A DNA stretch of 64,000 nucleotides from Rhodothermales bacterium (GCA_965116435.1 OZ220686.1:831456-895455), one strand, 5' to 3'; positions 1-64,000 are shown, counted from the stretch's first letter. A program made the numbers and translations. Notes: a model not told the origin generated them from the letters alone.

Positions 1-62
1 CTTGATGCTGTTCAGGTTTCGACAGAAAATACTCGAACGAACGCCTCGCAATGGACGTGCAT

Positions 63-1529
63 CTACTTGAGCAACAGCATGGGACGCGTCCATGTGCGGG
101 TGGGGGTTTCGAGGCGGTAGAGGTACATGCCGCTTGGCAGGCCGGAGCCGTCGAAGCGGACCTCGTGGCGAGCCGCCGGGCGAACGCCGTCTGCAAGGCG
201 GGCTACTTCCCGTCCTGCGAGGTCGTACACGACAAGCCGCACCGGCGCCGCCTCGGACAGCGCATACCGTATGGTCGTCCGGGGGTTGAAGGGGTTCGGA
301 TAATTTCCGGAAAGTTCGACGGAACGGGGTTGTTCGGCGCGCTCCGCCGATATGGGGCGATCGGGAGCGGGGGCCGTGCGCCCTTCGGGAACATCGTAGG
401 CGTGGTTCAGGAAATCGATGGCCGGGAGCACTTCGTTGCCCCGGTTGAAATCGAAAAACGCAGCATTCTCCCAGTGCGAACCCTGGCCCCAGGGTGTGGA
501 GCAGGATGTGGAAATCCAGGCGGGCTCCCAGTATACTACGCCTCCGCCTCCGCCGTCAAACACGGCCTGGGTCATATCCACAAGATACGCCTTCTGCCCG
601 GCGGGCGTGGCGGGATAGCCCGGTTCCAGCGCATCTTCGCCCAGAATATTGTTCGCGGGGTCCGCGCCCGCGAGCGTCCAGGGATAGGCCGCCTCCACCA
701 CCAGCAGATCGCGGGGCGCAAATCGGGAAACCAGCGCCGCAATGCGGTCCGACAGGTCCGACAGCGGCACGGAGGACCACTGGGCGTAATAGGAAACGCC
801 GAGGATATCGTAGTCCTCGACGCCCGCGCGAGCGGCCTCCTCGAACCAGGACATGGCGTGCTCCGGCTGCGCCACATGCAGCATGACATCGATGGGCGCT
901 TCGTGGCGGGCCGCCGCGTCCCGGACGGCCCGAATGCCTCCTTGCAGCAGCGTGGCGAGCGACTCCCACCGATCGCGGCTACCGTGGGGCAGCAGGAAGC
1001 CCGGATTGATTTCGTTGCCGATCTGCACCATGTCGGGAAGCAAGCCCTCCTCCCCAAGCCGATCCAGCACGCGGTGCGTATAGGCGTACACCGAATCCCG
1101 CAACCCGTCCACCGTCAAGCCTTCCCAGGCAACGGGAGGCACTTGCTTGCCCGGGTCCGCCCAGTGGTCTGAGTAATGAAAATCCAACAGAATCTGCATC
1201 CCGGCGGCTTTCGCCCGGCGTATGGCCCGGACGACGTCGGGAAATGCGCTGTATTCGGTCGGGGGCGTATGCCACAGGCGAATGCGCGCCAGGTTGGCGC
1301 CCCGCTCGCCGAAAAGCGCGAAGGGGTCCACCGTCTGCCCATCTTCCCGATAGCTCCCGCCGCAGTCCTCCATTTCGTTCACGTAGGACAGGTCCGCCCC
1401 CAGATACACCGGGGTCTGCAACGTGTCCGGGCGCAGGCTGGCCTCCGCATCCGAGGGCGCCCGGGCGCAGGCCGCAAGCAGCACGCACAACACGGGGAAT
1501 ATCCAGCCTTGTCTTACGAGCAAACGCAT
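63..1529 (-). CDS. Arabinogalactan endo-beta-1,4-galactanase (GH53) with T9SS C-terminal sorting domain
   Basis: 488-aa ORF. GADLSYVNEME...ANLARIRLWHTP N-terminal block and the VQIGNEIN and VVEAAYPW Glu motifs are typical of GH53. Lipoprotein-like signal (VLLAAC). C-terminus NYPNPFNP...VVYDLAGREV...YLYRLET...LLLK matches a Por/T9SS CTD. Confidence 0.85.
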   Translation of the reverse strand: MRLLVRQGWIFPVLCVLLAACARAPSDAEASLRPDTLQTPVYLGADLSYVNEMEDCGGSYREDGQTVDPFALFGERGANLARIRLWHTPPTEYSAFPDVVRAIRRAKAAGMQILLDFHYSDHWADPGKQVPPVAWEGLTVDGLRDSVYAYTHRVLDRLGEEGLLPDMVQIGNEINPGFLLPHGSRDRWESLATLLQGGIRAVRDAAARHEAPIDVMLHVAQPEHAMSWFEEAARAGVEDYDILGVSYYAQWSSVPLSDLSDRIAALVSRFAPRDLLVVEAAYPWTLAGADPANNILGEDALEPGYPATPAGQKAYLVDMTQAVFDGGGGGVVYWEPAWISTSCSTPWGQGSHWENAAFFDFNRGNEVLPAIDFLNHAYDVPEGRTAPAPDRPISAERAEQPRSVELSGNYPNPFNPRTTIRYALSEAAPVRLVVYDLAGREVARLADGVRPAARHEVRFDGSGLPSGMYLYRLETPTRTWTRPMLLLK

Positions 1530-1571
1530 AGCACAGGGCGCGTCAGGATAGTTTAGCGATTGAACTATCGT

Positions 1572-1608
1572 AAGAAAACGAGCAGACGCATATATATAGA
1601 GCGTCTGT
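1572..1608 (-). terminator. Putative rho-independent terminator downstream of the 1781-3871 gene
   Basis: Perfect 7-bp stem CAGACGC/GCGTCTG (1583-1589 / 1601-1607) with an 11-nt AT loop. On the minus strand it is followed by the T-rich CTCGTTTTCTT. Confidence 0.4.
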
Positions 1609-1780
1609 ATAGCGCGTCAGGACGTCTCGCGATAAAACCAGACCGCGGCCTGCCGTTCCGGCGCAGCGCGCCAAAAGGGGCGTAAAATCGAAACGCGGGC
1701 GACGCGGGGCAACCTTTTGGTCGCCTGATCCGCACCGCCCGCGTCCGAATGTCATGCCCGGATCGACTCCGGTGGCCCGG

Positions 1781-3871
1781 TTACTTCAGCAGGATCATGC
1801 GCCGCGTCAACATCTGGCCGGGCGTTTCGAGGCGATACAGGTACATTCCGCTGGCCATGCCAGAACCGTCGAAGCGCACCTGGTACTGCGCCGCCTGCTG
1901 GATTCCGTCCACCAGCGTAGCCACTTCGCGGCCCAGCATATCGTAGACCTTGAGCGTTACGTGGACCGCCTCGTCGATGGCGTATTCGAAGGTGGTCACG
2001 GGGTTGAACGGATTCGGGTAGTTGGCGCCGAGCGTAACTTGCGACGGAAGTTCGGCGGACGTCGGCTCCACGGAAACCGTGATAGCGGGATTCATCTCGA
2101 ACGGAAGAAGCCCCTCTTCCTGATACATGTCCGTGTCGAACGTAAACGAAGCAGGCCAGGACCCATCCATGTTCGGCTTAATATACCGGACCCGGTTTCG
2201 GCCTATATCGCTGAAACCACCGCCCGCCTCGCCGCTCTCCGTCATGTCGGTCGGATTGATGTACGAGTACTTGTACTGAAGACCGCTGTACGTCCCGAGA
2301 GGAACATCGTTGCGGGTCACGCCCCCGATATCTACGGTCGCGGTGTACACCTTGTCTCCGTCGGGATCCAGCAGATACAGGCGGCCGTCAGGGCGCCAGG
2401 CGTCGTCATCCATGCGGGGCAGATTCATGGTGAATTTCCAGATTTCGTCGTTGAAACTCACCACGACGGAATCCCGCGCGGGATCGAACGGATCGGCTGT
2501 CATGGGCATCAGCGCCGAGTTCATGTCCACATTCATCGTGAGCTTCACGGACGTACCGGCAGGGATGATGTTGCCCGCCGCAATATCGTTGAAATACTGT
2601 ACCCCGAGGTCCTGATTCTCCTTGCCTTCAAATACGGCTTTCCGGTTCGCGCCGGTCCGGGTAATGGGTTCTTCCCAACCGCTAACCGGGTCCACTCCGA
2701 AGGCCTCCTTGAAGTTATCGTCGTTGAAGTTGAGGTAAAATTTGTAGCTCAACTCAGCGCCGGAAACCTGCGTAAGCACGATGGGATTTTCGAAGGTCGT
2801 CGTGCCGGGCTCCCGCAGCAACTGGCATTTATCGGGGTCGCCGCAACCCCAACCGTTAAAATCGCCCCGAACCTCAAGGGAATCTGCCCGCACCCGATCA
2901 AATACCCCGATGTCCTCAAGCGGCTTGGTGTCCACGGTGAAGATGATGGAGCCCTCGACCAGCTCCCCGCTGATGGGGGCCTTGTTGCCGAAATACGCAT
3001 AATGCAATGTCGTGTCCGCTTCCGGAATGACGAAGGACCGGTTGTCGGTGCTCTCCCAACCGGGCATTGCTCCCGGTATCACGAACTTGTATTCCTGATC
3101 CATGCCTGCCGCAGATTTCGGGAAGTAGCCCACGCCCGAATACAAATCGTAACCCGTCGTTGCGGCCTCGCCGCTTTCCTTGGCCAGTTTCACTTGGGTC
3201 ATGTCATCCCAGGTAAGCGGGCCGCCCGTCATATTATCGCCTCGAACCTCAAGGGCCTGGTCCGCGTCGTCGCGGTCGTATTCTGTGGCAACGGCAGGAT
3301 CCTCGGTGTACGCAAACACGCGGAACCAGACCGCAATGCTGTCTTCGCCCGCGGGTTCGTAGGGGCGCCAGTCGTAGTCGTACGCTGGGTCTGCGGTTGT
3401 ATTGAAGAAGTGAAGGGTGCGTTCGACGTCGTCGGTACCCAGCTCGATCTTGTGGTCCATTCCAGTCTCCCAGCCCGGGGAATGCGGATCCTCGCCCGTC
3501 ACGGTGGCGAAAAACTTGAACAGCAGTCCGTTCTCGTTTGGAATCTGGAACGAAACCGTCCAGTAGTCGCCGCCGACATTCATGGGCCGAAGCGTGGTGG
3601 CGTCGTTCCAGTCGATGATGTTGCCGTCGGGAAGCATATTCGCACCGCCAACCTGCATGCCGTCGGGGGCCGTAAGCGTACCCCGCACCTGCACGTCGTG
3701 CATGGCCTTAAGCGTGTCCGGCGCCGAGGCCGTGTTCAGATGCAACGTAATGGTGCGCTGGGCCAGTGCGTCCTGCGCGCCGAAGCCCGCGGCGAACGCG
3801 AGCAACAAAGCATACATGAAGGGTGCGAAGCGGCGGAGGGTCCGCGCCTTCGCGGTCGTAAAAATGTACAT
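1781..3871 (-). CDS. Secreted multi-domain carbohydrate-binding-like protein (CBM20-like repeats) with T9SS CTD
   Basis: Start moved to the ATG at 3871, which gives the signal peptide MYIFTT...LLLAFAAGFGAQDALAQ. Repeated modules of the form VRG...W...L...YKF...GWE..NR resemble starch-binding CBM folds. C-terminus NYPNPFNPVTTFEYA...VYDMLGREV...YLYRLET...ILLK. Confidence 0.7.
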   Translation of the reverse strand: MYIFTTAKARTLRRFAPFMYALLLAFAAGFGAQDALAQRTITLHLNTASAPDTLKAMHDVQVRGTLTAPDGMQVGGANMLPDGNIIDWNDATTLRPMNVGGDYWTVSFQIPNENGLLFKFFATVTGEDPHSPGWETGMDHKIELGTDDVERTLHFFNTTADPAYDYDWRPYEPAGEDSIAVWFRVFAYTEDPAVATEYDRDDADQALEVRGDNMTGGPLTWDDMTQVKLAKESGEAATTGYDLYSGVGYFPKSAAGMDQEYKFVIPGAMPGWESTDNRSFVIPEADTTLHYAYFGNKAPISGELVEGSIIFTVDTKPLEDIGVFDRVRADSLEVRGDFNGWGCGDPDKCQLLREPGTTTFENPIVLTQVSGAELSYKFYLNFNDDNFKEAFGVDPVSGWEEPITRTGANRKAVFEGKENQDLGVQYFNDIAAGNIIPAGTSVKLTMNVDMNSALMPMTADPFDPARDSVVVSFNDEIWKFTMNLPRMDDDAWRPDGRLYLLDPDGDKVYTATVDIGGVTRNDVPLGTYSGLQYKYSYINPTDMTESGEAGGGFSDIGRNRVRYIKPNMDGSWPASFTFDTDMYQEEGLLPFEMNPAITVSVEPTSAELPSQVTLGANYPNPFNPVTTFEYAIDEAVHVTLKVYDMLGREVATLVDGIQQAAQYQVRFDGSGMASGMYLYRLETPGQMLTRRMILLK

Positions 3872-4156
3872 AGTCCTACAGGCTGAGTATGTGTACGTGG
3901 CGGGTGGTATGGCGGACAACCCATGCGCACAAGGCGCACGTTTGCCTGCCATAAAGGCTATAGCGAGAGTAGTTTACCCTTTTTTAAGGTAATGTGCAAA
4001 TTTTTTTGGGGAAACGTGTGAGGGGGCGGGCGGCGCGGGCGGACGACGCCGGACGGGGGCGGATGCAGTGAGCGTCCTGGGAGAGGGCGGAACATCGCGC
4101 CGTTTTATCGTACTATAAAATGGGTATATGCTATCCAGTCCCACGAATGCGGACCC

Positions 4157-4477
4157 ATGCCTGCACGAATCGACATACCGTACGACAAGATCGCCTCCTT
4201 TTGCCGGCACAATCATATTCTGCGTCTGGCGCTCTTCGGATCGGTCTTGCGCGAAGACTTCGCGCCCGAAAGCGACGTAGATGTGCTGGTAGAGTTTGCG
4301 CCGGACAAATCTATCGGCTTGCTCGGCATCGCTCGCATGGAACGGGAATTGAGCACCCTGCTTCGCCAGCGAGCAGACATACATACCTTCAGGGGAATCG
4401 AAGCAAGCCGCAATTATATTCGCAGGAATGATATTCTGAGTTCGTACGAGGTGCAGTATGAGCAGACGGAATCCTGA
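4157..4477 (+). CDS. mntA: MntA-type nucleotidyltransferase antitoxin (type VII TA)
   Basis: 106 aa. Minimal nucleotidyltransferase motif LFGSVLREDFAPESDVDVLVEF (GS...DxD). Overlaps the downstream DUF86 gene by 20 bp. Confidence 0.8.
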   Translation: MPARIDIPYDKIASFCRHNHILRLALFGSVLREDFAPESDVDVLVEFAPDKSIGLLGIARMERELSTLLRQRADIHTFRGIEASRNYIRRNDILSSYEVQYEQTES

Positions 4478-4799
4478 AGCGAGCTTGCTCGATATGGTTC
4501 TCCACGCCAGCGAGGCGGTGGAATTGCTTGGTGACGCAAGCCTGGACGAACTTGAGGGGAACCACGAACGACAACTCGCCTTGACACAGTTGCTGGAAAT
4601 CATTGGCGAGGCCGCCAACCGTATTCCCCAGTCAATGCAGAAACAATACGCAGCGATTCCCTGGGTTCGCATTGTCGGTATGCGTAACCGGTTGATTCAC
4701 GGATACGATAGTCTTGACCTTGACGTGCTCCGGGATACAATCATCAACGATTTGCCGCCGCTTATTGCGCAATTGGAAGATATTATCAAAGAATTGTAG
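4458..4799 (+). CDS. hepT: HepT (DUF86) RNase toxin
   Basis: 113 aa. RNRLIHGYDSLDLDVL matches the Rx4HxY HEPN motif of DUF86/HepT. Paired with an upstream MNT gene. Confidence 0.8.
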   Translation: MSRRNPEASLLDMVLHASEAVELLGDASLDELEGNHERQLALTQLLEIIGEAANRIPQSMQKQYAAIPWVRIVGMRNRLIHGYDSLDLDVLRDTIINDLPPLIAQLEDIIKEL

Positions 4800-4856
4800 C
4801 GTAGCGTCCGGGTACATCTCGTAAACTGCGCAGGCGGCCTCCCCCATTCGTTCTCT

Positions 4857-6080
4857 TCAAAACCGCATGGTCAGGGTGAAGCGGTTTACGGCGTTGAAGT
4901 ATTCGTGTTGCTCGAAGGCGTAATCCATTCCGAAATGGATGGGGGCGAACTGGTAGCGCAGCCCGCCGCCGAGCGTAAAGGAGCGCAGGCTGTTCTCCAG
5001 CAGCAACTCGCTGTACCCGGCCCGAAACATAATCAGATCCCCCAGCAAGCCGACCTCTGCGCCGGCGTTCAGATATTGTTCGCTGTTGTTGGGGTTGAGG
5101 GCGTCTACGGAAAGCGTAAGGCGGTTGCCGCCGCGCTGGAACACTTCCCCGGCCAGCCCGATGCGCATGATGAGCGGCAAATCGAAGCGGTCGGTCTTGA
5201 GCAGGGCGCGGTTGCTCTCGTTGTTGCCCCGGTTGCCGGGGTCCACATCCACGCGGGCCAGCAGATCGTCCCCGGCTATTTGCAGTTTCGAGCCGAAGTT
5301 GCTGATGGACGCCCCGAGGCGCACCCCCCGGAACGGCGTCTCGAACTGCGTGCCGACGTCGAAGGCCAGGCCGCCGGAGGACGAATTCCAGATGCGCTCC
5401 TGAATCCATTTGACGGAACCGCCGATGGCGAACCGGTCCGTGAGCGCCCGCGCATAGGTCACAGCGGCGGCCCAGGAAGCGGCGTTGAACGTTTCGCCCG
5501 TGCCGTCCTGCATAGCCACGGTGGTCACTTCCATTTCCGGGGTGCGCATGACGGTCAGGCCCAGTCCGACCACCCCGAACCGGCTCGGGATCGCTATGGC
5601 CATGAAATTGAAATCGATGGCGGCGAGCCATTCGGCGTATTCGCCAGTGAAACTCACCTCTTCCACGGCAGCCATGCCCGCCGGATTCCAGTATATGGCG
5701 ATGGGGTCGGAAACCGTGGCCGTGATGGCGCCGCCCAGCGCGGTGGCGCGCGCGCCTACGGGAATGCCGAGAAAATCAGCCGCCGTCGTGCCCCGCTTGG
5801 TGACGGTGCGGGTCTGGCTGTCGAAATCCTGTTGCGCGAAGGCGGGCGCGGACGAAACAAGCACGGCGGCCAACCACAGGATCGCAGCGAGGCGGGGCTT
5901 CGCACGGAGAGGCGCAGCGAGGCGAGGCGCGGCGAACAGTCCGGTTCGTACGACCTTCTCGCGCAGGATTTTTCCGCAAGACGGACGCGGCGGGGCCGAC
6001 GCGGACGCAGAAAACAAGCGCCAGAACGCGCAGAAAGGCATTGCGGGTATGCGGCGCAATATGTTCCGGGTCCTTTTCAT
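4857..6080 (-). CDS. PorV/PorQ-family outer-membrane beta-barrel (T9SS-associated)
   Basis: AADFLGIPVGARATALGGAITATVSDPIAIYWNPAGMA block and C-terminal ...FTLTMRF are typical of PorV/UPF0164-type barrels. The start is uncertain: ATG at 6080 or 6041. The signal-like segment LAAILWLAAVLVSSAPAFAQQ lies about 50 aa in. Confidence 0.65.
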   Translation of the reverse strand: MKRTRNILRRIPAMPFCAFWRLFSASASAPPRPSCGKILREKVVRTGLFAAPRLAAPLRAKPRLAAILWLAAVLVSSAPAFAQQDFDSQTRTVTKRGTTAADFLGIPVGARATALGGAITATVSDPIAIYWNPAGMAAVEEVSFTGEYAEWLAAIDFNFMAIAIPSRFGVVGLGLTVMRTPEMEVTTVAMQDGTGETFNAASWAAAVTYARALTDRFAIGGSVKWIQERIWNSSSGGLAFDVGTQFETPFRGVRLGASISNFGSKLQIAGDDLLARVDVDPGNRGNNESNRALLKTDRFDLPLIMRIGLAGEVFQRGGNRLTLSVDALNPNNSEQYLNAGAEVGLLGDLIMFRAGYSELLLENSLRSFTLGGGLRYQFAPIHFGMDYAFEQHEYFNAVNRFTLTMRF

Positions 6081-6100
6081 CGGGGATGATTTGATGCGCG

Positions 6101-9100
6101 TCACTTGATAATCGCAAACGTGCCGGTGTGCTCGCCGACGCCGGGCGCTTCCACATGATATATATATACGCCGTACGCAGCGGACAATCCTTCTTCGCTT
6201 TGCAGGTTCCATTCCAGCGTGCCGTCCAGCAGGGACGCCGGATCGAGGCCGTCGTTGCCGCCCTCGGAAAGGCGAAGCGTGCGCACGAGGCGCCCGCTTA
6301 CCGTATAGATGCGGACCGTGGCTTGCGGAGGCAGGTGAATGAACTTGATGACGCGCGGCCCGCGGCCCGTGCTGAACGGGTTAAGCCCTTCGAACGAATT
6401 GGTCGCTACGTAGGGGTTGGGCACGACGCGAATCTGGTCCAGCATATCCCGGGCCGCCTCCAGGTCCACTCCGGGGCCGGTGGCGGTAAATTCAAACGCA
6501 TCGGTGGCGAGAAACGGCTTTCGGGTGATGATGGTGACGACGTCGCCCTCTTGCGGATCGCGGTGGTCTCCGAACACAAAATTGAGGCCGATGCGCCAGG
6601 TAATGACGGGATCGCCGTCGTCGTCGCCCACCTTGGTTTCCCGAATCACGATAAAATCGCTCTCGCCAATGCCTGCATCGGCGGTCCAGGAGGCGGCGGC
6701 GGTCGAAACGGACGAGACGAAATCGGCGCCAGTGATGTCCCAAAAGGCATATTCGACCGGAACCTCCGTACCGTCCGGGAGCAAACGATACACCTCTATG
6801 TTCGTCGGACGGGCAGGCAGCGTAAGCCGCCGGGTGACCTGCATTTCAATGGATTGTCCCTGTCCGGCGCCAACCACCTTCACCCGGTAATCGAACGGAT
6901 TGCGCAAGCCGCGCACGAACCCGGCGGACGTATGCGGGTCCAGGGAGACGGGATAAATGTCGTCGCTGTTCCAGGCCGTTTCCGCCTTGTTGAGCAGAAT
7001 GAATGGTTCGGGGAAAAACGACAGGCTGAACCCGATGGGATCGCCGTCGTCGGCCAGCAAGGGAAATTCCCTCCCGGAGCGAAACGCGGTGGAGCGGCGC
7101 AGCAACGTGTCGTCCGCCGTAATGTCCACGAGCGAGAAATTTTTGGTCGTCAGGGTGTCGGGACTGAAGCGCCCGCCGGAGATGAGCGTGTCCTCGAACA
7201 CGATGCGGAACCGGCGATTGTCGGCAATAGCAACCGGATCGATAATGTTGTAGAGGATGCGGCTGCTTGTAGTCCCCGCCACGCGCTCCATCTCCCCGAG
7301 CGTGGGGTCTACGTAGCCAGCCACGGGCGCGGCGGGCGCGATTTCCACTACATTGGGGCCGGTCCGGATGGAGCCGTCCGGGAGCCGCTGAATGCGGATG
7401 GGGGTTTCGGTAGGCGGAATATTGTCCTCTGCGGAACCGTAGTCGTAGGCCGTGACGGCGTAGAAATACGTCACGCCGTTCGTCACGTCGTCGTCCACGA
7501 AAAGATGCGCGAGGCCGTTGCTCCCTTCGCCGGGGCTGACGCGGTTGTCTCCCAAATAGAACTGGATGCCGTTGATGTCCACCGGATGGAACCCGCCGAA
7601 CCCGTCGATGAGGTCGAATTGCGCGATGGGCTTGCGCAAAAGCCGGTTGCCGAACCCGTCCGTAATGATCTGCGGGTCGAGGAAGGCCGGGTCCGTGGAG
7701 CGATAGATGCGGTACCCCTCGAAATCGTTCGGCTCGCGCCCGAGGCCCGCCAGGAACTGGTCGTAGGACTGCTCCGAAATCGCATCCCAGTAGAGCGTCA
7801 CCTTGCCGTCGCCGGGGACAGCGCGCAGCGTGGGCGTGATGGGCGCCTGGGCGAACTGGTAATCTTCGTGGTAGGCCTGGAGCGCATAATCCCTCGACTG
7901 GAGCGCTTCCTCCTGGGTCCCTCCCATCACGACCGCCAGCGAAATGCGTTCGGTCTGGCCCGCCTTGAGCGGGAAAATGCCGCTGGACACCGTGATGTCG
8001 GTGTCGCCGGGATCGGGCAGTTCCGTGTCGAAATTGCCCGGCAACATGAAGCGGCGGAACAGGTATCGGTCGGAGGAACTGCCGATCCCGAGGGTCCCCG
8101 CGCCGAAAATGCGCACGTTCGTGATGCCGATCTGGTCCGATTCGGAAATATCCGTCACGTCGATGTTGCGTTCCCCGGGAAAGCCCGTGCCGGCGCCGGA
8201 CGTGGGCATGGCGTCGTTGTCGCCGGGATCGCCGTTGAACGCCACCCCGTCCAGTCCCGTGTCGTTGAGGTAGCGGTTCCAGTCCTTGTCGTTGTCTATC
8301 CCGTCGGCCCGGCTCTCGTCGATCATTTCGTCGATGTCCTCGTCGATGCCTTCGTCCACGGCGCCGTCGTTGTCGTTGTCCACGCCGTCCGCATAGGCCT
8401 TGCCCACGTCCTCAGGCCCCACATCGTACAGCACGATCCCGGCGCCGGGGACGCGATACCGCCGGTACAGGTCGGAGGCGGCGGCGTCCGCCATTGCCTG
8501 CGTAACGGTGGGCGACCCCGGTTCGGCGAGGTAATTCGACGCATCGAGGTGCGTATCGTTGTTGTCGATCCCGTCCCGAAACGCACGACCCACGTCGTCC
8601 TCCTCCACGCCCACAAGATGGACTTCCCGCACGCCCGGGTCCGTGGCCAGCACGGGCGGCCACCGGCGCCAATGGTCCGACGCAGCCTGCGCCGCCATGG
8701 CCTCGGTAACCACCGGGCTGCCTGCTTCCCCGTCCCCGTCGTTGTCGATATAATCCGCATACCCCACCCCCGACTGCGGGATGCCGCTGGCCGTCACGAA
8801 CGGCACGTGCGTTCCGTTCTCGTCGATCAGGCCGTTGCCGTTGTCGTCGAGGGCGTTGGTGGGATTCTCGCCCTGCAGGAACGAGGGGGGAATCACCGGG
8901 CTGTTGCATTCGCTGATCACGGGATTGCAGGTCTCGGAGGTGGAGCCGTCCCCGTCGTTGTCGATGCGGTCCACGGCGTTGCCGGGCGATTCGAGGAATG
9001 CGAACGTGGCCACGCCCACCGGATCTGCCCCGAAAAATTCGTTCCCCACGCCGTCCAGGTCCGTCATGAAGGCGACGTCCTCCAGCAAGTCAAAGTAGGG

Positions 9101-9913
9101 TATGTCGTCGCTGCAATCGCCGCCGACGCAATCCGCCAGCCACATGGACAGGCCCGCCTTGCGAATATCGCGGGTGCCGTCGTTCTTCGCCCCGTGAATG
9201 AAAAAGACCACGTCCTGAATGAGAATCTGGCTCCAGGCCAACACCCGCACCTCGGCGACCAGACCCATCCCGCGGCGGCTGAGGTCGGTCGAATCGGGAA
9301 AATAGGTCGGGTATCTGTCGTACTGGTCGTCGCCGATCTTGTAGAAAAATTCCTGGTCGGCGTTGAACACATCCTTCCCGAAAAAGCCGTTCCAGGAGTT
9401 GCTCCAGCCCGGGTCCTGTGCGTCGCCGAGCTTGTCCGGCCAGGCGGCGGGCCAGGAGGTCGGCTCGTCTGATTGCGCAATGCCGTATTCGGCGCCCGCC
9501 GGATTCACGTATCCCTTAATGGGCTCGAACGTCCACGAAATGTTGTCGTTGACGGGATTCCCCCGAAAATCGGCCACATCCACGACCCACAGCGTGTCGT
9601 TGTTGGCGTCCTCCACCTCGGCGCCTACCCACAGCTGGGTCAGGGCCACATAGCGGCGGCCTGTGTTCTTGGGCCATTCGTACCAGAAATCTCCCGGATC
9701 CCCGGACTGCCCGGACTGCGCCCAGTTCGTAATGGTGGTGCGGACGTTGTTTGCGTCGATGTTGTCGCGGCGGCGCTCGAACGGATCGACGCGCTCCGTG
9801 CCGGGCACATGGTTCCGGTCGATGACGCCCTGGGCCTGCGCCGCGCCCACGAGCGGTTCGGACCACGGGGCCAGCGCCAGCGGCAACGCCAGCACGACCA
9901 GCGCAGCGGCCAT
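6101..9913 (-). CDS. Giant secreted Ca-binding-repeat protein (DxDxDG / thrombospondin-type-3-like repeats) with CTD-like C-terminus
   Basis: Start moved to the ATG at 9913 (signal MAAALVVLALPLALAP...AAQAQ). Many DNDGDG, DDNGNGLIDE, DGIDNDKD and DGVDNDNDGAVDEGIDEDIDE motifs. C-terminal beta-sandwich-like tail VRIYTVSGRLVRTL...YGVYIYHVEA...FAIIK. Confidence 0.75.
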   Translation of the reverse strand: MAAALVVLALPLALAPWSEPLVGAAQAQGVIDRNHVPGTERVDPFERRRDNIDANNVRTTITNWAQSGQSGDPGDFWYEWPKNTGRRYVALTQLWVGAEVEDANNDTLWVVDVADFRGNPVNDNISWTFEPIKGYVNPAGAEYGIAQSDEPTSWPAAWPDKLGDAQDPGWSNSWNGFFGKDVFNADQEFFYKIGDDQYDRYPTYFPDSTDLSRRGMGLVAEVRVLAWSQILIQDVVFFIHGAKNDGTRDIRKAGLSMWLADCVGGDCSDDIPYFDLLEDVAFMTDLDGVGNEFFGADPVGVATFAFLESPGNAVDRIDNDGDGSTSETCNPVISECNSPVIPPSFLQGENPTNALDDNGNGLIDENGTHVPFVTASGIPQSGVGYADYIDNDGDGEAGSPVVTEAMAAQAASDHWRRWPPVLATDPGVREVHLVGVEEDDVGRAFRDGIDNNDTHLDASNYLAEPGSPTVTQAMADAAASDLYRRYRVPGAGIVLYDVGPEDVGKAYADGVDNDNDGAVDEGIDEDIDEMIDESRADGIDNDKDWNRYLNDTGLDGVAFNGDPGDNDAMPTSGAGTGFPGERNIDVTDISESDQIGITNVRIFGAGTLGIGSSSDRYLFRRFMLPGNFDTELPDPGDTDITVSSGIFPLKAGQTERISLAVVMGGTQEEALQSRDYALQAYHEDYQFAQAPITPTLRAVPGDGKVTLYWDAISEQSYDQFLAGLGREPNDFEGYRIYRSTDPAFLDPQIITDGFGNRLLRKPIAQFDLIDGFGGFHPVDINGIQFYLGDNRVSPGEGSNGLAHLFVDDDVTNGVTYFYAVTAYDYGSAEDNIPPTETPIRIQRLPDGSIRTGPNVVEIAPAAPVAGYVDPTLGEMERVAGTTSSRILYNIIDPVAIADNRRFRIVFEDTLISGGRFSPDTLTTKNFSLVDITADDTLLRRSTAFRSGREFPLLADDGDPIGFSLSFFPEPFILLNKAETAWNSDDIYPVSLDPHTSAGFVRGLRNPFDYRVKVVGAGQGQSIEMQVTRRLTLPARPTNIEVYRLLPDGTEVPVEYAFWDITGADFVSSVSTAAASWTADAGIGESDFIVIRETKVGDDDGDPVITWRIGLNFVFGDHRDPQEGDVVTIITRKPFLATDAFEFTATGPGVDLEAARDMLDQIRVVPNPYVATNSFEGLNPFSTGRGPRVIKFIHLPPQATVRIYTVSGRLVRTLRLSEGGNDGLDPASLLDGTLEWNLQSEEGLSAAYGVYIYHVEAPGVGEHTGTFAIIK

Positions 9914-9959
9914 GCGCGCGAACGTCCGGTCGGCCCGAAGCGCCGTCAAACAGGTTTGT

Positions 9960-9999
9960 ATTGTGAATTTATTGTGAATAACATTGCGGGTAACATTGC
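9960..9999. promoter_or_regulatory. Paired short direct repeats upstream of the giant protein gene
   Basis: ATTGTGAAT x2 (9960-9968, 9971-9979) and TAACATTGC x2 (9979-9987, 9991-9999). They sit in an AT-rich 223-bp intergenic region, 50-90 bp upstream of the 9913 start. Confidence 0.3.
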
Positions 10000-10135
10000 A
10001 AATAACGCGGTGATTAACGCTACCGGGACTGCGAATAGCATCCCGCCGCGAAAATATCCTTCCGGAAAAGCGGCGCACCAAGCCGGCCGGGCGCGTCAGG
10101 GGAGGATATGTCATGGGTAGCCGCATCCGCGTATC

Positions 10136-12964
10136 CTAAAATCGGACTTCAAGGCCCAGTTGCACTCTTCTCGGCTCGCGGTAGTGTTCGGGCCGCACGA
10201 ACCATCCGGGATCGAACTGCCCGGTGCGCAACTGATCCAGCGTGACGTCCGGCTCGCCCGTATCGGGGAACACCGTGGCCACGTTGCGTGCGTCCAGCAG
10301 GTTGAACACTTCCAGAAAAACGCGCGGACGAACCGGCCCCGCCTGGAATTCCTTGTACAGGTTCAGGTCCACCTCGAAGGTGTTGTAGGCCCGCCGCGAA
10401 TTGGAGGGGAATTCGGGCTGTACGTCGTTGCCGGTGAGCGCGGCGGAAGCAAACGTGGGCGTGTACGGGAATCCCGATTCGAACCGAAACCGGATCGACC
10501 CGCCGTACGTGTCGGCGCCTGCGTAGAAAGCACCCGCCAGTTTGTGCCGCTGATCCCAGTTCAGAGGCAAGAGCGCGAGGGTGGGCTGGCTGTTGTTGAG
10601 CAAGGAGAAAAATTCGTCCGCAGGATTCGAATTGGAGCCTTCCACCACCTGATAGGTGTAGCTCACGTCCAGGCCGTACCGGTTTTCGAACGCGCGAGAC
10701 AGGTGTACGGTCAGCCCGCGCGTGTTCGCGTAATCGCGGTTCGTGTAGATGACGTAGTTCACGCCGGGGAGCGCGGCGATAATGGGCTGCGAGGTGGAGA
10801 CCCAGTTGCGCACGTCCCGGTAATATCCGGTCACGTCGGCGACCAGGCCGCCGAAGCCCTGCCGCAAGCCGATCTCGTACATGGTGGTTTTCTGCGCGTC
10901 GAGGTCCGGATTGCCGAAGGGGCCGTACGAACCGGAAAGCGCCGGCATCTTGAAGCCGAAATTCTCGAACAGCCTGTTCTGGGTGGGAATCTGGAAGAAA
11001 ATGCCGTAGGAAAAATGGATCACGCCCTGTTCCGTAATGGGCCAGGCGGCGCCGAGCCGGGGCGATATCTGCAATTTGGGCGAACTGTCCTCCCACCAGT
11101 ACGGCTCCCGATCCGCGATGGTCAGCGCATTTTCGGGTGTTTCTTCCTCCGGCTGGATCACCCCGTCTCCGTTTGCATCCCGGAAACGGTTCGTCAGCTT
11201 GAGCGGGTTGAAAATATTGGGGTCCGAGGGGTCCGCCGGAACCTCGGCGCGGGCGTCGAAATAATCCACCCGAACGCCGGCGTTCACAATGAAGTCGTCG
11301 AACTCCATCTTGTCCTGGACATAGCCGCTGATCGTGCGCGGGGAAAGGCCGGTGAAGCTACTGTAGGCCACGCTGGTTTCCGAGGGAACGGCGGGGCGGA
11401 ACGGCTCGAACCGCTGCCCCGTCTCGTCGATCGCCGGAATCAGGTTGAAGGCGGTGAGCCCGATGTCGTCGATGCGGAGTTGGAAGCCGGTCTTGATCAA
11501 ATGGTGATCGGTAATCTGGCTGGACAAGTCACCCTTGACGAAATACGAGCGGGACGTACGGTTGAAATGGGACAGGTTGGTCCCCCCGCGCGCATACCGC
11601 TGCCCGCCGCTCAGCACCTCGATGTACTGCCCCGGCAGATACTCGACAGAATCCCGCGCCATGAGATCGAAGTCGTTGTACCGGGCATCGAAGGGGTCCT
11701 CGTACGCGTAGCCCTTCGCCTCGCGGTTGAACACGCCCGCATGGAGCGTATAGAAGGTGCGGTGGCTGATGAGGTGGGTAAGTTTCAGCTTGGCGTCGTA
11801 GCCATCGTCGAAATTTCGGGAACGTCCGTCGGGCGCCCAGCGGCGGAACAGGTTGTACGGGCGTCCGCTGGAAAACGAGCCAAGGCCAATGACGTTCAGA
11901 ATCAGTTTGCGGCTCAGGCGAATCTTGAGGTTCCCCTGCCAGCTGGTCTTTTCGAAATTGTTCATGGGCACGAGGGACGAATCTCCCGCCGCGCCGTCGA
12001 TCCCGAACAGGCGGGCGCCGTACAGCCAGCCGTCGTTCTCGAAATAGCGCCCAAGGGCGAAAAAGGTGATGCGGTCCTTCCAGACAGGGCCTTCGAGCGA
12101 TACGGTGGCGTTGCGGAAATGCGTGGGCTCAAACGGCAGGTAGGAATACGGATCAACGTCGCGGTACTGAATGCCCGCCTCGGTGTACTCCTCGGCGCGG
12201 ACGCCCCGCAACACATCGCCGCCGCCCTCGCCGAACACGGCATAGCCCCCGGAATACACTTGCGCCGATCCGGCGAAGCGGTCGCTGCGCCCTTCCTTCG
12301 TAACCACATTCACCACCCCCGACATGGCGTTCCCGTATTCTGCGTTGAACGTGCCGGAAATAACCTGCAACTCCTCGATGCCGTCGTTTTCGAGCTGGAT
12401 CACGGAGGAGCCGTCGTAGCTATCGGACACGGGTACGCCGTCCACCATGAACACGACCTCGCTGCTGCGGCCTCCGCGGATGTGAATGCCGTTCCGCGTG
12501 GTGACGCCCGCCTGCACGTCGAGCACCTGGGAAAGCTCGGTGACGGGCAGTTTGTCGATGGTTTCCGCCGTGACGCGGGCCTCGGAGCTGGTGAGGTCCT
12601 TGCGGACGGCTTCGGCCTCGGCGGTCACCACGATCTCTTCCCCCTCGATAACCTCTTCCGACATGGCGAAATCGACGGTGGTGGTCAGGTCCACGTTCAC
12701 CTGCACGCCTTCGCGGCGGTGCCGGGAAAATCCGATAAAGGACGCCACCACGTCGTAGACGCCGGGGCGCACGCCAATGATGACGTATTCGCCGTCGATA
12801 TCGGTGACGGCGCCTTGCGTCGTGCCCTCGATCGCCACATTGACGGCGGGCAACGGCGCGCCGGTCGCGGAATCCGTTACCTCGCCAACGATCTTGCCGG
12901 TCTGCGCGGCGGCGGGGGCCGCGGCGAGCAGGCACAGCAGGACCGGAGTCAAACGGCGAAACAT
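10136..12964 (-). CDS. TonB-dependent receptor with N-terminal carboxypeptidase-regulatory-like domain
   Basis: Start moved to the ATG at 12964 (signal MFRRLTPVLLCLLAAAPAAAQ). GKIVGEVTDSATGAPLPAVNVAIEGTTQGAVTDIDGEYVI is a CarboxypepD_reg domain. A plug region follows, then a long beta-barrel ending ...RRVQLGLEVRF. Confidence 0.85.
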   Translation of the reverse strand: MFRRLTPVLLCLLAAAPAAAQTGKIVGEVTDSATGAPLPAVNVAIEGTTQGAVTDIDGEYVIIGVRPGVYDVVASFIGFSRHRREGVQVNVDLTTTVDFAMSEEVIEGEEIVVTAEAEAVRKDLTSSEARVTAETIDKLPVTELSQVLDVQAGVTTRNGIHIRGGRSSEVVFMVDGVPVSDSYDGSSVIQLENDGIEELQVISGTFNAEYGNAMSGVVNVVTKEGRSDRFAGSAQVYSGGYAVFGEGGGDVLRGVRAEEYTEAGIQYRDVDPYSYLPFEPTHFRNATVSLEGPVWKDRITFFALGRYFENDGWLYGARLFGIDGAAGDSSLVPMNNFEKTSWQGNLKIRLSRKLILNVIGLGSFSSGRPYNLFRRWAPDGRSRNFDDGYDAKLKLTHLISHRTFYTLHAGVFNREAKGYAYEDPFDARYNDFDLMARDSVEYLPGQYIEVLSGGQRYARGGTNLSHFNRTSRSYFVKGDLSSQITDHHLIKTGFQLRIDDIGLTAFNLIPAIDETGQRFEPFRPAVPSETSVAYSSFTGLSPRTISGYVQDKMEFDDFIVNAGVRVDYFDARAEVPADPSDPNIFNPLKLTNRFRDANGDGVIQPEEETPENALTIADREPYWWEDSSPKLQISPRLGAAWPITEQGVIHFSYGIFFQIPTQNRLFENFGFKMPALSGSYGPFGNPDLDAQKTTMYEIGLRQGFGGLVADVTGYYRDVRNWVSTSQPIIAALPGVNYVIYTNRDYANTRGLTVHLSRAFENRYGLDVSYTYQVVEGSNSNPADEFFSLLNNSQPTLALLPLNWDQRHKLAGAFYAGADTYGGSIRFRFESGFPYTPTFASAALTGNDVQPEFPSNSRRAYNTFEVDLNLYKEFQAGPVRPRVFLEVFNLLDARNVATVFPDTGEPDVTLDQLRTGQFDPGWFVRPEHYREPRRVQLGLEVRF

Positions 12965-13030
12965 GATCGACAAGACGACGGGCACAGGCAAGGCGGGCGA
13001 AAAACGAACAAGCGCGGCGCGGAGCGGGCG

Positions 13031-13091
13031 GGGCAAACGTGCGGGGCAAACATACCGGGATAAGATAACAATGCAGGATCAACAATGCAGG
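13031..13091. promoter_or_regulatory. Paired short direct repeats upstream of the TonB-dependent receptor gene
   Basis: GGGGCAAAC x2 (12-bp period) and AACAATGCAGG x2 (13067-13077, 13081-13091; 14-bp period), about 100-130 bp upstream of the 12964 start. An adjacent 8-bp-stem hairpin CGTTTCGG/CCGAAACG (about 13095-13116) lies downstream of the PPIase gene. Confidence 0.3.
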
Positions 13092-13152
13092 CCGCGTTTC
13101 GGATGCGCCGAAACGACGCTATGCGAGCATGCCGGGCGCGGTGCGGGCGGGA

Positions 13153-14553
13153 TCAGGGGGCAGGACCCGAAATGCGCAGGCCGGAGACCTTTTCGGGATA
13201 TATTTTCACGGCGTACCGCGCCCGCAAATCGGCTGCATGCGCGCGGAGGGCCTCGTCCGTCATGCGCTCGCGGAGGCGGGCCTGCACCTGCGACGGAGGC
13301 GTCCCGGGTTCGTCGTGCGTTTCGTACCAGGCACGGATGGAATCTTCCGGCACGGCCACGGTGCGGGCGAGCCGGTTCCAGGCCTGCTCGAAGGCCCAGT
13401 CCTCCAGGGCGCGGTCCAGGGCGCGGGCGAACTCGGGCGTGCGATCCACGCGAGCAAGGCGGGCGGATTCCAGCAACATCTCCTGTACAATCAGCCCGTC
13501 GATGAAGCGGCGCAGCGTCTCGGCGTCGCGGACCCGACCGCGCTGCCGGGGGTCGGTACCGCGGGCCCGCTCCCGGAATTCGGCCACGGTCCAGGTCCGG
13601 CGAGCGCGAGGCGGGCCAAACGTCACCAGGGGTTCGTGGAGCCAGGACGCTGTTTCGAGGTCCGGCGCGGGCGTTTCGATGGCCTCCGGGCGATCCGCCT
13701 CGCCTGCGATCTGGGCCAACAGACGATCAAACGCCGGCGCATGGTGCGACAAGGCGGCGGCTTCGCGCAAGCGGGCAGACAGGGCGGTGCGGGCGCGGCG
13801 GCGTTTGCGATCCAGCACGTACCATTCCATCTTGTTCTTTTGCGAGGCGAATTCGGTCTCGGTGAGCAAGGGTTTCGTAAAGCGCTCTTCGACCTGCACG
13901 ATGGAGTAGCCCTGCGCGGTGCGGACCGGCGGACTGAAAGCGCCCGGCGGCAGGGTGAAGGCAACGTCCTCGAAGGCCGGGTCCATTTCGTCGAAACCGA
14001 AGGAACCGAGGAGCCCGCCGTTGCGGGCCAGGGCGGTGTCGGCGAACACTTCCCGGGCCAGGTCCTCGAACGAGGCGCCCCGGCGAAGTCGTTCATACAG
14101 CGTATCGGCGGCGGCCCGGTCCGGCGCATACAAGTGGCGGGCCGTGACAGTCGTGTTCGCCCGGACGAACATATCTGCAAGGTCCTCCTCCGAAACCGCC
14201 ATGGTGTCGTACACGGCGCGGTGCATGTAGGCGTCTACGAGGAGCTTGCGGCGCAGGCGTTCCTCTGTGAACCGGTAGGCAGGCTCCTCCGTGAGGCCGC
14301 TGTCGAGCGCCTCGCGGGCCATAAGCTTCCGGGTAATCAGTTGCTCGAGGTAGGCGGCGCGGTGGGTTGCTTCGTCCGGCAAGCCCGTGGACAGCAGAAA
14401 ATCCACGTAGCGGGTCCGGTATTCCTCCGCGGCGACCGGCTTGCCCGCCACGACGGCGACTGGGTCGGGGGCGGGCGGGTCGGGAGCGGGCGTCCTGCCG
14501 CAGGAGGGTAACAGGATGGCCGTCAGACACCATATATATAGGCGGCGGGGCAT
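13153..14553 (-). CDS. Parvulin-type peptidyl-prolyl cis-trans isomerase (SurA/PpiC-like lipoprotein)
   Basis: Start moved to the ATG at 14553 (MPRRLYIWCLTAILLPSCG lipobox). Parvulin domain: ARHLYAP...GGLLGSFGFDEMDPAFEDVAFTLPPGAFSPPVRTAQGYSIVQVEER. The upstream part of the 693-aa ORF runs through tandem repeats and AT-rich DNA and is not credible coding sequence. Confidence 0.8.
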   Translation of the reverse strand: MPRRLYIWCLTAILLPSCGRTPAPDPPAPDPVAVVAGKPVAAEEYRTRYVDFLLSTGLPDEATHRAAYLEQLITRKLMAREALDSGLTEEPAYRFTEERLRRKLLVDAYMHRAVYDTMAVSEEDLADMFVRANTTVTARHLYAPDRAAADTLYERLRRGASFEDLAREVFADTALARNGGLLGSFGFDEMDPAFEDVAFTLPPGAFSPPVRTAQGYSIVQVEERFTKPLLTETEFASQKNKMEWYVLDRKRRRARTALSARLREAAALSHHAPAFDRLLAQIAGEADRPEAIETPAPDLETASWLHEPLVTFGPPRARRTWTVAEFRERARGTDPRQRGRVRDAETLRRFIDGLIVQEMLLESARLARVDRTPEFARALDRALEDWAFEQAWNRLARTVAVPEDSIRAWYETHDEPGTPPSQVQARLRERMTDEALRAHAADLRARYAVKIYPEKVSGLRISGPAP

Positions 14554-14605
14554 GAATGCGTCAATGAGGGAGCGGCCTGGGCGGCGGGGGTTGAATCCAA
14601 CCGGG

Positions 14606-14870
14606 TTGCGCCCTGTGGTGAGTGCGGGGGTTGGGGGTTGCGCCATGCGGTGAGCGCGGCGGCTGGAGCATCGCGCCCTGTGGCGAGCGCAGGAGTCGGG
14701 GCATCGCGCCCTGTGGCGAGCGCAGGAGTCGGGCATCGCGCCCTGTGGCGAGCGCAGGAGCTGGGGCATCGCGCCCTGTGGCGAGTGCGGGGGCTGGGGC
14801 ATCGCGCCCTGTGGCGAGCGCGGGGGTCGGGGCTTGCGCCCTGTGGTGAGTGCGGGGGTTGGGGGTTGCG
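14606..14870. repeat. GC-rich tandem array, about 8 units of 32-33 bp
   Basis: Unit GCATCGCGCCCTGTGGCGAGCGCAGGAGTCGGG starts at 14668, 14701, 14733, 14766 and 14799, with degenerate outer units. The array is bracketed by an identical 37-mer, TTGCGCCCTGTGGTGAGTGCGGGGGTTGGGGGTTGCG, at 14606-14642 and 14834-14870. There are no unique spacers. Confidence 0.9.
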
Positions 14871-14875
14871 AAAAA

Positions 14876-15067
14876 GTAAAGGGATATACGCATTGGTAAA
14901 GAAATTTATGGGCGGTAAGAAAAATTTCGAATAGTAAGAAATAATTGAGTTTGTAGGAAAAATATTTGTTTGTAAAGATAAATGCATAAAAGTAGGAAAT
15001 ATATGTGATTGTAAGATATTTGCGTGAAAGTAAAGGGCGGGCGGGATTGTAAGGAAGCGATGCAATG
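14876..15067. repeat. AT-rich periodic array, 10 x GTA(A/G)(A/G) motif at 19-20-bp spacing
   Basis: GTAAA/GTAAG/GTAGG occurs at 14876, 14896, 14915, 14934, 14953, 14972, 14992, 15011, 15030 and 15049. The sequence between motifs is degenerate and A/T-rich, a sharp contrast with the flanking ~65% GC. Confidence 0.85.
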
Positions 15068-15287
15068 TGCCGGGTTGTATCTTGCATGGGAACGCCTGGA
15101 GGCGAAAATATACGAGAATGCATGGCGAAAAGCGGAATGCAATGTCCGAAGCAGCATGGCAGGCCACCCTCGCGCCGCGCAATGAGGAATGACACAGCCA
15201 GCGCGCCCCTTGTGCCTCCCGCAGGGTGCTTCACGACCCCAACGGCGCAAAATGCCGTGTTTTCCGATGATTTTCACGATGGAATCA

Positions 15288-15350
15288 TTGCAAACTGTAC
15301 TCGCGTACGTGAAACGCTGACCGAAGTGGGTTTGATCAGTGCATCCTTTA
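15288..15350 (+). repeat. Dispersed hairpin repeat, copy 1
   Basis: TTGCAAACTGTACTCGCGTACGTGAAACGCTGACCGAAGTGGGTTTGATCAGTGCATCCT is about 85% identical to 29958-30020. It ends 25 bp upstream of the amylase ATG. Confidence 0.75.
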
Positions 15351-15375
15351 GCCCCGAATAAACCATCCAGAACGC

Positions 15376-17532
15376 ATGAAACGCCCCGCTCTGCCTTGCC
15401 CCGCCCCGCCTTGCCGCGCTATGCCATCCCGCCCCTGGACCGTCTTGCTGGCGGTATGGTTATGGCTCCCCCTCGCCGGACTGCCCTGTCAGGCGCAAAC
15501 GGCCAACCCCGGGGGACACGGCGCGGACGAATCCTTGGCGACGTCTGACGGCCTGATCGGCATGTCCGAATCCATGACGACGTCCGACGGCCTGACCCGC
15601 ATGCCCGAATCCATGGCGACGTCTGACGACCTGATCGGCATGCCCGAATCCATGCCGATGTCCGACGGCCTGACCCACGTGCCCGAATCCGTGGCGATGT
15701 CCGACGACCTGATCCGCGCGCACGAATCCATGGCGACATCCGACGACCTGACCCGTGTGCCTGAATGGAGCCGCGAAGCAATCTGGTATCAGATTTTCGT
15801 GGAGCGATTCCGCAACGGCGACGCTTCCAACGATCCCGTGTTCGAGAACACCGAAGGGGCATACCCCAACCGACCCTTCGAGGGATGGGCCCCTACCCCC
15901 TGGACGCACGACTGGTATCGACAGGAAGACTGGGCCGCCGCGTCCGGCGAGGAATTCTACCGGACCGTGCAGGCCAGACGATACGGGGGCGACCTGCAAG
16001 GCGTACTGGACCAGCTCGATTACCTCGAAGCGCTGGGCGTGACGGCGCTGTACTTCAATCCGATCAACGACGCCCCGTCGCTGCACAAGTACGACGCCCG
16101 GACCTACCGGCATATCGACCGCCACTTCGGACCGGACCCCGCCGGAGACGCAGAGATCATGGCGGCGGAAAATCCGGCGAACCCCGATACCTGGCAATGG
16201 ACCGCGGCGGACCGGCTTTTCCTGGACCTCGTCGCCGCCGTGCACGAGCGCGGCATGCGCATCATCCTCGACTATTCATGGAATCATACGGGGATTACGT
16301 TCTGGGCATGGCAAGATATTCTGGAAAATCAGGCCGACTCGCCCTATGCGGACTGGTATGAAATCGTGCGGTTCGACGACCCGGCCACCGGGGAAAACGA
16401 ATTCGAATACGAAGGCTGGGCAGGCGTTTCCACGCTCCCCAACCTGAAAAAAGTCGAGGTGGAGACCAAAGGGCTGGAGGGCGGAAACCTGCATCCCGCC
16501 GTGAAACAGCATGTATATCATGTGACGCGGCGCTGGATGGACCCCAACGGGGACGGCGACCCGAGCGACGGCATAGACGGCTTTCGGCTCGATGTGGCGG
16601 AACAGGTGCCCAAAGGATTCTGGCGCGAGTACCGGGCCTTCGTGCGCGACCTCAACCCGGAGGCGTACCTCGTGGGCGAAGTATGGTGGGAAAGCTGGCC
16701 GGACCACATGGCCGATCCGGTGCCCTGGGTGCAGGGCGACGTGTTCGATGCGGTGATGAATTACCGATGGTATATGCCCACCCGGAGCTTTTTCGCGCAG
16801 GCGCCGCCCCGCCTTACGGCCACCGGCTATATCGCGCACCTCGATTCTGTGGAGCGCGGGATCGACCGGGCGCATCTCGAAGCCATGATGAACCTCGGGG
16901 CCAGCCACGATTCCCCGCGCCTGGGCACCTCGCTCTACAACCGCCAGACCAAATACAAATACCAGGCGCACCCCCGGGGCAACCCCGAGTACAAGATCGA
17001 CCGGCCGGACGAACGGACGGAGGCTGTGCGGCGTCTGGTGCTGATCCAGCAGTTTACGTACTACGGCGCGCCGCATATCTGGAACGGCGACGAGGTGGGC
17101 ATGTGGGGCGCGGACGATCCCGACTGCCGCAAACCGCTCGTGTGGGAGGATCTTTCGTACGAAGACGAACACGCTATGCCCCATGCGGCGGCGAGGCGTG
17201 CGAACCCGGTGGCGCCGGACCTGGACTTGTATGCATTCATCCAGAACCTGGCGCGCATCCGTACGGCGCACACGGACCTGTTTGTGCGCGGGACCCTCGA
17301 CTATGTGCTGGCCGACGACGACCGGCGGCTGCTGGCGTATATCCGGGCGCTGGAGGACGAAACGGCGCTCGTGGCGTTCAATGCCTCCGACGAAACGCAT
17401 ACGGCGGTCCTTCCGGTCGAAGGCGCTTTTCGGAATGCGCTGGCGCCGGAAACCCCGGCCCTGCAGTCGGAGCAAGGGCGCCTCACCCTGAAACTCGCTC
17501 CGCTCACGGCCATGATTCTGGTTCGGGAATAA
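15376..17532 (+). CDS. GH13 alpha-amylase-family glycosidase (cyclomaltodextrinase/neopullulanase-like) with repeat-bearing N-terminus
   Basis: GH13 conserved regions are present: GVTALYFNPI, RIILDYSWNHTG, DGFRLDVAEQV, YLVGEVWW, LGASHDSPR. An alternative start at 15421 gives MPSRPWTVLLAVWLWLPLAGLPCQA. Confidence 0.85.
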   Translation: MKRPALPCPAPPCRAMPSRPWTVLLAVWLWLPLAGLPCQAQTANPGGHGADESLATSDGLIGMSESMTTSDGLTRMPESMATSDDLIGMPESMPMSDGLTHVPESVAMSDDLIRAHESMATSDDLTRVPEWSREAIWYQIFVERFRNGDASNDPVFENTEGAYPNRPFEGWAPTPWTHDWYRQEDWAAASGEEFYRTVQARRYGGDLQGVLDQLDYLEALGVTALYFNPINDAPSLHKYDARTYRHIDRHFGPDPAGDAEIMAAENPANPDTWQWTAADRLFLDLVAAVHERGMRIILDYSWNHTGITFWAWQDILENQADSPYADWYEIVRFDDPATGENEFEYEGWAGVSTLPNLKKVEVETKGLEGGNLHPAVKQHVYHVTRRWMDPNGDGDPSDGIDGFRLDVAEQVPKGFWREYRAFVRDLNPEAYLVGEVWWESWPDHMADPVPWVQGDVFDAVMNYRWYMPTRSFFAQAPPRLTATGYIAHLDSVERGIDRAHLEAMMNLGASHDSPRLGTSLYNRQTKYKYQAHPRGNPEYKIDRPDERTEAVRRLVLIQQFTYYGAPHIWNGDEVGMWGADDPDCRKPLVWEDLSYEDEHAMPHAAARRANPVAPDLDLYAFIQNLARIRTAHTDLFVRGTLDYVLADDDRRLLAYIRALEDETALVAFNASDETHTAVLPVEGAFRNALAPETPALQSEQGRLTLKLAPLTAMILVRE
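15529..15762 (+). repeat. In-frame 39-bp x 6 tandem repeat (13-aa unit ESMATSDDLIGMP) inside the amylase N-terminus
   Basis: Six consecutive GAATCC(A/G/T)TG...units of exactly 39 bp sit between the signal peptide and the catalytic domain. Confidence 0.9.
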
Positions 17533-17724
17533 GGCATGGGCGTTATTAAGGTTGCGGCTTGGGTCTGGAACACATAAATATATGTAGTACAAGAAATTAA
17601 AACAAGAACGTCAAGGGAGGATATAAAAAATTTGGGGGTTGGGAACTTTATATAGGTGCAAACCTTACAAAATGCAACTTTGTTGCCTTAAGCTGGTTGA
17701 CTTGGGGCTTCACGGAATCACAAA

Positions 17725-17866
17725 GGTTATTATAAAGCATGCTTGACATTCTCGTTTTTTCGTCGTATACTGGAGGGAAACAGAAGAGAAAAACAACCCC
17801 CAGACCGATGAAAGCCTCCGGAAACCCAAGAAACTAAAGGTCGTCAAGCATTCTTTATAATAATCA
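17725..17866. repeat. MITE-like element copy 1 (about 142 bp, 21-bp terminal inverted repeats)
   Basis: TTATTATAAAGCATGCTTGAC (17727-17747) pairs with GTCAAGCATTCTTTATAATAA (17843-17863) at 20/21. About 90% identical to 18735-18874, in the same orientation. Confidence 0.8.
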
Positions 17867-17887
17867 CAAACAAGTACAACAAGTACC

Positions 17888-18730
17888 ATGAACACAGAAA
17901 AAAATAAAATTACTGTAGATGCAGAAAAGAAAACTATAATGGGGATTGCGATTGGTGCAGGCACGATCTCGTTATTCCTATATTTTTTTGATGCTGTTCC
18001 TATAATGATCACAGCCTTTCTTAGTTTGATGCTGACAAGCCTATTATATGCTTTTTTGGGAGGCATCAAAGATGCCGAACTGAAATGGAAGATGGGAAAA
18101 ATAGGTGGTTCATTAGCGGGTATGGCCATTTTGGGAATTTTTATCAATCCCGAACTGGAAAAATACAATCCACCAATTAGCCCAATTGCCCCCAACCCTA
18201 ATTCATGGATAGCCGTAGACAGTAGTGGATCATTTATTTCTGTTACCATCGGGAAAGAAACGTACTCGAAAAATGTTACAGAATTTTTAAGGAATGCAGA
18301 ATGGGGTGTTGAAATAGATTCAACGTTGATCTGGATTACGCAAGGAAATCGACATTTGGCACAACTTGATCCTATGGCGATCAAGCAAGTTGGCTTTTTT
18401 GACTCTATAAAAATGAGTCCTGGGAAGGGCATACAATATACTGAACAGCTGACGGTTGGAGCGGAAGCAAATCTAACACCCACTTACCCTTTTACTATTC
18501 GTGCCACACAATTCAAAGATGAATATAACGAATTTCAGATTTTGAACGAAAATAATGAAATTATTCTCGAGCGCGGATTGCTTCGAACAAAGAATTTCCG
18601 GGCATTTGAATATGACGAAAAACACTATCTTATTTTTGTCGTACGGGCAAACCACATTGACACCGAACGTGGGCCGTGGTCTGTTTTCGGACTAACACAG
18701 ATTACTCGTACATTGAGCATAGCTCAATGA
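17888..18730 (+). CDS. Hypothetical 3-TM membrane protein with a soluble C-terminal domain of about 170 aa
   Basis: 280-aa low-GC ORF. It has hydrophobic helices IMGIAIGAGTISLFLYFF, IMITAFLSLMLTSLLYAFLGG and IGGSLAGMAILGIFI. The overlapping antisense ORF 17710-18483 runs into the repeat and was rejected. I recognise no family. Confidence 0.6.
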   Translation: MNTEKNKITVDAEKKTIMGIAIGAGTISLFLYFFDAVPIMITAFLSLMLTSLLYAFLGGIKDAELKWKMGKIGGSLAGMAILGIFINPELEKYNPPISPIAPNPNSWIAVDSSGSFISVTIGKETYSKNVTEFLRNAEWGVEIDSTLIWITQGNRHLAQLDPMAIKQVGFFDSIKMSPGKGIQYTEQLTVGAEANLTPTYPFTIRATQFKDEYNEFQILNENNEIILERGLLRTKNFRAFEYDEKHYLIFVVRANHIDTERGPWSVFGLTQITRTLSIAQ

Positions 18731-18734
18731 CGCG

Positions 18735-18874
18735 GGTTATTATAAAGCATGCTTGACATTCTCGTTTTTTGTCGTATACGGGAGGGAAACAGAACAAAAA
18801 CCAACCCACAGAGCAATGAAAGTCCCCGGAAAGCCAAGAAACCAAAGGTCGTCAAGCATTCTTTATAATAACCA
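18735..18874. repeat. MITE-like element copy 2 (about 140 bp)
   Basis: GGTTATTATAAAGCATGCTTGAC ... GTCAAGCATTCTTTATAATAACC. It starts 4 bp after the stop codon of the 17888-18730 gene. Confidence 0.8.
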
Positions 18875-18911
18875 TGACGTGGGGCATTTTTTGCATTTCA
18901 TTTTACGGGAC

Positions 18912-19202
18912 TTAATATAGAAACCTCTTATTTAATCCCCTCATAAGGTCTTTGTTTCGTATTTTTGGTTGTATAACCCGGGGATTACAAACCAAAATAA
19001 CCGCTCCGCTCCTGGAGCGTAATTTCAACCAAGCCGCCCGGAGGGGCAGAATGACATAAGCAAATCCTACCTGCAACAACTGATCGACACGCTCGACGAG
19101 AAACTCCCCGTCGAGTGTCCTGACGGAAACATATCCACGAAGGACTTCTACATCGACATCTATTTCAAGCCGTCCGAGGTAAGAGACGAGTACGGCAATC
19201 AT
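18912..19202 (-). CDS. Hypothetical small protein (96 aa from the ATG; ORF track starts at TTG 19271)
   Basis: Co-directional with and immediately downstream of the 19280-19645 ORF. No recognisable motif, so coding status is uncertain. Confidence 0.3.
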   Translation of the reverse strand: MIAVLVSYLGRLEIDVDVEVLRGYVSVRTLDGEFLVERVDQLLQVGFAYVILPLRAAWLKLRSRSGAVILVCNPRVIQPKIRNKDLMRGLNKRFLY

Positions 19203-19279
19203 CGTATTGCAGGCCCGCCGTGCTACGCGGCAACAATAGGCTTGATAAGAAACTCGTTGAATCCCTGGCAAAGTACGCG

Positions 19280-19645
19280 CTACAAGGGGTGCCGCCGTAC
19301 TTGGTCTTTGCCGATGCGAAAGACAATGTTGGTGCCTAACCCCCTACGGTTTGGCTCTGGCAAATCTATTCTGTCTGTTTCCCATGCTTCGTCTCCGTTG
19401 ACCTCAAGTTGCCATTGGACATCTGTTGCAAGCCTGTATAGATCGTCGGCAATTTTGTAGGGGATACCCCTAAGGGAAATCTTCCAATGGACGGGACCTG
19501 GAAGTTTATTTCCCGACGTGTCTATGGGTTGGCCGTCTGGAGAGAACTCCGTGATTTCCGAGGTTTCCGAAGCGTCAATCAGGATGTCGCTGGAGAAGTC
19601 ATCGTGCTTGTCAATCTTGTAGCGGGCCCTTTTGATGGTGTACAT
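19280..19645 (-). CDS. Hypothetical protein (121 aa)
   Basis: ATG-initiated ORF 117 bp downstream of the HAD gene on the same strand. No recognisable motif. Confidence 0.4.
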   Translation of the reverse strand: MYTIKRARYKIDKHDDFSSDILIDASETSEITEFSPDGQPIDTSGNKLPGPVHWKISLRGIPYKIADDLYRLATDVQWQLEVNGDEAWETDRIDLPEPNRRGLGTNIVFRIGKDQVRRHPL

Positions 19646-19762
19646 GGTTTCAGGGGTGTGGGGTTTGTGTGAAGCCCGTCAGGGCAGGGCGTATATCCTA
19701 CGGATCCGACGGATCAAATGCAAGAATTCCCCCCGCTCCCTTGACTTTCTCATTCTTGGGAT

Positions 19763-20356
19763 TTATAGCTGAGCAATCTCGCCGAACGTTAGCAATTCTG
19801 TCTCGTCTACCCTTGGGACCCTATCGCCGTAGCCGAAGGATGCCCATGCAAACCGAATTCCTGCATTGCGGGCAGCGGCAGCATCGTCCTCTCGGTCACC
19901 GACGTAGACGACTTCACACGACACAGTCTCCTTCAGTGCCTCTAGTGCTAAAAGGATGGGACGCGGGTTGGGTTTATAAGTACGACATATCCCCGGATGC
20001 ACGATCGTCTGAAAGAAATTGTAGATTCCAGCTTTGGCGAGCATCGGAATTGCAATAGCACCGGACAAGCTAGTGACAATGCCAAGCTTGGTGCCTCGGT
20101 CGGAAATCTCACTAAGGCTTGCCATAACCTCAGAATATAGGGGGATCGCCTCGTGGGTGTCCTCAATCATCCGGATCAGGCGGCTCCGCGAGACACCGAG
20201 GTCTTTGCTTAGACTGATAAGCGACTTCCCCTGCCGGAGTTCGCACTCGATATGGTCTACAATAGCTGCCCCAGTGCGCCCAAGCACACGGCTGTACCAA
20301 GGATAGCTGTCCCAGACGGTGCCATCTAAATCAAGGAGTACGACCCTGGTAGCCAT
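19763..20356 (-). CDS. HAD-superfamily phosphatase (phosphoglycolate-phosphatase-like)
   Basis: Motif I VVLLDLDGTVWDS, motif II GIVTSLSG, motif IV VYVGDREDDAAAARNAG. The start overlaps the 3' end of the DprA-like gene by 31 bp. Confidence 0.8.
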   Translation of the reverse strand: MATRVVLLDLDGTVWDSYPWYSRVLGRTGAAIVDHIECELRQGKSLISLSKDLGVSRSRLIRMIEDTHEAIPLYSEVMASLSEISDRGTKLGIVTSLSGAIAIPMLAKAGIYNFFQTIVHPGICRTYKPNPRPILLALEALKETVSCEVVYVGDREDDAAAARNAGIRFAWASFGYGDRVPRVDETELLTFGEIAQL

Positions 20357-21303
20357 TCCAAAAACTCTTGCTCCGATGTATCGGTGGTGAACAACGCATC
20401 GTCATGCTGAAGTTCCTCACCGATCTTGGCGTTCCCCGAGGTATCTTCCCGTCCGTCAGTCTTGCATGTAGCGACAGGCTTCTTCTGCTCCCTGGCAAAT
20501 CGATAGGCGTTCATTGCTCCACCTTTCAGCGACGATTGACTGACGAATACCGCTCTTGAGCAGGCCACGATAAGCTTATTCCGCTTGCGAAGCGTCAGCT
20601 TGGATGCACCAGTGCCGAAAGCAAACTGGCTCAGCATTACGGCACCCGTGTATTCGAGGAGTTGCTTCCACAGACCACCATTCTCGGGTGGAAACGGGCG
20701 ATCCAATCCCCCCGGAAGAATGCAGATTGTAGCCCCGCCCTTTTCGAGCGCAGCCCGATGACCAATGGTGTCTGCCCCAAGTGCGAACCCTGACCCAATC
20801 ACAAAGCCCGCTTGCACAGCGCCAGAGGCCAAAACTGTATGAATTCGGGAATACGGCCGCCGAATCGCACGCGATCCAACGCATGCAACGACAAGTTCAG
20901 ACCGTAGAACCTCACAGTTTCCCCGTGCATAGAGTACTGGCTCAGGGATGTTGCTGTGGAAAACGTTGGTGGGGTAGCAGGGGTGTCGATATGTCAATAT
21001 TACTCCCTGCAACTCTTTGGCCCGCCGAATCTGGCGTTCTGCCCGCGCCCACGCGGTGTTGCGGGTTTCGTCTGTCATCTCGGTAATTGCGGTACGGAAC
21101 TGCTCACCCCTCTTTCCCCTAATGGGAAGTATCCTGTGATCGTCTAACACATTGACTGGATCCAATCCGGCTTCGTACAACTGCTTGAACTTCTGAGGAC
21201 CAAACTGGTTGATCGAATCCAGTGCATAGATGCTCGCGAGTTCTCGGACGTTTGGACCACTTGTTGATATGTCGGCGGCTACCTGTCGCATGAATTCGCG
21301 CAT
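20326..21303 (-). CDS. DprA/Smf-like SLOG Rossmann-fold protein (island-borne)
   Basis: VACVGSRAIRRPYSRIHTVLASGAVQAGFVIGSGFALGADTIGHRAALEKGGATICILPGGLDRPFPPEN aligns by eye with the DprA Rossmann core (GSR..., SG.A.G.D..H..AL, G.d...P.en). Preceded by an N-terminal helical domain. Confidence 0.8.
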   Translation of the reverse strand: MREFMRQVAADISTSGPNVRELASIYALDSINQFGPQKFKQLYEAGLDPVNVLDDHRILPIRGKRGEQFRTAITEMTDETRNTAWARAERQIRRAKELQGVILTYRHPCYPTNVFHSNIPEPVLYARGNCEVLRSELVVACVGSRAIRRPYSRIHTVLASGAVQAGFVIGSGFALGADTIGHRAALEKGGATICILPGGLDRPFPPENGGLWKQLLEYTGAVMLSQFAFGTGASKLTLRKRNKLIVACSRAVFVSQSSLKGGAMNAYRFAREQKKPVATCKTDGREDTSGNAKIGEELQHDDALFTTDTSEQEFLEWLPGSYSLI

Positions 21304-21336
21304 CTTGATCGAGTAAGGGTCACTTGGGCCGGCGGC

Positions 21337-22308
21337 TCAACTCCGTTCCGTGTGGAACAGACTGAGTGCAAACACACTTCTAACACCCTTCTCAAGGAGC
21401 ATGCATGCTGCCGTCTTCATCGTGGCCCCCGTTGTGATGATGTCATCCACAACGGCAACTCTACGCCCATGTAATACCGGATCCTTAGGCACAGCCCAAG
21501 CGCGTCTCAGTGCTTTCTCGCGGGCCTTTCCAGAAACCATTCTGTGATTCTCATAGTCACGGATAGTCGTGATCGCCTCCCTGATAGGGATGGCCAACTC
21601 GTCTCTTATTGCCTCGGCCAACTCTTTGGGAATACAACCTCCCCGCTCCTCTGCACGTGAATGGGATGTCGGGATCGGAACGAGAGCGTCTACGGCTCTG
21701 ACAAGCGGAGTATGGTGGCACATGTAAGAGGCTAGCAAAAACCCTACAAATCGGCTCACCGGTCTCTGTATCTCCTTTTTCTGCAAACGAAGGATCTGGC
21801 TCATGGGATCCGCCCATTCCCTATCCCATTGGCGGGACCGGTAAGATGCAGCCGCATAGACGCCTTCAATGGCAGAATCAAATCGCTTTGTTTTCAGTTT
21901 CCGCGACGGCGAGACACCAATCTTATGGTGAGCACATGTTGCGATCGCATAGAGATCCCTCCCTCGGCACGAATCGCATTCGTCCTCGAAGCGTCGGGCC
22001 ATCTCTCGGAGGTCTGATGTCTTCCCCCGACGGATTCGCAGAAGGTGGATCCGCTCTTCAATGAGAAAACGATTGATGGGCGAATCGTTCGGAATCCTCT
22101 GCAGTTCTTTCTTGGCCTCACCGAAGCGGTGAGCCACAATCATTTCGCTGGCAAGTCGGTAACGAGCCTCGCTTTCAACCGCTCGGCTCTCACGCGTCTG
22201 CTCGGAAAGCAGCTCAAGCCACTCAAGTGCTTCAGACGGATTGTACGATGATTCGAGACTCTCCTTTGCTCGACAGATGATATACTGGTCGCTGAATGCC
22301 AAACCCAT
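21337..22308 (-). CDS. ComF/ComFC-like phosphoribosyltransferase-domain protein with N-terminal extension
   Basis: C-terminal PRPP-binding loop RRVAVVDDIITTGATMKTAACMLLEKG. A Cys/His cluster CDSCRGRDLYAIATCAHH lies upstream of the PRTase fold. About 110 extra N-terminal residues are helical. Confidence 0.8.
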   Translation of the reverse strand: MGLAFSDQYIICRAKESLESSYNPSEALEWLELLSEQTRESRAVESEARYRLASEMIVAHRFGEAKKELQRIPNDSPINRFLIEERIHLLRIRRGKTSDLREMARRFEDECDSCRGRDLYAIATCAHHKIGVSPSRKLKTKRFDSAIEGVYAAASYRSRQWDREWADPMSQILRLQKKEIQRPVSRFVGFLLASYMCHHTPLVRAVDALVPIPTSHSRAEERGGCIPKELAEAIRDELAIPIREAITTIRDYENHRMVSGKAREKALRRAWAVPKDPVLHGRRVAVVDDIITTGATMKTAACMLLEKGVRSVFALSLFHTERS

Positions 22309-22376
22309 AGTTCACATCCGTTACTTAGAAATGGTCCGGGAAATTCGGACAGGTCGTTTATTAGGATTGCGCTGGG

Positions 22377-22726
22377 TCATGCCGCCTCCGGCAGCACCTT
22401 TCGTCTGTAGTATACGTCGCAGGGCGTCAAGTTGTCAAGGCCCTGGTGCGGATTTTTTTCGTTGAAGTAACCGATGCGCTCTCGCGCCTCGACTGGCCTT
22501 GCATACGCATGCAGATTGATCTCTTCCACCTTGGGTTGCGCCAGAAGCGCTCCACGTACACATTGTCCAGCCACCGGCCCTTCCCGTCCATCGTGTTAGA
22601 GACGCGGTACGCAAGCGCCTTGCGGCTGTGCCAGTCGATCACCGCCGTCAGGTACATGGCGCCGCGCGCCATCGGGATGTACGTAATGTCCGCCGCATAC
22701 GCATGGCCCGGTCTGTCTATCGTCAT
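22377..22726 (-). pseudogene. IS3-family transposase OrfB (DDE integrase core) remnant
   Basis: AADITYIPMARGAMYLTAVIDWHSRKALAYRVSNTMD jumps directly to GKGRWLDNVYVERFWR, so the central catalytic region is missing. The frame then shifts to ...VEEINLHAYARPVEARERIGYFNEKNPHQGLDNLTP. Confidence 0.8.
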
Positions 22727-22752
22727 GGTCTTGAGCAGGGCCTTGCGCTCGG

Positions 22753-23046
22753 CTACAGGCCGCGACCGAGCGCTTGCGATAAAAAATCCTTCTCCATCGA
22801 CAACTGCCCTATCTTGGCGTGAAGCGCCTTAATCTCCTCCTCGCGTTCGCCGGAAGGGGCAGAGCGGCCTCGGGCGAATAGCTCTGGGCCATGCTCCAGC
22901 GCATGTCTCTTCCAGGACTGTATCTGGTTCGGATGCACTTCAAAGCGGGCGGCGAGGTCCGCCAGCGTGCTGTCGCCGCGTAGGGCGGCGAAGGCCACCT
23001 TCGTCTTGAAGGCGGGGCTGTGGGGTCTACGGGTGCGTTTGGGCAT
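22753..23046 (-). CDS. IS3-family transposase OrfA (HTH)
   Basis: MPKRTRRPHSPAFKTKVAFAALRGDSTLADLAARFEVHPNQIQSWKRHALE is the typical IS3/IS911 OrfA N-terminus. A leucine-zipper-like tail follows. Confidence 0.8.
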   Translation of the reverse strand: MPKRTRRPHSPAFKTKVAFAALRGDSTLADLAARFEVHPNQIQSWKRHALEHGPELFARGRSAPSGEREEEIKALHAKIGQLSMEKDFLSQALGRGL

Positions 23047-23170
23047 GGAATGTCTCTTTTAGGTTGGCTGGATTGGAACAAGATCGCAATCCTACACCTT
23101 AAAATCCCGCAAACGCTATCCGACGAAGCCGAACCACCTATAGTGTCAACCAAACACTAAACCTGTACAT

Positions 23171-26080
23171 CTAATGGCGTACGTGCAGTGTTGGTTCAAG
23201 GGCAAGTTTTTGTGTAAGTTTTTCAACGACCGAAGGCTCAATATTGAGCACATCTTGGCATAGTCTGGCATTCAATTCGCAGCGCACAGGGTCAGTTACA
23301 AGGCCACTAAATCCCTGCAACAACTTCCCTTTCAAATTCTCGTAGATATCTACAGCCGTTGCAAGTTGTTCATTCGACAGTTTGTTTACATCCAATATCG
23401 GAAGTGTCTCAGATAGTTCATGAGTGAGTCTAGATCTGCCTAAGTACGGCCTATTGCTGTGTAGGATTCTAAGCAAAAGGCCTGGTGTGGAGTTTAGCCA
23501 CAAACATAAAGCTTCCTCTTTTCCCAGTGCAGGAGATCGAGGTATAAGTGTAATCCACGAACTAACACCAAGCATTGGGGTATTTGTCAATACTGCTGCC
23601 ACTCGTTGTGGTGCCATACCCAGATCACAAGCCAATTGCAGACGCCCCTGACGTGCGAGCATCGCATCTTGGGTAAAAGGATCTCTATCACTGCGTCGTT
23701 CAAGACGTGCATCGGCTTTTGCTTCGAGAGTAGTGTTCCTTATCGATTTGTGGTGCCAAAGGACCGGAATTCCAGTCCGCAGATTGTCGTTTGTCTCAAA
23801 AATATTAAACAAACCTTGTTTGGGATTCTTGACCTGCATATGGTAAGGCCCCAAATCCATTACAACCTGCAATTCCGTCAAGGGAACACTAGCCAATGGA
23901 CCATATGCACTAGTGCGCATACCCTCCGCTATCAACGCCAATTCCGATTGTGCAAATGTCGTATATGACCAAGCATCATCTGTTAAGTTTTTCTGTGGGA
24001 CCGCGATCATACTACCCCAAGCTGTCTCGCCAATATCTATACTTCTTGACTCAAGAGAAACAGCATCCTCATCCATTGCAAGTAGCTTACGCATCAGGGT
24101 CATAGCTTCCACTGGTTCATCTGGGTTATGAATTAGATTAACAAATTTAACTTCACTACGATTCAAACTCAAGACATCTTTCGTAGCAACGATCAGTACC
24201 TCGGCAATACGCGTTGATTCCGAAAACGAAACCCAGCGTCGTCCTGGCAGGCCCTTTTTGGCACTCCGATTGCGAATGTCGTGACTTACAATGACCCAAT
24301 CAATCGCATACTTACTCAACAGTAACTGTCTTATTCCACTCCATCGACTTCCCGTCAGCATTGTCGCTGGTAGTACAAAAGCGATGCGTCCATTCACAGC
24401 CAAATTTTCATCGGCAAGTACTACGAAAGCTGATCCCAAGCCCGCATAAAGACTCGCGGGAGTCCCTTGCAAAGATTTCTTTAGTGACGCTTTCATCTTC
24501 TCTGCATCACCCGCATTAAGAAGAGACCCAAATATTGGGTTCCAGAGAGTATTTTTTTTGTCGCCCGGGCCGCCTGCTCGCGTATAGGGGGGGTTCGCAA
24601 TAATCAGATGGCACTCACGGGGCATGATGACATCATCATCTACTTCACCAGTACCCGTAACTCTTACCGAGACTTCTTCTTCGAATAGCGGGAGTCGAGC
24701 TGCATTTCCTTTACTGGGTGAACTAACGAGAAAATCCAAACTACCCAAGCGTGGCACACCATCGTCCACATCGTGTCGTACGCGCCACAGATTCATATCT
24801 TGTATGAGCTGCCGCGCTTCTGCCATGCAAAGTGTAGAGGCCGCCAAATGAATCGCCGCTGGAACCACATCGAAACCGTACAATGCCCTTTCTAATACGA
24901 ACCGCACTACTTCTCGTTCATCTGCCAACATAGATCCACCGCGACGCCCATGCTTGAGAATTTCCTGCGCTACTGCCATCAGCAAAGTGCCGCTTCCACA
25001 TGCTGGATCTACAATTCGCAAGGTGGCTACGGATTTGGGATCTGAGAAATCGATTTGAGCCCAGCACTTGTTGCGCTCGTCGAATGCCAGTCCCGCAAGC
25101 AGAATCGCTGCGGGGATAGTTGTATAGTTCGTTGCGAGAAACTTTCTCGAATCCAAAAGTCGATGAAAAATTCGACCCGCCACATCGTGGCGGCGTATCG
25201 CGCCGATCTCCGCAATCTCCGCCGCCGCCTGCTTCAAAACACTTACTGCTTGACGGTTGGTCGGTGCCGGTGTGGTTTTTAACGTCTCTTTGGCGATGTG
25301 AAAAATCGGCCACCAGTTGATTTCCAGTATCTCAATCCACTGCCGCACTAAATGATCCGGTCCACGCTCTGGATCAGGACGCAGAATACGCTTGCTGTGA
25401 TGTTCTGGCGAAAGTAGCGAAGTGTCCAAATGTCGAGCTAGAAGCTCTTGGAATAACATTGCATTGAGCCAAATAAGTGCCTTTGTTGCAGGGCCGTCCT
25501 GTTGCTCACTTCGATTTTCTGGATCAACCCTCGAAAGCACGTCACCTGCAACCTTGATGGCTTGCGCCGCACGCCTTACTGTTTCTTCAATACCAATTCC
25601 ATTATCACTTTGTATCCAGTAGTCGCGCAAAATCTCCGCAAGTGTTGCAACACTCCCCACCGTTTCTTCGCTCCAAGGATCTCCAAAATACCGGTAGGCA
25701 ATAACCAAGTCCTCACACGATGCAAGATTTGATTCTGTCTGGCTTTCGGGAAGCTCTGCCAGCCTTGGAGGGTAGCCGACAGCAACCACGAGCCGCACCG
25801 GCAGACCATTCACTATTGCTGGTGCGTCATCCAGCAGCCTCTTGTCTGCGTCAGATTTCGCGGGGCTTCCAAACTCGGCTTCAACAACCACTGCATAGTC
25901 GTCAAAGTCAAGAAGAACGTCAGCCTGACCGTGAGAATCGCCAAACACACGACGCTGCTCCCCTTCCGCGCTTAATCCTTCGAGGCGGAGTAGCCGCGCT
26001 AATGACAAGTTGTAGGCGACTTCCGTTGAGTTGCTATTCATGCTACGTGAAAAGGTTCGGTTCGTCCAGTTCAGTTCCAT
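23171..26080 (-). CDS. N6-adenine DNA methyltransferase fusion protein (type IIG/IIL-like; putative N-terminal PD-(D/E)xK-like module, gamma-class MTase, C-terminal specificity region)
   Basis: 969 aa, low GC. Motif I LRIVDPACGSGTLLMAV and motif IV HLIIANPPYTRAGG. The post-catalytic block IAFVLPATMLTGSRWSGIRQLLL is typical of Eco57I/MmeI-like enzymes. The N-terminus GQADVLLDFDDYAVVVEAEFGSPAK is nuclease-like but lacks a canonical ExK. Confidence 0.75.
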   Translation of the reverse strand: MELNWTNRTFSRSMNSNSTEVAYNLSLARLLRLEGLSAEGEQRRVFGDSHGQADVLLDFDDYAVVVEAEFGSPAKSDADKRLLDDAPAIVNGLPVRLVVAVGYPPRLAELPESQTESNLASCEDLVIAYRYFGDPWSEETVGSVATLAEILRDYWIQSDNGIGIEETVRRAAQAIKVAGDVLSRVDPENRSEQQDGPATKALIWLNAMLFQELLARHLDTSLLSPEHHSKRILRPDPERGPDHLVRQWIEILEINWWPIFHIAKETLKTTPAPTNRQAVSVLKQAAAEIAEIGAIRRHDVAGRIFHRLLDSRKFLATNYTTIPAAILLAGLAFDERNKCWAQIDFSDPKSVATLRIVDPACGSGTLLMAVAQEILKHGRRGGSMLADEREVVRFVLERALYGFDVVPAAIHLAASTLCMAEARQLIQDMNLWRVRHDVDDGVPRLGSLDFLVSSPSKGNAARLPLFEEEVSVRVTGTGEVDDDVIMPRECHLIIANPPYTRAGGPGDKKNTLWNPIFGSLLNAGDAEKMKASLKKSLQGTPASLYAGLGSAFVVLADENLAVNGRIAFVLPATMLTGSRWSGIRQLLLSKYAIDWVIVSHDIRNRSAKKGLPGRRWVSFSESTRIAEVLIVATKDVLSLNRSEVKFVNLIHNPDEPVEAMTLMRKLLAMDEDAVSLESRSIDIGETAWGSMIAVPQKNLTDDAWSYTTFAQSELALIAEGMRTSAYGPLASVPLTELQVVMDLGPYHMQVKNPKQGLFNIFETNDNLRTGIPVLWHHKSIRNTTLEAKADARLERRSDRDPFTQDAMLARQGRLQLACDLGMAPQRVAAVLTNTPMLGVSSWITLIPRSPALGKEEALCLWLNSTPGLLLRILHSNRPYLGRSRLTHELSETLPILDVNKLSNEQLATAVDIYENLKGKLLQGFSGLVTDPVRCELNARLCQDVLNIEPSVVEKLTQKLALEPTLHVRH

Positions 26081-26506
26081 TGATCTTGCAGTTAGATCAG
26101 TTATTCTGTCACAGGAAGATACGATTCTAATCGAAGCCTGTCAAGTAAAAAGAATAATTTGGGAATTATAGACAATCCTTGACAAGGACTACTTTCTCGG
26201 CGGAGGCTTGATCCCCGCCTTGCGATCTGCTTGGTCGCAGATGAGATTCGCTACGCCCTCCAAGTCCTTCATGCTGGCGAGCGGCTCCGAGCGATCAGGA
26301 ACCGGCTTCGCCTTGCACGGAAGCAGCTGGGAAACTATGGTTTTGCGAATACGCATGGCAGTAAGATAAGTCTTCTCACCGAGAAAGTCAAGCCCCTGTC
26401 GCAGAAAATGGACGAGCCATGAACAGATTCAGATGGTTCCGGGCGGACTTTACCTACAGGATAAGTATAAAAACCCGTTACTTCCATAATTTTCGAAAAA
26501 ACGCCT

Positions 26507-28747
26507 TCAATATCGCTTCTTGCTCATCAATTGGGCTTCATACTTTTTGTAATTATCACCCTTTAGTTTATTAGACATTGTAGACATCAGAACTCTTGCA
26601 CGTGCTTCATCAATGTCACGCATATTCTTAGCTTTACCCATTACATCTTTAAAAATTCTTTCTCGCATACGATTGGATAATCTAATGCCAAGAAGGGTAG
26701 GAAAAATAGTGGCATAACTTTTTCGTACTGCTTCTGTCGTGGGTGATAGCGCCACAAAATTAAGTATAAATTCAGGGCGTATTATGTATTTTGAACCCTT
26801 TGACTTCACTAGCTCTTTAGTACATCTCATAACTCTGGTCTCATGAGTTAACCACCATGTACGATAACCGTATGGATTCGGGTGATGGTTTTCCATTAAT
26901 TTTCTGCGTTGCCCATAAACAGCAAGAATATGTCGAGCATCATTACGAGCTAATACATCCTCAGATTTTACCGAACTAATTTCATTCGAGAGTTCTTGAA
27001 CTTCATTGTCAGTCACAAGTTCGTTCACATCATTCTTGTCAAGATATTCAAAACCAAATTTTTCCATAAGATAATCCCTCACTTCATCACAAGATAGTGT
27101 CCTCTTATGGAGATCTTCATAACTGCATATCTGACCAATAAAAACTTCCCAACTGACAGGACGTTTTTTCAATAGTGGATCGAACTTAGCGTGAAAATAG
27201 GCACGAATTAAAATCTTGCCTGCATGACGCGCTATCTCTTTATCTACATCAGGCTCGAGTACTTGAAAAGATTCCCGAAACTCGTGGTCAGAAACTTTAA
27301 TATGAGAATGGATTTCCTCGACAGCCATGTGTGTGAGAATCAAGGTTGAGCCTGCCTCTCGGAGTATACGAAGCATGTTAACGGTCATCTGATCCGCAGG
27401 TGCTAGATATCTTTCAGACAAAGCTCGAACAATGATGTCAGAACCGACAAGCAGTACAAAATTGGACGACATACTCTTGAAATATTCTACAATTCTGGGT
27501 TCATTGCGAAGTGTAAGCATCAAGGCATATGTACGTGATAACTTGCCGTAATACAGACGTTCCTCCTCGGTACTATTATAGAATCCTTGTCTGAGCACGG
27601 CCAACACAATCTCCTTTGCTTTTACAGCGTCCGTACCAGGTAAAGAAAATTCATTAATTGCGCTATCTACCTGATCCGCAACGGTGAAGTCATAATCGTT
27701 TTCCGAATCACCTGTCAAAAATGCAGACAATTCCAAGCCCTGTTGTTCGAAGGTTAGCTCAAGAGATCTATGTGTCAGCTTTGCAATTTGACTGGGAAAC
27801 AATTTTTCACCGACATTGGAAAGCTGTTCAGCTCGATTTCCATACAGTTCCATAACTTGTCGTTTAAGAGATTCGTCTTCGATATTTTCCTTAGTCACAA
27901 TTTTGCGTGTTTCGTATGGCAGACAAAATTTGTCTTCTTGTTGATACCAACGTACCTCGCGGCCTGTCGAGTTACCCTTTTGTGTCATGATTTCGATACG
28001 GCTGTCAAATGTTGTCTGAATAAAATGTTTAACTGATGGTAATACATTTTCTATTTTTTCTCGAATATTGTCACGAGTCATGAATTTGTCCTGATCGGGA
28101 TCCGTTTCATCGAGAGCCCATAAAATCAAACTGTCAGTTATCGCTTCTAAAAGGTCGATATTTCCTTGACGTAATTCAATCTCTTGACTCAGAAAAACAC
28201 ACAATGTACGAACAGGAAGGTTTTGAGAAATACCAATAGTCTTTGCACTTCCGAGTTCGTCTAAAAAGGATACAAATGAATTGAGATATGTATGATATGC
28301 CATTATACCTTGCGGTGTTTTATTGATGTTATTTATTATCCATTTTTTATCACGTATCTTAATAACAACGTTCAATTCTTTTGATAAATTTTCCTCTTCT
28401 TTATCAATCATGACTATTGTACGAGATGTCACATATAATAAAACTTTAGGATTTCGATTCACTTCTCTTAGTCTCTTAATCGTATGTCGAATTTTTTGTC
28501 GATGATTTTCTTGGGTTGTTGCTTGGTAAAACGTTGGTATACCCCTGCCTTGGAAGAGACCTCCCCCTTGGAAAGCATCCGCGCCACCATCATGAAAACC
28601 GCCTAGGGGCACAAAATCAATATCTGTAAGGGCAGCGTAGAACGCTTGGAAAAAATTCTCAAAGGCCGTCCCAGTTACTTGGTCCAGTGCAATACCGACT
28701 CGTTTGTGATTGATCATATTCATATCGTTGATCCCAAGTTGGGGCAT
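26507..28747 (-). CDS. Hypothetical 746-aa protein with variant Mrr-like N-terminal domain
   Basis: Low-GC ORF. LGGFHDGGADAF...(14 aa)...TFYQATTQ parallels the Mrr-cat pattern GDGGIDG...(I)QAK, but has Thr in place of Lys. The C-terminal half contains segments FVLLVGSDIIV, LILTHMAVEEI and ARNDARHILAVYG that could form a PIN-like fold; this is an unverified guess. Confidence 0.6.
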   Translation of the reverse strand: MPQLGINDMNMINHKRVGIALDQVTGTAFENFFQAFYAALTDIDFVPLGGFHDGGADAFQGGGLFQGRGIPTFYQATTQENHRQKIRHTIKRLREVNRNPKVLLYVTSRTIVMIDKEEENLSKELNVVIKIRDKKWIINNINKTPQGIMAYHTYLNSFVSFLDELGSAKTIGISQNLPVRTLCVFLSQEIELRQGNIDLLEAITDSLILWALDETDPDQDKFMTRDNIREKIENVLPSVKHFIQTTFDSRIEIMTQKGNSTGREVRWYQQEDKFCLPYETRKIVTKENIEDESLKRQVMELYGNRAEQLSNVGEKLFPSQIAKLTHRSLELTFEQQGLELSAFLTGDSENDYDFTVADQVDSAINEFSLPGTDAVKAKEIVLAVLRQGFYNSTEEERLYYGKLSRTYALMLTLRNEPRIVEYFKSMSSNFVLLVGSDIIVRALSERYLAPADQMTVNMLRILREAGSTLILTHMAVEEIHSHIKVSDHEFRESFQVLEPDVDKEIARHAGKILIRAYFHAKFDPLLKKRPVSWEVFIGQICSYEDLHKRTLSCDEVRDYLMEKFGFEYLDKNDVNELVTDNEVQELSNEISSVKSEDVLARNDARHILAVYGQRRKLMENHHPNPYGYRTWWLTHETRVMRCTKELVKSKGSKYIIRPEFILNFVALSPTTEAVRKSYATIFPTLLGIRLSNRMRERIFKDVMGKAKNMRDIDEARARVLMSTMSNKLKGDNYKKYEAQLMSKKRY

Positions 28748-29132
28748 CTTAGCAGATGCTAAAGCAGTGTAGGGTTAAGTAAATTATACGGCAAAATTGC
28801 CAGCCTTCCCAATAACCATCGGGGTTTTTAAGGAACGCAACTAGAACCCAAAAGTTCCACGACAACGAAAATGCCCTAAACGACTCCTAGGACTTACCGT
28901 GAATTTGGGCACACGCCGCCACGCAGACGCGTTCTCCCGACTGTTCCTCCATAGCGCGAGCAAAGGCCCGCTTGACGGCTTGCGAATCCATAGCTATCCC
29001 TCTACCATGCGGCCGGACGACCGGCTTTCTGTATCTCGTGAAATATTCCCGACGAACGCCCTGCCCCGCACAGGCGGCCCGACATGCCGTCAGCGCCTTT
29101 TGCTTTTGCAGCAGGAACGCGTGCGCTCCGGT

Positions 29133-29327
29133 TTACGAACGGCAGAATTTGCGGCAGGCGGCGGCGTACCGACGACCCGTAGACCAGGCGGCCGACCAAC
29201 CGCCCCGGAAGTATCCGACAATGCTGCCGTATGTGCCGCAGCCAGCGATGATATACGGCGTCAATTTGCCGCATCCCTGCGTGCCGCCGCCCGTAATCTG
29301 CATTTCGTCTGCTGAAAGTATTCTCAT
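29133..29327 (-). CDS. Double-glycine-leader class II bacteriocin-like peptide precursor
   Basis: The 64-aa ORF MRILSADEMQITGGG|TQGCGKLTPYIIAGCGTYGSIVGYFRGGW... has a leader matching the LSxxELxxIxGG pattern. The core is Gly/Cys/aromatic-rich. A GAGGTGA Shine-Dalgarno-like sequence lies 4 nt upstream of the ATG. Confidence 0.6.
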   Translation of the reverse strand: MRILSADEMQITGGGTQGCGKLTPYIIAGCGTYGSIVGYFRGGWSAAWSTGRRYAAACRKFCRS

Positions 29328-29553
29328 AACGTCACCTCGTATCAGGTTTTGTGATCAAGCGAACCGGCTCCCGATACAGCGCAAGCGACCTGATCCGGTT
29401 TTGCGCCCTTGCGAAGCCGATCAAATATGGAGACTTTCTCCATTTCTGCGCCTTAAGACACATTAATTGGCCGGATATGACCTCTCAGCGCAAATTTTTT
29501 TATATTTTTTTTGCGACCCCCGAAAAATCCTGATCCTGAACATCCTGCGCGCC

Positions 29554-29943
29554 ATGCAATCGCTCACGCCGAATATCCTTGTAGAAGCCATTGAGCCGGT
29601 GCTGCCCTTCTGGGTGGACCGCCTTGGATTTACGATCACGGCGGAGGTGCGCGAGGGCGAACGCCTCGGATTCGTTATCCTGACGAACGGGCCGGTGGAC
29701 GTGATGTATCAGACCCTTGAGAGCGTCCGGAACGATGTGCCGGAACTGGTCGATACCCCCTTGGGGGGCAACGCGCTGTTCGTCAAGACGAATACGCTGG
29801 AGGAACTCGATGCGATCGACGAGGCACTGTCCGATGCGGACCGGGTCATTCCCCGCAGAAAGACCTTCTACGGAGCGGACGAGGTGACCGTGCGCGAACC
29901 CGCCGGCAATGTGGTGACGTTTGCGTTTTTCGCCGGTTCATAG
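29554..29943 (+). CDS. VOC/glyoxalase-bleomycin-resistance family protein
   Basis: Start moved to the ATG at 29554 (MQSLTPNILVEAIEPVLPFWVDRLGF...). Fold-typical pattern with C-terminal YGADEVTVREPAGNVVTFA. Confidence 0.7.
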   Translation: MQSLTPNILVEAIEPVLPFWVDRLGFTITAEVREGERLGFVILTNGPVDVMYQTLESVRNDVPELVDTPLGGNALFVKTNTLEELDAIDEALSDADRVIPRRKTFYGADEVTVREPAGNVVTFAFFAGS

Positions 29944-29957
29944 GCCGGCGCAACCCC

Positions 29958-30020
29958 TTACAAACCCTACTCGCGTACGCGAAGCGCTGATCGAAGTGGA
30001 TTTGATCAGCGCATCCTAAA
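29958..30020 (+). repeat. Dispersed hairpin repeat, copy 2 (best-formed hairpin)
   Basis: Palindrome CGCGTACGCG, then a perfect 9-bp stem GCGCTGATC (29984-29992) / GATCAGCGC (30004-30012) with loop GAAGTGGATTT, then ATCCTAAA. It overlaps the last codons and stop of the SGNH hydrolase gene. Confidence 0.8.
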
Positions 30021-30692
30021 CTCGGCGAGGTACGGACGCACTGCTTGCGTCCAGATGGCGTAGCCCGCCTCGTTCATGTGCAAGCCGTCTTCCAGAAAAA
30101 TATCCGGCAGCGGCTCGCCGTCTTCGCCCAGCATGGGCGTAAAAACATCGATGTACTCCAGATAATCGCGGGTGCGAGCATACGCCTCGATCCGTTCGTT
30201 CGCCTTGCGCATCTCGTCCATGAGTGCGCGGCGGGCCAGGCTCGGTTTGATGGCGATGAACGCGATGCGGGCCTCCGGAAGCTGATTGTGCATCAGGGAA
30301 ACGAAGCGGCGATAGTCCGTAAAGACGCGCTCCGCCGTCTTCCCGGCGGCCACATCGTTGTCTCCCTCGTACACGAGGACCAGGCGCGGCGCATAGGGCG
30401 TAACGATCCGGTTCGCAAAATGAATCAGGTCCGACATTTGCGATCCCCCGAACCCTCTGTTGATCACCGGGACGCCGGGAAAATCCTCCGCCAGCGTGGA
30501 CCACATCCGAATGGAGGAACTGCCCGCAAAAAGCACGGCGCCCTCCGGCGGCAGGTCCGTTTCGTCCAGGCGCTCGAAGGCCTGAATAGCCTCTTCCCAC
30601 GGATTCTGCGCATAGGCTCGCGAAGCCGTAAAAAACGTCAGCATGCCCAGGAAACAGGTTAGGGCGAGGGAAAATCGGGCAGCATGGTTCAT
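30006..30692 (-). CDS. SGNH/GDSL-family hydrolase (secreted esterase)
   Basis: Block I VLFAGSSSIRMW, block II NRGFGGSQ, block III VLVYEGDNDV, block V LEDGLHMNEAGYAIW. Signal peptide present. Confidence 0.8.
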   Translation of the reverse strand: MNHAARFSLALTCFLGMLTFFTASRAYAQNPWEEAIQAFERLDETDLPPEGAVLFAGSSSIRMWSTLAEDFPGVPVINRGFGGSQMSDLIHFANRIVTPYAPRLVLVYEGDNDVAAGKTAERVFTDYRRFVSLMHNQLPEARIAFIAIKPSLARRALMDEMRKANERIEAYARTRDYLEYIDVFTPMLGEDGEPLPDIFLEDGLHMNEAGYAIWTQAVRPYLAEFRMR

Positions 30693-30785
30693 GACTATGG
30701 ACTGGATGGATGCACCTGTTGTTTATTTCCGCGAACCGGGTAGACGGCTTTCCGGCGACGCCTGGCCTTGTTTTCGCTCCCGAGG

Positions 30786-33700
30786 CTACCGGATCAAGAC
30801 CATAAACTCGACGAGGTCCCGAATTTCCTGCTCGGACAGCAAAGTGGACATGTCGGGCATGGCGGAAGGCCCACCGGCTGCGCCAAAGCCCGGCGCAATG
30901 CGCGCCGCCGGATCCACGAGGGATTCAAGCAGTTGCTCCCGGCTCAAGCGGGATCCGATGCCGGCCAGAGACGGACCCACGCCGTCCTCCCCGCTCGTCG
31001 CATGACAGCGAGTACACTCCCCGGCGGCATTCCCCAGGAAAACCCGAAGCCCCCGCCTGCGGTTTCCGCCGTAGAGCGCGGCGGCGAACGGCGGATTCGC
31101 ATCCCGCCAGGCTTGCGCCCGATCCTTGAGGGCGTCGGACCCGGCGCCCTCCACGGCTTCCAGAATGTCCAGGCGGATTTCCGGGGCGGCGTTTCCGCGT
31201 TCGAGGCGCCCCAGCAAGTCGCCCAGCACGGCGTCCGTCTGCGCAGAAGGCAATCCGCGCAACGTAGCCAACGCGCGCTGCTGCTCGGAAACCTCGCCCT
31301 GCCGCAACGCATCCCCAAGCACGGAGGCTACCTCGTCGTTGCTCAAATCGGCTTCCGGCGTCAGTTCGAGCGCCAGCATGCGCACCTCGGCGCTCGAATC
31401 CGCCAGCGCGCGACGCAAGGCGGCGGCATGATCCGCATCCGGCACGGCGAAAAGCGCTTTCAGGGCCGCTGCGCGGACTTCTTCCGCATCGTCCCCATTC
31501 AACCTGTCCGCAAGCAAGGCGCCCATGTCCCCGACATCCAGCCGGGTAGCCGCAACCACAGCGGACGCGCGCACCTCCGCGCTTGCGTCCGCCAGCAATG
31601 TTTCGGTCAGGGCCGCCACGGCTTCCCGCGCAGGGTCGGCGGAACGATGCACCGGCCCCAGATACGCGCCATCCACCCGGTCCAGCGTCGACGGCTCCGC
31701 CCAAACGCCAAGCGCCGCGAGGGCTTCCGCCCGCATGGCTGCAGGCGCATCGGTCCGCGCAGCGTAGGCCGCCAGCCGCTCCGCGTCCGCATCGCCGCCC
31801 ACGCGCAGGTTGGCGCTAATGGCCCGGCGCACAAGCGGCTCGCCCTCAAAGTCGGTCACGTCCAGCAGGGCGGCCAGGGCAGGCAGCGCCGCCGGAATGC
31901 CTCCGTCGTCGTTGATGGCGCGGGCCGCCTCCGTCGCCACCCCTTCGTCGGGATCGGCAAGAAACGTCGAAACGCCTTCGTGTTGCATCCGCCGCAGCGC
32001 AAGCACCGCCCCGATCCGCACCGCAACAGAGGCATGATCCAGCAGGGCCATAAGTGCTTCCGCATCCCCGATCCGGGCCAACGCCAGCGAACCCGCATGC
32101 CGCAGATACACATCCTGCCCGTCGGCTTCTTCCAGCAGGGCGGTCAACCCCTCGAGCGCGGGGCGGTGGGCTATCCGCCCAAGCGCCTCCGCCGCAAAGA
32201 AACGCACCCGGTCCGATTCGTCGGACAAGAGCGGCGCGAGCGCTTCGCCCGCGGCTGCATAGCGTACGTCCCCGAGAACCTTCGCCGCCTGCGCACGCAT
32301 TTCCGGGTCCGCATCGTCAAGCAGGGCCACCAGCGGCGCGGCCTGCTCAACGTCCCGCAACGCCAGCTGCCACAAACCCCATACGCCATGGATGCGGGCA
32401 TACGGCGCTTCTGTCTGCCGGACGGCCTGTAGAAACGTTTCCGCATCCCCCCTGCGCGCCAGTTCGAACTGCGCCTTCTGCCGCACCCGCATGTCCGAAT
32501 CCCCCAGCAAATGCGACAACGCCATCGTCGAAACGACGTCGAACTCCGACGCAGCAAGGAGAGTGCGCACCTCGCCCTGCCGATTTTCGTCTGGATCGGC
32601 GGCCGCCAGTTTCCAGACGCGCCCGGCGCCCTTGGAGCGCCATCCGTCGATCCAGTCGGTGAAATACAAGGCCCCGTCCGGGCCAAACGCCAGCCCGGTG
32701 GCCAGCACGCTTCGTACGGCGACGTCTTCTTCCGCCAGTTCGAAACCCGCCCCCTTTGGCGCAAGCCGGAACGCATGAATATCCGACGTAAAGGCGGACC
32801 CGGTGTACTCGGACATGAAAAACCGGCCATGCCAATCTTCGTTCAGGGCCGTGCCGGGGTTGTATACGATGCCCGTCGGCCCGTCATGGTAATTCATGAT
32901 CGGGGGCGTAATAAAGGCCGGCTGCCCCTCGAAATGCGGCAAATACATCCCCTCGTCCATCCAGACCTTGTAGGCATTGTTCGTTTCCTCGTGATATTTC
33001 CCGAATTGCCAGTGCGTCCGCCAGCCGCTGTCGGAGCCTTCGACAAGGTATACGAGCCGTTCGCTTTCGTTCGGATGGTCTCCGTCGTTGTCCACGCTGA
33101 TGAGGTTGCCGTGCGCATCGAAGGCGAACTCGTGCGTATTGCGCAGCCCGCGGGCAAACCATTCCAGCCCGGACCCGTCGGGAAAAGCCCGGAGAATAGC
33201 GCCCTGATGCGGATAATGAATGGATTCCCCTTCCTGAGACACAAGGCTCAACCCCATATCGCCGACGCCCCAGTAAATGCGTCCCTCCGGCCCCATGACC
33301 ACGCCGGACACGCCATGCCCGGAAAAGCCGGGATGCACATTGAACCCCCAGCCAAGGGTGGTTACCTGCGAAATGTCCGGGGCCTCGCTGCCCAGTGCGT
33401 TCGCCAACCGGTACACGCCCGGCGCCGCCCCCAGGTATATATCGTCGTCGTGCACCATCAGACCGCCCAGAATATCCGACACCGGCGTATTGAACCCGGA
33501 AACCAATGCGTGCGCCCGGTCCGCGACGCCGTCTTCGTCGCTGTCTTCCAGCCGGTAGAGGCGCTCCTTGACCACGGTCAGGTCGCGCCAGTCCTGCGAG
33601 CCGTCCTCGTTGAGATCGGGCATCCAGGCGGTCTCGGCGCTGGCCTCCGGGGCCATGACCCTCTTCAGAAAGGCTTCGAAATCGTGGGCCGTCTGCATCG

Positions 33701-34091
33701 CAAGCCCTTCGAGCCGCCAGTCCGGATGTTGTCGTATGTCCAGCAAGCCCATCGTACGGCTGGACCGGGTCACCAGCACCTCGCCGGTATTCGACACATC
33801 AATGGCGACGGGATCCTCGATCAGGTCCTCCGTGGCGTACATGGAAAGCACAAGCCCCGCTGCGGGGGAGGCATCGACAGCGGCGGCAATCTGCCGGGCT
33901 TTCTCCGCGGCGTCGGCAGGATCCGCCTCGATCGCGGGTTCGGACGCATACGCAAAGGGCAGCGTATCCGGAGGAACGACGGCCCGCTCGCCGCCGCCAT
34001 CCTGCACGGGACCGCAGGCGGACAACACGAAGAGGAACAACGCGACAGGGGCCGGAACGAACCGGCGAAAACAGCGGACGAAACAAGGCAT
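30786..34091 (-). CDS. PVC-type membrane-bound-dehydrogenase-domain / HEAT-repeat / cytochrome c (CxxCH) protein
   Basis: Start moved to the ATG at 34091 (MPCFVRCF...LFLFVLSACG lipobox). N-terminal beta-propeller-like dehydrogenase domain, then a long HEAT-like region (DSDMRVRQKAQFELARRGD..., DADPEMRAQAAKVLG...). C-terminal heme site GECTRCHATSGEDGVGPSLAGIGSR. Confidence 0.8.
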   Translation of the reverse strand: MPCFVRCFRRFVPAPVALFLFVLSACGPVQDGGGERAVVPPDTLPFAYASEPAIEADPADAAEKARQIAAAVDASPAAGLVLSMYATEDLIEDPVAIDVSNTGEVLVTRSSRTMGLLDIRQHPDWRLEGLAMQTAHDFEAFLKRVMAPEASAETAWMPDLNEDGSQDWRDLTVVKERLYRLEDSDEDGVADRAHALVSGFNTPVSDILGGLMVHDDDIYLGAAPGVYRLANALGSEAPDISQVTTLGWGFNVHPGFSGHGVSGVVMGPEGRIYWGVGDMGLSLVSQEGESIHYPHQGAILRAFPDGSGLEWFARGLRNTHEFAFDAHGNLISVDNDGDHPNESERLVYLVEGSDSGWRTHWQFGKYHEETNNAYKVWMDEGMYLPHFEGQPAFITPPIMNYHDGPTGIVYNPGTALNEDWHGRFFMSEYTGSAFTSDIHAFRLAPKGAGFELAEEDVAVRSVLATGLAFGPDGALYFTDWIDGWRSKGAGRVWKLAAADPDENRQGEVRTLLAASEFDVVSTMALSHLLGDSDMRVRQKAQFELARRGDAETFLQAVRQTEAPYARIHGVWGLWQLALRDVEQAAPLVALLDDADPEMRAQAAKVLGDVRYAAAGEALAPLLSDESDRVRFFAAEALGRIAHRPALEGLTALLEEADGQDVYLRHAGSLALARIGDAEALMALLDHASVAVRIGAVLALRRMQHEGVSTFLADPDEGVATEAARAINDDGGIPAALPALAALLDVTDFEGEPLVRRAISANLRVGGDADAERLAAYAARTDAPAAMRAEALAALGVWAEPSTLDRVDGAYLGPVHRSADPAREAVAALTETLLADASAEVRASAVVAATRLDVGDMGALLADRLNGDDAEEVRAAALKALFAVPDADHAAALRRALADSSAEVRMLALELTPEADLSNDEVASVLGDALRQGEVSEQQRALATLRGLPSAQTDAVLGDLLGRLERGNAAPEIRLDILEAVEGAGSDALKDRAQAWRDANPPFAAALYGGNRRRGLRVFLGNAAGECTRCHATSGEDGVGPSLAGIGSRLSREQLLESLVDPAARIAPGFGAAGGPSAMPDMSTLLSEQEIRDLVEFMVLIR

Positions 34092-34352
34092 GGGCAACAC
34101 AAAAATCTGGGTGAACGTCGTGAGTGAACGTCGGGAGCGAACATCGGGGGCAGACAAACCGTATCCAACGCGGCGCCAGCAAAAACGCCTCAGAACGTAA
34201 CAATAGAAAATTTCGACATGGGAATCCACCGGAAAACGAACGAGGCGATCCCTTCGGCAGCGACGCTGAACAGGCGTTTGCGCGCGGCCGGAGACCAGAA
34301 CGCCCTGAACGCCTCCGCCCGAAACGGGTACGCTTCGGAGGCTGCGGCATGC

Positions 34353-34964
34353 ATGCGGCTGTGGTTTGTGGAGACGCCCATCGGACCGGCGCTGGCAGGC
34401 AGCATGGAGGACGCCCTGTGCCTCCTGACGTTTCCGCCCGACGAAACGCTCCGCGAGGCGGGTACGGGACCTGCATCTATTTGTGAATACGCCGTGAATA
34501 CGGCGAATCGGCGGGGCGCGCCTGTTTCCTGCGGCGGCCCATTGCGTGATCTCGAGAGCGGCCTGGAGACCGACCCGCTTGCGGACCGCCTGGAACGGCA
34601 ACTGACGGAATGGTTCGCTGGCGCGCGGCGGGCGTTCGACCTGCCGCTTGCCTTGCGCGGCACGCCATTTCAGCGAAGCGTATGGGAAGCGCTCCGGGCC
34701 ATACCGTACGCAGCGGTGCGGTCCTACGGGGACCTGGCCAAATCGCTCGGCAACCCCGAAGCCGTGCGGGCCGTCGGCGCGGCGAACGGACGCAACCCGG
34801 TCGCTATCGTCGTGCCCTGCCACCGGGTGATCGGCGCAAACGGGTCGCTGACCGGCTATGCGGGCGGCGTCGAACGCAAACAATTCCTGCTCAACCTGGA
34901 AAAACAGAACGCACCGCAAGCACAGGGCGCCCTGTTCGGGGAATCAATCGCCGCTATTCCGTAA
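34353..34964 (+). CDS. ogt: Methylated-DNA--protein-cysteine methyltransferase
   Basis: [26 protein letters not shown]...[25 protein letters not shown] contains the PCHRV active site. The ATG at 34353 is preferred over the ORF-track start at 34218. The 3' end overlaps the convergent UPF0182 gene by 11 bp. Confidence 0.85.
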
Positions 34965-37707
34965 TCTCCCGGTCCAGGTCGTCCATTACTTCGCCGTACT
35001 GCGCCCAGTCGCCGGCTTCGAAGGCCTCGCGGAGGCGGCTCCACAGTGCGCGCACGCGGGCCAGGTCGTCCGGCGATACCGTCGGAGTAGCGGCGCCCGC
35101 CGCTGACTCGGCCTCGACTTCCAGCGTCGGCTCCCCGGAATACGCCGACCCGCGCCCGAACAACGCGGCCAGCGACTCGTCCAGCGTCGGCTCCATGGCG
35201 ATATCGTCCCCGAACGCCACGATCACCCGCTGCAACTGCGGAATATCCACGCCTTCCGCCAGCAGAAACACCGGCTCCACGTACAGGAACGAATTCTCAA
35301 TGGGAATCACCATGAGATTCCCCCGAATCACTCGCGAACCGCGCTGATCCCACAACGCCAGCTGCTGGGAAATTTCCGGGTCCTGATCGACGCGGGCCTC
35401 AATCTGAGCCGGTCCGTAAATAAGGCGCTGCTTGGGCAATTTGTACACCACAAGACGCCCGTACTCTTCCGGATCGGATTTCGCCGCCATCCACGAAATC
35501 ATGTTGTCCCGGTTTTCGGGCGTAAGCGGACTGATCAGCATGAACTCCAGCGGCGCGCGCGCATCGTCCGCCCCGGCATCCTCCGACGCGCCCTCGTCCG
35601 GTCCCGAAGGAAGCCGGGCCAGCACATAGTACGGCTCCATAAGGAGCTGCTGCCCGCCGTATTTCTCGAAGGGCCGCGTCCACAGGTCTTCGTTGTTGTA
35701 GAATACCTGCGGGTTCGTCATGTGGTAGCGGTTGAATCGCTCGAGTTGTATTTCGAACAGGTCCTGCGGATACCGGAAATGCCGCTCCAGCGACGGGGGC
35801 ATCTCGTCGCGCGCCTTGAACAGATTCGGGAAGATGGAGCGGTACACCTGCAATACGGGGTCTTCCTCGTCCGCTACATAGTACTCGACCGTACCGTGGT
35901 AGGCGTCCACCATGATCTTGACCGAATTCCGGATATAATTGAAATTCCGGAACGGCTGGGAGTACGGAAAATTCCGCGAGGTCGTGTACGCATCCTGCAC
36001 CCAGTACAACCGGTCGCGGCCCATCACCAGATAGGGGTCCCTGTCCAGTTCGAGGAACGGCGTAATCTTCCGAATGCGCTCCTGTACGCTGCGCCATATT
36101 TGCAGGCGGCTTTCGGAATGAATGTAATCCGAGAGGAGAATGTTGATGTCGCGCAGTTCCCAGGCGTACAACAAGCGGTGAAACGCGGTGCGTATGGGCA
36201 GCCCGCCCTGGCCGGCGTAGGAATTGTACACGTTTGCGTCGCCGCTGGGATAATCCAGCTCTTCGGCTCCCGTATTCACGATATAATAGGCGCCCACCTC
36301 TTCTTCGCCGTAGTAAATGGCCGGATTCTCCACCGACAGCGACTCGTACCCGAAATCCGGGGGTAAGTCCTTGACCACCAGAATCGGCTCACCCTGACTA
36401 TTCATTTCCGTAACGGGGCTCATGGCCAGGCCATACCCGTGCGTAAAGATCAGGCGGCGGTTTACCCAATTGTCCGACTGCCCCGGCAAGTCCGCAGATA
36501 TTTCGCGCGCCGATATCATCACCTGCTGCACGCCGCCGCCGTACTCGTACCGGTCGTTGTCCACGGAGAAAAATTCGTAGTACGTACGTATTTCCTGGAG
36601 TTGCTTGTAGGTCTGGATCAGCAACCGGGGGTCCCAGAGCCGGATATTGTCCACGGCGTCCTGGTTGTTCCGGATATCTTCGATACGGAGCGTATCGTTG
36701 GCTTCGTACTCGATTTCCGTCACGTCATGGAGGTTGTACGCCAGCCGGGTCATGGCGATGTTGTGCTCCAGATACGGCTCCTCCAGTTCGAGCTCGTTCG
36801 GCTCCACGATAAAATTTTGCACCATGCCGGGAAGCACCATCCGCCCGAGCACCCAGGCCAGCACGGCCACGCCAATCGCAGCGCCCATCATCCGGCGGCT
36901 GACGGCCCACCGCGTACTGACGAAAAGGAACACGCCAAGCAACGCCACCGCGGCCAGCGCGATCCACAGCGCGGGCAGCACAATGTGCACATCGGTATAC
37001 CCCGCCCCGAACACGATCCCCTGCGAGGAAAAAAGAATCTCGTAGCGGTCCAGAAAAAGGCCCGCCGCAAGTAGCAGCAACCAAATCGCAGCATTCAGTT
37101 TGAGGTGCGTTCGGACATTCTTGCGGGCCTGTACGCCCTGCCGAATGCCTTCGAACGTCAGGAGGCGCAGCACCGAGTAGACGCCGAGCAACGCAAGCAG
37201 CGTAAGAAAAACGAGCAATGCAAACGAGGTTTGCATCATATCCCAGAACGGGAGCTGGAACATATAGAAGCCGAGGTCCTTCCCGAAAATGGGATCGTTC
37301 TGCCCGAACGGCTCGTTCCATAGAAACCGAAGCGATTCGTCCCACCCCAGATAGAAGGTAAGCGCAAACAGCAGGGCGAAAAACAGCGCGACGCCGGTCA
37401 GTATCTTCTTTACGCGGCGGTAGTGCGCCGGATGGCTGAGGTTCAGCTCGATATCCTGCAGGGGCGTGCCAGTGAAGGTCGCCCAGCGCAGTTCTCCGGC
37501 CAGCATCCGCGCATTGGCGACCAGAAAAACGCCCGAAATCAAAAACGCCAGCACGCCAAGGCTTACCTTGGCCAACTTGAGCGTCCAGAAAACGCCCTCG
37601 TACCCCATCTCGCGCATCCACAGCCATTCGAAAATGACGGACGTCGAAATGCTCAGGACAATAAACGGAACAACGATATACAGCAGAATGCGAAAGCGTC
37701 GGGGCAT
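34954..37707 (-). CDS. UPF0182-family large membrane protein
   Basis: 917 aa. About 7 N-terminal TM helices followed by a large soluble region. [18 protein letters not shown]...[14 protein letters not shown]... is the typical UPF0182/COG1615 N-terminus. Confidence 0.75.
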
Positions 37708-37877
37708 GGGATCGTAATGTGCAGGATGGCGATATGGATGAGACGGCCCGCGTCCGGGAAACAGGTAAAAAATCCCGCTGTCTTTTGGGGGCGAATTTCC
37801 TGTATTTTAGAATGCCTTGGCGGACGTACCCAGAGCATCCTTTGCAGACAGCGCAATATACCCCTGAAGATTATACG

Positions 37878-40800
37878 ATGAACGGCAGGATTTTGTTGGA
37901 TTTTTTCCAAAATTTGTTGGATCGATGGCTGGGCGGGCGCCTTTTGCGGGCGGCCTGGGCGACGCAGGCGGCGCTGCTCTTGCTCGCGCCCGGGACGGCT
38001 GCCGCGCAGGACGCCGGGCCGGTCGTAAACGAATTCATGGCGTCGAACTCGACCACGCTGTACGACGAGGACGGAGACGCTTCGGACTGGATCGAACTGC
38101 ATAACCCGACCGGACAAGCCATCGACCTGGGCGGATGGACGCTGACCGACGACGAGGACGCGCTGGACCAGTGGGTCTTTTCGGACAAAACGCTGAACGC
38201 CGGGGAATACTTCGTGGTATTCGCCTCTGGCAAGGATCGCCAGCCGACCGAGGGCTTCTGGAACAGCGTGGTGCGGCGGGGCGACCGGTTCCGCTATTTT
38301 CCGGGCGCGCAGCAGCCGCCCGACGCCTGGAACCAGCCGGGATTCGACGCCAGCGATTGGGACGAAGGGCCCAGCGCGCTCGGATACGAACGGGAGGCCG
38401 GCGGCGCGGACATTCAGACCGAGACGGATATCGAAGGGCTTCTCTCCCTGTACGCCCGCATCGAATTTACCGTGGAAAATCCGGACGACGTACTCCAGGC
38501 GATGCTCCATATGGACTACGACGACGGATTCGTGGCCTACCTGAACGGCGAGGAAATCGCCCGGAGCTTCATGCCCTCCAGAACGCCCTCCTTCAACACA
38601 CTCGCGTCGGGCCTGCACGAGGCCATGATCTACCAGGGCGGCGCCCCGGAACCGTTTCCCCTGTCGAATCCGCAAAGCCTGCTGCGCGCCGGGTCCAATG
38701 TGCTGGCCGTCCAGGTGCACAATGCCAACGAAACCTCCTCGGACCTTACGCTGATTCCGTTCTTTTCCCTGTACACGGAGCAGGAACCGGCGACGCACCG
38801 GGGACCGGCCCCGGAAATCACGTTTGCTTCCCGGAACGAATTTCACGCCAATTTTCGCCTGGCCCGCGGCGGCGAATACCTGGCGCTCGCGAACCCGTCC
38901 GGGGAGGTCGTATCCGAATTTGCCCCGGAATACCCGGCGCAGCGCCCCGACGTTTCCTATGGCCTGCTGGACGGCGGATATACCTGGTTCGACGTGCCCA
39001 CGCCGGGCCGGGCCAACGTCCCGGGCATGAGCGACGTGCTCGAACCGCCTACGTTCAGCGCGGCGGGCGCCCTCCTCAAAGAACCCTTCTCGCTGTACCT
39101 GTTCCCGGAAACGCCCGGAAGCATCGTCCGCTATACGCTGGACAATTCGGACCCTTCGGAAACGAACGGAACGCCCTACGCCGACCCGATCTACATAGAC
39201 GAAACGACGGTGGTGCGGGCCGCCGCCTTCATGGAGGGCGCCGCGCCGTCGCCCAGCGTAACGCGCACGTACATCTTCCCGACGGACGTGATCCAGCAAT
39301 CGCCGGCCAGCATGGCGGCCAAAGGATGGCCTTCGTACTGGGGCGGCAACGATGTGGATATGGGAATGGACCCGCAGATCGTCGAGGGACAGGAAAACGA
39401 CGTGCTGGCCGCGCTCTCGGCCGCGCCTTCTTTTTCCATCGTCCTGCCGCCCGACTCGCTGTTCGACGGCAGCCGCGGCATCTATTCCAATGCGCTTGAG
39501 TACGGGCGGGATTGGGAGCGCCCGGCCTCCATCGAACTCATCTACCCCCCGGACTTTCCGCCCGAAACCGGGCCCGAGGCGCAGCATGGCGGGCGGGACG
39601 GATTCGCAGTGAACGGGGGCGTGCGCATTCGCGGAGGATGGAGTCGCAACGACGAGAATCCCAAACATGCCTTCCGGCTGTATTTCCGGGGGGAATACGG
39701 GCCGGGAACCCTTTCCTACGCGCTCTTCGGCGACGAAGGCGTGGACGAATTCGACAAGTTCGACCTGCGCACCGCCCAGAATTATTCGTGGTCGTTCAAC
39801 GGTTCCGAGGCGAATACCATGCTCCGCGAGGTGTTTTCGCGGGATACCCAGCGCGACATGGGCGTCCCCTACACGCGCAGCCGGTATTACCATCTGTATC
39901 TGAACGGGCAATACTGGGGCGTTTTCCAGAGCCAGGAACGATCCGACCACTGGCACGGCGCGGCCTACCTCGGGGGGAGGCCGGACGACTACGATGTCGT
40001 GAAATCCGCCGGCCTGGACGGAGGCTATACCGTGGAAGTGACGGCGGGCAAGATCGACGACTGGCGCCTGCTGTACGACGAGGTAAACCGGCTGGCTGCG
40101 CTCGCCGACGCAGAGGAGCGCGACGCCCTCTACATGAAGTTGCAAGGCCTGAACCCGGACGGCTCGCGCAACCCGGACTACCCGGCGCTGCTGGACGCGG
40201 ACAACCTGATCCAGTACATGCTCGTCATCTTCTGGACCGGGAACACGGATGCGCCGATTACGCCCTTCGACGGCACGAACAATTTCTTCGGCGTCCGGGC
40301 GCGGAACGGCGAACGCGGCTTCGTCTGGTTCGCGCACGATGGCGAGCATTCGCTTTTTTCGACGTCCCGGTTCGGAAGCGGGCACAACCGGACCGGTCCC
40401 TTCCCGGCGGGAGATCAGTTTCAGTTCAGCAATCCGCAGTGGATTCATCAGCAACTGATGGGGTCGAGCGAATACCGGCTTCGGTTTGCGGACCTCGCGC
40501 AACGGCATTTGTCTGGAGACGGGGCCTTGACCGGCGAGGCGGCGGTGGCCCGCTGGGATGCGCGGGCAGACGAGGTCCGCGCGATCATTCTTGCAGAATC
40601 GGCCCGGTGGGGGGATTCCAAACGGGAGCCGCCGCTCACGATAGACGACTGGCGCCGGGAAGTTGCGTCGGTGCGGGGCGGATTCCTGTCGGCGCGGACG
40701 CCCGTCGTGCTGGAGCAGCTCAAGCAAACTTCGCGGTATGCCCTGGGCAACCCGGCAGACGGGCTGGAGTCGGCTCCGCTGTATCCGGCGGTGGACGCAC

Positions 40801-42821
40801 CCGTATTCAGCCATCCGGAAGGCGCGTCGTCCGACCCCTTTACGCTGACCATGCAGGCCCCGTCGGGCGGAACCATTTTCTATACGCTGGACGGCAACGA
40901 TCCCCGACGGATCGGCGGAGCCGTAGCGGCGGGGGCCATGGAATACGGCGAGGCGGGCGTGGCGATGGCCGGGTACAACCGGGTGATGGCGCGGGCACGG
41001 ACGGACGACGGCGCATGGTCGGCGCTGGAAGAGGCCGAATACTTTGCGGGCGTCGCCGCCCCCATCGCCTCGCACATTGTCGTTTCGGAAATTCATTACA
41101 ATCCGACGGAGCCGACCGAGGAAGAGATTGCGGCGGGATTCGACAACAACGACGACTTCGAATTCATTGAACTGCACAATCCCTCCGGCGAGGCGGCGGC
41201 GCTGGGCGGGCTGGCCTTTACGGAAGGCATTGCGTTCGCCTTCGGCGACGAGACGCTGGCGCCGGGCGCCCGGATCGTGGTGGCCGCAAGCGAACGCGCT
41301 TTCCGCATGCGGTACGGCCCGGGGGCGCATGTGGCGGGAAGCTACGCCTCCGGACGGCTCAATAACGGCGGCGAAACGCTTGTGCTCAGCAACGCAACCG
41401 GAGACATCCTGGCCCGCATCGACTACGCCGACGGCGGCGGGTGGCCGGCGCGGGCGGACGGCGGCGGCAGTTCGCTGACGCTGGACCCCGCACGCGCAGA
41501 CGATCCGGGGCGGGCCGCCGCGTGGCGGGCCAGCGTGGAATACGGGGGGTCGCCGGGCGCAGCGGGGCGCATCGCATTCCGGGACGTGATCATCAACGAG
41601 GCGCTGGCGCACAGCGACCCGCCGGACGTAGACGCCGTAGAACTCTACAACCCCACGACGAGTCCGGTCGATCTTGGCGGGTGGCTGCTCAGCGACGGCG
41701 AACCGCTGGACAAATACCGCATCCCGGAGGGCGTGGTCCTTGAGGCGGGCGGATACCTGGTCCTGGACGAACATGATTTCAATGCCGCAAACGCCGACAA
41801 TGGCTTTGCCTTCAACAGCGCGTACGGGGACCGGATCCGGCTCGTGGCTACGGACGCAGCGGGGCGCCCCGCTCTGTTCGCCGACGAGGCGGCCTTCGGC
41901 GCCACCCGCACCGGCGTAACGATCGGGCGGCCCGAGGATACGGGAGACGCCTTTGTACCCCTTGCGGAACCTACGCTGGGCGGACCCAACAGTGCAGCCC
42001 GAACGCCGCAGGTCGTCTTCCGGGAAATCATGTATCACCCCCCTGGCAACAACCCGAATCTCGAATATGTCGCCCTGTACAATGCGGGCGACGAGACGGC
42101 AAACCTGGCGGGATGGACCTTGCGAAAAGGCGTGGATTTCGCATTCCCGGACGACACTCGGATCGCGCCGGGAGACAGCCTGTTCGTGACCGCCTTCGAT
42201 CCTGCCGCCGAGCCCGAAAGCGCCGCCACGTTCCGGCTGGCGTACGGATGGGACGACGCCCGCCGATTGATCGGGGGTTGGGACGGGCGCCTGGCCAACG
42301 ACGGCGAAACGCTCGACCTGAATAGCCCGGACGATCCCCCGGAAGACGACCCGTCGTTCGTCCCGGAAACGCTGGAAGAGCGGGTTACGTGGAGCGATGC
42401 GGCGCCCTGGCCCGAAAGCGCGGACGGCGGAGGGAGCGCGCTGCGCCGGACAAACGTCGCCGGACTCGGCAGCGATCCGGCGAACTGGACCACGATCCCG
42501 CGCATGTTCGTCGTGCGCGAGATCGAACGCCCGCCCGACCCGCCGACAGTGTTCGGAGAATATGTGCTGTCGCCAGCGTATCCCAACCCGACGCAGGGCA
42601 TGTCCCGCGCCGACCTGACCGTAGGCGAAACGCAGCATGTCCGCGCCACGCTATACGACATGCTTGGACGCGAGGTCTACCGCGTGCTGGACGGCACGGT
42701 GCGCTCCGAAACCATCGAAGCGCTCGTCGTGGACGGGGCGAACTTGGCAAGCGGCGTCTATATCCTCCGCATCCGGGGCGAAAATTTCTCCGCCATGCGG
42801 TCCTTTGCGGTAGTGCGGTAG
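37878..42821 (+). CDS. Giant secreted CotH-kinase-family protein with multiple lamin-tail domains and T9SS CTD
   Basis: Start moved to the ATG at 37878 (signal ...ALLLLAPGTAAAQ). There are at least four LTD modules (VVNEFMASN...DWIELHNPTGQAIDLGGWTLTDD; VVSEIHYNP...FIELHNPSGEAAALGG; INEALAHSD...VELYNPTTSPVDLGGWLLSD; FREIMYHPP...YVALYNAGDETANLAGWTL). CotH core: YHLYLNGQYWGVFQSQER. C-terminal CTD: VYDMLGREV...GVYILRIRGE. Confidence 0.8.
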   Translation: MNGRILLDFFQNLLDRWLGGRLLRAAWATQAALLLLAPGTAAAQDAGPVVNEFMASNSTTLYDEDGDASDWIELHNPTGQAIDLGGWTLTDDEDALDQWVFSDKTLNAGEYFVVFASGKDRQPTEGFWNSVVRRGDRFRYFPGAQQPPDAWNQPGFDASDWDEGPSALGYEREAGGADIQTETDIEGLLSLYARIEFTVENPDDVLQAMLHMDYDDGFVAYLNGEEIARSFMPSRTPSFNTLASGLHEAMIYQGGAPEPFPLSNPQSLLRAGSNVLAVQVHNANETSSDLTLIPFFSLYTEQEPATHRGPAPEITFASRNEFHANFRLARGGEYLALANPSGEVVSEFAPEYPAQRPDVSYGLLDGGYTWFDVPTPGRANVPGMSDVLEPPTFSAAGALLKEPFSLYLFPETPGSIVRYTLDNSDPSETNGTPYADPIYIDETTVVRAAAFMEGAAPSPSVTRTYIFPTDVIQQSPASMAAKGWPSYWGGNDVDMGMDPQIVEGQENDVLAALSAAPSFSIVLPPDSLFDGSRGIYSNALEYGRDWERPASIELIYPPDFPPETGPEAQHGGRDGFAVNGGVRIRGGWSRNDENPKHAFRLYFRGEYGPGTLSYALFGDEGVDEFDKFDLRTAQNYSWSFNGSEANTMLREVFSRDTQRDMGVPYTRSRYYHLYLNGQYWGVFQSQERSDHWHGAAYLGGRPDDYDVVKSAGLDGGYTVEVTAGKIDDWRLLYDEVNRLAALADAEERDALYMKLQGLNPDGSRNPDYPALLDADNLIQYMLVIFWTGNTDAPITPFDGTNNFFGVRARNGERGFVWFAHDGEHSLFSTSRFGSGHNRTGPFPAGDQFQFSNPQWIHQQLMGSSEYRLRFADLAQRHLSGDGALTGEAAVARWDARADEVRAIILAESARWGDSKREPPLTIDDWRREVASVRGGFLSARTPVVLEQLKQTSRYALGNPADGLESAPLYPAVDAPVFSHPEGASSDPFTLTMQAPSGGTIFYTLDGNDPRRIGGAVAAGAMEYGEAGVAMAGYNRVMARARTDDGAWSALEEAEYFAGVAAPIASHIVVSEIHYNPTEPTEEEIAAGFDNNDDFEFIELHNPSGEAAALGGLAFTEGIAFAFGDETLAPGARIVVAASERAFRMRYGPGAHVAGSYASGRLNNGGETLVLSNATGDILARIDYADGGGWPARADGGGSSLTLDPARADDPGRAAAWRASVEYGGSPGAAGRIAFRDVIINEALAHSDPPDVDAVELYNPTTSPVDLGGWLLSDGEPLDKYRIPEGVVLEAGGYLVLDEHDFNAANADNGFAFNSAYGDRIRLVATDAAGRPALFADEAAFGATRTGVTIGRPEDTGDAFVPLAEPTLGGPNSAARTPQVVFREIMYHPPGNNPNLEYVALYNAGDETANLAGWTLRKGVDFAFPDDTRIAPGDSLFVTAFDPAAEPESAATFRLAYGWDDARRLIGGWDGRLANDGETLDLNSPDDPPEDDPSFVPETLEERVTWSDAAPWPESADGGGSALRRTNVAGLGSDPANWTTIPRMFVVREIERPPDPPTVFGEYVLSPAYPNPTQGMSRADLTVGETQHVRATLYDMLGREVYRVLDGTVRSETIEALVVDGANLASGVYILRIRGENFSAMRSFAVVR

Positions 42822-42910
42822 CGCGGCAGGAGAACCAGAGGCCGGGCGGCGCCCGCAACGTCAGGGCGCGGCCTGCCCGAAAAAGCCTTTCCCGGGGCAG
42901 GCGTCCAAAA

Positions 42911-43678
42911 TCACTCGTGCTCCTTCACAAAGATATTCCGAAACTGCACAAGGGAGGGCGGGCTTACCCATTCCCCGGCGTCGTTCTTGTGGCCATGGTG
43001 CTGCAATCCGATGGGGCCGCAATCGGGAATTTCATTCAGGAAAATGCGGTCGATCACGAGCTGGCCGTTGATCCAGATGGTCATGAACGAGCCCCGTACG
43101 ACGATTTTCGAGGTATTCCATTCCCCGATCGCATGGTCCGCATGGACGAGCGGCAGGGCGGCCCGGCGGACTTCCGGCGGCTGGTTCCGATCCATGCGGT
43201 AGCCATACACTTCCCCGGAGCCGTACGGCCAGTTCCAGATGTTGTGCTGGGCCTTGCCGTGGCCGCGCGGGAGAATGCCGGAATCGGAGTCGGGCACCGC
43301 CATCACCATGGCCTTGCCGTCCTGATCCTGCTTGTGCGTCCCGTCCGCCAGGATGATGGGCACATTCGGATTCGTGTACGGCTCCACGGTCGTAATGCGC
43401 CAGTCGATCTTCAGCGTGTAATCGCAGTAGTCTTTTTCCGTCCAGAGGCTCTTGTCTCCTTCGGCCTCGCTTTCCGCATCGTAGTCGATGACGCCGTCCA
43501 TCACCTTCCAGTGGCCGCCGTCCCCTTCGGGAATGACCCAGCCGTCGAGATTTTCTCCATTGAATATGGACGTATAGCCTTCGGGCGCCTGCATCTGGGC
43601 CTGGGCGACTTGCGGCGTAGCACAAAGCGCAAGCAACAGAATCATGCAAAGCGAACGTGCACAGCGTATTGATTTCAT
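42911..43678 (-). CDS. DUF1080 (3-keto-disaccharide hydrolase-like) secreted protein
   Basis: Signal peptide. FNGENLDGWVIPEGDGGHWKVMDGVIDYD, GLQHHG and FRNIFVKE are typical of DUF1080. Confidence 0.75.
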   Translation of the reverse strand: MKSIRCARSLCMILLLALCATPQVAQAQMQAPEGYTSIFNGENLDGWVIPEGDGGHWKVMDGVIDYDAESEAEGDKSLWTEKDYCDYTLKIDWRITTVEPYTNPNVPIILADGTHKQDQDGKAMVMAVPDSDSGILPRGHGKAQHNIWNWPYGSGEVYGYRMDRNQPPEVRRAALPLVHADHAIGEWNTSKIVVRGSFMTIWINGQLVIDRIFLNEIPDCGPIGLQHHGHKNDAGEWVSPPSLVQFRNIFVKEHE

Positions 43679-43832
43679 GACGTCGGGGTCTGGAATGGGA
43701 TGAATGATGAAATACGGGGTGACATGCGCACGCGGAGCGCCGCCGGATGGTCTGAGTGATTCAGAGGGTCCAGCGGCGCTCCGCCGCGCGTTGCAACGGA
43801 TAGCGAGGCGGGCGGTTGCCCGAAATGCGGCG

Positions 43833-45236
43833 CTAAAACTCAGCGAGGTCTTCCTCTCCGCCGGCCTCTTCCTCCGTCTTGAGTTCGACGGCCTTGTACC
43901 CGCCCTTCGACCGGAAGTACAGTATCAGCAGGACATAGCACACGAACATGAAGCCCGGGAGCCATGCGACGCGCTGCAACGCCAACTGACTTGCCGTTGA
44001 TTGCACAGCCACGACCCGTTCCTGATCTTCCGGGGGCAACAGCGCTACGGCATCGTGGTCCAGCGGACGATAGGGCACAGTCCCAAGCAAGGCGGTACGC
44101 TCCTCGCCAAGTATCTGGTCGCTGAGGTCTGTAACCTGCGCCTCTACCTGGTTGGTAATGGAGTTTTCCTGTATGGCGCCGATCATCAGACCGCCAAGCG
44201 AACCCGCCGCAAGCATGCCCACGCCGGCGATCGTGTTGATCGTCATGGCGCCGCCCTGCGGAAACCGCTCGGATACCACGCCCAGCGTCGTGGGCCAGAA
44301 GAACGTCTTGCCAAGACCATAGAGGGTCGCGGCGAAAAATACCGCCAGAATCGCCGCTCCCGCCTGCGAAAGCGCAACGAGGCCCAGGCAAGCAACGGCG
44401 GCGCTGCACGCCAAGAGACCCAACGGATTGATCCGGTGCACGATCGGCCCCGCAAAGAAGCGAAGCACGAACATGATGGCCGAGGTGTACACGAGCACCC
44501 ACAACGGATGCACGGGGGTATTGCTCAGTACGCTTTCCATCAGCGCCGTAATCCAGCCATCCGTGCCCAGTTCCGTGATGGCCAACGGAACCATGATAAC
44601 CAGCATAATGAGAAAGACAGGGTGGAGCATGGCCTTGAGCATGCCGCTATACTTGACGCCCGCCGCCACGCGCTCCTGCACCGGCCAGGTTTCCCGAACC
44701 AGCATCCAGCCGTAGACCAGCGTGGGCAGAATCACGAACGACACCTGCCAGCGCCAGCCGATGTCGCCCACCGCAATGAGCAAAATGCCCCCCGCCACCA
44801 GGCCGCCCGGCCAGCCCGCATGCAATATATTCAGGTGGTGCGTCTTGGAATTGGGATACAGGGTGGCCACCGCCGGGTTGACGACCGCCTCCACGATGCC
44901 GTTCGCCAGCGCCAGAATGAATGTCCCGATGTAAAGCACCCAGAACGGATCGCCTATGTGTCCGGCGCATATCGTCACGAGCGCAGAGAGAATATGCCCT
45001 GCGCAGGCGATGCGGATCGACGTATGATACCCGATCTTGTCGATGATCAGACTGAACAGAATGATGGTGAGCGGGAAGCCCAGAACGCCCGCCCCGCTAA
45101 TCCATCCCAACTCTACGCCGCTCAGATTGAATTCCGTACCCCATTGACTAAGGAGTCCACCTCGAATAACGAAGCCGAAAGCCGTGGCGACCAGCGCCAC
45201 GATGCTTCCCACGAAAAGACGTTGTTTGTTGACCAT
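43833..45236 (-). CDS. MFS transporter
   Basis: 467 aa with about 12 predicted TM segments and a central hydrophilic loop. Co-directional with the Gfo/Idh/MocA gene. Confidence 0.75.
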   Translation of the reverse strand: MVNKQRLFVGSIVALVATAFGFVIRGGLLSQWGTEFNLSGVELGWISGAGVLGFPLTIILFSLIIDKIGYHTSIRIACAGHILSALVTICAGHIGDPFWVLYIGTFILALANGIVEAVVNPAVATLYPNSKTHHLNILHAGWPGGLVAGGILLIAVGDIGWRWQVSFVILPTLVYGWMLVRETWPVQERVAAGVKYSGMLKAMLHPVFLIMLVIMVPLAITELGTDGWITALMESVLSNTPVHPLWVLVYTSAIMFVLRFFAGPIVHRINPLGLLACSAAVACLGLVALSQAGAAILAVFFAATLYGLGKTFFWPTTLGVVSERFPQGGAMTINTIAGVGMLAAGSLGGLMIGAIQENSITNQVEAQVTDLSDQILGEERTALLGTVPYRPLDHDAVALLPPEDQERVVAVQSTASQLALQRVAWLPGFMFVCYVLLILYFRSKGGYKAVELKTEEEAGGEEDLAEF

Positions 45237-45267
45237 GATCGTGTTGCAGAGTAAATGAAAAGGAGGG

Positions 45268-46377
45268 TCAGGAAACGGCGGGGATGTCGATGCGCCGCCC
45301 GCCTTGCATGGCCGATTCGTGGGCGCAAATGCCCGTCATCGTCCAGTTGGCGGCGGCCGCCGCGTCGGCAACCGCCTCGCGGTCTTCGAGAATAGCCCGA
45401 AGAAATTCGTGAACCATGTGCGGGTGCGACCCGCCGTGCCCGCCCCCCTGAATGAAGGACGTATGTTCGTGTTCGTCGTCGTACACGCCCCCGGTGGTAA
45501 ACGGCGCAATTTCGTCGGGAAGCAGGTGGGCGTAGTCGGGTACCTCAATGCGCTCGGCGTCCTCGTATCCGGAATAGACGACCGGGCCGTCCCCGATCGT
45601 TTGCTCCCACTCGAACGAGCTTTCCGTGCCGTACACGTCAAAGCTTTCCCGGTACTGCCGGATGGTGTTGAAAAGGGACCGGGTCACCTCGCAGGACAGG
45701 TCCGAGTCCGCCATCGACACCAGCGCAGACTCGACGGCGAAGGGGGAACCGTAGGGCGCAATATAATCTTCCTGAATGCGCCCAGAGCCAAAGCACACGA
45801 CGGATTCGGCGTACGCGCCGGCAAGCAGCAAGAGCGGACTCACCGCGTGCGTGGCGTAGTGCATGGGCGGAAATCCGTACCAATAGGCGGGCCAGCCGGG
45901 CAGGCCCATATTCTGCTGATGCGATCCGCGTAAAAATTGTATTTTCCCAAGGTGCCCCGATTCGAGCAGTTCGCGGGCATACAGAAATTCCCGGGTATAA
46001 ATGGCCGTCTCCATCATCATATATACCTTGCCGCTGCGGCGACGGGCCTCCGCGATCCGAAGGCATTCGTCCACAGTGGTCGCCATGGGCACGGTGCAGG
46101 CCGTATGCTTGCCCGCCTCCAGCGCCGCGAGAGACATGGGCGCATGCGCCGCAATCGGGGTGTTGATGTGCACAGCATCCACATCGGGATCCGCAAGAAG
46201 CGCTTCGTACTCCGTATAGCGCCGCTCCACGCCGAATTGCTCTCCAATCTCGTTCAATCCTTTTTCGTCTCGCTTGCAAATCGCCCACAGCTCCGCATTG
46301 GGATGACGTTGATAAATGGGTATGAATTCGGCGCCGAAGCCCAGTCCGACGACCGCAACGTTGATTTTGTCCGGCAT
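45268..46377 (-). CDS. Gfo/Idh/MocA-family NAD(P)-dependent oxidoreductase
   Basis: N-terminal Rossmann INVAVVGLGFGAEFIPIYQRHP...AVHINTPIAAHAPMSLAALEAGKHTACTVPMA. Confidence 0.85.
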   Translation of the reverse strand: MPDKINVAVVGLGFGAEFIPIYQRHPNAELWAICKRDEKGLNEIGEQFGVERRYTEYEALLADPDVDAVHINTPIAAHAPMSLAALEAGKHTACTVPMATTVDECLRIAEARRRSGKVYMMMETAIYTREFLYARELLESGHLGKIQFLRGSHQQNMGLPGWPAYWYGFPPMHYATHAVSPLLLLAGAYAESVVCFGSGRIQEDYIAPYGSPFAVESALVSMADSDLSCEVTRSLFNTIRQYRESFDVYGTESSFEWEQTIGDGPVVYSGYEDAERIEVPDYAHLLPDEIAPFTTGGVYDDEHEHTSFIQGGGHGGSHPHMVHEFLRAILEDREAVADAAAAANWTMTGICAHESAMQGGRRIDIPAVS

Positions 46378-46459
46378 ATGTCCAAATGATGGTACGCGAA
46401 AGAAATTCCGGCAAGCAATATAATAATCTTTGCAAAAAGTTTACACTTTTCCTGAAATT

Positions 46460-47563
46460 ATGCAACGTATCTCCCCGGTCCTGTTCCTTGCATGCATGGC
46501 GGCGGGCGTCCTCGCTCCGGGGTCGCCGGCCTTGCATTCCGCGTTCGCGCAGGAGGCCGCAGAGGCGGATCGGGAATATGTCCTCGAAGCCCACATCCTT
46601 GGATATCAAGGCGTGGGCGGCGACGTGGATGGGGTGCGCAACCCGGTGCTGCGAGCAAAGCGGGGCGAAACCGTACGGATCGTGCTGGTGAATAGGGAAG
46701 CGCTGGTGCATGATCTGGCGCTCGAAACCCTGAACATCAAATCGAAGGAGATACTGGACGTCGGCGAACGCACCGATATCGTGTTTGCCGCTGTGGAGGA
46801 CGACATCTATTACTGCACGATTCCGGGGCACCGGGCCGCCGGCATGGAAGGACGGTTTGAACTGATTCGGGAACCGGGCCAGGGCGAGAGCGACGCCGAC
46901 CCTGCCTCGGAAAACGAGGCGGCGGAACCCCCGCGCGCGCCCCTGCTGAGCGAATTGCCGCCGCTGGAAGAGATTGCCCTCCCGCCGCTGGAACGGTCGC
47001 CGCACGCGGATTTGCCGGAATCCGACGCGCAATCCGGCAGCGACTGGGCGGATTTTCTGGACGATCCCGACGAACAAATCCGGGCGCGCGCCGTGCGGCA
47101 GCTTGCAAACCACGCACAAATCCCCGAATATATCCTTCCCGCGCTGGCGCGCATGGCCCGCGAAGACTCCTCGTTGCTGGTCAGGACGTATCTTGCGGAT
47201 GCGGCGCGGCGCATCGAACCCGAGCGCCGCTGGGACATCCTCGAAGGATTGCACGGCCATGCGGCGGACCCTGCGGACACGCTGAACCCTCCTGATCCTG
47301 CTGACCCTCCAGACCCTGCGTTGCCGCTCCTCGTCTGGTACGCCACCGAGGGCGCCGTGCCCGCGGACATGGATCGGGTGCTGACGCTGGCGCTGGATTC
47401 GAAATGGCCCCATGCCGTATCCTTTACCGTGCAACGCATCGCCGCAGAGGGCTCGCGGGACGCGCTGCGCACCCTTACCGAACGCCTGCCCCAGGCAACC
47501 CCCGAACACCGAACCATCCTCCTCAACGGCATCCGCCAAATCGTCCAGCCGACTGACCCATGA
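46460..47563 (+). CDS. Cupredoxin (plastocyanin/azurin-like type-1 copper) domain fused to HEAT-like repeats
   Basis: Start at the ATG at 46460 (signal MQRISPVLFLACMAAGVLAPG). Cu-ligand pattern ...LVHDLAL... and YYCTIPGHRAAGMEG (Cys-x-x-x-His-x-x-x-x-Met). HEAT-like DPDEQIRARAVRQLANH... ARMAREDSSLLVRTYLADAARR. Confidence 0.75.
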   Translation: MQRISPVLFLACMAAGVLAPGSPALHSAFAQEAAEADREYVLEAHILGYQGVGGDVDGVRNPVLRAKRGETVRIVLVNREALVHDLALETLNIKSKEILDVGERTDIVFAAVEDDIYYCTIPGHRAAGMEGRFELIREPGQGESDADPASENEAAEPPRAPLLSELPPLEEIALPPLERSPHADLPESDAQSGSDWADFLDDPDEQIRARAVRQLANHAQIPEYILPALARMAREDSSLLVRTYLADAARRIEPERRWDILEGLHGHAADPADTLNPPDPADPPDPALPLLVWYATEGAVPADMDRVLTLALDSKWPHAVSFTVQRIAAEGSRDALRTLTERLPQATPEHRTILLNGIRQIVQPTDP

Positions 47564-48795
47564 CACATTCTCTCTTCTCTACCCGGGCGCTCTTCTGCAC
47601 CCGCACCCTGCACCTTGTTTTCGGCATGGCCTCCTTGCTCTGTACGGCAGGCGTCGCCGCCGGGCAAGCCGCCTTCGACAAAATGCACCTCGACCCTGCA
47701 TTCTATGCGGAAGGAGGCGCCATCGGAGACCTGAACGGAGACGGTGCGGCGGACCTGGTGGCGGGACCGTACTGGTACGCCGGGCCGACGTTCGAACAGC
47801 GCCATGCGTTCTACGAGCCCAAGCCGTTCAGCATCGAAGGATTCTCGTATTCGGATAATTTTGTGGTCCATACGCACGACCTCAACAACGACGGCTGGCG
47901 CGACATTCTGGTGATCGGCTTTCCGGGGCGCGAAGCGTTCTGGTACGAAAATCCTGGCGATCCGGACCGCGAGGAGACCGGATACTGGACGCGGCATCTC
48001 GCCTTCGCCCCCGTGGACAACGAATCGCCGCACATTCTGGACGTCACCGGCGACGGGCGCCCGGAGATCGTATGCCACTCGGACGGATATCTGGGCTACG
48101 CCTCATACGACCCGGAACGCCCGACCGAGCCGTGGACGTTCCGGCAAGTGGCCGGGCCGTACGAACACCTGATGCGGTTCACGCACGGATTCGGGGTAGG
48201 CGACGTAAACGGCGACGGACTGCCCGATTTGCTCATGGCGACGGGTTGGTGGGAAAATCCCGGCTTCCATGTCGATACGTCCTGGAAGCGCCACGAAGCA
48301 TCGTTCGCGCAGGGCGGCGCGCAAATGTATGCCTACGACGTGGACGGCGACGGGCTGAACGACGTGATCACAAGCCACAATGCGCACGGGTGGGGGCTGG
48401 CCTGGTTTCGGCAGTTGCCGGAGGGCGGGTTCGAGAAACGCCTTATTCTTCGGGACGATGCGGCGCGCGAATCCGGCAAGGTCCGGTTCTCCCAGTTGCA
48501 CGCCGTGGCCCTCGTGGACATGAACAACGACGGGTTGAAGGACATCGTCACCGGGAAACGATTCCGGGCGCACGGCGAAGCCATGGACCCCGAGCCCAAC
48601 GCCCCGCCGGTCCTCTACTGGTTCCAGCTTGCACGGGACGAGGACGGGCAGGTCGCCTGGATACCCCATCTCGTCGATGACGATTCGGGCGTCGGCGTCG
48701 CCCTTGCGGTGGACGACGCCAATGGAGACAATTATCCGGATATTCTGGTCGTCAACAAAAAAGGCGCGTACATTTTCCGGCAACACAGGCCATAA
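47560..48795 (+). CDS. FG-GAP/VCBS-repeat protein
   Basis: Seven DxNxDGxxD-type repeats (DLNGDGAADLV, HDLNNDGWRDILV, DVTGDGRPEIV, DVNGDGLPDLL, DVDGDGLNDVI, DMNNDGLKDIV, DANGDNYPDIL). ATGA overlap with the upstream gene. Confidence 0.8.
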   Translation: MTHSLFSTRALFCTRTLHLVFGMASLLCTAGVAAGQAAFDKMHLDPAFYAEGGAIGDLNGDGAADLVAGPYWYAGPTFEQRHAFYEPKPFSIEGFSYSDNFVVHTHDLNNDGWRDILVIGFPGREAFWYENPGDPDREETGYWTRHLAFAPVDNESPHILDVTGDGRPEIVCHSDGYLGYASYDPERPTEPWTFRQVAGPYEHLMRFTHGFGVGDVNGDGLPDLLMATGWWENPGFHVDTSWKRHEASFAQGGAQMYAYDVDGDGLNDVITSHNAHGWGLAWFRQLPEGGFEKRLILRDDAARESGKVRFSQLHAVALVDMNNDGLKDIVTGKRFRAHGEAMDPEPNAPPVLYWFQLARDEDGQVAWIPHLVDDDSGVGVALAVDDANGDNYPDILVVNKKGAYIFRQHRP

Positions 48796-48888
48796 ATCCC
48801 GCCCGCCCGCAAACGAACAACCCGTTACGGAACGCACTGCTCGTAACGCATACCCCTTGATACGCCATCGCGCCCATCCCGCATCGCC

Positions 48889-51513
48889 ATGCCTTCTGCC
48901 TTGCCCCCGACTCCCGCCCCGCTTCTTCGTGCGCTTCGCAACGCCTTGGCGGCCATCGCCGTATCGCTTGCCGTCGCGGCCGCTTCCTCGCCGTCGCTGG
49001 CGCAAGACGCCGCACAGGCGCCCGCGGTCGACGGCCGCACGCTGAACGTCGATTTCGAGACGGGCGACCTGACCGACTGGACCGCCGAGGGCGACGCCTT
49101 CGGCAACGGACCCGTCAAAGGGGATGCGTTCGCTTCGGGCGAAGCCGTCGTCGCAACCATGATTCAGGCGCTGCGGGAACGGCGCGGACAGGAACCGGCA
49201 GACTTGCACAGCGGACACGAAGGCGCCCGGTGGATCAGTTCCGGCGCAACGACCGGACCGGCCAGCCAGGGCACGCTGACCTCTGCGCCCTTCGAGGCGA
49301 CGCACCCGTACGCAAGTTTTCTGATTTCGGGCGGCGCGCTGGAGAGCACCCGGGCGGAACTGGTCCGGGCGCGAGACGGCGCCGTTATTTTTTCGACGAG
49401 CGGGGACAACGACCTTGCCCTGCGGCCTGTCGTGGCGGACCTGCAGGAGCATGTGGGCGAAACCATCTTCATACGCCTCGTGGACGAGGACGCCGGCGGC
49501 TCCACGGCAGCCTACATCCCGGAAAATGCGTACGCACACATCAACTTCGACCATTTTCGCCTGCACGCCGAGCGGCCTTCGTTCCCGAACGAACTGGACC
49601 CTTCCGGCATAGCGAGGCTGCCGGCCTGGGACCCTGTGTTACTGGAAGGCGGAAGCGCGCAGGAAGCCGCCCAGACCATGACCGTCCCGGACGGATTCCG
49701 CGTGCAACTGGCGGCGGCGGAACCGGACGTCGTCAATCCCATTGCGATGGCGCTGGATCACCGGGGGCGCGTGTGGGTTGCCGAAGGGCGAACCTATCCG
49801 GTGCGGGCGCCGGAAGGCGAAGGCAAGGACCGCATTCTCATTTTTGAAGATACCGACGGAGACGGGGCTTTCGACGTACGAACCGTGTTCATGGAGGGGC
49901 TGAATCTGGTGAGCGGACTGGAACTGGGATTCGGGGGCGTATGGGTCGGCGCAGCCCCGTACCTGCTGTACATCCCGATCGACGCCTCGGGAGATCGTCC
50001 CGCAGGCCCTCCAGAGGCGTTGCTGGACGGATTCGGCTACCACGACACGCACGAGACGCTGAATTCCTTCATGTGGGGGCCGGACGGGTGGCTCTACGGC
50101 GCGCACGGCGTATTTACCCATTCGAACGTGGGCAAGCCAGGCGCCGGGGACGACGAGCGCAGCCGACTGAACGCCGGCGTATGGCGCTATCACCCGACCC
50201 GGCATGTGTTCGAGGTGTTCGCCTACGGCACGAGCAATCCCTGGGGGCTGGACTGGGATGCGCACGGACAGTTGTTCCTGACCGCGTGCGTCATTCCGCA
50301 TTTGCACCACGTCATTCCCGGCGCGCGCATGATCCGGCAGGCCGGCGAACATTTCAATCCGTACGTATACGACGACCTGGACCCGATCGGCGACCATGTG
50401 CACTGGGTGGGCTCGCTTGGACCCCACGCCGGCAACCGGCGATCCGGCGCGGCGGGCGGCGGACATGCCCATGCAGGCGCCATGATATACCAGGGCGGCT
50501 CGTGGCCGGAAACGTACCATGGCCGCATTTTCATGCACAATATCCATGGATTCCGGGCCAACACGGACATTCTCGAACGCAGAGGCTCCGGATACGTGGG
50601 GCGACACGGAGAAGATTTTTTGTTGACCCACGACAGCTGGTCCCAGATGCTGGACCTCGTATACGGGCCGGACGGATCCGTGCACGTCATCGACTGGTAC
50701 GACAAGAACCAGTGTCATCACGCGAACCCGGAAAGCCACGACCACGAAACCGGGCGTATTTATCGAATTTTTCATGAAAACGACGAGTGGGCGCCCGTCG
50801 ATCTGGAGCAGCTCTCGTCCGTGGAACTGGCCGAATTGCAAATGCACCCGAACGACTGGTATGTCCGCACCGCGCGGCGCATCCTGCAGGATCGCGGGCC
50901 GGACGAGGCCGTGCACGCGGCGCTCCGCACCCTGTTCGAGGAGCGCCCGGACGAAACGCGGAAGTTGCGGGCGCTCTGGGCCCTGCACGTAACCGACGGC
51001 CTTTCGGACGCCATGCTGACCGACCTGCTCGCCCACGAAAACGAACATGTCCGGGCATGGGCCATCCATCTTCTGGCGGAAGACAAAGAGGTTCCCGAAG
51101 AGGCGGCCCAGGCATTCGCCCGAATGGCCCGGGAAGACGATGCGGCGCTGGTCCGGCTCTACCTCGCCAGTGCCCTCCAGCGTATGGCCCCCGAGCGGAG
51201 ATGGGAAACGCTTGAAGCGCTTCTGGGGCGGTCCGAAGACGCCGAAGATCAAAATATCCCGCTCATGGCATGGTATGCGCTGGAGCCGCTGGCGCTCGCG
51301 GACATGGGCCGGGCCATGGACCTGGCGCTTTCCGCCAAACTGCCCCGCATCCTGCCCTTCACCGTCAGCCGCATTGCGGCTACAGGCAGCGAAGAAGCGC
51401 TCGCCTTGCTGTCGGAATACCTTGGCTCCCTGGAGAATGCGGACCAGCAAGCCGTGATTCTCGAAGGGATCGACGCCTGGACAGAACAGGCGGCGGGCGA
51501 ACAGGACCGCTGA
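48889..51513 (+). CDS. PVC-type membrane-bound-dehydrogenase-domain / HEAT-repeat protein (no heme domain)
   Basis: DGFRVQLAAAEPDVVNPIAMALDHRGRVWVAEGRTYP...ILIFEDTDGDGAFD is paralogous to the N-terminal domain of 30786-34091. C-terminal HEAT-like repeats are present and there is no CxxCH. Confidence 0.8.
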   Translation: MPSALPPTPAPLLRALRNALAAIAVSLAVAAASSPSLAQDAAQAPAVDGRTLNVDFETGDLTDWTAEGDAFGNGPVKGDAFASGEAVVATMIQALRERRGQEPADLHSGHEGARWISSGATTGPASQGTLTSAPFEATHPYASFLISGGALESTRAELVRARDGAVIFSTSGDNDLALRPVVADLQEHVGETIFIRLVDEDAGGSTAAYIPENAYAHINFDHFRLHAERPSFPNELDPSGIARLPAWDPVLLEGGSAQEAAQTMTVPDGFRVQLAAAEPDVVNPIAMALDHRGRVWVAEGRTYPVRAPEGEGKDRILIFEDTDGDGAFDVRTVFMEGLNLVSGLELGFGGVWVGAAPYLLYIPIDASGDRPAGPPEALLDGFGYHDTHETLNSFMWGPDGWLYGAHGVFTHSNVGKPGAGDDERSRLNAGVWRYHPTRHVFEVFAYGTSNPWGLDWDAHGQLFLTACVIPHLHHVIPGARMIRQAGEHFNPYVYDDLDPIGDHVHWVGSLGPHAGNRRSGAAGGGHAHAGAMIYQGGSWPETYHGRIFMHNIHGFRANTDILERRGSGYVGRHGEDFLLTHDSWSQMLDLVYGPDGSVHVIDWYDKNQCHHANPESHDHETGRIYRIFHENDEWAPVDLEQLSSVELAELQMHPNDWYVRTARRILQDRGPDEAVHAALRTLFEERPDETRKLRALWALHVTDGLSDAMLTDLLAHENEHVRAWAIHLLAEDKEVPEEAAQAFARMAREDDAALVRLYLASALQRMAPERRWETLEALLGRSEDAEDQNIPLMAWYALEPLALADMGRAMDLALSAKLPRILPFTVSRIAATGSEEALALLSEYLGSLENADQQAVILEGIDAWTEQAAGEQDR

Positions 51514-51638
51514 AACATTTCAATGGGGCCGGGGCGGCGCCATGAACGGCGTGACAGAACAAGCGGCAGGCAAACAGGACTGCTGAAACAGGGCGCAGAA
51601 TACGCGGCTTCGCTATGCCTTGCCACCGCTCCCGTTCA

Positions 51639-51676
51639 GCCCCTGATCTTTGCGGACTTAATCAGCGTGCCCTATA
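51639..51676 (+). repeat. Dispersed hairpin repeat, copy 3 (variant subfamily)
   Basis: GCCCCTGATCTTTGCGGACTTAATCAGCGTGCCCTAT is about 85-90% identical to the reverse complement of 54624-54661. It lies upstream of the PhyH-family gene. Confidence 0.7.
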
Positions 51677-51736
51677 TTTTCGAGCGGACTTCGTCCATCG
51701 CTGCTTCCCTTGCTCACCAACCTGTACGAGAAAACC

Positions 51737-52684
51737 ATGCGGGAAACCATGAAAGGCCCGGATCACGAGGGCAATCAGGCGCTTCACGGCATCCAGCTCC
51801 GGGATATTGAAAAAACGCTCCCCCTCCGGGTGCTCTCCGAAGAAGACTGGGAGCACTGGACAACCTGGGGATACGTAATCGTGCATGACGCGATTCCCCC
51901 CGACCATATCGAGCGCCTGAAGGCTTTTTTGTGGGAATTTCAGGAAATGGACCCCAACGACCCCTCCACATGGAGCGCCACGGACCGGCGAGCGCACGGG
52001 ATGGCGGAACTCAACAATGCGGGCATGGTGGAGGCGTACAACCACCAGCTCTTGTGGGATACCCGGCAAACGCAGCGGGTGTACGACGCCTATGTGGACA
52101 TCTGGGACCGCGAAGATTTATGGGTCACCATTGATCGGGCGAACCTGAACACGCCGAACCGGGACGCACGCAAGTTCGGAGGCTTCATTCACTGGGATGT
52201 GGATACGTCGCAGGATCCGCTGCCCGTCAATGTGCAGGGCGTATTGTCCCTCGTGGATACGGACGACGAGGTCGGGGGATTGCAATGCGTCCCCGAACTG
52301 TTCCGGGTCTTCGACGAGTGGGTACGGACGCAGCCTGCGGACAGGGACTCCTTCCGCCCGGACACGACCGGATTCGAGGTGCGGTTCATCCCGCTGCGGG
52401 CGGGAGACCTGATTATCTGGAACTCGCTGCAAGCGCACGGCATCCGTCCGAACACCTCGAAAGACCGGGTGCGCATGGCGCAATACGTTTCCATGTATCC
52501 GGCCAGCGAGGACAACGAGGGCCTTCGGCAGGAGCGCATCCGGTCGTGGCGCGAATGCGAGGCGCCCAAGGGCATCGCCTTTCCGGGCGACCCGCGCGAA
52601 CTCGAAAAAAAGGTGTACGGAAAAGCCGCCCTGAACAACCTCGGCAAGCGCCTGCTGGGGCTGGAGCGATGGAACGGGGCATGA
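51737..52684 (+). CDS. Phytanoyl-CoA dioxygenase (PhyH) family Fe(II)/2-oxoglutarate oxygenase
   Basis: HxD (GGFIHWDVD) and distal His (LQAHGIRPN) in PhyH-like spacing. The start is ambiguous (TTG 51710, ATG 51737 or 51749). Confidence 0.65.
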   Translation: MRETMKGPDHEGNQALHGIQLRDIEKTLPLRVLSEEDWEHWTTWGYVIVHDAIPPDHIERLKAFLWEFQEMDPNDPSTWSATDRRAHGMAELNNAGMVEAYNHQLLWDTRQTQRVYDAYVDIWDREDLWVTIDRANLNTPNRDARKFGGFIHWDVDTSQDPLPVNVQGVLSLVDTDDEVGGLQCVPELFRVFDEWVRTQPADRDSFRPDTTGFEVRFIPLRAGDLIIWNSLQAHGIRPNTSKDRVRMAQYVSMYPASEDNEGLRQERIRSWRECEAPKGIAFPGDPRELEKKVYGKAALNNLGKRLLGLERWNGA

Positions 52685-52706
52685 GGCGGATACATCCCGG
52701 GCGCCC

Positions 52707-52871
52707 ATGAAATATCTTTGCGACCCCCGACTCGTACAAAATGTACGCGGTCTGCTCGGCAGCGAATTTGGCGCTCTTATCAGCCCCCTGCGCCAGAGAA
52801 TGATCCTGCGTTGCCTGCAAAGACGCCTGGAATTGCTGTCCAACGCCCTGAAAACCGGAAATGCCCGATGA
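52707..52871 (+). CDS. Small ORF (54 aa) translationally coupled to the HipS-like gene
   Basis: I translated it by hand because it is below the 60-aa ORF-track cutoff: MKYLCDPRLVQNVRGLLGSEFGALISPLRQRMILRCLQRRLELLSNALKTGNAR. Its stop overlaps the next start in ATGA (52868-52871). I recognise no HTH. Confidence 0.3.
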   Translation: MKYLCDPRLVQNVRGLLGSEFGALISPLRQRMILRCLQRRLELLSNALKTGNAR

Positions 52872-53290
52872 TTGAGCGCCTGAAAAAAATCCTGTCGAGG
52901 GAAGGCGGCCGCGAGGACGTTCGGCCCCCAAGGGAGGAAAAAGCCGACTTCATGTTGCGGTACCGCAACATGGGCGTAGGGCGCTTGTCTCTCCGCAAAG
53001 GGACGTGGCGCTTCGAATACACGGATGACTTCCGGCGACAGACGGCGGTCCCCCCTATTGTGAACTTCCCTCGCCTCGACAAACATTACGAATCCGATAC
53101 CTTGTGGCCGTTTTTCGTAATTCGTATCCCCGGATTGAAGCAACCCGCGGTCCAGCGAGAAATCAAGGAGAAGAACCTCGACGAACGTAATGAGGCGCAA
53201 CTTCTCAAGCATTTCGGCAAAACATCCATCGCCAATCCGTTCATCCTGATCCCGGAGGAGGAACCGCCCCTCCCCGCAACCGGCTCTTAG
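52868..53290 (+). CDS. HipA N-terminal-subdomain-only (HipS-like) protein
   Basis: 140 aa from the ATG at 52868. VGRLSLRKGTWRFEYTDDF...LWPFFVIRIPGLKQ...EAQLLKHFGKTSIANPFILIPEEE matches the HipA_N/Couple_hipA pattern (VGxL..F.Y....FF.NLLP....LL...G.d..GA..l.pe). No kinase domain follows. Confidence 0.65.
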   Translation: MIERLKKILSREGGREDVRPPREEKADFMLRYRNMGVGRLSLRKGTWRFEYTDDFRRQTAVPPIVNFPRLDKHYESDTLWPFFVIRIPGLKQPAVQREIKEKNLDERNEAQLLKHFGKTSIANPFILIPEEEPPLPATGS

Positions 53291-53302
53291 TGCGGTCGGA
53301 AA

Positions 53303-53399
53303 GCGAGGCGGGCGGCGCGGCGGTATCCATTGGCGCTCCAGACCCGCCCCAGACGGCAGGGCTTGGGTTGCGCTGGCGCGGCCGGCAGAAGACGAATAG
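53303..53399 (+). pseudogene. 3'-terminal remnant of a paralog of the 54795-56663 glycosidase-like gene
   Basis: By hand alignment, about 75-80% nucleotide similarity to 56566-56663, including an identical GCGGTATCCATTGGCGCTCC 20-mer. It encodes ...GAAVSIGAP... then, after a frameshift, AWVALARPAEDE*, compared with ...GDGAVSIGAP...DWVALVRSAKGE* in the intact gene. Confidence 0.6.
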
Positions 53400-53414
53400 C
53401 GGAAAAACGCCTAC

Positions 53415-54623
53415 TCAGGCTGCGCGGGTCGGAAAAGTGGCCCCCGGGCGGGTCGAGTCAAGGCGGAAGGTCACTCTGACATGTGTCGGCTCCGCCACGA
53501 TTTCGGGTTCGGTCCCGTTGAATTCGCGCATGGCGCGGCGCATGAGAGGCCAGCCCCGTCCGCGCTGCTCCATGAACCCCGTCACGACCATAAAATGCGC
53601 CAGCGATTCGTTCCTGGATCGGGGGTGACCGCCCAGACGAACGCTTTCGACGCGCATGTGATTAGGCAAGGCGCCCGGGCTCGTTACTTCCGCGCGATCA
53701 GAAAATATCTCAAGCAGGATGGCCGACCCCGTAATCGCATAGTCCCGATGCGTTACCGCATTGACCAACGCTTCGCGCAACGCCTTGTGCGGCACGAGAT
53801 AATGATCTTTGCGGTACATGCCTTCATAGGACTCGAAACGCCCAAGGCCCTGGAGCCACCCCATCGCGCGGCGTACTTGATCGTCCAGACAACCCGTAGC
53901 ATCCGAAACCATAACCGGATCGGATGCACGATCTTCGCCTGCGTACGCAACGCATACCAGCTTGCAATTATGCGTCTGCGGATAACTCTGGGGAATTTTC
54001 CCGAAGGCGAGCACGCCATACAGCGTCGGATGCAAGGCGCCCCCAAGCGGCGCAAGCACCCCGCGGTTGCAAAGATCATCTTCTTCGGCGGGCTGGGGTT
54101 CGCCCTCGACGTCGATCTTTTGCGCCTGCAGAAACGATCGAAATTTTTGCATATCGATATGCGCCGCCGTAGCCGCCTGTATCGTCCGCTCCTCGGTTAA
54201 AATGTAGCCGAAGGCGTTATATAAATCCTGCAATTCCGACGGCGAGGGTTCGACGCTGCTCCGTTCGCGCCGCACCCACACTCGTCCATCGTACCGCAAC
54301 GGTTCAAAGCTCCGCTGCCGGGGAATTTCGATCCAGTGCACCCACCCTTGCGCCCCCTTGTGACAACCGGTTCGCGCAGAAACAGGCGCACTGCAGCCTG
54401 TATGCAGAAACGACGTCAAACGCTCCTGCACCTTGTCGGCGTCCTCCTTGACGACTGCAATTTCCCGGGTGTCGTCCACGCCAAGGATGAGTACGCCGCC
54501 CTCCGTGTTTGCGAAAGCGCATACCGCCTTGCCCACCGCCGACAAGTCGCCAAGTCCACGTTTGAATTCGGTTTGCCGGGTTTCGCTGGCCTTAATGCGT
54601 TTGAGCGTCTCGGTCCAATCCAT
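53415..54623 (-). CDS. Schlafen/AlbA_2 domain + HATPase_c_4-like putative DNA-binding protein (often mis-annotated RecG-like)
   Basis: N-terminal ETRQTEFKRGLGDLSAVGKAVCAFANTEGGVLILGVDD is the AlbA_2 signature. C-terminal LREALVNAVTHRDY...GSAILLEIFSDRAEVTSPG is the ATPase-like module, with a wHTH-like tail. Confidence 0.7.
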   Translation of the reverse strand: MDWTETLKRIKASETRQTEFKRGLGDLSAVGKAVCAFANTEGGVLILGVDDTREIAVVKEDADKVQERLTSFLHTGCSAPVSARTGCHKGAQGWVHWIEIPRQRSFEPLRYDGRVWVRRERSSVEPSPSELQDLYNAFGYILTEERTIQAATAAHIDMQKFRSFLQAQKIDVEGEPQPAEEDDLCNRGVLAPLGGALHPTLYGVLAFGKIPQSYPQTHNCKLVCVAYAGEDRASDPVMVSDATGCLDDQVRRAMGWLQGLGRFESYEGMYRKDHYLVPHKALREALVNAVTHRDYAITGSAILLEIFSDRAEVTSPGALPNHMRVESVRLGGHPRSRNESLAHFMVVTGFMEQRGRGWPLMRRAMREFNGTEPEIVAEPTHVRVTFRLDSTRPGATFPTRAA

Positions 54624-54661
54624 TTTAGGATGCTCTGATTAAGTCCGCAAAGATCGGGGGC
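54624..54661 (-). repeat. Dispersed hairpin repeat, copy 4 (variant subfamily)
   Basis: The minus strand reads GCCCCCGATCTTTGCGGACTTAATCAGAGCATCCTAAA, followed directly by the ATG of the AlbA_2 gene. Confidence 0.7.
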
Positions 54662-54794
54662 CAAAAGAGGAAAATTTTGTAAAATGGCAAGCGCAGGCTG
54701 AGAATCAGTCTCGTGTACGACCCACTTTACAGCAATGCTGGCGTCAATAATCAAGCGCTTCACCGTTCCTCCCTGCCCTCTCGCTGGAGTATAT

Positions 54795-56663
54795 ATGACA
54801 GCATATAATGCATCTCGCGTCAAACGGTTTCTGTGGAGGCCAACACTTCTGTTTTGTTCTTTTATCCTCGGGATTAGCCCTGCCGTCGCCGCTGCACAGC
54901 CATCCCCCCAGGCTGTCGTTTCTGGAGACCGGATGCGATATCATCCGATCGCCATCACGTTCGAAGGACCGGAAGTTTCCGAAACCGGTACGCCGAATCC
55001 GTTCCGCGACTACCGGCTGAACGTAACGTTTCGCCATGAAGAAACGGGCGATGAACAGGTGGCGCCGGGCTATTTCGCCGGCGACGGCAACGCCGCAGAC
55101 ACCGGAGCCGATTCGGGAAACCGTTGGCGCGTCCATTTCACGCCCCGCCAGATCGGAGCCTGGACCTGGCGCGCTTCCTTCCAAACAGGGACTGATGTGG
55201 CGATCCGGCTATCCCCCTCGGCAGGCGCGCCAACGGCCTTTGACGGCGCACACGGCGCGTTCACCGTATCCGAAACCGACAAAACCGGGCGAGATTTCCG
55301 GGGCAAAGGCATACTACGCTATGTCGGAGAACACTATCTGCGCTTCGACAACGGTTCCTGGTTCCTGAAAGGCGGTGCAGACAGCCCCGAAACCCTCTTG
55401 GCGTACGAAGATTTCGACGGAACTTCTGTGCATGGGGGCGATGTGCCGCTCAAAACCTGGGAACCGCACGTCCAGGACTGGAACGAGGGCGATCCGGCGT
55501 GGCGCGACGGCAAGGGGAAAGGACTCGTCGGCGCCCTGAATTATCTGGCCTCCGAGGGACTGAATGCCGTGTCCTTCCTGACGATGAACGTGGAGGGAGA
55601 CGGCAAGAACGTATGGCCATGGGTCCGGCACGACATCCGCGACCGGTTCGATGTGTCCAGGCTGGCGCAATGGGAGCGCGTTTTCGCGCATGCCGACAGC
55701 CTCGGCCTCTATCTGCACTTCAAAACACAGGAAACAGAAAACGATCTGTTGCTGGACGGAGGCGAGCTCGGCCTGGAACGCAAATTGTATTACCGGGAAC
55801 TGGTGGCGCGTTTCGGACACCACCTTGCCCTGAACTGGAATCTGGGAGAGGAAAACGACATCTGGGAAGAACTTGACGATCCGAAGCAATATCGAATCCG
55901 GTCGTATGCGGAATATATCCGTGCGCTGGACCCCTACGACCATCCAATCGTGATCCATACCTACCCGAACCAGCAGATAGAGGCGTACACGCCTTTGCTG
56001 GGAGATTCTTCCGAACTGGCGGGGATTTCCTTGCAAACGCACTGGAACCGGGTGCATGAGCATACGCTGCAATGGCGCCGCGCCTCGGCGGCGGCGGGCA
56101 AAAAATGGGTGGTCGCCAACGACGAACAGGGCGATTGGCAGATCGGCGTCATGCCGGACGGTCCGGAAAATAACCACGGCAACATCCGGCGTCGCACCAT
56201 CTGGGGGCACCTTATGGCCGGGGGCGCCGGGCTGGAGTTTTACTTCGGCTACCAGCATCCGCACAACGACCTGAATCTGGAGGATTTCCGGAGCCGGGAC
56301 CGGTTCTGGGATTACGTACGCCACGCCCTGCATTTCTTCGACGCCTGGCTGCCCTACTGGAAAATGGCGCCGAACGACGGCCTGGCGCCCGGCGACCGAT
56401 ACGTGCTGGCGAAGCCGGGAGAAATATATGCGGTGTACGTGCCGGAGGCATCGCCGGACGACGAGGGCGTATCCCTTCAGGTGCTTCCGGGCAGCTATTC
56501 CGTGCACTGGTACGACCCGTCGGAAGGCGGTGCACTGCAAACCGGTAGCGTAGCGCAGGTAGTGCACGAGGCAGGCGACGGCGCGGTATCCATTGGCGCT
56601 CCGCCGCCCGGCCCGGACGGCAAGGATTGGGTGGCGCTGGTGCGGTCGGCCAAGGGCGAATAG
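54795..56663 (+). CDS. DUF5060-type N-terminal domain + TIM-barrel glycoside-hydrolase-like secreted protein
   Basis: Start at the ATG at 54795 (signal ...LLFCSFILGISPAVAAAQ). MRYHPIAITFEGPEVSETGTPNPFRDYRLNVTFRH...RWRVHFTPRQIGAWTWRASF is DUF5060-like. The downstream region LGLYLHFKTQETEND...LNWNLGEEN is GH5/cellulase-like. Confidence 0.65.
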   Translation: MTAYNASRVKRFLWRPTLLFCSFILGISPAVAAAQPSPQAVVSGDRMRYHPIAITFEGPEVSETGTPNPFRDYRLNVTFRHEETGDEQVAPGYFAGDGNAADTGADSGNRWRVHFTPRQIGAWTWRASFQTGTDVAIRLSPSAGAPTAFDGAHGAFTVSETDKTGRDFRGKGILRYVGEHYLRFDNGSWFLKGGADSPETLLAYEDFDGTSVHGGDVPLKTWEPHVQDWNEGDPAWRDGKGKGLVGALNYLASEGLNAVSFLTMNVEGDGKNVWPWVRHDIRDRFDVSRLAQWERVFAHADSLGLYLHFKTQETENDLLLDGGELGLERKLYYRELVARFGHHLALNWNLGEENDIWEELDDPKQYRIRSYAEYIRALDPYDHPIVIHTYPNQQIEAYTPLLGDSSELAGISLQTHWNRVHEHTLQWRRASAAAGKKWVVANDEQGDWQIGVMPDGPENNHGNIRRRTIWGHLMAGGAGLEFYFGYQHPHNDLNLEDFRSRDRFWDYVRHALHFFDAWLPYWKMAPNDGLAPGDRYVLAKPGEIYAVYVPEASPDDEGVSLQVLPGSYSVHWYDPSEGGALQTGSVAQVVHEAGDGAVSIGAPPPGPDGKDWVALVRSAKGE

Positions 56664-56868
56664 GCAGGAAAATCCATCCCGGATTCTGCTTGCGGGCAAG
56701 CGGCGGCGCCTCAAAAAAATTTCTTTCGATTTTGTTTGCATCTTTTGTTGAATTACCGTATATAACCTTAAGGGCAGACCACCAAAGCCGAATACGGTTC
56801 GCCTCAGAGAGGAGAGGTAGGTTTGCCTGACCCGTTGGATGTAACCAAAAGGAACAAGGAGGGAGGGC

Positions 56869-57897
56869 ATGAAACGCTTCACTGTAGTACTCATCGCCAT
56901 TTTTTTCACGGCGTCCATAGAAGCGCAGACGACATGGGAGCATCGCTCCACGGAGGATGCCGTCTGGACGGAAGCGGCGGAGGATACCGCAACCGTCTAT
57001 CTTGTGCATGGCGCAAGTGATTTTACCCCGGATTACGGCAATACGCTGTGCAACCATATAGCCCGGGGGCTGAACGATACGTCCTGGATCGATTCGTCTG
57101 GAGAGGATCCGTCTCCTGACAATTGGCCCGACTGGATTATGCGAGGCGACGGCCTCCAATACATCAGCGGGGATTTGCCGGGAGTGCGCATGAACGGATG
57201 CTGGAGTAACGAATTTATCTTCGTGGCGGAAACGCACAGCGAGGTCGGTTCGTCCGGCGTATTGCGGTTTGAGAACGGAAACACCGCAGTAATCGTTTTC
57301 GCCCATGTCGTTGGGTCGCGCGACGGTCTTCCCGATCCTGCTCCGGTTGTCATAGACACGGACGGTCGCTGGATTAGCCATCGTATTTGCAGCCAGGACG
57401 AGTTTTTCGGCCTTGATGCTTGCGATGAGTACAGGCGCGTACTTCTGGGCGATCTGGACAGGCTATGCCGGCTGGATGAATACGAAGGAACCCAGACGTG
57501 CCTATGTCATCTGAATGGCCAGGAATGCTCGGGGGTCAGCGGGGAAGCCATTACCTTGGGGGAACAGGATGGTACATCCGAACTTGAGGTTGAAGTTAAG
57601 GGCGAAACCGTATCGGCGGAAGCCGAAACGCCCACGACATTCGCGCTGGAGCAGAATTATCCCAATCCGTTCAATCCGTCCACGACCATTGAATTCGCGC
57701 TGGACAAGGCTGGGCACGTTACGCTCGCGGTATACGACTTGCTGGGACAACAGGTGCGGGTGCTGATGGACGGCGTACAGCCTGCGGCTCGCTACGCGGT
57801 TCCGTTCGACGCCACAAACCTCGCCAGCGGCACGTACCTGTACATCCTCCAGACAGAAGAGCAGGTCGCCGTCAAAACCATGGCGCTGCTCAAGTAG
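56869..57897 (+). CDS. Secreted hypothetical protein with T9SS CTD
   Basis: Signal MKRFTVVLIAIFFTASIEAQ. C-terminus NYPNPFNPSTTIEFALDKAGHVTLAVYDLLGQQV...YLYILQTEE...ALLK. GGAGGGAGGG precedes the ATG. Confidence 0.75.
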   Translation: MKRFTVVLIAIFFTASIEAQTTWEHRSTEDAVWTEAAEDTATVYLVHGASDFTPDYGNTLCNHIARGLNDTSWIDSSGEDPSPDNWPDWIMRGDGLQYISGDLPGVRMNGCWSNEFIFVAETHSEVGSSGVLRFENGNTAVIVFAHVVGSRDGLPDPAPVVIDTDGRWISHRICSQDEFFGLDACDEYRRVLLGDLDRLCRLDEYEGTQTCLCHLNGQECSGVSGEAITLGEQDGTSELEVEVKGETVSAEAETPTTFALEQNYPNPFNPSTTIEFALDKAGHVTLAVYDLLGQQVRVLMDGVQPAARYAVPFDATNLASGTYLYILQTEEQVAVKTMALLK

Positions 57898-57920
57898 GCA
57901 GCACTGGAACGTACGCGTTC

Positions 57921-57965
57921 AGAATGCTCTGATCAAATCCATTTTGGTCAGAGCATTCTTTTTTA
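57921..57965 (+). terminator. Rho-independent terminator formed by dispersed hairpin repeat copy 5
   Basis: Stem AGAATGCTCTGA (57921-57932) / TCAGAGCATTCT (57948-57959) followed by a T-run. The loop region CAAATCCATTTTGG is the reverse orientation of the copy 1/2 loop. CGTACGCG lies just upstream. Confidence 0.75.
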
Positions 57966-58048
57966 TGTCCTCTCCGGTCCCCCGAAACCTTTCATTTGGC
58001 CGAAGGGTATGTTTTCAATCAGCCGAAGGTTAAACGTGCAATCAGCCG

Positions 58049-59389
58049 ATGTCCAGACCGGTTTTCTATCCCAGATATGTCGAACCCCGTCTCGCGGAAG
58101 CACTGGAGGATTCTCCGGTCGTGCTCATTCACGGTCCGCGCCAGTGCGGCAAAACAACGCTTGCCCAGGTCGCTTGCGCGCCCGCGTACCTCGAAGGAGA
58201 GAACGGCCATGCCCTTCGCCCCGATGGAATGGCGTCCGTACGACATCGGGATTATACCTACATCAACTTCGATGATGCCGTCGCAAGAAACGGAGCCCGA
58301 ACCGATCCCATGGGCTTCGTCGCCGATTTGCCCGAGCGTGTTATTCTGGACGAGATTCAACGAGCCCCTGAACTTTTCCCTGCAATCAAACTGGCCGTAG
58401 ACCGCCGGAGGACGCCCGGTCGTTTCATACTAACCGGGTCCACGAATGTACTGCTCATCCCGACCCTGTCCGAATCGCTGGCTGGGCGCTTGCAAATCAT
58501 TCGGCTTCATCCTTTGTCCCGGTGCGAACTCGAATCGGAAACGCAAACTGTTGTGTCTGACCCCTATCCGAACACAGGATTCCTGAACGCCCTGTTCGAA
58601 AACGGATTTGCTGTCCGGCAATCCAGACGACTTGGCGAACAACTCATCGAACGGATTATTGCCGGAGGATTCCCGCCTGCACTGGCGCGCCCAACCGAAC
58701 GGCGACAAGCCAACTGGTATCGCAATTACATTGCAACGCTCGTGCAGCGCGACGTACGCGACATGGCGCGCATCAAATCGCTGGATATACTACCGCGTCT
58801 GCTGAGTGCTTCCGCATCGCAGACGGCCCGGTTGTTCAACCTTGCCGATCTGGCTTCGCCGTTCCAGCTCGCCCGACCGACTATCGGCAACTACGTTACG
58901 CTTCTCGAAAGGCTGTTTCTACTGGAACGACTCCCGCCATGGCACAGCAACCGGCTGCGCCGTCTCATTAAAGGCCCCAAACTGCACATAGGCGACACGG
59001 GAATTGCCGCAGCGCTACTGGGCGTAAACGCTGCATCGCTCAGGGCGGACCGCGCCCTGCTCGGACAACTTTTGGAAACCTTTGTATTTCAGGAACTGCG
59101 ACGGCAAGCAAGTTGGCGCGATACAGCAGCGTCGTTTTTCCATTTCCGGGACAAGGACGGCGCAGAAGTGGATATTGTCCTGGAGCGCGGCCCGGAAACC
59201 ATTGCCGGGGTGGAAATCAAGGCGGCGGGCACGGTAACGAAAGCAGACTTTCGCGGATTGAACAAACTTGCCCGCGCTGCCGGCGACCGCTTTGCGCACG
59301 GGGTCGTCCTCTATGACGGCGAAATTACCGTACGCTTCGGCGAGCGCCTGTACGCCGTTCCGATTCGCCATCTATGGGAAACGCCATGA
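58049..59389 (+). CDS. AAA ATPase with DUF4143 domain
   Basis: Walker A VVLIHGPRQCGKTTLAQ and Walker B-like RVILDEIQRAPELF. The C-terminal region ...FETFVFQELRRQ...FHFRDKDGAEVDIVLE is typical of DUF4143 (a restriction-endonuclease-like fold). Confidence 0.8.
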   Translation: MSRPVFYPRYVEPRLAEALEDSPVVLIHGPRQCGKTTLAQVACAPAYLEGENGHALRPDGMASVRHRDYTYINFDDAVARNGARTDPMGFVADLPERVILDEIQRAPELFPAIKLAVDRRRTPGRFILTGSTNVLLIPTLSESLAGRLQIIRLHPLSRCELESETQTVVSDPYPNTGFLNALFENGFAVRQSRRLGEQLIERIIAGGFPPALARPTERRQANWYRNYIATLVQRDVRDMARIKSLDILPRLLSASASQTARLFNLADLASPFQLARPTIGNYVTLLERLFLLERLPPWHSNRLRRLIKGPKLHIGDTGIAAALLGVNAASLRADRALLGQLLETFVFQELRRQASWRDTAASFFHFRDKDGAEVDIVLERGPETIAGVEIKAAGTVTKADFRGLNKLARAAGDRFAHGVVLYDGEITVRFGERLYAVPIRHLWETP

Positions 59390-59509
59390 ATGTCGTGTCG
59401 GTATCGACCTGGGAAAGGCAGACCTTCTGGATGCTGCCCTTGCGCTGCCCTATGTATTTGTCATGCCCGATATACTGTTTGAAAACGAATGGACGCACCC
59501 CCATGACCT

Positions 59510-60568
59510 CTACCCCCCAAATGCTCCGCTGTCGATTAGTTGCTGGAAGAATTCTGTCATGGACTCTTCGAGCGGGCGATACGTTATGCCGAGGGCCTCT
59601 TTGCTTTTGGCGTTGTCGGCTATCCAGGGATGTCCGATGTTCCGGGACACCATGGTGCGCGTCATGTCCTTGTTGACGATGGGCGCCATGAGCCAAACCA
59701 ACCATTTCGGCATGGTCCGCCGCGGAATCGGGTACTCCTCCCCGTACTTGTCGAGCAGCGTTCGGGCCAGCGCAGGAAACGTCGTATTGTGACCCGATAC
59801 GATGTGGCGGCCCTCGGCGTCCGGCAGCCAGGCGGCGGCGAGATGGGCCTGCGCCACGTCGCGCACATCCACCACGCCAATACGAAAATCAGGAACCCCC
59901 GCTTTCATCGTGCCGTTCCCGAACTGACGGATCAGATCGAAACTCGCAGAGGTGGCGTAGGGATTGATCCCCGGCCCAAGCACCAGCGACGGATTGATGA
60001 CCACGAGCCGCCACCGATCCTGCGCTCCGGCAATCTTCCAGGCCGCTTGTTCGGCCACCGTTTTCGAGAAAGAATAGGGCTGGTGTTTCAGGCTGGAGGT
60101 CGTATTCCATATCTCCTCCGTGAACATCCCGTCCGGGGTTTGTTGCAGATCGATATTGTCGCCATAGATCGCGACGCAACTGCTGGTAAGCGCCACGCGG
60201 CGGACGCTGGGCGTACGATTCGCTTGCTCCAGTACGTTGCGGGTGCCGAGCAGCGCAGGATCGATCAGTTCCTTTTGCGGATCGGTAACCCCTGTCCGAA
60301 ACGGCGAGGCGGTATGAAAAACGACCGCACACCCGGCCATGGCGTCCGCGTAAGACCCCTCGTCCAGCAAATCCGCCTGGAAGTAGCGGATCGAACCCGG
60401 CGCATTTTCTGCAAGCGCGTTCAGGTAGCGCACTTTTTCCGCATTGTTCGGGTCCCGGACCGGCGCATGCACGGTCACGCCGGCCTCAAGAAGATTTTTA
60501 ACAATCCAGCCGGCCACATATCCTGTAGCGCCCGTGATCATAACCGGAGAAGACGTATCTATCTGCAT
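59510..60568 (-). CDS. NAD(P)-dependent SDR-family oxidoreductase (aldehyde/cinnamoyl-CoA-reductase-like)
   Basis: VMITGATGYVAGWIVKNLLEAGVTVHAPVRD Rossmann motif. YSFSK catalytic Tyr-x-x-x-Lys. Confidence 0.85.
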   Translation of the reverse strand: MQIDTSSPVMITGATGYVAGWIVKNLLEAGVTVHAPVRDPNNAEKVRYLNALAENAPGSIRYFQADLLDEGSYADAMAGCAVVFHTASPFRTGVTDPQKELIDPALLGTRNVLEQANRTPSVRRVALTSSCVAIYGDNIDLQQTPDGMFTEEIWNTTSSLKHQPYSFSKTVAEQAAWKIAGAQDRWRLVVINPSLVLGPGINPYATSASFDLIRQFGNGTMKAGVPDFRIGVVDVRDVAQAHLAAAWLPDAEGRHIVSGHNTTFPALARTLLDKYGEEYPIPRRTMPKWLVWLMAPIVNKDMTRTMVSRNIGHPWIADNAKSKEALGITYRPLEESMTEFFQQLIDSGAFGG

Positions 60569-60791
60569 GGGATGTTGAGAAAAAGGTTGCAGGCTACCGG
60601 GGATTTACGTGGGGGATCGAAATGGGAGATCAAAACGGGGGGGCAGGGAATCGGAAGGAAAGATAACGCAAAACCAGGAAAATCGGGAGGGATAAATGCC
60701 ATTTTGTCACATTTTTCGGATCGGCACGGGATTTGATCCATGGGCGGGCAACATCCTCGCAATCCATCCACTACTCTTTGGAGATTACGCC

Positions 60792-61256
60792 ATGACTAAC
60801 CTGGTTCGTTTTTCGCCGATCAGCCGGCTGCACGACATAGACCGGCTCTTTCACAACTTTTTCCCTGCGAGAAGCTTCGACAATCTCTGCGCCGACCCCG
60901 ACTGCTGCCTCCCGAGCGGAGATGCAACGAGCTGGTCCCCGCGCGTGGACATTGCAGAATCCGAAACGGAATATGTGCTGCGTGCGGACGCGCCCGGCAT
61001 GACCCGGGACGCCTTCGACCTGCACTGGCAAGAGAACGTTCTGACCGTACGCGGCGAGCGGGAATTACCCGCCCTCGGCGAGCACGAGAAATCGGTGCGC
61101 GACGATCGGGTTCGCGGACGGTTCGGATTCTCGTACCGCCTGCCGAAAGCCGTCAGCGACGGAGGACGCATTGAGGCGGCCTACAAGGCTGGCGTCTTGA
61201 CCATCCGCATTCCGAAGGAGGAAGCCAACCGCCCGCACCGCATCGCCGTGAAGTAG
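60792..61256 (+). CDS. Hsp20/alpha-crystallin small heat-shock protein
   Basis: Start at the ATG at 60792. WSPRVDIAESETEYVLRADAPGM...VRGER...GRFGFSYRLP...AAYKAGVLTIRIPK is the alpha-crystallin domain. Confidence 0.85.
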   Translation: MTNLVRFSPISRLHDIDRLFHNFFPARSFDNLCADPDCCLPSGDATSWSPRVDIAESETEYVLRADAPGMTRDAFDLHWQENVLTVRGERELPALGEHEKSVRDDRVRGRFGFSYRLPKAVSDGGRIEAAYKAGVLTIRIPKEEANRPHRIAVK

Positions 61257-61335
61257 GCGCTGGCGCACAGACGCGGCAAATACGCGGGCTCCGGCGCCTT
61301 TCTCGCCCTGAATATTCGTCGCCACAACCATGCAG

Positions 61336-61369
61336 AAGCCCGTGCGGGACCGCCCGCACGGGCTTTTTG
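61336..61369 (+). terminator. Rho-independent terminator after the Hsp20 gene
   Basis: AAGCCCGTGCGGG-ACCG-CCCGCACGGGCTT followed by TTTTT. The stem is 12-13 bp and GC-rich. Confidence 0.8.
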
Positions 61370-61608
61370 CATACCCCCCCCCCCTGAAAAAAGCGCCGTG
61401 CAGGATGCGGAAAATCCACAGCCCCACAGGCGGCTTGAGGTTTGAACGCGTAGGCGCTGGGCGGCGACCCCGAACGGCATGCATTCGCTACGGCGCCTGT
61501 GTCATATATCTATGGATGCGCTGATCAGAGACGCGGCGAGCCGATGCATGAAACGCGGCGACACGCGCTGGCGGCGGCGCCAGGGAAGCGAGCGGCGGGG
61601 CGCAAAGG

Positions 61609-62520
61609 CTACCGGTCCGGGTTGGGCAACACCCGGAACCGTACGGACGCGCTGGCGAAACTGCCGAACAGACCGCGCCCGCCGTCCACGTTATCAAGCA
61701 CATTGGGAATCTCTCCCGGGGCTAACGTCGAACCGCCCTCCCCTCCCTGCTGCACCGAGTTCGAGCGCACGAAATCGAACACATTGTCGTCGATCGCCTG
61801 AATGCGCATCTCGTTGAGGCCATAAAAATTCAACCCGATCCAGGGATACCGGATGCGCATGCCCCCGTCTGGCGTCCGGTCGAAATTCTCGCCGTTCAGC
61901 GGCGGGGAGACATTCTCCCGAAGTACCTCCAGGTCGTCGTCAAGCCCATCGGCGAAGGGCGTCAAGTTCATCGAATCGGGTTCGAGCGCCACGGTGGTAA
62001 TCAGGAAAATGCTCTGGCGACCGGGATAAAAGGGCTCCGTAATCTCGAACAGGGGCGCTTCGCCCGTATCGTACACGAACGTCCGCTCCTCCGTATCCAC
62101 AAAACGAAAGAGGGCAGGCACGGTCGTTTCCGACGTCAGGGTCCCGGCTCCGGGAACGCGTACGACAAGGCGGTACGTGCGGAGCGGCAGCACATCCACG
62201 GCCTCCCGTGTCCGGTACCGCCCCGACGACGCGTCGGGCGCGAACAAGTCCCAGGACGCCTCCACGCCATCTCCCCCGTTTTCAAGCAATTCGATGCGCA
62301 CCTCCGCGCCCGACACGCCCTGCAGGGCGGGGTCGTAGGCCTGATTGACCGGAAGCGTCCGGCTCACGGTCACGTAGCCGATCGGTTGCCCGGCTTCGAG
62401 ATAGCCCTCCACCACGATCTCTTCCGCGAACTCGGGCGGCCCGGCCGCGTCGCAGCCGGACCATACCCCCGTCAGGACGGCCGCGGCCAAGAACGATATC
62501 CATGCAAAGGTCGCGCGCAT
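61609..62520 (-). CDS. DUF4249-family lipoprotein (partner of the upstream TonB-dependent receptor)
   Basis: Start moved to the ATG at 62520 (MRATFAWISFLAAAVLTGVWSGC lipobox). The start abuts the stop of the receptor gene at 62522, matching the usual receptor + DUF4249 pairing in Bacteroidota. Confidence 0.7.
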   Translation of the reverse strand: MRATFAWISFLAAAVLTGVWSGCDAAGPPEFAEEIVVEGYLEAGQPIGYVTVSRTLPVNQAYDPALQGVSGAEVRIELLENGGDGVEASWDLFAPDASSGRYRTREAVDVLPLRTYRLVVRVPGAGTLTSETTVPALFRFVDTEERTFVYDTGEAPLFEITEPFYPGRQSIFLITTVALEPDSMNLTPFADGLDDDLEVLRENVSPPLNGENFDRTPDGGMRIRYPWIGLNFYGLNEMRIQAIDDNVFDFVRSNSVQQGGEGGSTLAPGEIPNVLDNVDGGRGLFGSFASASVRFRVLPNPDR

Positions 62521-62521
62521 C

Positions 62522-64000
62522 TCAGAAATCCAGCGTGAGCGAAAGGTTCGGCAGCGGCACGGGAATCTGGGGTATGTCGTTCCGCTCGATATTCGCCGCG
62601 TCGGTAAAATCGAATAAATAAAACCAGATGTTGCGGCGGGCGTAGGCGTTGAGCACCTGCGCTTGCAGTTCGCAATCCGCGCCGAACAGCCTGGTAAACC
62701 AGGAGACGCCTGCGTCCAGACGATGGTACGCCGGCAGGCGGCGGTTGTTGTATTTCGTGACCAACACGTTGGACCAGTCCGAATCGAACGGCGAATGGAC
62801 GAGGCGGTATTGCGCAAGCGGTTCGGTGTAGGCCTGCCCGGTCGCATACGTCCAGACGGCGCTGGCCCGCCACGCACGCGATATGTCCACATTGAGCACG
62901 GTCTTTACGTCCAGCGTCCGGTCGTATTTGGGCGTATAGAACCGGAAGTCGTTGACCTGCGGAAACCGGCGACGGGTACGGCTCAGCGTACTGGACACGA
63001 ACCCGTTTACGCGCCCTTGCGGACGCTGCACAATCATTTCGAGGCCGTAGGCGTCGCCCTCCCCGAAGCGAAACAATTCGGCGTAGTCCAGGCCCGCCAC
63101 ATCCGATACGAACGGATCCCATTCGAAGAGATTCTGCATCGTACGGTAATACGCCTCCACATCCAGGTTGAATCCAAGCGGAGAAATATGCTTCGCACCG
63201 ATGACGGCCTGGTTCCCGTACGACGGACGCACCCCGTCCCCCGTGGCCAGCCAGGTATCGAACCCGGAAAAAATTTCGCTGGTGATGAGGGTAAGGAACT
63301 GGTAGTGCCGTCCGTAGGCGGCCTGCAGGCGCAAGGCGGGCGTAGGTTCGTATTCGAACGACAAACGCGGGGCCGCCCGAACAAACCCGCCTTCTTCGAA
63401 ATAATTCCCCCGCACGCCGCCTTCGATGGTGACGCGGGGCGACGGACGCCAGCGGGCCTGTGCATACGCCGAAGAATACACGCTTCGGGTCAGCCAGTCG
63501 ATGGCGGTTTCCTCATTGAAATCCGTACGAAAACGCAAGGTCAAAAAGCCTGTCCAGAACCCGGCTTTCGCGGAAATATTCCCTCTCGGAATGTATTCGA
63601 AGTCGCCCTTGACGGAAAGATCGCCTACCGTGTTGCGGTTCTCGATGGGCGTGGCCGCCAGTTCGATGACCGGCTTGCTGAAATACCTCGATCCGGTGAA
63701 CGTAAAATTGGAGAAGAGCTGTTGCGAAAAAAGATGAGTCCAGTTCATGCTCAACGTGCTGTTCCCGTACCGGATATTGGCGTTGGCGTCTTCCACAATT
63801 TCAATGTCGAGCACATCTTGCCCGGCGTAAAACGCAAGCGAAAAGAAATCCTTGTCCGACAAATCGACATTGAATTTTCCGTTCACGTCCAGGAAGTAAA
63901 ACGCATCCGGTATGCCCTCGATGTCGGCCTGGCGCATAAAATACAGGAGCGGTTCTATGGTGGACCGCCGCATAGCCAGCATATAGGAACCGCGACGCCA
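62522..64000 (-). CDS. TonB-dependent receptor, C-terminal part (5' end lies beyond the window)
   Basis: The frame is open to the window edge. The beta-barrel has alternating amphipathic strands and ends ...LPNLSLTLDF (terminal aromatic). Confidence 0.75.
   Translation of the reverse strand, partial: WRRGSYMLAMRRSTIEPLLYFMRQADIEGIPDAFYFLDVNGKFNVDLSDKDFFSLAFYAGQDVLDIEIVEDANANIRYGNSTLSMNWTHLFSQQLFSNFTFTGSRYFSKPVIELAATPIENRNTVGDLSVKGDFEYIPRGNISAKAGFWTGFLTLRFRTDFNEETAIDWLTRSVYSSAYAQARWRPSPRVTIEGGVRGNYFEEGGFVRAAPRLSFEYEPTPALRLQAAYGRHYQFLTLITSEIFSGFDTWLATGDGVRPSYGNQAVIGAKHISPLGFNLDVEAYYRTMQNLFEWDPFVSDVAGLDYAELFRFGEGDAYGLEMIVQRPQGRVNGFVSSTLSRTRRRFPQVNDFRFYTPKYDRTLDVKTVLNVDISRAWRASAVWTYATGQAYTEPLAQYRLVHSPFDSDWSNVLVTKYNNRRLPAYHRLDAGVSWFTRLFGADCELQAQVLNAYARRNIWFYLFDFTDAANIERNDIPQIPVPLPNLSLTLDF

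Follow-up and report, generated by a model that had tools for sequence, protein, structure and literature searches.

We asked what kind of system is encoded by three closely packed genes (A, B and C) that lie within a low-GC island of a Rhodothermales bacterium (GCA_965116435.1). The stretch of DNA analysed, referred to throughout as the window, spans 64,000 nucleotides (OZ220686.1:831456-895455). An earlier note, made from the sequence alone, had taken the products for a ComF-like phosphoribosyltransferase (PRTase), a DprA-like protein and a HAD phosphatase, and had put them forward as a candidate nucleotide-centred conflict system of an undescribed type. Our analysis points, with a probability of around 70%, to a split-format member of the ShosTA family, that is, a type IV-like toxin-antitoxin/abortive-infection module.

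ORF calling placed all three genes on the minus strand (Table 1), and the ORF coordinates bear out the earlier description of a co-directional, tightly packed set, with 33 nt separating A from B (21304-21336) and the end of B overlapping the start of C. This overlap of 31 nt suggests translational coupling of the two genes. An identical 31-nt overlap is found in eight related loci (L003, L004, L005, L006, L008, L010, L011 and L012), among which the identity of the HAD protein is merely 38-77%; in a further locus (L009) the overlap is 4 nt. Pairwise dN/dS ratios of 0.10-0.29 across the three genes (A, 0.13-0.25; B, 0.10-0.20; C, 0.12-0.29) indicate purifying selection. The earlier note had proposed looking for the triad in other genomes, and A, B and C do recur jointly, as a unit, in more than 20 independent loci. 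Given this joint recurrence and the dN/dS ratios, the three are real genes rather than chance ORFs. They probably form one operon.

Table 1. Features of the three-gene cassette and its surroundings, with positions counted from the first nucleotide of the window.
Feature	Position	Strand	Basis or remark
Promoter match, sigma-70-like (TTGACA-18-TATACT, 11/12)	22409..22438	-	consensus match only
Gene A, ShosT/ComF-like phosphoribosyltransferase, putative toxin	21337..22308	-	323 aa ORF
N-terminal helical TPR-like domain of A, residues 1-105	21994..22308	-	AF2 model: six helices
Cys3-His cluster of A (C111, C114, C125, H127/128)	21925..21978	-	conservation
PRTase catalytic domain of A, residues 147-323	21340..21870	-	PF00156, conserved residues
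PRPP loop of A, residues 284-297	21418..21459	-	VAVVDDIITTGATM
Gene B, DprA-like (ShosA-like) predicted ssDNA-binding protein, putative antitoxin	20326..21303	-	325 aa ORF
Rossmann core of B	20437..21012	-	
B end/C start overlap, 31 nt	20326..20356	-	ORF coordinates
Gene C, free-standing HAD-IA phosphatase with C1 cap	19763..20356	-	197 aa ORF
IS3 fragments	22427..23046		HTH_Tnp_1 and rve matches
N6-methyltransferase-like ORF	23171..26080		969 aa
Small ORF D	19280..19645		
Small ORF E	18912..19271		

The GC content drops to 0.40-0.58 over approximately 17.6-29 kb, the flanks having 0.60-0.68, in agreement with the low-GC island described earlier, and a domain search recovered both of the elements said to adjoin the cassette, namely an IS3 remnant and a methyltransferase. 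Flanking direct repeats (att sites) were sought for the island as a whole and none was found; likewise, tRNA and Rfam searches across the window gave no matches, and nor did a plasmid search. The promoter match falls at the margin of the IS3 remnant, roughly 100 nt ahead of gene A, and is non-homologous to the upstream regions of relatives. The first ~12 codons of A and the region preceding them are also non-homologous to those of relatives, and the 5' end of the gene was probably remodelled by the adjacent IS3 event. Since the 5' end is remodelled in the window, expression of A here is uncertain.

The two small ORFs (D and E) that had been seen to follow on the same strand do exist. They gave no matches in Pfam, PADLOC or NCBIfam, and tblastn against the related loci found neither of them except in L001, a contig from a Logan metagenome (run ERR14375725) that encodes the same cassette proteins as the window, at 100% identity. 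With no family matches, and missing from relatives other than L001, D and E were rejected as components of the cassette.

ShosTA has been characterised as a type IV toxin-antitoxin/abortive-infection system (Pu et al., 2025, PMC11961720; Yang et al., 2026, PMC12961424). In the structures solved for the E. coli/P2-like prophage system (PDB 8zva-8zvd, 9vzo and 9w2p), ShosT joins a HAD-fold hydrolase domain to a PRTase within one protein, with a DprA-like protein, ShosA, as its partner, and the N-terminal fold of ShosT matches that of the HAD-type pyrophosphatase BT2127 (Pu et al., 2025; Yang et al., 2026). The crystallised E. coli ShosTA was retrieved here from phage P2_4C9 (L014; 977 bits to 8zvb), where ShosA precedes ShosT with a 1-nt spacer and the best Pfam matches of the ShosT N-terminal domain are Hydrolase and HAD_2. 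Furthermore, many ShosT homologues carry precomputed matches to PF13419, PF00702 and PF00156, some of them being named 'HAD hydrolase-like' by NCBI. The canonical ShosT N-terminal domain has neither the motif I Asp pair nor a cap, and an R56A substitution barely affects toxicity (Pu et al., 2025; Yang et al., 2026); this domain may accordingly have a different role from an intact HAD. As the PADLOC models for ShosA and ShosT match B and A, and as the crystallised ShosT is itself a HAD-PRTase fusion, the domain content of the cassette is that of ShosTA; a characterised counterpart of the triad thus exists, although the earlier note knew of none. The novelty appears to lie in the organisation (split genes, an intact HAD and the N-terminal domains of A) and not in the domain set.

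Gene A carries a Pribosyltran domain (Pfam PF00156, E 1.1e-5) and matches the PADLOC models of ShosT (E 3e-10, weak at 38 bits) and PsyrT (E 3.9e-10). The PsyrT match extends only over model positions 575-685 of 689, which form its PRTase end. When the AF2 model of A (pLDDT 83.6) was compared with solved structures using Foldseek, H. pylori ComFC (7p0h) came first, followed by ShosT (8zvb, 8zvc and 8zvd). A phmmer search of A against the PDB gave no link to E. coli ShosT, and hhalign of A against a single ShosT sequence was weak; alignment of the A family with the ShosT PRTase domain, on the other hand, gave 94.4% in hhalign (E 8.4e-8, 160 columns). The relation is thus detectable by family profiles or structure, and not by direct sequence search. 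Within the PRPP loop, residues D288, D289, T292, G294 and T296 are invariant among homologues, and D288/D289 align with D331/D332 of ShosT, mutation of which abolishes toxicity (Pu et al., 2025; Yang et al., 2026).

The earlier note had listed this loop, a Cys/His cluster and about 110 extra N-terminal residues for A, and all three were recovered, the extra segment comprising approximately 105 helical residues. Across 20 homologues of A, C111, C114 and C125 never vary and H127 is kept in 90% or more; the cluster is a probable zinc knuckle, a feature of ComF-type proteins, and ComF-like relatives bear a PF18912 zinc-ribbon domain. The N-termini of A and its relatives show weak TPR_19/TPR_14 matches. 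The TPR-like segment together with the zinc knuckle is a candidate sensor, regulatory or interaction domain.

For gene B, the full DprA Rossmann core reported earlier is present, with DNA_processg_A (E 7.6e-40, 137 bits) being the sole Pfam match at E <= 0.01. The database cluster representative of B has 321 aa against 325 aa for the ORF, and its start may therefore be the second Met, at 21291. B scores better with the PADLOC model of ShosA (E 2.7e-41, 140 bits) than with that of PsyrA (E 1e-21, 76 bits); the latter match, and the published homology of RqlI with DprA (PMC4670107), bear out the statement in the earlier note that PsyrA is DprA-like. Against the PDB, B matches DprA (5mll, E 3e-17, 66 bits) and ShosA (8zva/9vzo, E 1e-9, 41 bits), and because it is as close to genuine DprA by sequence, its assignment as ShosA rests mainly on context. 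Three arginines of B, R148, R241 and R268, correspond to R139, R234 and R261 of ShosA and are invariant in eight aligned sequences including E. coli ShosA; R139 and R234 are essential for the antitoxin function of ShosA (Pu et al., 2025; Yang et al., 2026). The suggestion that B might be a LOG-type glycosidase finds no support, as no LOG-type family match was found in Pfam at E <= 0.01 and the ssDNA-binding arginines are retained. The SLOG superfamily named in the earlier note is confirmed by a secondary source, which also mentions SLOG-PRTase gene pairs.

Gene C matches Pfam HAD_2 (E 7e-23) and, as previously noted, contains all of the HAD phosphatase motifs (I-IV: DxDxT, S/T, K and (G)DxxxD), which together with a C1 cap place it in subfamily IA. 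All members of its family retain D9, D11, G12, T13, K128, G153, D154 and D158, and nearly all retain T95. In the AF2 model (pLDDT 94.8), residues 18-66 form a helical cap. The best NCBIfam matches of C are to phosphoglycolate phosphatase and PpaX pyrophosphatase, all under cut-off (77.1 versus 180), and the top Foldseek matches of the model are all HAD-IA enzymes with near-equal scores that do not discriminate between substrates. Comparison of the C family with the N-terminal domain of the ShosT family gave 93.8% in hhalign (E 1.7e-7), suggesting that C is the counterpart of the HAD-derived ShosT domain at the superfamily level, as distinct from a specific orthologue.

The intact active site of C bears on a second explanation, essentially that of the earlier note, in which the cassette would be a conflict system that produces a nucleotide or nucleoside. 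From a base and PRPP the PRTase would form an unusual nucleotide, which the HAD protein would dephosphorylate to a nucleoside serving as toxic analogue or signal, while B would bind or process this small molecule and not DNA. Unlike the degenerate ShosT domain, C keeps every catalytic residue, which suggests that phosphatase chemistry matters here, and a PRTase followed by a phosphatase has the logic of nucleoside formation. AlnB, which dephosphorylates a ribose-5-phosphate adduct, is among the structural neighbours of the C model; the ShosTA literature has yet to define what ShosT uses as acceptor; and SLOG domains are able to bind nucleotides. However, the neighbours of the C model are generic HAD-IA enzymes, and both the single Pfam family of B and its invariant DprA/ShosA arginines favour DNA as the ligand of B. 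We consider this explanation rather unlikely; it overlaps with the split ShosTA reading, and the two differ solely over what B does and over whether a specific product, as opposed to depletion of PRPP or purines, is the toxic agent.

The relatives of the cassette, at 60-80% identity, are spread across phyla (Latescibacterota and Gemmatimonadota) with no synteny in common, and only two come from named genomes, both environmental MAGs, one from each of these phyla. The A family is rare: a set of 5.8 billion proteins yielded approximately 20 clusters, one of 1.84 billion gave 50 representatives at E <= 1e-30, and 185,579 species genomes contained 2 loci. A HAD-coding sequence comes after the DprA-like gene in six of seven A-anchored loci, an IS occupying this place in the seventh. 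Starting from C, a DprA-like gene lies directly upstream of the HAD gene in all four HAD-anchored distant loci, in both named-genome loci and in 11 of 11 metagenome loci of the C-type HAD clade with sufficient upstream flank, whereas none of ~60 generic HAD loci shows linkage to such a gene. What sets the C-type HAD clade apart is that its members are obligately linked to DprA-like and PRTase genes.

A four-gene format prevails among the relatives, with a second PRTase paralogue ("X") which, in most of them, directly follows the HAD gene. The window has no X: a tblastn search with five X proteins found only the PRPP loop of gene A, and a decayed X downstream of C was rejected. Given the position of X, gene A may not be the original partner of C; purifying selection on gene C also holds at loci without X. 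The N-terminal domain of X has no Pfam match at E <= 10 save one spurious DUF4819, and no PDB sequence match was found for X outside the PRPP loop.

The distribution and the database scores also bear on whether the genes might be ordinary transformation comF and dprA, whose proteins handle incoming ssDNA, beside an unrelated housekeeping HAD of the phosphoglycolate type. ComF, DprA and phosphoglycolate phosphatase indeed head the named NCBIfam matches, the model of A is structurally closest to H. pylori ComFC, and B scores slightly higher against solved DprA than against solved ShosA. The scores are, however, far under the cut-offs, both for A (66.6 bits against 233.55 for ComF TIGR00201) and for B (127.3 against 191.15 for DprA TIGR00732; 93.4 against 495 for NF008007), and C likewise falls far short of the cut-off given above. 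Moreover, the A family is rare, its members keep their similarity across phyla in unrelated neighbourhoods, the window locus lies in a compositional island with IS flanks, and C is linked to B and overlaps it, unlike the generic HAD genes. Competence comF and dprA are, to our knowledge, not normally neighbours. This account is thus extremely unlikely, and the earlier argument that A and B are not the housekeeping comF and dprA is upheld.

The neighbours of the relatives are usually restriction-modification (RM), Abi or toxin-antitoxin genes; they include AbiEi/AbiEii, PemK, HEPN_AbiU2, type I RM and DndB with a methyltransferase, in addition to IS elements. In L003 a large helicase gene directly precedes the cassette, and a weak match to this helicase lies upstream in L013. 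IS or integrase genes near the cassette in L002, L004, L007 and L011, IS remnants flanking the window locus, and the occurrence of DprA-like genes in many phages and plasmids would all suit a recombination or anti-defence module of a mobile element, with DprA- and ComF-like proteins protecting or recombining the ssDNA of the element, much as DprA homologues of phages may do, and no toxin-antitoxin pair. We judge such a module very unlikely, because the loci sit among RM, Abi and toxin-antitoxin genes and not among conjugation or phage modules, and because a purely DNA-handling role leaves the strict conservation of the PRTase and HAD catalytic residues unexplained. Nor did a search of 2.9 million viral contigs yield an A-type PRTase, which counts against this module too, and a viral origin was rejected on this basis.

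Under the split ShosTA reading, A would be the toxin, a ShosT/ComF-like PRTase binding PRPP through its intact DD...TTG loop, and its activity would derange purine nucleotide pools, leading to replication stress and DNA damage. C, as an intact HAD phosphatase, would provide in trans the hydrolase function that is fused, in degenerate form, in canonical ShosT; it may hydrolyse the released PPi, drawing the PRTase reaction forward, or may strip the 5'-phosphate off the PRTase product. B would neutralise the toxicity indirectly, by ssDNA binding and RecA-linked repair and with no binding of the toxin, and its protection would be lost upon phage infection, through either ssDNA intermediates or host shut-off. 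The TPR-like and zinc-knuckle N-terminus of A would be the candidate sensor or regulatory domain. We infer the toxicity, the antitoxin action, the substrate of the HAD protein, the trigger and the phage defence from sequence.

It is possible, though on the unlikely side, that the cassette represents an undescribed multi-gene branch of ShosTA/PsyrTA, which would be ancestral and would consist of a DprA-like protein, an intact HAD and one or two sensor-bearing PRTases. The PRTase and HAD would here make a particular nucleoside or nucleotide that is toxic or acts as a signal, going beyond PRPP depletion, and the two-gene ShosTA would be a fused, degenerate derivative. If true, such a branch could show which acceptor substrate the ShosT-type PRTases use.

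Both ShosTA structural papers leave open the acceptor substrate of the PRTase and the purpose of the fused "PPase" domain. With the modules separate, the split cassette offers a natural genetic dissection, as the HAD protein can be deleted or assayed alone, and the two paralogous PRTase forms (A and X) differ in their N-terminal domains. The direction of evolution, either fusion and decay or fission, can also be studied in the split family. Annotation tools that expect two genes and a fused ShosT probably miss such loci or mislabel them as comF, dprA and phosphoglycolate phosphatase. The split cassette brings no new principle of immunity; it extends ShosTA-like systems to environmental phyla (Latescibacterota and Gemmatimonadota) in another gene format.

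Compared with known systems, A resembles ComFC in having a metal-binding Cys cluster followed by a PRTase, with ComFC as its closest structural match, but ComF proteins have approximately 190-240 aa (zinc finger and PRTase) and A has its additional N-terminal residues. B shares the Rossmann core of DprA. The competence comF and dprA are core genes, whereas A and B are island-borne, rare, patchy in distribution and linked to a HAD gene. C shares subfamily IA and the C1 cap with BT2127, PpaX and other HAD-IA enzymes, PpaX being among its best NCBIfam matches, but reaches no curated equivalog cut-off. In PsyrTA/RqlHI a PRTase-dependent genotoxic toxin is likewise paired with a DprA-like antitoxin, and the PsyrT and PsyrA models match A and B. 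There, however, a RecQ-like helicase is fused to the PRTase; A has no helicase domain, no helicase gene adjoins the window cassette, PsyrTA is without a HAD protein, and B scores higher with ShosA than with PsyrA.

From ShosTA, the cassette differs in having three genes (four in most relatives) and not two, and in its order of PRTase, DprA and HAD, with the PRTase first. The HAD protein is separate, capped and complete in all four motifs, while the ShosT domain is fused, capless and missing the motif I aspartates; A has no HAD domain fused to it and begins with the TPR-like and Cys3-His segment. Furthermore, the cassette family is rare, and its named genomes are environmental MAGs only. Both systems nevertheless combine a PRTase, a HAD-fold hydrolase and a DprA-like ssDNA binder, encoded by adjacent co-directional genes in a defence-island or mobile-element setting, and the DD pair of the PRPP loop and the ssDNA-binding arginines are conserved in the cassette. 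In the four-gene relatives, the succession of B, C and X is collinear with ShosA followed by the HAD and PRTase domains of ShosT.

Three co-directional genes lie tightly packed in the window: A, encoding a ShosT/ComF-like phosphoribosyltransferase (PRTase); B, encoding a DprA-like (ShosA-like) protein; and C, encoding a free-standing HAD. A spacer of 33 nt separates A from B, and the end of B overlaps the start of C by 31 nt. The PRTase loop of A is VAVVDDIITTGATM, and the ~105-residue helical-hairpin N-terminus of this protein gave weak but consistent TPR matches, followed directly by an invariant Cys3-His cluster. The AlphaFold model of C contains a C1 cap, and across the 28 members of its family D9, D11, G12, T13, K128, G153, D154 and D158 are invariant, with T95 nearly so. 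The earlier note's description of the operon was accurate, the ORFs, spacer, overlap, domains, low GC, IS3 and methyltransferase all being confirmed. The two small downstream ORFs are present, but gave no family matches in Pfam, PADLOC or NCBIfam and are missing from all relatives.

Features of the three-gene locus, its surroundings and related loci
Feature	Positions	Strand	Description
A	window 21337-22308	-	ORF, 323 aa; C-terminal PRTase domain
B	window 20326-21303	-	ORF, 325 aa; DNA_processg_A match, E 7.6e-40
C	window 19763-20356	-	ORF, 197 aa; HAD_2 match, E 7e-23
IS3 fragments	window 22427-23046		upstream of A; family scan
N6-methyltransferase-like ORF	window 23171-26080	-	969 aa; upstream of A
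Methyltransferase-like and preceding gene	window 23171-28747	-	969-aa and 746-aa proteins; GC 0.41-0.52
Promoter match	window 22409-22438	-	near-consensus, sigma-70-like
5' break of A	window 22200-22470	-	adjoins IS3 remnant
Paired ~160-nt element	window 17716-17866 and 18726-18874		two copies, 88-91% identical
280-aa ORF	window 17888-18730	+	GC 0.40; hydrophobic-looking
Coding tandem repeats	window 14608-14864 and 15528-15766		two arrays
718-aa ORF	window 15376-17532		glycosidase-like by eye
X (second PRTase paralogue)	L010:8579-9652, L003:8874-9968, L012:3566-4621, L013:5814-6899, L008:3394-4449, L011:8579-9637, L009:8573-9622		directly after HAD gene in most relatives
A gene of L012	L012:1099-1997		~30-nt deletion and frameshift; Cys cluster lost
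HEPN_AbiU2 gene	L005:7243-8004		4-nt overlap with start of PRTase gene
DEAD/ResIII helicase gene	L003:3988-7275		1095 aa; weak PbeA/Cas3-like matches
Helicase-like match	L013:1291-2400		weak match to L003 helicase

A scored 66.6 bits against the NCBIfam ComF model (cut-off 233.55) and B 127.3 bits against DprA (cut-off 191.15). In PADLOC, B matched ShosA (E 2.7e-41) and PsyrA (E 1e-21), and A matched ShosT (E 3e-10) and PsyrT (E 3.9e-10). ShosTA is a type IV toxin-antitoxin/abortive-infection system in which the hydrolase domain of the toxin ShosT is folded like the HAD-superfamily pyrophosphatase BT2127; toxicity is abolished by D331A/D332A and only marginally reduced by R56A in the hydrolase domain, and the antitoxin ShosA, which is DprA-like, binds ssDNA but not ShosT (Pu et al., 2025; PMC11961720). 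ShosA forms dimers and binds RecA, and its antitoxin function requires R139 and R234 (Yang et al., 2026; PMC12961424). ShosA residues R139, R234 and R261 correspond to R148, R241 and R268 of B, which are invariant across all cassette homologues. Mutants that escape ShosTA have been seen with changes in SSB or primase-helicase. By sequence alone genuine DprA and ShosA are about equally close to B, so that its assignment as ShosA depends on context.

The E. coli ShosTA system was reached through a tblastn match of B in a P2-like phage, where a 424-aa protein encoded beside the Smf-like gene matched 8zvb from end to end (977 bits). The top Pfam matches for the N-terminal domain of this ShosT were Hydrolase (E 6e-5) and HAD_2 (E 5e-4); many of 111 ShosT homologues have HAD_2/Hydrolase and Pribosyltran as precomputed annotations, and some are named "HAD hydrolase-like protein" by NCBI. 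Profile-profile comparison aligned the window HAD family with the ShosT family (93.8%, E 1.7e-7; HAD 71-173 to ShosT 31-139, motifs II-IV), and A-type PRTases with the entire ShosT PRTase domain (94.4%, E 8.4e-8; 160 columns). The solved structures nearest to the AlphaFold model of A (pLDDT 83.6) were H. pylori ComFC and ShosT (8zvb/8zvc/8zvd). Since characterised ShosTA comprises a PRTase, a HAD-fold hydrolase and a DprA-like protein, the apparent triad is the ShosTA domain set. The locus had been proposed in the earlier note as an undescribed nucleotide-centric conflict system; by analogy a conflict system remains the likely reading, and it is the undescribed kind that the PADLOC and profile results contradict.

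In six of the seven loci found with A, HAD-coding sequence follows the DprA-like gene, and in the seventh an IS element occupies that place. One of these HADs had been missed in gene calling because of its TTG start, and another is frameshifted on a contig of 4x coverage. More distant HADs (37-47% identity) all follow, and overlap with, a DprA-like gene. These distant HADs are in turn followed, with a 4-nt overlap, by X, a second PRTase paralogue of ~350 aa, and an A-type PRTase is often present too. A HAD-anchored metagenome scan found DprA-like/PRTase linkage in every clade member with enough upstream flank, and none of ~60 generic HAD loci (≤33% identity) had any of the DprA-like, A and X genes in its vicinity. 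The linkage of the HAD across loci thus defines the unit as DprA plus HAD plus at least one PRTase.

The commonest order is B-C-X, with or without A; A-B-C without X is the form seen in the window and in the relatives nearest to it (L004-L007, L022), and no remnant of X was found in the window. X consists of a ~110-aa N-terminal domain that is strongly conserved (FLYKI.SGYDGF...EVWVYFHG...GVY.KG) and matched nothing in Pfam or the PDB, then a 4-Cys cluster and a ComF-like PRTase core. X is kept in the Latescibacterota MAG locus L012, whose A is 73% identical to that of the window and is broken. An intact, near-identical version of this A (P0008) lies on another contig; the broken copy may reflect misassembly or partial redundancy between A and X.

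Pairwise dN/dS was low for A (0.13-0.25), B (0.10-0.20) and C (0.12-0.29). The comparisons included loci without X, and the low values for C there indicate that the HAD is maintained in the three-gene form. The 31-nt B/C overlap is kept from 38% to 77% HAD identity. The neighbours differ in every locus, frequent ones being AbiEi/AbiEii, PemK, HEPN_AbiU2, type I RM subunits, DndB with a methyltransferase, helicases, IS elements and integrases. Such changing, defence-rich surroundings speak for genes that form a mobile defence-island set and against a core role in competence.

The overlapping arrangement in L005 suggests that HEPN_AbiU2 is co-transcribed with the PRTase gene as another abortive-infection component. 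In L003 the helicase gene lies immediately upstream of the four-gene cassette, and in L013 the weak match to it also lies upstream; this arrangement recalls the helicase-PRTase fusion of PsyrT/RqlH, the toxin of the related PsyrTA/RqlHI system.

The family is rare. We found only ~20 full-length relatives of A in 5.8 billion clustered proteins, and searching 1.84 billion representatives exhaustively with a profile gave 50 at E ≤ 1e-30. The 185,579 species genomes contain two loci, in a Latescibacterota MAG and a Gemmatimonadota MAG, and viral contigs gave none. Separately, tblastn matches of B in Bacillus cereus and B. paranthracis plasmids (H10-H14) extend over genes labelled 'DNA processing protein DprA' and 'phosphoribosyltransferase', which are probably further ShosTA-like pairs.

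In the window, GC is 0.40-0.58 over ~17.6-29 kb and 0.60-0.68 outside. The first ~12 codons of A and all sequence upstream are non-homologous to the relatives, and the 5' end was probably remodelled by the adjacent IS3 event; the ORF is intact. The only promoter-like site there, ~100 nt 5' of A, falls within sequence that has no counterpart in the upstream regions of the relatives.

Elsewhere in the window, the central N6-adenine methyltransferase domain of the 969-aa protein gives weak PglX/type IIG-like matches, and the preceding 746-aa protein matched nothing in Pfam, PADLOC or NCBIfam; these two genes could represent a further, uncharacterised defence module in the same island. The paired ~160-nt elements, each with terminal inverted repeats of 21-23 nt (GGTTATTATAAAGCATGCTTGAC ... 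GTCAAGCATTCTTTATAATAACC, ~95 nt apart), bracket the 280-aa ORF, which is without family matches, and resemble MITEs or cassette boundaries. One tandem array (33-nt unit, 7.9 copies) lies where GC skew is strong and encodes PQGAMP-like repeats in a 693-aa minus-strand ORF; the other (39-nt unit, 6.1 copies) gives the 718-aa ORF its N-terminal SESMxTSDxL repeats.

The three modules are homologous to ShosTA components; their catalytic and DNA-binding residues are conserved, their genes are obligately linked, and selection on them is purifying. By analogy, A would consume PRPP or phosphoribosylate an acceptor, with damage to nucleotide pools and DNA as the outcome; C might hydrolyse PPi or dephosphorylate the product. 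B would counteract the damage via ssDNA and RecA, a protection that infection would take away. For C the best NCBIfam models were phosphoglycolate phosphatase and PpaX, both under cut-off, and structural neighbours of its model are generic HAD-IA enzymes that do not narrow the choice of substrate.

The three-gene unit is a ShosTA variant in which the genes are split, the HAD is intact and the PRTase N-terminal domains are new, and its parent family has four genes; we found no description of such a variant in the searchable literature. It reveals no new principle; its naturally separated genes allow the two activities of ShosT to be taken apart, and it extends the known range of the family. The E. 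coli order, ShosA followed by ShosT (HAD-PRTase), is collinear with the B-C-X order of most relatives. The canonical ShosT N-terminal domain, however, lacks both the cap and the motif I aspartates, "VIFSIADVV"-type sequences replacing the HAD DxDGT, whereas the HAD of the window is a separate, capped gene product with its motif residues kept rather than a fused domain. Furthermore, where ShosT has its HAD domain, A carries ~105 residues of TPR-like helical hairpins and the Cys3-His cluster.
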